Assembly: GCA_037924335.1 (NCBI GenBank)
Contig: JAXSMZ010000018.1
Span: forward strand, 1-35,120
Direction: 5' to 3'
Source of the DNA: Aquificaceae bacterium
Lineage (GTDB): Bacteria; Aquificota; Aquificia; Aquificales; Aquificaceae
DNA length: 35,120 nucleotides
In this document: positions 1 to 35,120 of the stretch, in pieces
Layout: every line of letters starts with the position of its first letter
Position numbering within the stretch: position 1 is the stretch's first letter
Made by a program: the position numbers and the translations under genes
Notes under the pieces: generated by a model
What the model saw: only the letters and a program-made list of their open reading frames with translations
Databases searched by the model: none
What the model was told of the DNA's origin: nothing

Positions 1-1
1 A

Positions 2-124
2 TCCGTATACAAAGGTAGGTACATATGGCTATGCTGGAAGGAGGACGAGGACACCATCCTTTATTGGCATGAGCTAGATGAAGGCTTTGCAGGCAGAAAG
101 CCTATAGATTTGCTTTATGAATAG
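2..124 (+). CDS. 3' end of DUF2203-family protein (truncated by window start)
   Basis: Frame 2 reads SVYKGRYIWLCWKEDEDTILYWHELDEGFAGRKPIDLLYE*. The LCWxxxE..I.YWH...GFAGRKP pattern is the recalled C-terminus of DUF2203. Confidence 0.75.
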   Translation, partial: SVYKGRYIWLCWKEDEDTILYWHELDEGFAGRKPIDLLYE

Positions 125-222
125 ATTTTTATATAGGTTAAGGGCTGAGGGTATTAGAAACTAATCACTGAATATATAGAAGTTTATAGACGCATATAGA
201 AGTTTAGAAACATAAAGACCCC

Positions 223-250
223 TTGACACTTTTGGTTGTATGGATATGTT
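223..250 (+). promoter_or_regulatory. Putative sigma70 promoter inside the mini-element
   Basis: TTGACA (223-228), 16 nt, TATGTT (245-250). Confidence 0.4.
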
Positions 251-439
251 ATAAGGAGGATAAAGGAGCTATGTGAGACCGCTGGTGTCCAGCTCTACAT
301 AGTTCCTTACACAAGCAGGACTTGTCCTGAATGTGGATATCAGGACAAGATGAACCGCGTAGGTGCGCGGTTCACAAGGGAGCTTATAGTCCCCTTGCCT
401 GCTAAACCTCATTCTGTAGAATATTTTTCTATGGGATGA
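227..439 (+). pseudogene. tnpB: TnpB/Cas12f-like nuclease C-terminal remnant
   Basis: FWLYGYVIRRIKELCETAGVQLYIVPYTSRTCPECGYQDKMNRVGARF matches the TnpB W.Y...I..K....GV....V.P.YTS..CP.CG....NR....F segment. The N-terminal part, the second CxxC and the RuvC-III Asp are missing. Confidence 0.8.
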
Positions 440-441
440 GG
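263..441 (+). ncRNA. Candidate structured RNA (omegaRNA-like scaffold)
   Basis: Five consecutive stem-loops at 263-308, 321-349, 351-374, 375-397 and 407-441. Several use G-U pairs that only form on the + strand RNA. Confidence 0.45.
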
Positions 442-492
442 AACTATATATTTCGCTTTTAAAGAGAAATCTTTCATTAACAATTAGAGTTT

Positions 493-1023
493 TTATGAAT
501 GAAAATCCATATATATCTTTGATGGCGTAGCTCCCTTCTGCCCCTGATACTTTCCTCTGTAGGGCTTTTCTGCCTTCCTGTCAAGCTTGGCAAGGACTAT
601 CTGGCATATTCTCATACCTTTGTATAGCTTTATGGGACAAGAGTTAGCGTTGTACAGCTCTAAGGTTATCTGCCCTTCAAAACCTGCATCCACCCATCCT
701 GCGTTTTCTATAAAGAGCCCAAGCCTACCTAAGGAAGACCTACCCTCCACAAAGGCTGTTATATCTTCTGGAAGTTTAATGTACTCATTGGTTGTAGCCA
801 ACACAAAGGCCTTTGGTTCTATGAGAAAACCGTCTTCTATCTTCACTCTCTCAATGGGTATGCTTACACTTTTGACATCTATACAAGTACCTTTGTAAAA
901 GGCCACTTCATCTCCCAATGTAAGGTCCACTGAAGATGACTGTATATGCGCTTCTTGGTAGGGTTCTATGACAAGCTTACCCTTCCTTACAAGCTCCTTT
1001 ATGGTCACATCGCTAAGTATCAT
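493..1023 (-). CDS. dcd: dCTP deaminase (probably dUMP-forming, bifunctional type)
   Basis: MILSD start, SVDLTLG, EGRSSLGRLGL, AGWVDAGFEGQITLEL, PYRGKYQGQ. Confidence 0.95.
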   Translation of the reverse strand: MILSDVTIKELVRKGKLVIEPYQEAHIQSSSVDLTLGDEVAFYKGTCIDVKSVSIPIERVKIEDGFLIEPKAFVLATTNEYIKLPEDITAFVEGRSSLGRLGLFIENAGWVDAGFEGQITLELYNANSCPIKLYKGMRICQIVLAKLDRKAEKPYRGKYQGQKGATPSKIYMDFHS

Positions 1024-1036
1024 ATTCCCTTCTCAA

Positions 1037-1121
1037 TGGGGGTGGAGGGAATCGAACCCTCACGGGGGATCACCCCAGGGGATTTTAAGTCCCCTGCGTC
1101 TGCCAGTTCCGCCACACCCCC
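1037..1121 (-). tRNA. tRNA-Leu(TAA), no encoded CCA
   Basis: Reverse complement gives a GGGGGTG/CACCCCC acceptor stem, anticodon loop CTTAAAA, long variable arm, GGTTCGATTCC T arm and discriminator A followed by TTG. Confidence 0.97.
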
Positions 1122-1124
1122 GGC

Positions 1125-1142
1125 TATAATTAAATTATACCA
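1125..1142. promoter_or_regulatory. Bidirectional -10 elements for nnr (+) and tRNA-Leu/dcd (-)
   Basis: Palindrome TATAAT-TAA-ATTATA (1125-1139). The minus strand reads as extended TGgTATAAT. Confidence 0.65.
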
Positions 1143-1144
1143 GC

Positions 1145-2671
1145 ATGAAGATACTAAAAGCCCATGAGATGCTTTCCTTAGATAGTAGGACCGTGGATGA
1201 GGTTGGCCTGCCATCCATCATACTTATGGAGAATGCAGCTCTCAAGACCATTGAGGTCATAAAGGATAAGTTTAAGAACGCTAAGAAATTTCTTGTAGTT
1301 GCTGGAAAAGGAAACAACGGGGGGGACGGACTTGCCATTGCACGGCACCTTCATCTTTTGGGTTACAGAGTTGATTATGTGCTGGCACTGGGTGATGAGC
1401 TCAAAGAAGATGCCATGGTCAACTACAAAGCCCTCAGAAACCTTGGGCTTTATCCTAAGGAAGGAATACCAGGGGATGAGTATGACCTTATTGTAGATGC
1501 ACTCTTCGGCACTGGCTTTAAGCCTCCTCCTCTCGGTGAATCTGTAAAATGGATAGAGTTCATAAAAAGGTCTTCCTCACCGGTTCTTTCCGTTGATGTC
1601 CCCTCTGGACTGAGTGCGGATACGGGGAAACTATATGAACCGAGCGTTAGAGCTGATGTAACTGTCACCTTTCAGTTTCCTAAGGTTTGCCATGTGCTTT
1701 ATCCTGCTTCAAAACTGTGCGGAGAGGTTTACGTAGTCAACATAGGTATACCAGAGTTCTTTGCCAACTGTATAAACAGGGAAACCATAGACGTGGTGAA
1801 GGTTCCATACAGGGAGCCAGACGTTCATAAAGGGAAGATGGGACATGTGCTTCTTTTGGGCTCAAGCAAGGGGAAGACTGGAGCCCTTATAATGGCTGCA
1901 AAGGCTGCCATAAGGACCGGTTCTGGGCTTGTAAGTGTAGGAGTACCTTCCGAGCTAAATCACATATTTGAAATAGCCCTTACTGAGGAGATGAGTATTC
2001 CTCTTGAAGGTACAGAGAGGTTAAGTTACAGAGCTGCTGAGGAGATAATAAGTATAAAAGAGAGATTTAACGCAGTTGGTGTAGGTATGGGCATGGAAAG
2101 GTACCAGGAGGGAAGCATACTTATAAAGAAGTTGATCCTTGAAGTAGAAAAGCCCCTTCTGATAGATGCCGATGGGCTCAACAACCTTGCAGACTTAAAA
2201 GACATGAGCTTTTTAAAGGAAAGGGAAAGCCCATTGGTTCTCACTCCCCATGTGGGTGAGTTTGAAAGGCTAAGCGGATTGGATAAAGAGACTATAGTAA
2301 ACAACCTTATTGATGTTGCAGTAGAGTTTTCACAAAGGTGGGGATGCTTTTTAGTGCTCAAATCATCAAGAACTGTCATCGCAACGCCAAATGGAAAGGC
2401 TTACCTTTCTATGAGGGGAACATCTGCTATGGCAAAGGGTGGGGTGGGAGATGTGCTCTCAGGGATTTTAACCTCACTGCTTGGTAGAGGTATGGAAGTT
2501 GAAGAAGCCCTAAAGCTTGGAGTTTTCCTTCACGGCTTAGCTGGAGAGGTGGCAGAAAGGGAGAAGCATAAAGAAAGTGTTAAAGCCTTAGACATTGTTG
2601 AACATATACCAAAGGCTTATAATCATATAGAAAATGAAAGCTATCCTTCTGTTATCCATTATCTTTCTTAG
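1145..2671 (+). CDS. nnr: Bifunctional NAD(P)HX epimerase/dehydratase (NnrE-NnrD)
   Basis: LMENAA, GKGNNGGDG, DALFGTG, VDVPSG, IDADGL, LTPHVGEF, GGVGDVLSG. Confidence 0.95.
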   Translation: MKILKAHEMLSLDSRTVDEVGLPSIILMENAALKTIEVIKDKFKNAKKFLVVAGKGNNGGDGLAIARHLHLLGYRVDYVLALGDELKEDAMVNYKALRNLGLYPKEGIPGDEYDLIVDALFGTGFKPPPLGESVKWIEFIKRSSSPVLSVDVPSGLSADTGKLYEPSVRADVTVTFQFPKVCHVLYPASKLCGEVYVVNIGIPEFFANCINRETIDVVKVPYREPDVHKGKMGHVLLLGSSKGKTGALIMAAKAAIRTGSGLVSVGVPSELNHIFEIALTEEMSIPLEGTERLSYRAAEEIISIKERFNAVGVGMGMERYQEGSILIKKLILEVEKPLLIDADGLNNLADLKDMSFLKERESPLVLTPHVGEFERLSGLDKETIVNNLIDVAVEFSQRWGCFLVLKSSRTVIATPNGKAYLSMRGTSAMAKGGVGDVLSGILTSLLGRGMEVEEALKLGVFLHGLAGEVAEREKHKESVKALDIVEHIPKAYNHIENESYPSVIHYLS

Positions 2672-3119
2672 TTCCTGCGGTCTCGTGCACATAGAGTTTA
2701 GAGAGAGAACACCTCAGAAGAAAGAAAAGGTTTACAGACAGAAGGAACCAACCAGAGAAGAGGGTAAGGCTTCAGAATCTCTATTGGTGAGGCTGCCAGT
2801 CAAAGGGAAGCCCGTAAAGCTAAAGAGGGGTTACTTTATAGAGACAGGATGTGATGAGTTTTTCAGGTCCATAAGTCAAGGGAGAGTTCTTTACGCTGGA
2901 GATGAGCTAAAAAGTTATAGTTGGCTTGTTATCATAGAGCAGGTGGATGGATACATGGCTGTATACGGTAAAGCCAACAGGTTGTTTGTAAAAAAAGGAG
3001 AAAGGATAAAAAGGGAGCAGGTGCTTGGAAAGGTTGGACGGGAAGGCGAAAGGTGCGGTATCTTCTTTGATATAAGAAATAAAGATGGTATACCAGTCAG
3101 TTTTGAATTTGAGAGATAA
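2634..3119 (+). CDS. Lipoprotein with degenerate M23/LytM domain (NlpD-like)
   Basis: Lipobox LSSC. GRVLYAG..LKSY..LVIIE...GYMAVYG...[17 protein letters not shown]...FFDIR. The Zn-ligand His residues are absent. Confidence 0.8.
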
Positions 3120-4626
3120 TGCTTTTTATGAACTCTATGGCTTGTTCTTTTGTTCTTACCGAACCTTCCAGCTGAGCTTCCTCCAAAGCCTTTTTTATCT
3201 TTCCCACTAACGGTCCTTGGGGTATACGGAGAATCTTCATGACCTCCCTTCCGTTCAGTAAAGGTCTTATGGGTATCCTGTTGTACTTATCTCTCTTGTA
3301 CGCTTCAAGGTCGTGTATGGTAAAGAGAAGGTCTCTAAGTTCCTTGTTTGAGTCGCCACTTCCCACAGAATCTGCTATCGCATGAAGGAAAAGATGGGGG
3401 GCAAAAGCTTCACACTCTCTCCAAAACTTAGCCCTGCCTTTATCTGTCAATTGGTCCTTTCTCAGCGATTCTCTAAGGTAAAAGGGTCTTAGATGATTTT
3501 CCACAATTTTAGCCACAAATTCGGTAGCATCCTCTCCCCATTTTAACCTTCTTCCTATGTTCCTTACCATTTGAGCTCCAAGCTTATCATGATTGTAGAA
3601 GGTCACTTTTCCATCTTTTATCTCAAAGGTTTGAGGTTTGGCTATATCATGGAAGAGTGCAGCCAATTTCAGAAGCTCTAGGTCTGAGAACTCTCCATGT
3701 ACGTGCATGTCCCCTATACCTTTGAGAAGCTCGGGGCTTATATACCTCTCTCTGTTTTCTAAAACCTTATCCAAGTTCTCCATTACCCTCATAGTGTGTT
3801 CATCGAGGGGATAAACGTGGTGCTCACCTTGGTCTCTTACCTCTCTGAGCCTGGATACCTCTGGAAATATAGCCTCTAACACCTTGTGCTCATACAGCTT
3901 CCTAATAACCTCTGAGCTTCTTCTGTGTCTCAAAACTTTGAAGAACTCCAATGTTACCCTCTCTGCTGGGGATTTTTTTATGTAGTCTGCCTTTCCCTTT
4001 AAAAACTCAAAGAAATCTTCAGTCAGCTGTAGGTTTTTCTCCACAGATAGCCTAAATCCCCTTAAAATCCTAACTGGGTCCTCTTCTAAGTTTTTCAAAG
4101 ATACTGGCCTCAAAAGCCCTCTTTCCAGGTCCTCTATACCCTTAGCTGGGTCGTAGATTATAGCCTGCTTTACACCTAAGCTGAGAAGGTCATCTATGCT
4201 TACAGCCATAGCATTGGCAGTAAAGTCCCTTGAAAGAAGGTCATCCACAAGGGCTTTTTCTATGTCTTTTCCTTTCACCTGCGCAAAATCAAACCTGTAC
4301 TTGTAAGGTGGAAGCCTGAGTATAACAGTTGCTACAGTAGCTCTTTTTATAAGCATTCCCTTTTTTTCAAACTCAAAGTAGGAACCCTTTATAAGGTTTG
4401 CAAAGTCCTTTGCCAAAAGCTTTGGGTCGCATGTAACAAGTAGGTCTACATCTATGTTGTATCCTACCGGTTCACCTAAAAGTCTATCCCTTAACCATCC
4501 GCCGACCACAAAGCAGTAAGCATCCTTTGGTAAAACTCTTGCTATATCATCAAAGTAGGAAAGATAGAAGTTAAGCCCATGGGCTGTATGCTTTATGCCT
4601 TTTGTGTATTCTACCTTTTCGAGCAT
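3097..4626 (-). CDS. Class II tRNA nucleotidyltransferase, Aquifex-type CC-adding enzyme with HD domain
   Basis: VGGWLRD..LG...[24 protein letters not shown]. Closely resembles the recalled A. aeolicus CC-adding enzyme ([31 protein letters not shown]). Start moved to ATG at 4626. Confidence 0.88.
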
Positions 4627-4649
4627 TTGTATATAAAATATATAGCACG

Positions 4650-5582
4650 ATGAGTTATGCACAGATGTTTAAAAACATGATGCTTGCCGTAGAGGAGGAG
4701 CTTTTTAAGCACCTTGACCCAGAAGTGCGCTATGTGCTCGAAGTTGGGGAGTACATAATCTCTTCTGGTGGGAAGAGGATAAGGCCCATTCTTAGCATTC
4801 TAACGTGCAGGGCCTTTGGCGGTGATGAGAGGAAGGCTTTACCTTTGGGTGTAGGGATAGAGTACATACATGCGGCTTCTTTGCTCCACGATGATGTGGT
4901 TGATGGTGCTGACAGGAGGAGGGGAAGAGCATCTGCTAACAGAGTGTATGGAAATGACCTTTGCATATTGACTGGCGATTATATGTACGCAAAAGCTCTT
5001 TGGCTTTACTCAACGTACGGTGATATGAAGAGTATACAGATAGTAAGCAGGGCTGTTATGGACATGGCTCAGGGGCAGGTGCTTGAACTCAAAAGCATAG
5101 GGGACCTTATAGATGAAGAGACCTACTTTAGCATAATAGACAGAAAAACTGGTGCCCTTTTTGGTGCAAGCGTTGCAGTTGGCGCCGTCCTTTCTGGGAT
5201 AGATAGCTATGAGGATGTTTATAGGATAGGAGTAAAGATAGGGAGAGCTTTTCAACTTATAGATGATGCGCTCGATTATGTTGGCTCGGAGGTAAAGCTT
5301 GGGAAGCCAGTGGGCAGTGATCTGAAGGAAGGAAAGTGTACCTATCCCCTTTTGTCTGTCATAGAACACCTTGATAGGAAAGTTGTAGAGAGGTCTTTAA
5401 GGAATGGAGATGTAGAATGGGTCAGAGAGAAAGTTGTTGAACTCTTAGGTGTTGAGAAAACAAAGCAAAGGGCGAAAAAAGAAGCTGAAGAAGCCATAGA
5501 CTCTCTTTGTAATGTTCTAAAAGGGAAGGACCTGTCAGGCTTAGAATTTTTGATCCATTCTACAATCAACAGGGAAAGTTAA
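4650..5582 (+). CDS. ispB: Long-chain polyprenyl diphosphate synthase (IspB/HepT-like)
   Basis: [19 protein letters not shown] (small residues before the first Asp-rich motif), [19 protein letters not shown]. Start moved to ATG at 4650. Confidence 0.88.
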
Positions 5583-5965
5583 CGCACCTTTTCAAGTACA
5601 CTGTAGACCCTCCATACATATTTGCTTACATGCCTTGCCCTATCTCCCTTGTTGTAGCAATCAACAGCTCTCCAATTTAACCCGTAAGCGCTTATGCATT
5701 CGTTCATTATATAAGCCCCTGCTCTTATGTTATTACAAGCATCCCATAAGTCTCTTTCCTCCTGTATTATTCCCTTCTTTCTTAACTTTGGTACGTTTGA
5801 ACTGTTAACTTGCATTATGCCTATGTCGTAAGTACCGTTCCTGTTTACGTTGAAAGCCCTTTCATTGAGCCCACTTTCTACGTAAGCCACCACTACTAGA
5901 AGCTTTTTGTGAACACCCATCTCCTGAGAAGCCTTCTCAAAGCATAATGGGAGGTCTGGTATCAT
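5579..5965 (-). CDS. Small lytic transglycosylase (SLT; IagB/VirB1/TrbN-like)
   Basis: VESG catalytic Glu, N.NGTYDIGIMQVNS, NIRAGAYI, AVDCYN. Likely start at 5965 overlaps the subtilase stop (ATGA). Confidence 0.88.
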   Translation of the reverse strand: MIPDLPLCFEKASQEMGVHKKLLVVVAYVESGLNERAFNVNRNGTYDIGIMQVNSSNVPKLRKKGIIQEERDLWDACNNIRAGAYIMNECISAYGLNWRAVDCYNKGDRARHVSKYVWRVYSVLEKVR

Positions 5966-7974
5966 GCCTTCCATCTCCTCCTTGTAAAGATAAAGGCAGG
6001 AATGAGAAGCCAAAGGAGTGCATTTATGGGAGATGCATAACCCATAGAACATCCTCCACCACCGCCGGATGCTTCGGGTGATGGTGGTGAAGGTGGTATT
6101 TCAGGCGGAGGTGGTGGGGACTCGGGCCAAACTGCCTTCCCATAGCCGTAAGCTACGTTAGGTGGATTCCCTTCTGTATCGTAAACAGCATTTGACGTAA
6201 GCCAGCTCTTTACTTGCTCTGGCGTGCTGTTTGGATTGTCCTGAAGATACAAGGCTGCTAAGGCTGTGATAACTGGTGATGAAAAGGAAGTTCCTGCCAA
6301 TGGTGTATAGTAACCATCACTGCTGCATGAGTTTGGGTCGGCACTTGGTGTGAAAGTGTAGTTTGCAGTGCAAAGGAAAAACCCATCCGCTACAATATCT
6401 GGCTTTATCCTACCATCCCTTGTTGGACCACGAGAGGAGAAGAAAGCTATACGCCCAAAGTCATTGATATAACGAACGGAAATAGGATCACCACCTATAG
6501 CTCCAACCGTTATAGCTCTCTTTGCTGTACCGGGCGAAGATACAGTATATTTGTATCCTCCAAAACCATCCTCCTCATAACCACCCATAAAACTTCCCCC
6601 CCCGTTCGCTATCCAAAGGTCCATTTTCCCATCACCGCTTAGTCTCTTCAAGTTGAGCTTTAAAGAACTTGTTTTACTACCACATACTATCAGTATGAAC
6701 ACCTCTCCATCGCCGTTGAGGGGTGAAGAAAGGGTTGTGTTGTCAATATAAACATAGCAGGAAGATACTAATCCTTCTGAAGAAGTTTCGGGCTCTGTCT
6801 GAAGACACGAAAACCCGCTTTGGTCACATACCCCTACCCTGTAAGAAGAACCTTTAGTGTACCATCCGTCTATTACTGCCTCTGTCTCTGTTAAACTTAG
6901 ATTTACATTACCAGACCATACTTGAGCATGGATCTTCTCATTCCCTTCGTTGCCGGCGGATACCACCACAACAAACCCGTTCTCTGAAACCTGGTCTATA
7001 AACTTATCGAAGAGAGATGTACCATCGTGAGGGTCAAAGTGTCCCCCCAAGGATAGGTTGACAACTGCGGGCATCTGTAAGCTTTTTGCTTTGGACTTTA
7101 TGTAATCTATCCCAGCCATTATGTCCGTGTCGTATAGGTTTGTCTGATAAACTATAAAACTGACATCTTTTGCCTGGCTGTTAAAGCGAGTCTGAGACCA
7201 ATATCCCCCAGCAACACCTGCCACCGCAGTACCATGCCCTTCATCATCGTAGTTGCAGTTTCCCTCTCTTATCCTTTGATTTACCTGAGAGCTGTTTAGC
7301 TCGTAACCTTTGTAGCTTCTGTAGAAGAGTATTCTTGTAGTACCGTCTTGCTTCCTAAAGGCTGGATGGCAGAAGTTTATACCTGTATCCACTATGCCTA
7401 CAATAACTCCTTCCCCCGTTTTTTCGCTTTGGCTTGCCTTTGTACCCACAAGGTACTTTACGTTACCTCCAGTTATATGAGATGCTTTTAAACTTTTCCC
7501 ACCGAGTATGAGTCTGTAGTTTCCGCCAGATGAAACGCTTATCTTTGTATTAGAGTTGCATACGAAATATGAATCTTGAACCTGACAGCCTGGAGCTTGT
7601 ACAAACCCACCCCTTATGTATCCAAAGAAGGTGTCAGGATAGTTCACCAGCACATCCTGGCTTCCAGAACCCCAAACTACATAAGAAGAGCTAAAGGCTA
7701 TATCGTTGTACAATCTCAGCCTTCTTGGTGCCTCGATGTAGAGTATGTTATCATCTGACGCCAAGCTCTCTAAGTCTCTCTTGGAGAGGTCAACGGCTCG
7801 GACTTTTCCATCCTTTGTTAGGACCTTAACCTTAGTTATCTCTTTGTAAGAGTTGAACTTTAGCGAGGACTTTTTTTTGTTGGCTTCCTTCTTTAGAATT
7901 GGGTCAAGCTTGCTAAGGTTATAAGAGAAGGAAAGACTTATGGTAAGTAACACCAAAAAAGTTGATAAAATCAT
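5962..7974 (-). CDS. Secreted S8 subtilase with internal insertion, Pro-rich linker and C-terminal GGGGGC-TM-basic sorting signal
   Basis: Signal peptide, GIVDTG (Asp), GHGTAVAG (His), SAGNEG (oxyanion Asn), FSSRGPTRDGRIKPD, GTSFSSP (Ser). Start at 7974 follows a G-rich SD-like sequence. Confidence 0.92.
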   Translation of the reverse strand: MILSTFLVLLTISLSFSYNLSKLDPILKKEANKKKSSLKFNSYKEITKVKVLTKDGKVRAVDLSKRDLESLASDDNILYIEAPRRLRLYNDIAFSSSYVVWGSGSQDVLVNYPDTFFGYIRGGFVQAPGCQVQDSYFVCNSNTKISVSSGGNYRLILGGKSLKASHITGGNVKYLVGTKASQSEKTGEGVIVGIVDTGINFCHPAFRKQDGTTRILFYRSYKGYELNSSQVNQRIREGNCNYDDEGHGTAVAGVAGGYWSQTRFNSQAKDVSFIVYQTNLYDTDIMAGIDYIKSKAKSLQMPAVVNLSLGGHFDPHDGTSLFDKFIDQVSENGFVVVVSAGNEGNEKIHAQVWSGNVNLSLTETEAVIDGWYTKGSSYRVGVCDQSGFSCLQTEPETSSEGLVSSCYVYIDNTTLSSPLNGDGEVFILIVCGSKTSSLKLNLKRLSGDGKMDLWIANGGGSFMGGYEEDGFGGYKYTVSSPGTAKRAITVGAIGGDPISVRYINDFGRIAFFSSRGPTRDGRIKPDIVADGFFLCTANYTFTPSADPNSCSSDGYYTPLAGTSFSSPVITALAALYLQDNPNSTPEQVKSWLTSNAVYDTEGNPPNVAYGYGKAVWPESPPPPPEIPPSPPSPEASGGGGGCSMGYASPINALLWLLIPAFIFTRRRWKA

Positions 7975-7987
7975 GTTTACTTCCCCC

Positions 7988-8002
7988 ATTATAATAATAC
8001 CA
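7988..8002. promoter_or_regulatory. Bidirectional -10 elements between subtilase and nth
   Basis: Plus-strand TATAAT at 7990-7995, 8 nt before the nth ATG. Minus strand reads TGgTATTATTATAAT. Confidence 0.55.
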
Positions 8003-8003
8003 T

Positions 8004-8651
8004 ATGAGTAGCAGGGAAGACAAGAAAAGGATCCTTCTGGAGATACTCAAAAGGCTTGAGAAAATCTATCCTGATAAGCTTGAGCTAAATTTTAGCACCC
8101 CTCTTGAGCTTTTGGTTGCTACCATCCTTGCAGCACAGACAACGGACGCAAAGGTAAACAAGCTAACAAAGGAGCTATTCAAAAAGTACTCAGATGCTAA
8201 GGACTATGCTAATGCTTCGTTGGAGGAACTAAGCCAAGATATAAGCTCTGTAAACTACTATAGGAACAAAGCCAAGTATATAAAAGAAGCCTGTAATATG
8301 ATAGTGGAGCAGTATAGGGGAGAAGTACCTAAAAGCATTGAGGAACTTACTAAGCTTCCAGGTGTGGGTAGAAAAACTGCCAACATAATTCTGTACAATG
8401 CTTACCGTATAACAGAGGGTATAGCTGTGGATACGCATACGTCAAGATTGAGTCAAAGGCTTGGGCTAACAAAGGAGGAAAAGCCAGAGAAGATAGAGAG
8501 AGACCTTATGGAAATAACTCCCAGAGAGTATTGGGGAAAACTTTCAAACCTCTTCATGCTACATGGAAGGCATGTATGCACTGCAAAAAGGCCCAAGCAC
8601 AGAGAGTGTGTTCTTTATGACCTTTGTCCTTCAAGAGACCTTGAGGCTTAA
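8004..8651 (+). CDS. nth: Endonuclease III
   Basis: LLVATILAAQTTD, HhH motif LPGVGRKTAN, AVDTH, Fe-S motif variant C-X6-H-X2-C-X5-C. Confidence 0.95.
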   Translation: MSSREDKKRILLEILKRLEKIYPDKLELNFSTPLELLVATILAAQTTDAKVNKLTKELFKKYSDAKDYANASLEELSQDISSVNYYRNKAKYIKEACNMIVEQYRGEVPKSIEELTKLPGVGRKTANIILYNAYRITEGIAVDTHTSRLSQRLGLTKEEKPEKIERDLMEITPREYWGKLSNLFMLHGRHVCTAKRPKHRECVLYDLCPSRDLEA

Positions 8652-9366
8652 GAAAAGATACGGTCAGCATGTAATCGTATCTCCTGGTGTCATAAAAGCC
8701 ATAGTCAAGCATGCAAATGTAAGGGAGGGAGAGACCATTGTGGAGATAGGACCAGGTACTGGAAACCTCACCGTAGAACTTTTGAACACACCCCTGAAAA
8801 AACTTCATCTTATAGAGCTAGATGAGGAGATGATACAGACGCTCAAAAAGAGGATAGCTGACGAGAGGGTGGAGTTTCATCACGCAGATGCTACTAAGTT
8901 CGACTTCTGTAAACTGGGTGATAGTGTGAAGCTCCTTGGAAACCTACCTTACAACGTAGCGAGCCTCATAATTGAAAACACAGTTTTTCATAAGGAGTGC
9001 ATCCCTTTTGCCCTGTACATGATACAGAAAGAGGTAGCTGAGAGACTCATCAAGGGTGGGTCCTGGCTCTCTATTTTTTTAAGAACCTTTTACAGCATAG
9101 AATACATCATGAGCGTTCCAGCAAGGTTCTTTAAACCCCCACCAAAGGTTCAGTCCAGTCTTATCAAGCTTACAAGGGATGAAAAAGCTAAGGTAGAGGG
9201 CTTGAAAAACTACAAAGCTTTTTTAGTAAAGCTGTATTCCATGAAAAGGAAAGCCATAAAAAGTAAAATAAGCCAAGACTTGCTCAAAAAGGCTGGTATA
9301 AACCCAATGGCGAGGGTTGAGGAGTTATCCCTAGAGAAAATTCTTTTTCTCTATGAGTGCCTGTGA
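8641..9366 (+). CDS. rsmA: 16S rRNA m6(2)A1518/1519 dimethyltransferase
   Basis: LKKRYGQH, EIGPGTG, GNLPYN, QKEVAERL, F.PPPKVQS. Start inferred at TTG 8641. Confidence 0.93.
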   Translation: MRLKKRYGQHVIVSPGVIKAIVKHANVREGETIVEIGPGTGNLTVELLNTPLKKLHLIELDEEMIQTLKKRIADERVEFHHADATKFDFCKLGDSVKLLGNLPYNVASLIIENTVFHKECIPFALYMIQKEVAERLIKGGSWLSIFLRTFYSIEYIMSVPARFFKPPPKVQSSLIKLTRDEKAKVEGLKNYKAFLVKLYSMKRKAIKSKISQDLLKKAGINPMARVEELSLEKILFLYECL

Positions 9367-9406
9367 TATAATAATAAGGCTTGCCCGATAAATCTTTAAA
9401 GGAGGT
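9364..9406 (+). promoter_or_regulatory. Extended -10 promoter and SD of bpsA
   Basis: TGaTATAAT at 9364-9372. AAGGAGGT at 9399-9406, 5 nt before the TTG start. Confidence 0.65.
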
Positions 9407-9411
9407 AGCGC

Positions 9412-10479
9412 TTGAATTTGTTGAACGATTTTGCCATAAAGGCAAGGGAAGAAAGCCAGGTTAGGATTTATAAAAAGAACATAGAGAGGGTTATATCCGC
9501 CTTACTAAAGAGCGGGGATTTCTGGGAAATTGTGGATATGTCAGATATTCCTGTTCCAGCAGCTTCTGGCATCGTTAAAGTGCTTGTAAAAGAAGGGTAC
9601 GCTTTCATAGATGATGAGGAAAACGTAAGACTAACTCAGAAAGGGTATGACCTAGTTAAAGAATATGGCATAGAGCCTTACCAAGACTATAGATGTCATG
9701 CTTGCGGTGGAAGGGGATTACCCTTTTATTCAGACTTAGAGCTTTACAGGAAATTTTTGCAACTTACAAAAGATAGACCAGAAGCCATAAGGGACTATGA
9801 CCAGGGTTCTGTGACACCAGAAACAACCATTTCAAGAGTGCTTTTTATAGATTCAAGGGGGGACCTCAGAAACAAAGACATTTTTGTTCTTGGTGCCGAG
9901 GATGACCTTACGGGCCTTGCTATAGCTTTAACTATGAAAGCAAGGAGCTTGCTCATCGTAGACATAGACAAAAGGCTAATAGATTTTGACAATAGAATAT
10001 TCAAGGAGCTTGGTATAGACAATGCGGAGGCAAAGGTATGGGACCTGAGAAATCCATTGCCGCAGGATATACTTGGGCATTACGATGTTTTTGTATCTGA
10101 CCCACCAGAAACACTTCCAGCCTTTAGGGCTTTTATAGGGAGAGGGATAGCCGCCTTGAAGGAAGACGGAGGGGTAGGTTATTTTGGATTAACGCTCAGA
10201 GATTCATCCATCTTCAGATGGAGAGATTTCCAAATATCCTTGACTACAGAGTTTGGAGTCGCTATAACTGACATAGTGCAGAATTTTAATGACTATGTTA
10301 CATGGAATTATCACAGTGAAACAAAGGCTGCAGAGATAGCTCCAGTCAAAAGACAGCCCAAAGGTACATGGTACAGGTCTTCTTGGTACAGGGTTGAGGC
10401 TCTTCCAGGATTCAAAAGATGGAATGAGCCCATATCAGAAGATGTCTTCTATCTTGATGAAGAAGGTTCTACTACTTGA
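9412..10479 (+). CDS. bpsA: Branched-chain polyamine synthase (N4-bis(aminopropyl)spermidine synthase, DUF43)
   Basis: CxxCxGRG, RP.AI.DYDQG.VTPETTISRV, RGDL..K, DIDKRLIDF, DPPET, FIGRGI..LK, WY.S..YR, YLDEE.STT. Confidence 0.88.
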   Translation: MNLLNDFAIKAREESQVRIYKKNIERVISALLKSGDFWEIVDMSDIPVPAASGIVKVLVKEGYAFIDDEENVRLTQKGYDLVKEYGIEPYQDYRCHACGGRGLPFYSDLELYRKFLQLTKDRPEAIRDYDQGSVTPETTISRVLFIDSRGDLRNKDIFVLGAEDDLTGLAIALTMKARSLLIVDIDKRLIDFDNRIFKELGIDNAEAKVWDLRNPLPQDILGHYDVFVSDPPETLPAFRAFIGRGIAALKEDGGVGYFGLTLRDSSIFRWRDFQISLTTEFGVAITDIVQNFNDYVTWNYHSETKAAEIAPVKRQPKGTWYRSSWYRVEALPGFKRWNEPISEDVFYLDEEGSTT

Positions 10480-10504
10480 CACTGCATGATTTATCTTTTA
10501 TAAT
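10476..10504 (+). promoter_or_regulatory. Perfect-consensus sigma70 promoter for tRNA-Glu/gyrB
   Basis: TTGACA (10476-10481), 17 nt, TATAAT (10499-10504). Confidence 0.88.
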
Positions 10505-10517
10505 CTTTTTAAGGTTA

Positions 10518-10593
10518 GCCCCCATCGTCTAGCCTGGTCTAGGACACCGCCCTTTCAAGGCGGAGATCGCGGGTTCGAATCCCGCTGGGGGTG
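10518..10593 (+). tRNA. tRNA-Glu(TTC), no encoded CCA
   Basis: GCCCCCA/TGGGGGT acceptor stem, CCGCC-CTTTCAA-GGCGG anticodon arm, GCGGG-TTCGAAT-CCCGC T arm, discriminator G. Confidence 0.97.
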
Positions 10594-10602
10594 TATTTAA
10601 AC

Positions 10603-12984
10603 ATGAAAGGAATGAAAGAAAAAGTGATCATTCAGACCTATCAAGCAGAGGATATAAAAGCCGTTACAGGACTTGAACACGTCAGGCTAAGACCCTCTAT
10701 GTACATAGGAGACACGGGAGAAAGAGGGCTTCACCATCTTCTTTGGGAAATTTTGGACAATGCCGTTGACGAGCATATGGCTGGTTATGCAAAGAATATT
10801 GTGGTTGTGTTGCACGAAGATGGTTCTGTGAGCGTTGAGGATGACGGAAGGGGTATACCCGTTGACCTTCATCCAGAGACTGGTATTCCAGCCGTGGAGA
10901 TGGTTTTTACCATGCTTGGAGCTGGGGGTAAGTTTGATAAGAAGGTCTACAGGTACTCTGGTGGACTCCACGGTGTTGGTGCTTCTGTTGTTAATGCCCT
11001 ATCTGAGTGGCTTGTGGTTGAAATCTACAGAGATGGAAAGATAAGCAGGCAGGAGTACAGAAGGGGAAAGCCCCTTTATGGTGTTAAAACGATAGGTACA
11101 ACAACAAAGAGGGGTACAAGGGTAATATTCAAACCAGACCCAGATATATTTGAGACTAACAAGATAAAGTTTGACCTGGTTGAAAGAAGAATAAGGGAGC
11201 TCGCCTATCTAAACCCAGGATGCAGCTTTAGGCTCATCGATGAAAGGACGGATAAGGATCTCGCTTACAGGTTTGAGAAAGGTATAGAAGACTTGGTGAG
11301 GTTTCTATCAACCGGTAAAGAGTATCTTTTTGAAAGTATCATAAGGATAGATGAGGAGAGAGAAGGCGTTCATGTAAATGTAGCCTTTGTTTATACAAAG
11401 GACTATAAGGAAGTCATAGAGAGCTTTGTGAACAACATAAAGACCATAGAGGGGGGGACTCATGTAACAGGATTCAGGAGTGGTCTTACAAAAGCAGTAA
11501 TGAGAACTTTGCCCAACTTAAAGCTCCAAAAGGACCTTAGGGAGACCATAACTGGTGAAGACCTCAGAGAGGGGTTAGTGGCCGTCGTATCCTGCAAAGT
11601 ACCAGAACCCCAGTTTGAAGGGCAGACAAAAACAAAGCTTGGAAACCAAAACGTAAAAAACATAGTAGAGTCTGTAGTTTATGAATATCTTTCTGGATTT
11701 CTTGATGACAACAGAGACATAAACAGGCTCATAGTGGAGAAGGCTGTAGAGGCAGCCTTGGCAAGAGAGGCTGCAAAGAAGGCAAAGGAGCTTGTAAGAA
11801 GAAGGTCACCCCTTGAAGATACTACGCTGCCTGGTAAGCTAGCCGATTGCTCTGAAAAAGACCCAGAAAGGTGTGAGATATTCATAGTTGAAGGAGAGTC
11901 TGCTGGTGGTTCAGCAAAGCAGGGAAGGGATAGAAGAACCCAAGCCATACTCCCCCTTAGGGGAAAGATACTCAACGTGGAAAAGGCAAGGTTGGATAAG
12001 GTGTTTTCCAACGAGGAGATAAAAGCAATAGTCAGCTCCGTGGGGTGCGGTATAGGGGATGATATGGACCTTTCAAAGCTCAGGTACCACAAGATAATAC
12101 TCATGACGGATGCCGATGTAGACGGTTCCCACATAAGAACTCTACTTTTGGCCTTCTTCTACAGATACATGCCTAAGCTTATACAGGAGGGCTACCTTTA
12201 TATAGCACAGCCGCCCCTTTACAGGTTAAAGAAGGGTAAAAGGGTTGTTTACTTAAAGGATGAGAAGGAACTTGAAAACTTCCTTCTAGAACAAATAAAG
12301 AAGGAAGGGAAGCTTGTAGACGCAGAAGGTAAAGAGTACACTGGCGATGACCTTTTGAGACTTCTCAAAGAGGTAAAGGAGTTTGAGGAAAGCTATAAGT
12401 CTGTCCTTAGGAGGAAGGGTGAGGACATTTTGAAGGCTCTTCTTGAGATAAAACTTACTGAAGAAGACCTAAGGGATACAGAGCTTCTCTCTAAAAAGGT
12501 AAAACTTCTCCAGGACAGACTTCCCAGCTTAAACGTAGATGTCAAGTACGATGATCATAACTCTTCTCACGATATCATCCTTAGGGACACAAAGAGGGAT
12601 AGAGTGGTTATCATAGATGTAGACTTTCTTTCCTCCTTAGCGTACAAATCTATACTTTCTGGCTTCCGTATAAAAAATCCCATAAAGCTCGTGCTGGAAA
12701 ATAGAACAAAGACCGTGGAGAGCTTTTACAATATAAACAGCTCCTTTCTCGAGCTTGCTCAGGAGGATTTTGAAGTTCAAAGGTACAAAGGTTTGGGAGA
12801 GATGAACCCAGAGCAACTCTGGGAAACAACGATGAACCCGAGTACAAGGAGGCTCGTCAGAGTGACCATAGAGGATGCTGCCGAAGCAGACAGGATCTTT
12901 ACCATACTTATGGGGGAAGATGTAGAACCAAGGAGAGAGTTTATAGAGGCCTATGCCAAAGAGGTGAGAAATCTGGATGTTTAA
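10603..12984 (+). CDS. gyrB: DNA gyrase subunit B (long form with Toprim insertion)
   Basis: RPSMYIG, EILDNAVDE, DDGRGIP, GGLHGVG, EGESAGGSAK, PLRGK, DADVDG, QRYKGLGEM. Start is 10603 or 10612, because GTG 10591 lies inside the tRNA. Confidence 0.95.
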   Translation: MKGMKEKVIIQTYQAEDIKAVTGLEHVRLRPSMYIGDTGERGLHHLLWEILDNAVDEHMAGYAKNIVVVLHEDGSVSVEDDGRGIPVDLHPETGIPAVEMVFTMLGAGGKFDKKVYRYSGGLHGVGASVVNALSEWLVVEIYRDGKISRQEYRRGKPLYGVKTIGTTTKRGTRVIFKPDPDIFETNKIKFDLVERRIRELAYLNPGCSFRLIDERTDKDLAYRFEKGIEDLVRFLSTGKEYLFESIIRIDEEREGVHVNVAFVYTKDYKEVIESFVNNIKTIEGGTHVTGFRSGLTKAVMRTLPNLKLQKDLRETITGEDLREGLVAVVSCKVPEPQFEGQTKTKLGNQNVKNIVESVVYEYLSGFLDDNRDINRLIVEKAVEAALAREAAKKAKELVRRRSPLEDTTLPGKLADCSEKDPERCEIFIVEGESAGGSAKQGRDRRTQAILPLRGKILNVEKARLDKVFSNEEIKAIVSSVGCGIGDDMDLSKLRYHKIILMTDADVDGSHIRTLLLAFFYRYMPKLIQEGYLYIAQPPLYRLKKGKRVVYLKDEKELENFLLEQIKKEGKLVDAEGKEYTGDDLLRLLKEVKEFEESYKSVLRRKGEDILKALLEIKLTEEDLRDTELLSKKVKLLQDRLPSLNVDVKYDDHNSSHDIILRDTKRDRVVIIDVDFLSSLAYKSILSGFRIKNPIKLVLENRTKTVESFYNINSSFLELAQEDFEVQRYKGLGEMNPEQLWETTMNPSTRRLVRVTIEDAAEADRIFTILMGEDVEPRREFIEAYAKEVRNLDV

Positions 12985-13771
12985 AAGGGCAATAGTAGGG
13001 GTAGATGGTTCAAAGGCTGGATGGACAGCTGTAGAGTATGCTTTCGAATTTGGAAAGAGGTTGGATATACCGGTATTGGGCTTGCATGTTGTGGATGAAA
13101 GGCTTATAGATGAGAGTTTTTTGGAGGACCTTGCCGGTGTGCTTGGTTTTACCTTCTACTATGGAATATCTGCAAAGGTAAAGGAATTTTTGGAAACTCA
13201 AGCTGATGCAGTGCTTGATGAGTTCCTGGCCCTCGGTAGGAAGAGAGGGGTTAAGGTCTCCTCCTTTCAAGCAGTTGGAGTTCCGTACAGGGAGGTACTG
13301 TCCCAAGCAGATAAGGAGGATATTATATTTTTAGGGAAAAGGGGTAAAAGACCCATAAGAGGCTTTCTCTTAGGTTCAAACAGTGAGATAATTGCAAGAA
13401 GGTCTCCTTGTCCCATCTTTCTTTCACAGGAAGAATACAGAGATATAAAAAAGGTATGTTTAGCATACGATGGACAAGATATATCCAAAAAAGCACTTAA
13501 CATGCTTAAAAGGCTCAAAACCCTCTTCGGTTTTGAAATAAACGTCATTCATGTGGGTGAAGAGGATCTTCAAAAGGAGATAGGAGATGTGGATAGGTAT
13601 GAGAACCTAAAAGGTCTTCCAGAGGAGAAGATAACGCAGTACTGTGAAGAAGGCATGGATATGCTTGTGATGGGAGCCTTTTCTAAGGGAAGGCTTAAGG
13701 AAAGTGTCTTTGGCAGTGTTACAAGCTTTGTCTTGCATCATGTGAACATCCCTGTTTTTCTGGTGAAGTGA
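12977..13771 (+). CDS. Tandem-domain universal stress protein
   Basis: AIVGVDGS, GKRG...LLGSNSE.IAR.SPCP, LAYDG, LVMGAFS..RLKE.VFGSVT..VL....IPVF. Confidence 0.9.
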   Translation: MFKRAIVGVDGSKAGWTAVEYAFEFGKRLDIPVLGLHVVDERLIDESFLEDLAGVLGFTFYYGISAKVKEFLETQADAVLDEFLALGRKRGVKVSSFQAVGVPYREVLSQADKEDIIFLGKRGKRPIRGFLLGSNSEIIARRSPCPIFLSQEEYRDIKKVCLAYDGQDISKKALNMLKRLKTLFGFEINVIHVGEEDLQKEIGDVDRYENLKGLPEEKITQYCEEGMDMLVMGAFSKGRLKESVFGSVTSFVLHHVNIPVFLVK

Positions 13772-13772
13772 T

Positions 13773-14441
13773 ATGAGTAAGCTGTACGTTGTATCTACAC
13801 CCATAGGCAACTTGAGAGATATAACTCTCAGGGCTTTGGATGTTTTGAGGGAGGTAAACTTTATAGCCTGCGAAGACACAAGAAGGACTAGCATACTCCT
13901 CAATCATTTCAAGATAGAAGGGAAAAAGCTCCTTTCTTATTATGAACCTAAAGAGAGCGTCCAGGTGCCAAAGATCCTAAAGCTTCTTGAGAAAGAGAGC
14001 GTTGCTCTTGTTACAGACTCTGGTACTCCAAGCATATCGGACCCAGGTTATAGGCTTATAAGGGCATGTATAGATAGGGGGCTACCCGTTGAAGTTGTTC
14101 CAGGTCCAAGTGCTGTTCTTACAGCTTTGGTTGGTTCTGGACTTCCAACTGATAGGTTCTTATTTGTGGGCTTTCTACCAAGAAAGGGGCTTTCTAACTT
14201 TTTCAAGGAGCTACAAGCATACAAAGATGTTACTGTGATCGCCTTTGAGTCTCCCAACAGAGTGGTCAAAAGCCTTGGGATTATAAAAGAAGTTTACGGC
14301 GATAGCATCCCCTTCTGTGTAGCAAGGGAGCTTACTAAGGTTTATGAGGAGTTTGTGCGCGGAGACCTGGCTTACGTGCTAAAAGAGCTAACGGAGAGGA
14401 AGGAGATAAAAGGGGAAATTGTTATCCTTTGGAGACTTTAG
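13773..14441 (+). CDS. rsmI: 16S rRNA C1402 2'-O-methyltransferase
   Basis: LYVVSTPIGNLRDITLRA, CEDTR, D.GTP.ISDPG, FESPNR, RELTK.YEE, KGEIV. Confidence 0.95.
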   Translation: MSKLYVVSTPIGNLRDITLRALDVLREVNFIACEDTRRTSILLNHFKIEGKKLLSYYEPKESVQVPKILKLLEKESVALVTDSGTPSISDPGYRLIRACIDRGLPVEVVPGPSAVLTALVGSGLPTDRFLFVGFLPRKGLSNFFKELQAYKDVTVIAFESPNRVVKSLGIIKEVYGDSIPFCVARELTKVYEEFVRGDLAYVLKELTERKEIKGEIVILWRL

Positions 14442-14466
14442 GTCAAAAAAGTATTAACTTATAAGT

Positions 14467-16566
14467 ATGAGTATTACAACAGAAAAGACAAAAGTAGACA
14501 AGCTTTTGGAGCTTATAAGGGATGAGGACAGAGAGAAAGTAAAGAAAGCCATAGAGTTCATCGAAGAAAAACATGGAGGACAGATAAGAGCATCTGGAGA
14601 CCCATACATTGTTCATCCTATGGAAGTTGCCACGGTACTTGCCCAGATGGGACTTGATAGGTACACAATCATCTCTGGACTTCTTCACGACGTTTTGGAA
14701 GATACTCAGGCAACTTACAACGAGGTCAAAGATAAGTTTGGAAAATGTGTGGCAGATATCGTCGAGGGTGTTACAAAGCTTGGAAAGTTTACTTTGAAGG
14801 ATACAGAGAGGCAGAAGGCTGAAAACTACAGGAAACTTCTCCTCGCAACGGCAAAGGACCCAAGGGTTATCCTTGTCAAGCTAGCGGACAGGCTTCATAA
14901 CATGAAAACTCTCAACTATTTAAGAAGAGAAAAACAGATAAGGATAGCCAAAGAGACGCTTGAGATATACGTACCCATAGCCAACAGGCTTGGCGTTTGG
15001 AGAATAAAGACAGAGCTTGAAGACCTTTGCTTTATGTACCTTTATCCCTCTGAGTATGAGAAGGTGAAGAATTTTGTTGGGAAAAGCAGAAAAGAGCTGG
15101 AGGAGTATCTAAAGAGAAGCTTTACACCTGTTATGATGGAAGCACTGAAGAATGCTAAGGTTCAAGCTCACATCACATACAGGCCAAAACATCTCTATGG
15201 CATCTGGCAGAAGACTTTAAGGAAATCTATAAAGCTTGAGGATGTCCATGACATACTGGGTGTTAGGGTGATAGTGAACACTGTGCAGGAGTGCTATCTA
15301 GTGCTTGGTATTGTACACAGCGCTTTCAAACCCGTGCCAGGTAAGTTTGACGATTACATATCCCTTCCAAAGCCTAACCTATACCAGTCCCTTCATACCA
15401 CAGTCATGGGTCCAAAGGGAAGGCTTGTTGAAGTACAGATAAGAACGTGGGAAATGCACGAAAGGGCAGAGAAGGGTATTGCTGCACATTGGGCTTATAA
15501 GGAGAGAAAAAGTGTAAAGGAAAACAGCGTTTATGCATGGTTAAGGAGCATGGTAGAGAGTATTCAGGGAAGCAAAAACCCAAAAGAGCTAATGGAAAAT
15601 ATGAAATTGGAGCTTTTCTCAGAAGAGGTCTTTGTGTTCACCCCAAAGGGGGACCTAATAGTACTTCCAAAAGGTGCCACACCAGTTGACTTTGCCTATC
15701 ATATACATACAGATATAGGAAACCAATGCGCTGGTGCTAAAGTGAACGGAAGGATAGTTTCTTTGGACTACAAGCTCCAAAATGGCGATATGGTAGAGAT
15801 AATAACTAACCCAAACAAAAAGCCAAACTCAGAGTGGCTGAAGTTCGTCGTAACATCAAAGGCGAGAAGCAAAATAAAGGCTTACTTAAAGGATATGGAG
15901 AGGGAAAGGTACATCCAAGAGGGGAGGCTAAAGCTCGAGAAGTTTCTTCTAAAGTTTGGTGTTCAAAGGGAAGAACTTTTAGAGAAGCTAATGAGGGAGC
16001 TGAACCTAAAGAACGAAGAGCAGGTCTTGATAGCTATAGGCAGCGATAGAGTGAGTAAGGAAAAAGTCTACAGCATATTTCAACCAAAAGTAAAAGAAAG
16101 CCAAAGAGAAGAAAGAAAAGAAGACCTGCTTATCATAGATGGGCTTGGAGGAGTTTTGCACTCTACAGCCGAATGCTGCAACCCGTTGCCTGGAGAAAAG
16201 GTTTACGGTGTTATAACGAAAGGGAAGGGTCTAGTCATACATTCAAGTGAGTGTCCCAACTTACAGTACTTACAGAGGAACTTGCCGGAAAAAGTGATCC
16301 CCGTCCTTTGGAAGAGCTGGGAGGGTAAACATCCAGTAAGAATAAGGTTGACGGTGAAAGACAGGGTAGGTATCCTTGCAGAGGTAACATCAACCATATC
16401 CAAAACTGGGGCCAACATACTTGAAGCTAAAACAAAGAGTAACGCTACTGGGGAAGCTTTTATGGAGTTTCTTGTAGAAGTGGAGAGCTACCAATTCCTA
16501 TTAAAGCTCTTGGATGCGCTGAGACTTGTAGAGGGAGTAGAACTGTGCAGAAGAGCTTTTGGATGA
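14467..16566 (+). CDS. rel: Bifunctional (p)ppGpp synthetase/hydrolase (Rel/SpoT)
   Basis: Intact HD hydrolase (LLHDVLED, KLADRLHNM), synthetase (YQSLHT, EVQIRT), TGS, CCNP zinc finger, ACT domain. Confidence 0.95.
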   Translation: MSITTEKTKVDKLLELIRDEDREKVKKAIEFIEEKHGGQIRASGDPYIVHPMEVATVLAQMGLDRYTIISGLLHDVLEDTQATYNEVKDKFGKCVADIVEGVTKLGKFTLKDTERQKAENYRKLLLATAKDPRVILVKLADRLHNMKTLNYLRREKQIRIAKETLEIYVPIANRLGVWRIKTELEDLCFMYLYPSEYEKVKNFVGKSRKELEEYLKRSFTPVMMEALKNAKVQAHITYRPKHLYGIWQKTLRKSIKLEDVHDILGVRVIVNTVQECYLVLGIVHSAFKPVPGKFDDYISLPKPNLYQSLHTTVMGPKGRLVEVQIRTWEMHERAEKGIAAHWAYKERKSVKENSVYAWLRSMVESIQGSKNPKELMENMKLELFSEEVFVFTPKGDLIVLPKGATPVDFAYHIHTDIGNQCAGAKVNGRIVSLDYKLQNGDMVEIITNPNKKPNSEWLKFVVTSKARSKIKAYLKDMERERYIQEGRLKLEKFLLKFGVQREELLEKLMRELNLKNEEQVLIAIGSDRVSKEKVYSIFQPKVKESQREERKEDLLIIDGLGGVLHSTAECCNPLPGEKVYGVITKGKGLVIHSSECPNLQYLQRNLPEKVIPVLWKSWEGKHPVRIRLTVKDRVGILAEVTSTISKTGANILEAKTKSNATGEAFMEFLVEVESYQFLLKLLDALRLVEGVELCRRAFG

Positions 16567-16572
16567 GGTATC

Positions 16573-17595
16573 ATGAGGAGCGTATGGTTCCATGCGGCAA
16601 GCGTTGGGGAGTTCAACACGGCAAAGCCTATACTAAAAGAGTTAAAGAAGGAATTTTATATCACGCTGACTTACTTCTCTCCGAGAGCAAAGGATTATCT
16701 TCAAAAAAACAATGAGTACTACCATTCTCTTGAGAGAATTCCCTTTGACCTTCCCTTTACTGTAAAAAGGTTTGAGGAGAAGATAAAGCCAGAAGTTATA
16801 CTGATAGTTGAGAGGGAACTTTGGCCTTCGCTTCTTCTTTTTACAAAGTCAAAGAAGGTCCTGATAAATGCCTACGCAAAAGGTGGGGTCTATGAGAGGT
16901 TTATAACTAGAAGGCTTGACCTTATTCTTACAAGGACGAAGGAGGACAGAGAAAGGTTTGAAAGGTATGGATGTAAGAGGGTTTTTGCATGTGGAAATCT
17001 AAAGTTTGTCTTTGATGTAAGAGAGTCAAAGAAGTTAGACATGAATATAGAAGGTAACAGGCTCATAGTTGCAGGAAGCACTCACGAGGGGGAGGAAGAG
17101 CTTATCCTAAAGGTTTTTAGAAGGATAAGGGAGGCTTTACCAGATACGAAGCTAATAATTGCTCCAAGGCACATAAGCAGGGCTGAACATGTTCTTAGCC
17201 TTGCAAAAGGTTTTAAGGCTTGTCTTAGAAGTTCGAGGGCTTTTGACTGGGACGTTCTCATTGTTGACACTCTTGGTGAGCTTTTTGAACTTTACTCAGT
17301 AGCTGACGTGGCCTTTGTTGGCGGTACCTTTTTACCAGTAGGTGGACATAACCTTTTGGAACCTGTCTACCATGGCAAGCCTGTGGTTTTTGGTAAAAAT
17401 ATAAAAAAAGTCAAAGATATGGCGGATTATATATTGAAAAACCAAGCAGGCTACATGGCTAAAGACCAAGAAGAACTTTTTGAAATCATGTTAGGGCTTC
17501 TTTCAGGCAGTAGAAGCTACAATGTGCTGGATATAAAAGGAGAATCTGAAAGTATAAAACTTTGCTACATGAAAAAAATAAGAGAAATGCTATAA
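16573..17595 (+). CDS. waaA: Kdo transferase without N-terminal TM anchor
   Basis: WFHAASVGE, E.ELWP, GNLKF, AGSTHEGEE, APRH, DTLGEL, GGHNLLEP. Confidence 0.95.
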   Translation: MRSVWFHAASVGEFNTAKPILKELKKEFYITLTYFSPRAKDYLQKNNEYYHSLERIPFDLPFTVKRFEEKIKPEVILIVERELWPSLLLFTKSKKVLINAYAKGGVYERFITRRLDLILTRTKEDRERFERYGCKRVFACGNLKFVFDVRESKKLDMNIEGNRLIVAGSTHEGEEELILKVFRRIREALPDTKLIIAPRHISRAEHVLSLAKGFKACLRSSRAFDWDVLIVDTLGELFELYSVADVAFVGGTFLPVGGHNLLEPVYHGKPVVFGKNIKKVKDMADYILKNQAGYMAKDQEELFEIMLGLLSGSRSYNVLDIKGESESIKLCYMKKIREML

Positions 17596-17800
17596 TCCTT
17601 AAGAAATACTTTAGTTAAGAAATTCTTTCGTAAGAGCACTAAGGGAGAAAAAAGGACCCTTGCAGGCTTTATCTTACCTTCTTTAAAAACAAAACAATGT
17701 TGTATATTTCCCTTTGACGAGTGGTATAAGTGTCTTTGGAGTAAGACACTGGAGTTGGGTGAGAAAAGTAGATATTTGCAGTCAGCCCCTAAACCTGAGG

Positions 17801-17818
17801 TGTGGATAAGTGTCCACA
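17801..17818. promoter_or_regulatory. Perfect DnaA box plus adjacent inverted 2-mismatch box
   Basis: TGTGGATAA (17801-17809) is the reverse complement of TTATCCACA. GTGTCCACA follows at 17810-17818. Confidence 0.45.
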
Positions 17819-17887
17819 AAAGGGATATTTGTCCATACTGAAGGATACTCTGTAGTTTCCTTCATTTTGAGGAAAATAAAAAAGAAA

Positions 17888-17896
17888 TGCTATAAT
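17888..17896 (+). promoter_or_regulatory. Extended -10 promoter of secD
   Basis: TGcTATAAT 9 nt before the ATG, with no SD. Confidence 0.7.
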
Positions 17897-17905
17897 CTTT
17901 AAAAG

Positions 17906-19399
17906 ATGAGGAACTTTTACTTAAACCTTGGTCTTCTCGTCTTCTTGCTTTTTTTGACGGGAGCCATTACTCTTCTCAGACCAGTTAACTTAGGATTGGA
18001 CCTAAAGGGTGGCATATCCATGCTTCTTGAGCCAGATATGGATTACGCTCTCAAGCAAGAGTACGAGAGGTATTCAAAGGATGTTTATCAGAAGCTCAAA
18101 GATGCAGGTGTGAATGTACTTGATGTTATAGCCCAGAAGGATGGTATAAAGGTTGAGCTGTTGGAAGATATGGACTTAGGCAAGATAAAGGAGGTTGTGA
18201 ATAGGGATCTTCCAAGGTTTGAAGTTGTAAGGGGAGAGAAGGGTTTTGCTCTTTTGAGCTTGAAGGAGAAGGAGATAAACCAGCTAAAAGATGGTATAGC
18301 AAGCCAAACCGTTGAAGTTCTAAGAAAGAGGATAGATGAGCTCGGAGTTGTTCAACCCGTGATAACAAGGGTAGGAGGAGATAGGGTTCTGGTGGAACTG
18401 CCTGGAGTACTGGATATACAAAAGGCCAAATCCATAATAGGTAAGACAGCCCTCTTAGAGCTAAAGCTTGTGGTAGAAAGCGGGTCTAAGGAGGTTCTTG
18501 AGAGCAGGCTTACAAAGGATACAGAGCTCCTTCCATCCAAAGACCCAAGAGAGTGGTTTCTTGTTGAAAAACTCCCAGTAATAACGGGTGCTGACCTTAA
18601 AACTGCTTACACAAGCACAGATGAGTTTGGTAGCCCCTCTGTTACCTTTGAGCTTACGGATCAAGGGTCCAAAGCCTTTGGTGATGCAACGGAGAAGAAC
18701 ATTGGAAAGAGGCTTGCCATAGTCCTTGATAAAAAGGTCATGTCGGCTCCAGTGATAAGAAGCAGGATAACAGACAGGGGGCAGATAACGGGTCAGTTTA
18801 CTCCAGAGGAGGCTAAGGAGCTTGCCATAGTCCTAAGGGCTGGAGCTTTGCCTACAAACGTGAGGTTTCTCCAGGAAGAGGTTGTAGGTCCATCCCTTGG
18901 GAAGGATGCCATAAATCAGAGTGTAAAAGCTGGAGTTCTTGGCTTTTTCCTTCTTGTCCTCCTTCTCATAGGAAGGTACAAGGTCGCTGGCATAACTGCA
19001 AACCTTTCTATACTTTTAAACGCCCTTCTTCTGTGGGGTGGTCTGGTTCTCCTTGGTGCTACTCTTACACTTCCAGGTATAGCTGGCATACTCCTGAACA
19101 TGGGTATAGCTGTGGATTCAAACGTACTCATCTTTGAGAGGATAAAGGAAGAGCTGAGATTTGGCAGCCCAGTGAGAAAGGCTGTAGAGATAGGCTACAG
19201 AAGGTCGTTGAGCGTCGTTTGGGATACGCACGTAACTCTTCTGATAGCAGCTCTTATCCTTTTCCAGTTTGGAAGTGGTCCTGTAAAAGGGTTTGCAACA
19301 ACGCTTACCATAGGAACCATAGCTTCCTTTGTTTCAAACGTATACTTTGCTAAGTTTTTCCTTGATGTTCTTGCCAAGCTGAGAATTTTCAAAGTCTGA
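17906..19399 (+). CDS. secD: Protein translocase subunit SecD
   Basis: LGLDLKGG, RIDELGV..P, LRAGALP, GPSLG, AVDSNVLIFERIKEE, GPVKGFA. Confidence 0.96.
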   Translation: MRNFYLNLGLLVFLLFLTGAITLLRPVNLGLDLKGGISMLLEPDMDYALKQEYERYSKDVYQKLKDAGVNVLDVIAQKDGIKVELLEDMDLGKIKEVVNRDLPRFEVVRGEKGFALLSLKEKEINQLKDGIASQTVEVLRKRIDELGVVQPVITRVGGDRVLVELPGVLDIQKAKSIIGKTALLELKLVVESGSKEVLESRLTKDTELLPSKDPREWFLVEKLPVITGADLKTAYTSTDEFGSPSVTFELTDQGSKAFGDATEKNIGKRLAIVLDKKVMSAPVIRSRITDRGQITGQFTPEEAKELAIVLRAGALPTNVRFLQEEVVGPSLGKDAINQSVKAGVLGFFLLVLLLIGRYKVAGITANLSILLNALLLWGGLVLLGATLTLPGIAGILLNMGIAVDSNVLIFERIKEELRFGSPVRKAVEIGYRRSLSVVWDTHVTLLIAALILFQFGSGPVKGFATTLTIGTIASFVSNVYFAKFFLDVLAKLRIFKV

Positions 19400-19400
19400 A

Positions 19401-20027
19401 TTATTCCAAAAGACCTCTAAGCAGTCCTTCCAACTTCCCACTTTCCCTTCTCTGAAGATAATTTATAACGTACTTGCCTATTAGGTCCACCTCCACGTTC
19501 ACATAACTCCCCTTTTTTCTGTAGCTTAGGTTTGTGTTTAAGTAAGTGTGAGGGATTATGTTGATAGAGATAGCCCCTTCCTGTAAACTGTTTACTGTCA
19601 GGCTTATACCATCTATGCCAACAGATCCCTTTTCGACAAAGTACAAAGCCCAATCTTTTGGAATTTCTATCTTTAACGTCCAGTGTTCGCCTTGCCTTTC
19701 CAAAGATATGACCCTTGAGGTGAAGTCTATATGTCCTTGAAGTATGTGACCACCAAGCCTATCTCCCAGCCTGAGCGCCCTTTCCAAGTTAACACGATCC
19801 CCTTCTTTTAGAAACTTTATGTTGCTTCTTTTTAGAGTCTCCAAAGAAACATCAAAGGAGAGCACATTTTCCGCCATGCTCACAACAGTAAGACAGACGC
19901 CGTTTACAGATATGCTATCCCCTACCTTTATATCCTTCAAACCTGTCTGCACTTTTATATGACCGCCTTTTGATGAAAGCTCTACGCCTTTTACAACCCC
20001 TATGTCTTCTACAAGACCAGTAAACAT
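19401..20027 (-). CDS. ribE: Riboflavin synthase (alpha chain)
   Basis: MFTG start, [46 protein letters not shown] overlap with the pyrK stop. Confidence 0.95.
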
Positions 20028-20776
20028 CACAATATAACCTCATCGGCTTTAAAAACTGGACCCTCGTAGCAAACACGAAGGTAGTGGCCATCTTTGTTTC
20101 TCACAACGCATCCCAGACAAACACCCCAACCGCATGCCATACGAGATTCCAAAGAAAGGTAAACCTTGTATCCAACCGCCAGTTCCTTTATGGCTCTCAG
20201 CATGGACTTTGGGCCACATGCACAGATGGTCCATGAGTTATCAAAGTCTTTTAGCACATCAACGACAAGACCCCTCTTCCCAAAACTTCCATCCTCTGTG
20301 TAGAGTATGTGTTTAAACCCTTCCTCCTCAAGCCAGTATCTCATACCAAGATGTTCCTTTGACCTTCCTCCGTAAACAAATACAACATCCCTCTTCAGTT
20401 TTTTCAGCTCTTTTCCAAGCAATGTAAGGCCAGAAAGGCCAACGCCGCCACCTATGAGAAGGTATCTCTGGTCTGAAGTATCAAAAAGCCCCTTCCCTAA
20501 GGGACCAAAAACCTTCACATGGTCTCCCTCTTTCAACTGGCTCATCATCTTTGTTGCCCTTCCTACCACATCGTAAAATATAGAAAGAACATCATCCCTT
20601 ACATCCCCAATGGCAAAGGCTCTTCTCCCCATTGGGTCGTTTGTTTGAAAAGCCTTTATCATTAAAAACTGACCACCTTTTACCCTTGGAGCGACTTCTG
20701 GAGCAAGGAAGTCCATCCTGTAAGTTCTCCCAGCTAGCAGCTCGTTGTTTATTATACTGCAGCTTATGTCTATCAT
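20027..20776 (-). CDS. pyrK: Dihydroorotate dehydrogenase electron transfer subunit
   Basis: GQF.M, GPLGKG, GGGVG, ACGP..M, SLE.RMACG.G.C.GC...RVC.EGPVF (2Fe-2S). Confidence 0.9.
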
Positions 20777-21759
20777 CTTTTCCCCTTCAGAAGCTCATCA
20801 CCCAAAAGGTTAAAGGCAACAACAACAAGGAATATGGCAACACCAGGAGAGAGTATCCAAGGGTAAGAAGAAACAAGGTTTATGTTTCTTGCATCTGAGA
20901 TCATGTTGCCCCAGCTTGGCTCAGGCTCCTGAATTCCAAGCCCCAAAAAGCTAAGGGCAGATTCTGCCAGTATATAGCCAGGAAAAGAGAGAGTTGCAGA
21001 AACCACAAGGTAGTAGTAAGCGTTGGGCAGTATATGTTTTCTTAGAATTCTGAGGGTGCTTGCTCCGTAAGTCTTTGCACTTAGAACAAACTCCTTCTCT
21101 CTTATGGATAGAACCATCCCCCTTACAACTCTTGCTAGGGAAGCCCACCCAAGAAAGGATATTATAAAGACCACCATTAGGAAGACTTCAAAGCTCCCCA
21201 TGGTCAAGGGGAAAACAGACCTTAGAGAGAGCATAAGGTAAAAGGTGGGTATGGCAAGGAGGACCTCCACAACGCGCATGATCATAGCATCTGTATATCC
21301 GCCTAAATATCCCGAAATACCTCCTATCAAAGATCCAAGGAAGAAGGTAACAAAAACACCCAAAAGACCAACAAACATGGAAACCCTTGCACCGTACACT
21401 ATCCTTGAAAATATGTCCCTTCCAAGCTTATCACCACCAAGGAGGTAAAGCCTGCAAGGTTCCTCTACTCCGAATAGTTTAAAACCATATGGGGTTTTAG
21501 TGAAGAACTTCAGATTGCAGGATGTACTTTTTTCCTCAACGTAAGATTTGAATATAGTGTCCTTTAAAAGATAGAGGTTTACGTACGGGTAGGAAAGCTT
21601 ACCATCTTTGAGTATGTGTATCCTTGTGGGCGGATGGTAGGGTGTCTTCCTGCTCTGTAAGTCGTAAGGATAGGGGGCTATAAAATCTGAGAAAAGAGCA
21701 AAAAGGACAAAGATAACTATTATGGTCGTTGGAAAGGCAGGAAGTGTTCTAAGCGTCAT
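20773..21759 (-). CDS. Oligopeptide/dipeptide ABC permease (OppC/DppC)
   Basis: LG.DKLGRDIFSR..YGAR.S, EAA loop EFVLSAKTYGAS, ESALSFLGLG, FNLLGD. Confidence 0.9.
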   Translation of the reverse strand: MTLRTLPAFPTTIIVIFVLFALFSDFIAPYPYDLQSRKTPYHPPTRIHILKDGKLSYPYVNLYLLKDTIFKSYVEEKSTSCNLKFFTKTPYGFKLFGVEEPCRLYLLGGDKLGRDIFSRIVYGARVSMFVGLLGVFVTFFLGSLIGGISGYLGGYTDAMIMRVVEVLLAIPTFYLMLSLRSVFPLTMGSFEVFLMVVFIISFLGWASLARVVRGMVLSIREKEFVLSAKTYGASTLRILRKHILPNAYYYLVVSATLSFPGYILAESALSFLGLGIQEPEPSWGNMISDARNINLVSSYPWILSPGVAIFLVVVAFNLLGDELLKGKR

Positions 21760-21761
21760 AG

Positions 21762-22403
21762 TTAAATTATATCTGTAAAAATGAGGACCTTCCTTTGGCT
21801 TTTTATTCTGGATGCTGGTATGTCCTCTCCTCTAAGAAGTTTTTCCAATGCTTGCCTCTTTTCTTGCCCCTTCACAAAGAAGGCTATCTTTTGGGATGAG
21901 CTTATGGCTCTTTCGGTTAGACTTAGCCTCAAAAGCCCATCGGGAGACTTGCCTATGCAAACATAAGGCGTTATCTCCTTACACTCTGTTTTTGGAAACA
22001 AAGAAGCCGTATGACCATCCTTTCCAAGCCCAAGCAAGACAAAGTCAAGACCTTTTGTCTTTTCTATCTCCTTGGAGTAAAGGAGAGCTGCTTCTTCAGG
22101 GAGCAAAGAAGTATTAAAGCAATAGATACTTCTGATAAACCTCTTTACGTTAGAGCAGTTGCTTCTCTCATCCCCATAGGGTACGTATCTATCATCGGTG
22201 AGAAAAACCTTAATCCTTTCCCATTCTACGCTTAGCTCCGACATTATTTTGTAAGCTTTAAGTGGTGTTCTCCCACCAGCAAGGGCCAAGCTAAAACATC
22301 CCATTTTTGCTATAAAAAGCTCGGACAACCTCTTTATAAAGCGTGCCAAAATCCTATCTACATCCCCGCTCACAAAAAGCTTATAAAACCCATGCCCTTC
22401 CAT
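21762..22403 (-). CDS. pgl: 6-phosphogluconolactonase
   Basis: LALAGGRTP, DDRYVP..DERSN, LLGLGKDGHTASLFP, G.EK..AL, IPA. Confidence 0.92.
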   Translation of the reverse strand: MEGHGFYKLFVSGDVDRILARFIKRLSELFIAKMGCFSLALAGGRTPLKAYKIMSELSVEWERIKVFLTDDRYVPYGDERSNCSNVKRFIRSIYCFNTSLLPEEAALLYSKEIEKTKGLDFVLLGLGKDGHTASLFPKTECKEITPYVCIGKSPDGLLRLSLTERAISSSQKIAFFVKGQEKRQALEKLLRGEDIPASRIKSQRKVLIFTDII

Positions 22404-23745
22404 CTTGCTCTATCAAGCTTTTGGCCTCTTTTGGTCCATAGCTTCCCTGTTTGTAGGTATAAAGAGGTAGGTCCTTTTCTATCATGGGCTGGACAACTTC
22501 CCACATGGACTCTACCTCGTCCCCCCTCATAAAGAGCGTACGGTCAGACTTTACTACGTCCAAAAGAAGTGTCTCATAAGCTTCGGGGAGCTTCCCCTTT
22601 GCGTAGTCCTCCATGTCGTACTCCATGGCTGTCTCCATAGGACAGGATATAAAGCTACCCAAAGGAGGCCTGAGCTCAAAATTTATTATGATCTTGTTCT
22701 TCGGTGCTGCCTGGAATATGACCTTGTTCTGCTTTGGTGTGCAGTCGAGCATCTTTGAGAAAACCCTTGGAACTTCTTTAAAAACAACAGTTATCTGGCT
22801 TAGCTTTCTGTGGAGCTTCTTACCTGTGATCAGATAAAAGGGTACATCCTGCCATCTTGGATTGTCCACATAGAACTTAGCGGCAATGAAGGTCTCTGTC
22901 TTTGAATCTTTTTTAACTTTTTCTTCCGCTCTGTATCCTTCATACTGCCCCCTTATTATGCTTTTTTCTAACTCCTTGCCCTCCACCTTCCTTATGGACC
23001 TCAAGAGCTTTACCTTTTCATCCCTTATTGACTCTGGGTCTGTACAGCAAGGGAGCTCCATAGACAAGAAGGAGAGCATCTGAAGCATATGGTTTTGCAG
23101 CATATCCCTTATGGCTCCTACCCTATCGTAATACTCTCCCCTTCCTTCTATGCCCACATCCTCTATAGCCGCTATCTGTACATGGTCAACAAAGTTTTTG
23201 TTCCATAACCCTTCGAATATTGTGTTTGAAAGCCTAAGCGAAAAAATGTTCTGAACTGTATACTTTCCAAGGAAGTGGTCTATTCGGTAAATTTCATCCT
23301 CTATAAAGTATCTATGTAGAAGCTCGTTGAGTTTTTTTGCAGACTGAAGGTCAAAACCGAAGGGTTTTTCTATGACTATCTTCCTTGGATTTGTAAAGTT
23401 TCTAAGAAGGGGTCCCAACCGTCTTAATGTTTCCTCAAAGAGAAAGGGAGATATGGAAAGATAAAAAATGAGCTCTTGTCCTTTAAGGTTGTTCAAAGTA
23501 TCTCCAAGCTCTTTGTAAGAAGAATCTTTTGTGACGTCAAAGGGGAGAAAGCTGCTCATCTTCTCCTCTCCGAAGCTCTCTATCAGCCTTTCCCAACCCT
23601 CATCTCTTCCTCTTGCGAGAGAATAAACTCTGTGTAAATTTTCAAGCCCTCCAGATACGTACAGACTATGCAATGCGGGAAGAAGTTTCTTCTTTGCTAA
23701 GTTTCCAGTCCCACCTATTATAAAAAGGGAGATTTTTTTATTCAT
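22381..23745 (-). CDS. zwf: Glucose-6-phosphate 1-dehydrogenase
   Basis: GGTGNLAKKKL, EKPFG, YRIDHFLGK, RDMLQNH, RW.DVPF...GK, AYE.LL.D. Confidence 0.95.
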   Translation of the reverse strand: MNKKISLFIIGGTGNLAKKKLLPALHSLYVSGGLENLHRVYSLARGRDEGWERLIESFGEEKMSSFLPFDVTKDSSYKELGDTLNNLKGQELIFYLSISPFLFEETLRRLGPLLRNFTNPRKIVIEKPFGFDLQSAKKLNELLHRYFIEDEIYRIDHFLGKYTVQNIFSLRLSNTIFEGLWNKNFVDHVQIAAIEDVGIEGRGEYYDRVGAIRDMLQNHMLQMLSFLSMELPCCTDPESIRDEKVKLLRSIRKVEGKELEKSIIRGQYEGYRAEEKVKKDSKTETFIAAKFYVDNPRWQDVPFYLITGKKLHRKLSQITVVFKEVPRVFSKMLDCTPKQNKVIFQAAPKNKIIINFELRPPLGSFISCPMETAMEYDMEDYAKGKLPEAYETLLLDVVKSDRTLFMRGDEVESMWEVVQPMIEKDLPLYTYKQGSYGPKEAKSLIEQDGRAWVL

Positions 23746-24649
23746 CCTTCCTCTTCACTTCATGCCTTCCAAATTCGTATCTCAAAGCTGCAAGGAGCTT
23801 ATCTCTGAAAGATTCTTTCTGCCTTGACCTAAACCTCATAAAGAGAGCTTCTGCTATGGATGGAGCTGGAACAGACCTCTTCATGGCTTCCAAGAGTGTC
23901 CACCTTCCCTCTCCTGTGTCCATGACGTAAGGTTCTACCTTCTCAAGACCCCCAAAATCCTCAAAGGCTCTCTCAGTAAGCTCCAAAAGCCAAGACCTTA
24001 TAACGCTTCCCATATTGTAGATCTTTGCAACTTTCTTGAGGTCATAGTCAAACTCGCTCTCTTTCAGGAGTTCAAAGCCTTCTCCTATTGCCTCCATAAA
24101 GGCATACTCTATGCCGTTGTGTACCATCTTGGCAAAATGTCCAGCTCCAGACTTACCAAGGTAAGCGTAACCTTCACCCCTGTAAGATAGGTCCATGAAT
24201 ATTTTTTCGCAGAGTTCAAAAGCTTCCCTATCTCCCCCTATCATAAGGCAGTAACCTTCCTCCTCACCATAAATGCCTCCGCTCACACCTACATCCAGAA
24301 AGTAAACTCCCATCCCCTTTAACCTTTTGTACCTTCTTTGAGAATCCCTGTAGTGAGAGTTTCCACCGTCTATGACCACATCTCCTTCAGAAAGATAAGG
24401 CTCTAAGGAAGTCAGAGCATCATCCACAGCTTGGTGCGGGACCATGACCCATACTGTCTTTCTCTCCTTCTCAAAGAGTTTGGGAATTTCCGATGGATTC
24501 TGTATAACCAAGAGGCTTTCTTTCATCTCCCCCCTTACCTCCGCGCTTGTGTCATATCCAGCCAACTTGTAGCCCCTATCTTTTAGTCTTCTTGATATAC
24601 CACGCCCCATCCTCCCAAGTCCAAAGATGAGCAGCTTATTATAAGCCAT
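23738..24649 (-). CDS. gnd: 6-phosphogluconate dehydrogenase, decarboxylating, short (YqeC-like) form
   Basis: GLGRMG, IDGGNS, GVSGG, GAGHFAKMVHNGIEY, DTGEGRWT, LR.EFG.H. Start 24649 lies 7 nt after a TATAAT. Confidence 0.93.
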   Translation of the reverse strand: MAYNKLLIFGLGRMGRGISRRLKDRGYKLAGYDTSAEVRGEMKESLLVIQNPSEIPKLFEKERKTVWVMVPHQAVDDALTSLEPYLSEGDVVIDGGNSHYRDSQRRYKRLKGMGVYFLDVGVSGGIYGEEEGYCLMIGGDREAFELCEKIFMDLSYRGEGYAYLGKSGAGHFAKMVHNGIEYAFMEAIGEGFELLKESEFDYDLKKVAKIYNMGSVIRSWLLELTERAFEDFGGLEKVEPYVMDTGEGRWTLLEAMKRSVPAPSIAEALFMRFRSRQKESFRDKLLAALRYEFGRHEVKRKDE

Positions 24650-24678
24650 ACTGAACATTATAGCCCATCTGGTAATCT

Positions 24679-24939
24679 TTATCCGTACCCAAAGAGCAGG
24701 TCAAAAATGGCCGGTTCTATACGAAACTCCCAGTTTTTAAATCCTTCTTCCTTGTTGGTTACTACCAAGTAGCCTTCTTTCTCCAAGTAAAGGACTAACT
24801 TGGCAAGGTTTGAAAGACCGCATATTTTGGCACTTTGAAGGTCTGCTATCTTTACTGTTGGGTAAGGTGTTTCAGACTCTTTGTATATTCTCAAGAGCTC
24901 ATCCTTTAGGTTGTAGTAAAGGTTGTCAAAATCACACAC
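24679..24939 (-). CDS. Small hypothetical protein, possibly winged-helix
   Basis: GTG start preceded by AAGGAGGT, overlaps the murE stop and fills the gap to gnd. L..LEKEGYL resembles a wHTH. Confidence 0.7.
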   Translation of the reverse strand: MCDFDNLYYNLKDELLRIYKESETPYPTVKIADLQSAKICGLSNLAKLVLYLEKEGYLVVTNKEEGFKNWEFRIEPAIFDLLFGYG

Positions 24940-26323
24940 CTAATACCTCCTTAACTACATCAGAGTCTGCAAAAGGATACCTCCTTCCTTTTATCTCTTG
25001 ATAGGTTTCATGGCCTTTTCCAGCAACTACCACTATATCTCCATCCTCTGCCATATCAACAGCTAAAATTATGGCCTTTCTTCTGTCCTCTTCCACGTAA
25101 ACTCTACTCTTGTCCTCTATACCTTCGTAGACTTCCCTTATTATCTCAGATGGCTCTTCGTCCCTTGGGTTATCGGATGTGAGAACTATAACATCAGACC
25201 ACCTTTCAGCCGCTTTACCCATAAGAGGTCTTTTGCTTCTGTCTCTGTTCCCACCAGCACCAAAAACGGATATGACTCTCCCTTTTGCCATTTTCTTTAT
25301 AGTTCTGATGAGGCTTTCAATTGCATCTGGTGTGTGAGCATAATCAACAACAACCGTTGTGCCCCTACCTCTGTAAATCTGGAACCTGCCTGGAACAAAA
25401 ACATCTTTGAGGCCATCCTGAATAACCTCTTGTTCTATGTCGCTTAAAAGTCCATAGAGTATTCCAGCCGATAGGTTGTAAGCTTGGAACTCTCCAACGA
25501 GGTTCGAATAGAAGCTGTACCTTTTCCCCCTAAACTCTACACTTATCTTGGAACCTTCAAAATCAGTATAAAAGCTGAGGATGGAAAGGTCCGCCTTTTC
25601 CCCATACGTTATGGCTTTTTCCCCCAGCAGCTCTTTTATCCTTTTTCCGTAAGAGTCGTCCACGTTTATTAAAGCATGTTGATAATCGTACTCTGTAAAA
25701 AGCTTTAGCTTGGCTCTAAAGTACTCTTCCATGCTACCGTGATAGTCCAAGTGGTCCTGGGTTAGGTTGGTAAAAACAGTCATATAGAATTTGGTACCCC
25801 AAACTCTGTACTGGTCAAGGGCATGGGATGATACTTCTGCAGATACCGCTTTGGCTCCATCCTTTAGCATCTGTGAAAGGGTTCTGTGCCACGTTATTGG
25901 GTCTGGCGTTGTCCTCCCTTCCCCATAGATCTTATCATCCAGCCTGTAATATATGGTTCCCATCAAGCCTGGTTTTATGCCAGCAGCTTTAGATATGGAT
26001 TCTATTATGTGTGTGGTTGTTGTTTTTCCGTTTGTTCCTGTAACACCTACAACCTTCAACTTTTCCGATGGGTCTCCAAAGAATTTACTCGCAACCTCTC
26101 CCAAGGCTTTCTTTGTGTCTTCAACCTTAACACATTTACTATTCCAAACCTTCTCGCATCTTTCCACTAGGACAAGGGAAGCACCTCTCTCCAATGCTTC
26201 CATCACAAAATCGTGTCCATCGTACTGCTTACCCTTAATGGCCACGAAGAGATAACCTTCTTTTACGTCCTTTGAGTTTAGAGCTATGCCCTTTATGTTC
26301 TTTAAAATTCCTTCAAGTTGCAT
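24932..26323 (-). CDS. murE: UDP-MurNAc-L-Ala-D-Glu:meso-DAP ligase
   Basis: GVTGTNGKTT, EVSSHAL, NLTQDHLDYH, DYAHTPD, DNPR (DAP specificity), AGKGHE. TGATG overlap with the upstream gene. Confidence 0.96.
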   Translation of the reverse strand: MQLEGILKNIKGIALNSKDVKEGYLFVAIKGKQYDGHDFVMEALERGASLVLVERCEKVWNSKCVKVEDTKKALGEVASKFFGDPSEKLKVVGVTGTNGKTTTTHIIESISKAAGIKPGLMGTIYYRLDDKIYGEGRTTPDPITWHRTLSQMLKDGAKAVSAEVSSHALDQYRVWGTKFYMTVFTNLTQDHLDYHGSMEEYFRAKLKLFTEYDYQHALINVDDSYGKRIKELLGEKAITYGEKADLSILSFYTDFEGSKISVEFRGKRYSFYSNLVGEFQAYNLSAGILYGLLSDIEQEVIQDGLKDVFVPGRFQIYRGRGTTVVVDYAHTPDAIESLIRTIKKMAKGRVISVFGAGGNRDRSKRPLMGKAAERWSDVIVLTSDNPRDEEPSEIIREVYEGIEDKSRVYVEEDRRKAIILAVDMAEDGDIVVVAGKGHETYQEIKGRRYPFADSDVVKEVLGV

Positions 26324-27318
26324 CACTTTTCTATTATAGTTTCCTCCACCTTCATGCCAAAGTGCCTTCCTACCTCTTCTATGTAACCAAGGACTTGATC
26401 CCCCTCCTTTAGGTCAACTACAGATATGGGCGTTCCATCCTCTTTTGTTAGCCTTATAGTCTCTGCATTCTGAAGGACGGCGCTCACTTTCTTATTCTCG
26501 TACCTTCCTTCAACCAAAAGCATGGGCCTTCTTTCTACCTTTGCTCTTCCCACGTTCACCACCCTTCCTCTTCCTTTAAAGTCGTAAACCATAACCTCAT
26601 CGCCAGCGTTTAGTTCACAAAGATATTTGGTTTTGTTTCCTGGAACTCTAATATACATATGAACGGCGCCAGCGTTCACTCTAAAGGGTCTTGATGCAAC
26701 GTAAGGATTTTCCTCTGTCTCTGCATGTACCAAAAACATACCGCCCGACGAGTTTCCCACAAGCATACCCTCACCACGTACCATAAGGGAGCTTGTGTCT
26801 ACACATACCCTATCCCCAAGGCTCAAGGGAAGTACCCGGGTGATCCTTACAGGCACCAGGCTTAAACTTTCCTGTGATTCTTCAAGTACCTTGCCCACCT
26901 TCTTTATCGTGTTTACATCGTTCGTTTTGAGCACAATTCCCTTCACGCCTTTTTCAAGTATTGTCAATGCTACCTTAGCTTCCTGCTCATCTTTTACAAC
27001 AGTATAAATCTCCTCTCTTTGAGCCACTAAATTTTCAAGGGGTATAATAGTCCAATCTGTAGTCTCCACTATTACCTTTACGTTGGATTGATACTTTGCA
27101 GCCCTCTGTTCATCCTCCTTGTCCTTTATGAGAACGTAAACCACATCAGTACCAAGCTTTAGGTCCCCATCCTCCGAAACTACCTTGACCCTTCCAAGCC
27201 TTTTCACCTCATCCACTTTAGAGCTATCATTCAAAAGAATAACCGATGCACCGGACTCTAATGCCGTAGTTATGAGATTCTTGTTGTAAGTCTCAGCCCA
27301 ATACCAGAACTCTTTCAT
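26323..27318 (-). CDS. 3-dehydroquinate synthase II (archaeal-type, AroB')
   Basis: DW.IIPLENL.A, LEKGV.G, GDRVCVDT, GEGMLVG, RPFRVNAG.VH, GR.K.ERRP, LQNAET, RHFG....E.I.EK. Confidence 0.92.
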   Translation of the reverse strand: MKEFWYWAETYNKNLITTALESGASVILLNDSSKVDEVKRLGRVKVVSEDGDLKLGTDVVYVLIKDKEDEQRAAKYQSNVKVIVETTDWTIIPLENLVAQREEIYTVVKDEQEAKVALTILEKGVKGIVLKTNDVNTIKKVGKVLEESQESLSLVPVRITRVLPLSLGDRVCVDTSSLMVRGEGMLVGNSSGGMFLVHAETEENPYVASRPFRVNAGAVHMYIRVPGNKTKYLCELNAGDEVMVYDFKGRGRVVNVGRAKVERRPMLLVEGRYENKKVSAVLQNAETIRLTKEDGTPISVVDLKEGDQVLGYIEEVGRHFGMKVEETIIEK

Positions 27319-27325
27319 TTGAAGT

Positions 27326-27355
27326 ATTATCCTACAAAGAGTATAGAAAAGTCAA
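27326..27355 (-). promoter_or_regulatory. Promoter of aroB'-murE
   Basis: TTGACT, 18 nt, GATAAT, then 7 nt to the ATG. Confidence 0.55.
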
Positions 27356-27447
27356 TATGGTGGGATAGGGTGTGTTAAAATAGCTATAATTTATATTTTT
27401 GAAACACACTGATATGATGGAAATGTAGTTTTTACTTTCCTGAGATG

Positions 27448-27456
27448 TGCTATATT
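27448..27456 (+). promoter_or_regulatory. Extended -10 promoter of mqnE
   Basis: TGcTATATT, 7 nt before ATG 27464. Confidence 0.6.
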
Positions 27457-27463
27457 AATGAAC

Positions 27464-28573
27464 ATGAACATAGAGCTTCTATTGCAAACAGTTCAAGACA
27501 GGAAGCTCAGGAGGGTTTCTGAGAAGGTCCTTGAGGGCAAAAGGCTCTCCTTTGAGGATGGGGTAGCTCTTTTCTACAGCAACGACCTTACGACCATAGG
27601 AGCCCTTGCGGAGCATGTGAACCGTCAGAAGAACGGCATATTTGCTTACTTTATAGTCAATGCTCAGATAAACCCTACCAACGTGTGTGTTTATCAATGC
27701 AACTTCTGTGCCTTTGGTGTGAAAAGGTCAGACTCAAAGGCTTATGAGATGAATTTGGAAGAGGTGCTGAAAAGGGTAAGAGACGTGTACTTAGAGGGGG
27801 GGAGGGAAGTTCATATAGTGGGCGGTGTGCCACCACATTGGGATGTAAAAAACTACGTGGGGCTTGTAAAGAATATAAAAAAAGCTTTCCCAGATTTGAC
27901 AGTAAAGGCTTGGACTGCCATTGAGATACATCACATGCATAAGGTTTCGGGAAGGTCTTATGAAGATATACTAAAAGAGCTAAAGGATGCTGGGCTTGAT
28001 GCTCTCCCTGGTGGTGGTGGTGAGATCTTCTCAGAGAGGGCAAGGAGCATAATAGCACCTTACAAGGCAAAGGGAGAGGATTACCTTAGAGTTCATAGGA
28101 CAGCTCACAGGCTTGGTATACCAACAAATGCCACAATGCTCTACGGACATGTAGAAACCTACGAGGAGAGGGTGGACCATATGCAAAGGCTAAGAGACCT
28201 TCAAGAGGAGACTGGTGGCTTCCAGGTTTTTATCCCTTTAGCCTACTGGCCAGAGGGAACAAGGCTCGGTGGAAAGAGAACATCCTCTGTGGATGACCTA
28301 AAAACCATAGCCATATCCAGACTCTTTCTGGATAACTTCCATCACATAAAAGCTTACTGGGTAACTTTGGGTGAAAAGGTAGCTCAGATAGCCCTAAACT
28401 TTGGAGCGGATGACATAGATGGAACGATCCAAGAGGAGAGGATAGTCCACTCTGCGGGAACAACGTCAGCTTACAGACAATCAAAAGAAAGGCTCATAAA
28501 GCTCATAGGATATGCTGGAAAAATAGCAGTGGAGAGAGATACATTTTACAGACCCGTGTCTGTACACCCTTAA
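27464..28573 (+). CDS. mqnE: Aminofutalosine synthase (radical SAM)
   Basis: INPTNVCVYQCNFCAF, PGGGGEIF, NATMLYGH, HIKAYW (MqnE-type rather than MqnC SWVTQG), GADDIDGTI.EE.I. Confidence 0.88.
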   Translation: MNIELLLQTVQDRKLRRVSEKVLEGKRLSFEDGVALFYSNDLTTIGALAEHVNRQKNGIFAYFIVNAQINPTNVCVYQCNFCAFGVKRSDSKAYEMNLEEVLKRVRDVYLEGGREVHIVGGVPPHWDVKNYVGLVKNIKKAFPDLTVKAWTAIEIHHMHKVSGRSYEDILKELKDAGLDALPGGGGEIFSERARSIIAPYKAKGEDYLRVHRTAHRLGIPTNATMLYGHVETYEERVDHMQRLRDLQEETGGFQVFIPLAYWPEGTRLGGKRTSSVDDLKTIAISRLFLDNFHHIKAYWVTLGEKVAQIALNFGADDIDGTIQEERIVHSAGTTSAYRQSKERLIKLIGYAGKIAVERDTFYRPVSVHP

Positions 28574-28574
28574 T

Positions 28575-29621
28575 TTACCACACAAGAGGGGCAAAAACAG
28601 CTGTAAGTACAAGGTTTATCAATGTAAGCGGGAGCATAACCTTCCATGCCGTTGATGTTATCTGGTCTATCCTGTAGCGAGGCAATGTCCAGTGAAGCCA
28701 CAGAACGAATAGAAACAGAAGAGAAACCTTTAGGATGAACCACAAAAAGGGAGATAGAGGTCCAAGGAAGAAGAGGGGGTCAAAGAATCCCACAAGGGGT
28801 ATGTTTATAGGAGACCATCCGCCCAAGAAAAGAACAACACCTATAGCACACAGGGAAAGTGTCTCTATGTACCACTCTACAAGCGGGAAAAGGCCAAACT
28901 TCATACCTCCGTACTCTACTGTAAAGCCGGTGACAAGTTCAGCTTCGGCTTCTTGTATATCAAAGGGGATTCTACCAGATTCTGCGAGGAGCGCGAACAT
29001 GTAAACCACAAAGGCTATGGGTTGGAGCCAAACGTACCAAAGCCTCTGGTCTATTTGATTTTGGACTATTTGGTAAGTGGAAAGGCTTTGAGCAAGTATG
29101 AGTGGTCCCATGGCGGCAAAGGTTATTACGACCTCATAAGATACTATAATTCCAGCTTTTCTCATAGAACCAATAAGAGCGTACTTGGAATTGGAAGCCC
29201 AACCGGCCAAAGCTATGGCGTAAACGGCAAGGGAACCAAAGGCAAAGAAGAGAAGAAGACCGACATTAACGTCCGTAAGTATGGGTTTTATCTTCATGCC
29301 GAAGAGTTCAAACTCTGGACCGAAGGGGACAAGGGCGAAGACGAGTGCAGCGGGAACAAGAGCTACAATTATGGCAAGGTTATAAAGGAACTTATTCCCG
29401 TACCTTGGGAATAGGTCTTCTTTGGTAATGAGCTTTATACCATCTGCTATGGGTTGCAAAAGCCCATGCCATCCAACCACCATAGGCCCAGGCCTTCTCT
29501 GTATATGAGCTGCAACCTTCCTCTCAACAAGGGTAAGGTAAGCACCGATCCCCAAAACAATAGCCAATATGACGAGTATCTTTACGACTATGGTTAGCAG
29601 GTTGGTCAAAAGGACATACAT
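28575..29621 (-). CDS. nuoH: Complex I subunit H
   Basis: ERKV.A.IQ.R.GP, QPIADGIKL..KE, SYE, PFD..EAE.ELV.GF..EY, PR.R.DQ. Confidence 0.96.
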   Translation of the reverse strand: MYVLLTNLLTIVVKILVILAIVLGIGAYLTLVERKVAAHIQRRPGPMVVGWHGLLQPIADGIKLITKEDLFPRYGNKFLYNLAIIVALVPAALVFALVPFGPEFELFGMKIKPILTDVNVGLLLFFAFGSLAVYAIALAGWASNSKYALIGSMRKAGIIVSYEVVITFAAMGPLILAQSLSTYQIVQNQIDQRLWYVWLQPIAFVVYMFALLAESGRIPFDIQEAEAELVTGFTVEYGGMKFGLFPLVEWYIETLSLCAIGVVLFLGGWSPINIPLVGFFDPLFFLGPLSPFLWFILKVSLLFLFVLWLHWTLPRYRIDQITSTAWKVMLPLTLINLVLTAVFAPLVW

Positions 29622-29631
29622 AACAACCTCC

Positions 29632-31350
29632 TTACCTGTCTATTTCTCCAACTACAGGGTCAAGGCTTGCAAGTATAGTTACAGCATCGGCTATGACCCT
29701 ATCCTGCATAAGCTTAGGGTATATGCATAGGTTGTAAAGACTTCCCGGTCTTATCTTCACCCTGTAAGGCTTTACGCCACCTGTAGAGTATATGTAAAAG
29801 CCCAACTCTCCCCTTGGGTTCTCTCCAGATGAGTATATCTCGCCTTCTGGTACCTTGAGACCTATGCCATCCAAAGATAGCTTTAACTTCTTTGGGTCTG
29901 GAGATTCGGCAAAGTAAGGGGCACCTTTTGGCATATTCTCAAGGGCTTTTACACACTGTTCTATGACCCTAAGGCTCTGCCTCATCTCTTCCAATCTCAC
30001 TAAGTACCTATCGTACACATCCCCTCTTTCCCCCACTGGAACATCAAACTCCACATAAGGGTAAGCATCGTAAGGCTCAAGCTTCCTAATATCGTAAGGG
30101 ATTCCAGAACCCCTTGCCACTGGTCCTGTGAGCCCATAAAAGTAAACATCCTCCTTGCTTATTATTCCCACGTCGATATTTCTTCTCAGCCATATCCTGT
30201 TCCTTGTGAGTATATCCTCCCAATCTTTTAGCTCCTTTGGAAACCTCTTTATGAAAGCCTTGATGACCTCCAAGGCACCTTCTGGAAGGTCCATTCGGAC
30301 ACCACCAACCCTTGGATACGCTATGGTTAGCCTTGCTCCAGTGATGCCTTCTATGATGTCCATGAGCTTCTCCCTCTCCTTGAAGGTGTACAAGAAGATG
30401 GTAAGTGCACCAAGGTCAAGAGCGTATGTACCAAGCCAAAGAAGGTGAGAGTTTATCCTCTGTAGCTCTGACATCATTGTTCTTATATACTTCGCCTTTT
30501 CTGGAACGAGGTCCTCTATACCCAAGATCCTTTCAACGGCAACAACCCACGCTTGGTTGGAGCATAGAGCGGATATATAATCCATCCTGTCTGTGTACAC
30601 CAGGAACTGATTGTACATCTCGTTCTCTGCGAGCTTTTCCACACCCCTATGAAGCTGTCCAAGGATAACATCACACTGAAAAACCCTCTCCCCCTCAAGG
30701 TCAAAGAGAAACCACATGGTACCATGGGTTCCTGGATGAAGTGGCCCCCAGTTTAGGACTATCTGGGCCCTCTTCTTTAATCTTCTTTTCTCCGTTATCT
30801 CCAAGTCTTCGAGGCTTGGGACGGGCGTATGCATCTTATCATAGTTCATAGTTCCAATAAGCTCATCCCCCCTTAGTACTTCGTTCAGGGATGGGAGGAA
30901 AGCGTTTGCGTAACCTTCAAGGGGAAAGTCCTTTCTGAGGGGATAGTAGGGGTAAGTCTCCCAGAGAAATGCCCTTACTAAGTTTTCATGACCTTCGTAG
31001 ATGATACCAAACATATCGTAGCACTCCCTCTCAGCCCATTTACCAGCAAACCAAAGCCTTTCTATGCTTGGAAGAGTACCATCTGTCCATGTTTTAACAA
31101 CTACCCTCTCTCTTCTGTCCACGTTGTAAAGTATGTAAAAGGACATGAACCTAACGGGCTTGTCTGGAAAGTCTACAACCGAGTGGTCTATAAACAGCTT
31201 AAAACCAAGCTCATCCTTTAAAGCCTTCAAAAGGTCCACAAGCCTATCCTTAGTTATGTGAAGGCTTGTTATATGCGGTTTTACTTCAACCTGCAGACCT
31301 GGGAACCTCTCTTTTAATTCTAAAAAGACCTCTTCTTTAGCCCATGACAT
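29632..31350 (-). CDS. nuoCD: Complex I fused subunit C/D
   Basis: NuoC motif ERECYDMFGI..EGH...PLRKDFPL fused to NuoD motifs GPLHPGTHG, HRGVEK, DRMDY, GEIDR. Confidence 0.95.
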   Translation of the reverse strand: MSWAKEEVFLELKERFPGLQVEVKPHITSLHITKDRLVDLLKALKDELGFKLFIDHSVVDFPDKPVRFMSFYILYNVDRRERVVVKTWTDGTLPSIERLWFAGKWAERECYDMFGIIYEGHENLVRAFLWETYPYYPLRKDFPLEGYANAFLPSLNEVLRGDELIGTMNYDKMHTPVPSLEDLEITEKRRLKKRAQIVLNWGPLHPGTHGTMWFLFDLEGERVFQCDVILGQLHRGVEKLAENEMYNQFLVYTDRMDYISALCSNQAWVVAVERILGIEDLVPEKAKYIRTMMSELQRINSHLLWLGTYALDLGALTIFLYTFKEREKLMDIIEGITGARLTIAYPRVGGVRMDLPEGALEVIKAFIKRFPKELKDWEDILTRNRIWLRRNIDVGIISKEDVYFYGLTGPVARGSGIPYDIRKLEPYDAYPYVEFDVPVGERGDVYDRYLVRLEEMRQSLRVIEQCVKALENMPKGAPYFAESPDPKKLKLSLDGIGLKVPEGEIYSSGENPRGELGFYIYSTGGVKPYRVKIRPGSLYNLCIYPKLMQDRVIADAVTILASLDPVVGEIDR

Positions 31351-31360
31351 GCTTTACTCC

Positions 31361-31732
31361 TCAGAACCTTTCTTCTTCAAACTGCCAGTTGAGGGCGCCC
31401 TTTCTCCAGGCATAAAGGAGCCCATAGGTAAGGATGACCACAAACAGGAACATCTCTACAAAACCAAAAATACCTAGATGTTTGTAGACTATAGTCCATG
31501 GGAAGAGGAAAGCAGCTTCTATATCAAAGAGCAGAAGAAGAAGCCCAAGAAGGTAATAACCTTGATGAAAGGTAGACTGAGCGTTCTGGTCGTACAGTGG
31601 AACACCGCACTCATAAGGATAGTCTTCCATACTCTCTGGAGTTTTTGGTCCAAGAAGAGCGTTCAAGACTATAAAAAGCCCTCCCATTGCAAGCATCACA
31701 CCTAAGAAAACCAAGAGCCCTACGTAATCCAT
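31361..31732 (-). CDS. nuoA: Complex I subunit A
   Basis: PYECG, FDIEAAFLFPW, YAWRKGAL.W. Confidence 0.95.
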   Translation of the reverse strand: MDYVGLLVFLGVMLAMGGLFIVLNALLGPKTPESMEDYPYECGVPLYDQNAQSTFHQGYYLLGLLLLLFDIEAAFLFPWTIVYKHLGIFGFVEMFLFVVILTYGLLYAWRKGALNWQFEEERF

Positions 31733-31735
31733 CCT

Positions 31736-33196
31736 TTACCTCTTGAAAAGAATTTCTACAGAGTGGCTTAAATAATCCCATATTATTATAGGCATCATGC
31801 CCAGCAAGACAAGGGATATGGTTAAAACAAGCAAGACTACCTTTTCTAAAAGGGAGAGCTTTATCTCAAGCTCTGCTTTTTTATCCTTCATAAAGGAAAG
31901 GACCACAAGCCTGATGTAGTACCCTGTTGATATTCCAGTCGCTACTATCATTATAAGAGCCAGCCACCAGAGCTTTTCAAAGGACAGAGCTGTAAACACC
32001 AAAGCCTTCCCAACAAAACCAACCGTTGGGGGTACACCAAGAAGGGAGAACATGAATACCATGAAGGATACTGCCATGTAAGGCAGTGAAAACCTCAAAC
32101 CTTCAAAATCTTCCATTCTATTCTGCCATGTTGGATGTCTCTCCAAAAGGGAAAGGATCAGAAAAGCTCCAGCACCCATTAGAGCATAGGCTATGAGAAA
32201 GTAAACAACGGCTTTTAGTCCTATAGATTTAGCCACAGACATACCAGCCAGTATGTAGCCCGAGTGCGCTATTGAAGAGTAAGCCAAGAGCCTCTTGACA
32301 TCTCTTTGGACAAGGGCTACAAGATTACCATAGAGCATTGTCATTGCAGAGATAAGAGCAACTGTTATTATCCACGCGTAAGAAAAGTGTTCCCCTATTA
32401 GGGGTATTATTCTTACTAAAGGCACAAAGAAGGAGAGCTTACCAACAGATGCCATGTATGCAGTTATAGGCGTTGGAGCACCTTGATAGGCATCTGGGAG
32501 CCAAAAATGGAAAGGAACCGCACCTATCTTTATGGCAAAACCTATAAGGAAGAAAACAAGACCCAATATAAGGAAGTACCTGTTTTCACCCACATGTGTG
32601 AGTATGTACCTAAGGTCAAGAGAGCCAGAGTAAAGGTACATAAAGGATGCACCGTAAGATGCTAAGGCTATACTCAAACCACCCATAATTAGGTACTTGA
32701 AGGCTCCCTCTTTGGAATTGAAATCACCCTTCAAAAGGGCAGTCAGTATATAAAAGGATACGGAAACAGCCTCAAGAGCAACGTATAGCACGATAAGGTT
32801 ATAAGAAGAGCATAGGAACATACTACCGACAAGGGCAAAAGGTAGCACATAATAAAATTCACTGTAAAGGGATGATCTATGTTTGTAGTACCTGTAAGCA
32901 AAAGCCAAAACGAATATAGTCAAGAGTATCATAAAAAACTGCAGCAGAGAAGAGAGTGTGTCTCTCACATAAAGCCCATAAAAAGTACTACCAGAAAGAT
33001 TGAAGTTAAATACTATGTAAAGAAGGGCAAGACCATAGCCAAGCATGCACATCCCTATAGCTATTCTGTGATTTATCCTTCTCTGCAAAAGGTCAAGAGT
33101 AAAAAGTAAAAAACCCGTCAAAAGCACCAACAGTTCAGGCATAACAAGCCATAGGTTTGGAAACTCTATGCTTCCAATAATATCATCAACGCTCAT
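31736..33196 (-). CDS. nuoN: Complex I subunit N
   Basis: PEL, EGAFKY, KIGAVPFHFWLPDAYQGAP, KRLLAYSSIAH, GVPPTVGFVGK, YYIR. Confidence 0.95.
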   Translation of the reverse strand: MSVDDIIGSIEFPNLWLVMPELLVLLTGFLLFTLDLLQRRINHRIAIGMCMLGYGLALLYIVFNFNLSGSTFYGLYVRDTLSSLLQFFMILLTIFVLAFAYRYYKHRSSLYSEFYYVLPFALVGSMFLCSSYNLIVLYVALEAVSVSFYILTALLKGDFNSKEGAFKYLIMGGLSIALASYGASFMYLYSGSLDLRYILTHVGENRYFLILGLVFFLIGFAIKIGAVPFHFWLPDAYQGAPTPITAYMASVGKLSFFVPLVRIIPLIGEHFSYAWIITVALISAMTMLYGNLVALVQRDVKRLLAYSSIAHSGYILAGMSVAKSIGLKAVVYFLIAYALMGAGAFLILSLLERHPTWQNRMEDFEGLRFSLPYMAVSFMVFMFSLLGVPPTVGFVGKALVFTALSFEKLWWLALIMIVATGISTGYYIRLVVLSFMKDKKAELEIKLSLLEKVVLLVLTISLVLLGMMPIIIWDYLSHSVEILFKR

Positions 33197-33203
33197 ACTA
33201 TCC

Positions 33204-34715
33204 TTAGCCTCCTATAACTTTATGCATAACCATGAGAAGGATGTTTCTTATAGAAGAGTCAAAGAGATTAAAGAAGAGAAAGGGAGTAAGACCAACCATG
33301 AGCATGGGTATAACCAAAAGCAGGAAAGCTGTGAGCTTAAACCCTCTGACATCGGTAAAGTGTACCAATCTGCTCTCCTCTTTGGTATCCAGATACAGAA
33401 CCTTCAGAAGGTAAAGTATGTAAACTGCACTGAAGAAAGCACCCACAATAACCATAAAGGCAAGTTGTATAGTATACTCTCTTGCAGAAAGTATAGTCAG
33501 AAACTTTCCCCAGAAAGAGGAACCACCAGGCAGACCCATCGATGAGAAACCAGTTATAGCAGTTATGAGGGCAAATATGGGCATGAATTTTACGCTTCCC
33601 TTCAAAGACTCCATATTAAAGCTGTGCAACCTGTTGTATATAAATCCAGCTATCATAAAGAGAGATGCTGAAGTAAGAGCGTGAGCAAACATCTCTATAA
33701 CGCTTGCTCTAAGACCTTCCATATTCAGAAGGAACATACCTGTGATTACAAAACCCATGTGACTTACAGATGAATAAGCTACAAATCTCTTCACGTTGCT
33801 CTGGCTTATCGTGTACCATGAAGCCACTATTATTGTAAATATTCCCCATAGGACCAAAAAGGGCATAAGCAGAAAGGCTATCTTTGGAAATAAGCCTATG
33901 TTAAATCTAAGAAGGGCATAAGTACCCATCTTTAGCAATATGGCAGCAAGAACGACAGAACCAGCCGTTGGAGCTTCACCATGAGCATCAGGAAGCCATG
34001 TGTGAAAAGGAACTATGGGAGTTTTAACAGCAAAGGCTACAAAGAAAAGGGTAAAGAGAAAAAGACCAAAGGGAAGGCTGTATTCGTTCTTTATAATGTC
34101 CATATAGCTAAAAGAATAGCTTCCAAAAAGTCTGTAATGCTGTGTGGCAACGCTTACTATACCAAGAAGCAAAAAGAGCGAAGACACAAATATGTATACA
34201 AAAAACTTGTAAGCCGAGTAGAGTCTGAGCTTATAGCCCCATATGCCTATGACGAAGAGCATAGGTACCAGTGTAAGCTCATAGAAGGTGTAAAAAACTA
34301 TAAGGTCCCAGCTTGAGAAAACACCTATCAAAAAAGACTCAGTGAGCAAGAAGAATATAAAATACTCTTTTAACCTGTGGCTTATCTGTCTATCTCTTAC
34401 AGACCAAAGAACGGCAACCAAAGATATAAGTGTGGTAAGAAGGTACATAAGCATAGAAAGCCCATCCAATCCCAGAGAGAGTCCAACGCCAAGCTCTTTT
34501 ACTATGCTGTAATGTTCATAAAACTGCACGGCACTAACCTTAGAAAGGTCAAAGAAGAATAAAGAATACAGAGAAAGTAAGAAGGTAAACAAGCTAAAGA
34601 TCGCGGCAATGGTCTTTGAAAATCTCTCATGTAGAAAGAGGATAAGCAGACTTCCTATAATTGGCAACAGCATACTAATGGATATAAGTGGAAAATCTGC
34701 CCTTACAAATTCCAT
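33204..34715 (-). CDS. nuoM: Complex I subunit M (TM12 Glu replaced by Lys)
   Basis: LGLDGLS, FYELTLVPM..IGIWG, KTPIVPFHTWLPDAHGEAPTAGSV.LA..LLKMG.Y, AYSSVSHMG. Confidence 0.93.
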   Translation of the reverse strand: MEFVRADFPLISISMLLPIIGSLLILFLHERFSKTIAAIFSLFTFLLSLYSLFFFDLSKVSAVQFYEHYSIVKELGVGLSLGLDGLSMLMYLLTTLISLVAVLWSVRDRQISHRLKEYFIFFLLTESFLIGVFSSWDLIVFYTFYELTLVPMLFVIGIWGYKLRLYSAYKFFVYIFVSSLFLLLGIVSVATQHYRLFGSYSFSYMDIIKNEYSLPFGLFLFTLFFVAFAVKTPIVPFHTWLPDAHGEAPTAGSVVLAAILLKMGTYALLRFNIGLFPKIAFLLMPFLVLWGIFTIIVASWYTISQSNVKRFVAYSSVSHMGFVITGMFLLNMEGLRASVIEMFAHALTSASLFMIAGFIYNRLHSFNMESLKGSVKFMPIFALITAITGFSSMGLPGGSSFWGKFLTILSAREYTIQLAFMVIVGAFFSAVYILYLLKVLYLDTKEESRLVHFTDVRGFKLTAFLLLVIPMLMVGLTPFLFFNLFDSSIRNILLMVMHKVIGG

Positions 34716-34718
34716 CTT

Positions 34719-35120
34719 TCACCTCAGAGCATAAGTTATAACACCAAGGATAAAGACTATGCCTATCAAAAGGAACAGAATGTAATTGTTTAGGAGTCCA
34801 GTCTGTACACTCCTTGCATACCTACCAGTTTTGAAGGCAATTTTTGCTACGCCGTTTACAAAAAGGTCAACTACCATAACATCTAACTTCATCCAAAGAA
34901 ATTTAACAACCTTGAGATAAATCAAGCTCATCAAGTTTATAAAACCATCTATGGTAAACCTATCACCCAAAATATAGAACCACCTTGATGCTTTCATATA
35001 CCCCCAAGCTATCACCTTGTGGTAGAATCTTTCTGTGAAGAACTGCTCTCTGAAGAGAACAACCTCAAGCCTTATCTCTCCTCTGCCAAAGAGAAGGTAA
35101 GCCAAGCCTATTCCAAAAAA
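34719..35120 (-). CDS. nuoL: Complex I subunit L, C-terminal part (truncated by window end)
   Basis: The frame is open to the window edge. Amphipathic helix with D...IDG..N / D....D..VNG, then R.VQTG...NY and a final TM helix, directly upstream of nuoM. Confidence 0.88.
   Translation of the reverse strand, partial: FFGIGLAYLLFGRGEIRLEVVLFREQFFTERFYHKVIAWGYMKASRWFYILGDRFTIDGFINLMSLIYLKVVKFLWMKLDVMVVDLFVNGVAKIAFKTGRYARSVQTGLLNNYILFLLIGIVFILGVITYALR

Follow-up and report, generated by a model that had tools for sequence, protein, structure and literature searches.

A multi-copy, gene-less derivative of an IS607-type tnpB element retaining an omegaRNA scaffold in an Aquificaceae genome

Introduction

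Near the start of the window, the 35,120-nt stretch of Aquificaceae contig JAXSMZ010000018.1 analysed here, a series of hairpins lies over a tnpB fragment and prompts us to ask if the DNA here is an isolated guide RNA cassette, a host small RNA or part of a mobile element. An earlier note, made from the sequence of the locus alone, proposed a one-off orphan omegaRNA cassette or a domesticated small RNA. We conclude with high confidence that positions 155-447 constitute a 293-bp, gene-less, multi-copy deletion derivative (hereafter mini-element) of an IS607-family solo-tnpB element, which retains both ends and the omegaRNA scaffold.

Boundaries, copy number and genomic context

Copies of the element share AACTAT (in one case AACTGT) and diverge only afterwards, which places the right end at position 447 and the predicted start of the guide at 448; among 43 distinct right junctions, the last two positions are A in 42 and T in 42. 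The element therefore does not finish with stem 5, as had been assumed, and a guide starting at 442 is displaced by six bases. Searched by blastn with both element ends, the source genome (G000) yielded 21 left-end and 23 right-end matches. Classification of 25 right ends gave nine with the loop specific to the mini-element, 12 with a long hairpin (two of which belong to a different, scaffold-poor derivative), two that were too short and two of a second tnpB clade, while ten of 20 classified left ends carry the mini junction and six run into a full tnpB start. The nine right and ten left ends of the mini type contradict a one-off cassette. Several copies hold assembly gaps or sit at contig ends, so that 'about ten' copies is an estimate; only the window copy and one on C4 are full-length and free of gaps, with 99% identity over 298 bp. 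Next to the C4 copy (G000:C4:55003-55299), the opposite strand carries what is left of the 3' part of another tnpB, which has no continuation beyond the element.

In the window, the insertion sits between convergent genes for a DUF2203 protein and dCTP deaminase. These two genes abut in the relative G006, where the element is absent; the intergenic DNA of G006 gave no alignment that would represent the window's own empty allele. Anything similar to the element was found in four of the 60 relatives searched. A tRNA gene with a long variable arm (1037-1121, minus strand; Rfam RF00005, 58.8 bits) lies upstream of the dCTP deaminase gene and appears ordinary. An Rfam search of the element at E values up to 10 gave no match, only this nearby tRNA-Leu being detected.

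The dead tnpB fragment noted under the hairpins is a genuine remnant, its PF07282 match lying just under the cut-off, and comparison with parent ends supports the earlier suggestion of a nuclease-free deletion derivative with an omegaRNA-type scaffold. A small peptide encoded by the remnant was ruled out, as the reading frame is broken in two related mini-elements (L112 and L100). The features of the element are summarized in Table 1.

Table 1. Features of the mini-element and its flanks in window coordinates.
Feature	Position	Strand	Basis
Target motif GTAT, also the predicted TAM; likely crossover core is its final 2-3 bases (AT/TAT), which agree with the 3' end of the element	151..154	+	Empty alleles; 21 left-end matches
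Left end, IS607-type, with short direct repeats TAGAAR at 155, 177, 197 and 205	155..231	+	Repeat search; comparison with L118/L127/L120
Candidate hybrid promoter combining the -35 box of the parent left end (TTGACA) with a -10 box within tnpB codons (TATGTT); start predicted near 257	223..250	+	10/12 matches
Main deletion junction, ~0.85 kb of parent lost	231..233	+	Comparison with parent ends on C34/C19 and C13
tnpB 3' remnant, first CxxC only; related mini-elements lack the frame	236..439	+	PF07282, E 1.6e-5; indels in L112 and L100
Stem 1 of the scaffold (5' hairpin)	263..308	+	Two-sided changes in 2/11 outer and 1/5 inner pairs
Long-range helix 315-319/398-402 around stems 2, 3 and 4	315..402	+	Invariant in 16/16, hence without covariation support
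Scaffold stem 2	321..349	+	Two-sided changes in 3/10 pairs
Stub of stem 3, the base left from a ~93-nt parent hairpin after 54- and 15-nt deletions took its top	351..374	+	Two-sided changes in 3/8 pairs
Nexus-like stem 4; predicted pairing of its loop ATAGT (386-390) with 443-447	375..397	+	Two-sided changes in 4/6 stem pairs
Terminal stem 5	407..441	+	Two-sided changes in 4/11 pairs
Right end and scaffold 3' end, AACTAT	442..447	+	43 distinct right junctions
Predicted guide, flanking host DNA	448..467	+	Inferred from boundary

Target motif and predicted guides

GTAT is present at the 21 left-end matches in the source genome, with variable DNA upstream of it. The motif likewise precedes the left end in 56 of 58 junctions, again with variable DNA further upstream, a count with some circularity, since a GTAT-containing pattern was used to retrieve many of the loci. 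An insertion in G017 (L025) could be compared with empty alleles: in nine of 14 foreign-genome loci both flanks aligned and were separated by precisely four bases, namely GTAT in six and GCAT in three, and the closest allele, with a 100% identical left flank, has GTAT. A second insertion site also shows a single GTAT in its empty allele. Empty alleles contain one GTAT and filled alleles read GTAT-element-CTAT, with no target duplication beyond the shared core. The target of the element is GTAT instead of the TGAGG motif read from the locus earlier, and the cleavage target TGAGG+AACTATATAT proposed on that basis is consequently wrong. Following the rule that the TAM of a TnpB equals the target of its transposase (10.1101/2023.11.20.567912), GTAT is also the likely TAM of the cognate TnpB.

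For 23 of 25 guides, including that of the window copy, no site of GTAT plus 12 nt with at most one mismatch was found in the source assembly; for the remaining two guides, one site was found, mismatched at 6-7 of 20 positions. The 102 exact 16-mer guide matches in viral contigs include none that follows GTAT, and no relative of the mini-element's TnpB was found in these contigs.

Three further observations concern target sites and flanks. The right flank, and hence the guide, of the mini-element at G000:C27:12333 matches a repeat on C30, C1 and C11 (88-97% over 59-60 nt) that is preceded by TGGT or TGAT, not GTAT, and is either a near self-target or the product of a mis-joined scaffold. Related solo-tnpB elements in G005 (L184, L192 and L205) have left junctions with GTGT, not GTAT, and a right end that is still AACTAT, so the target of this lineage may differ. 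Elements of two tnpB clades, L201 in G101 and L316 in G026, share identical first 35 nt of right flank and therefore would carry the same guide, representing either one site filled by different cargo or a rearrangement.

Structure of the scaffold

All five stems described by the earlier note across 263-441 are present, and the fold of 257-461 (-96.2 kcal/mol) clearly exceeds shuffled controls (z -9.44, with none of 200 dinucleotide shuffles as good). The fold of 257-447 reached z -10.4, and z -8.7 and -8.4 against two types of synonymous-codon shuffles (0/200 each). In addition, a long-range helix (GCAGG 315-319/CCTGC 398-402) and a likely pseudoknot (ATAGT 386-390/ACTAT 443-447) had been overlooked.

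The hairpins are inherited from the 3' end of intact tnpB and are the omegaRNA scaffold of the parent. The last ~260 nt of intact tnpB genes fold with z -5.6 to -9.3 against codon controls, and when the full element was scanned in 150-nt windows only the last two passed z -5, the very last being strand-biased (z -6.4 sense, -0.7 antisense). Structure across the zinc-finger codons, reaching further than the earlier note had expected, belongs to the intact parent gene rather than to the cassette. As in TnpB omegaRNAs, the structured scaffold lies at the tnpB 3' end and finishes at the right end of the element.

Covariation, for which the earlier note had asked among homologues, was found in the parents: across 16 parent ends, two-sided changes affect 17 of the 61 pairs, compared with 5.9 +/- 1.7 in shuffles and at most four in slid controls, although few independent events lie behind this count because 12 of the 16 ends are close kin. 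The set was drawn from 44 collected ends plus L186 (15 plus 1), with mini-elements, gapped and partial ends left out, and 99.0% of its cells pair. The predicted pseudoknot can pair at all five positions in 16/16 ends, four of its pairs being invariant and one varying on one side only; IS607 TnpB omegaRNAs are reported to form a pseudoknot with the last five bases of the scaffold (PMC10711439; 10.1101/2023.11.20.567912). An alternative helix (inverted repeat I24), formed between the right end and the 3' arm of stem 1, is disfavoured by L189 and L186, in which a two-sided change preserves stem 1 and breaks this helix.

Origin by deletion and trimming

The mini-element descends directly from a solo-tnpB element of 1.2 kb that shares its ends and is complete in G017 and other Aquificaceae records. 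Through the main deletion, a position ~30 nt upstream of stem 1 came to follow the left end, which breaks off three bases past the -35 box. Further trimming removed 6 nt and then 54 + 15 nt. Of the third hairpin, ~93 nt in the parent, a 9-bp stub is left, and the scaffold is shorter by 75 nt, at about 185 nt instead of ~260 nt. Every other helix and the predicted pseudoknot partners were spared, only the top of one hairpin being lost. Intermediates with the long hairpin intact occur on C12 and C2, and parent, intermediates of 366-372 bp and the trimmed 293-bp form make up a size series side by side.

The diverged mini-elements L112 and L100, from other samples, have lost the frame and kept the fold (z -8.5 and -8.7, respectively), and their stub shows one C-G to U-A swap. 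Compared with the window copy, L100 has eight pair-keeping and two pair-breaking changed positions and L112 has eight and four, some of these changes stemming from parent variants. As the structure is inherited, it does not by itself demonstrate selection in the mini-element; the pair-keeping changes hint that such selection may act.

A second mini-element family, derived from the other tnpB clade, is represented by a 311-bp element on C8 of the source genome and several copies in G102. It carries a promoter-like TTGACA-17-TATATT directly before its first hairpin, and one of its loops is also trimmed. That this layout arose twice independently is the strongest argument for a role of the RNA. 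The C8 element (G000:C8:49459-49769, minus strand; L313/L314), with related copies in G102 (92% identical) and at L115, is situated just upstream of a gene whose start resembles yebC, and its expression is more plausible than that of the window copy. Deletion derivatives without most of the scaffold also exist, with one to two copies each (G000:C4, 379 bp; C17, 466 bp; L143; L122).

Affiliation with the IS607 family

A metagenome scan with the left end returned 26 loci. At L118/L127 (one locus in two assemblies) and at L120, the same first 22 bases are followed by an IS607 serine-recombinase tnpA, which is frameshifted in L118/L127 (three pieces, two of them scanned) and partial in L120; matches to NF033518 had E values of 2e-20 to 2e-22, below the whole-protein cut-off. 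The L118/L127 element measures 2096 bp, with two frameshifts breaking tnpA and an open tnpB frame, which in L127 comprises 479 codons; at its right end, L127 terminates in GGAACTAT. It carries a different tnpB clade from that of the mini-element, and no tnpA was seen beside the mini-element's own clade among the loci examined.

No terminal inverted repeat joins both ends among the 25 longest inverted repeats listed, and short direct repeats, as found in the left end, are described for IS607 ends (PMC6188088). A GG core is given as usual for IS607 (PMC6188088; PMC13565253), the latter, a review, stating that 'most' members end in GG. In the mini-element's family, GG is absent from ends and target and the core is AT or TAT, which marks an IS607 variant and lowers confidence in the family label only modestly. 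Membership of the IS200/IS605 PATE-like elements was rejected on the basis of the absence of PF01797 from the assembly, the lack of a folding signal at the end (z +1.3 for the first 150 nt of the full element) and the serine recombinase within the same ends.

The 19 best IS607 tnpA loci of relatives do not share ends with the mini-element by blastn. L334 (G032:C1:290900-293900) combines an intact IS607 tnpA of similar N-terminus with tnpB, has related but different ends, and its tnpA is a candidate enzyme for this lineage. A literature search returned no report of this family or of a GTAT-targeting IS607 in the texts covered, which is not proof of absence from print.

Promoter, transcripts and proteins available in trans

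The promoter-like TTGACA-16-TATGTT reported upstream of the hairpins is present at 223-250, but three such sites occur in positions 1-1200 against 2.4 expected by chance. The idea that deletion brought the left-end promoter before the scaffold holds for the -35 box and fails for the native TACAAT -10 box, which was removed: the parent left end has TTGACR-17-TACAAT, and since only the -35 box was kept, the -10 box of the mini-element is a weak new one (4/6). L112 and L100 have TATATT at this position. Improvement of the -35 box in the mini-element was ruled out, as the parent left end on C34 already has TTGACA. No terminator-like site was found at the locus.

RNA run X1, a metatranscriptome, gave contigs over 311-450 only; these derive from another organism, as host genes received no coverage, and as contigs they cannot show transcription. 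One of them is exact over 311-396, across the first mini junction, with a differing upstream variant. RNA run X2 gave nothing on the element. TnpB has been reported to trim the 5' end of longer transcripts (PMC10278001), and therefore read-through from the upstream gene could replace the weak promoter.

An intact cognate tnpB, which the earlier note called for in this genome or close relatives, occurs as complete copies in G017 and G005; the source assembly has overlapping stop-free pieces and no single complete copy. The pieces span residues 1-232 and 149-366, are 95% alike in their overlap and cover the whole protein, with the expected catalytic and zinc-finger motifs. Six parent-type left ends are present in the source genome. 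Within the assembled contigs, none of which is shorter than 7.4 kb and many of which are broken at this element, no transposase was found by PF00239, PF01797 or NF033518, or by tblastn with the L127 pieces; NF033518 gave one weak N-terminal match (E 3e-6), of a kind present in nearly all relatives. Excision may have come to a halt, since the assembled contigs contain no tnpA.

Proposed function and alternative explanations

We lean towards a reading in which the mini-element makes a guide RNA that loads the family's TnpB in trans and directs cutting of the empty site left by excision. An IS607 serine recombinase acting in trans would move the mini-element through the AT/TAT core, and transcription would start at the hybrid promoter near 257 or arrive by read-through from the upstream gene. 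The trimmed scaffold would still bind TnpB from full-length copies, and the complex would cut GTAT plus the flank from 448 after excision, upon which repair from the sister chromosome would restore the element. The filled site would escape cutting because the guide-matching DNA there follows CTAT, not GTAT. Such a retention model has been shown for IS605 and IS607 elements (PMC10055086; 10.1101/2023.11.20.567912).

A working guide is supported by deletions that keep helices and pseudoknot partners and remove one hairpin top, by the fold kept in diverged mini-elements without a frame, and by the second family, which likewise begins just before its first hairpin. It is weakened by the loss of 69 nt of a parent-conserved hairpin that may be needed, by the four predicted pairs broken in L112 against eight pair-keeping positions, by scaffold-poor derivatives, one type of which exists in two copies, by the deleted native -10 box with its 4/6 replacement, and by the absence of tnpA and of a complete tnpB copy from the assembly.

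Alternatively, the mini-element could be a passive passenger that spread owing to its shortness and its two ends, the scaffold being baggage that is silent or was disabled by trimming. We regard this as rather unlikely and as the main competitor. The tops of DNA hairpins are prone to deletion, parents fold as strongly (z -5.6 to -9.3), the -10 box is weak, the copies are young so that little decay is expected, and IS607 excision requires only ~60 bp per end (10.1101/2023.11.20.567912). However, a mere passenger does not readily account for two independent families that both start just upstream of the first hairpin, for 9-10 ends of the scaffold-complete type against two copies of the scaffold-poor type in the source genome, or for one-sided Watson-Crick/G-U swaps that persist in frame-less mini-elements.

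In an improbable alternative, the RNA would be produced and would bind TnpB, cutting would fail with the trimmed scaffold, and about ten copies would act as decoys that titrate TnpB from full-length elements. High copy number and the 69 nt of conserved hairpin lost would fit, whereas the pseudoknot partners and the nexus-like stem, which other IS607 TnpBs require for activity (PMC10711439; 10.1101/2023.11.20.567912), are intact and a benefit to the mini-element is not evident. A domesticated host small RNA or terminator, suggested by a strong fold between convergent DUF2203 and dCTP deaminase genes, is very improbable and largely refuted by absence from the orthologous locus, where the G006 genes abut, and by copies at unrelated sites, occurrence of anything similar in only 4/60 relatives, the lack of a terminator-like site or Rfam match, and the multi-copy, recently mobile, IS607-type nature of the element.

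Extending the guide RNA reading, we tentatively envisage, at less than even confidence, a thermophilic IS607 lineage whose recombinase target and TAM switched from a GG type to GTAT, in which gene-less, self-promoted guide cassettes would have arisen twice, one of them shrinking from 260 to about 185 nt by losing a dispensable hairpin top to become a natural minimal omegaRNA that hijacks TnpB in trans. Parent, intermediate and trimmed forms occurring together offer a ready test of whether gene-less mini-elements borrow TnpB to hold their place. For a TnpB of ~367 aa that belongs to a hot-spring family and has GTAT as its predicted TAM, the natural deletion marks out a scaffold segment that is likely dispensable, and an IS607 family with an AT core would help to explain target choice by these recombinases.

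Comparison with known systems

Gene-less elements encoding omegaRNAs (PMC10055086) and standalone omegaRNAs acting in trans (PMC10691335) have been published. Like the PATE-like gene-less IS elements (Meers et al., PMC10055086), the mini-element has no protein gene, keeps both ends and the omegaRNA, and is expected to rely on TnpB of other elements in trans; those elements belong to IS200/IS605, with a Y1 transposase and hairpins at their ends, whereas the mini-element has IS607-type ends with direct repeats. The mini-element shares with the standalone omegaRNAs of OMEGA systems (PMC10691335) a mobilised omegaRNA without effector or transposase and an effector elsewhere in the genome. Trans function was demonstrated for the latter, while the mini-element is known from sequence and has a scaffold 75 nt shorter than its parent.

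In agreement with CboIStron (10.1101/2023.11.20.567912), ISXfa1 (PMC10711439) and IS607/IS1535 (PMC6188088), a serine-recombinase tnpA occurs inside the same ends, the left end has direct repeats and there is no full target duplication. The last TAM bases are likewise repeated at the scaffold end (TGGG/UCGG in those elements, GTAT/CUAU here), and a pseudoknot with the last five bases is predicted for the mini-element. Contrastingly, its family targets GTAT with an AT/TAT core instead of GG and has no intron, the ~260-nt parent scaffold lies almost wholly in the tnpB frame, with the stop 8 nt from the end, and the mini-element itself lacks tnpA and tnpB. The RAGATH-18 reRNA (PMC11061315) is also a structured guide RNA of an IS607 TnpB, but lies outside the coding sequence, whereas the scaffold of the mini-element overlaps it and has no Rfam match. 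Thus, the concept is published, and the mini-element represents a clean bacterial example and a variant of it rather than a new system, distinguished by its non-GG target, its stepwise natural trimming and a second, independent mini-element family.
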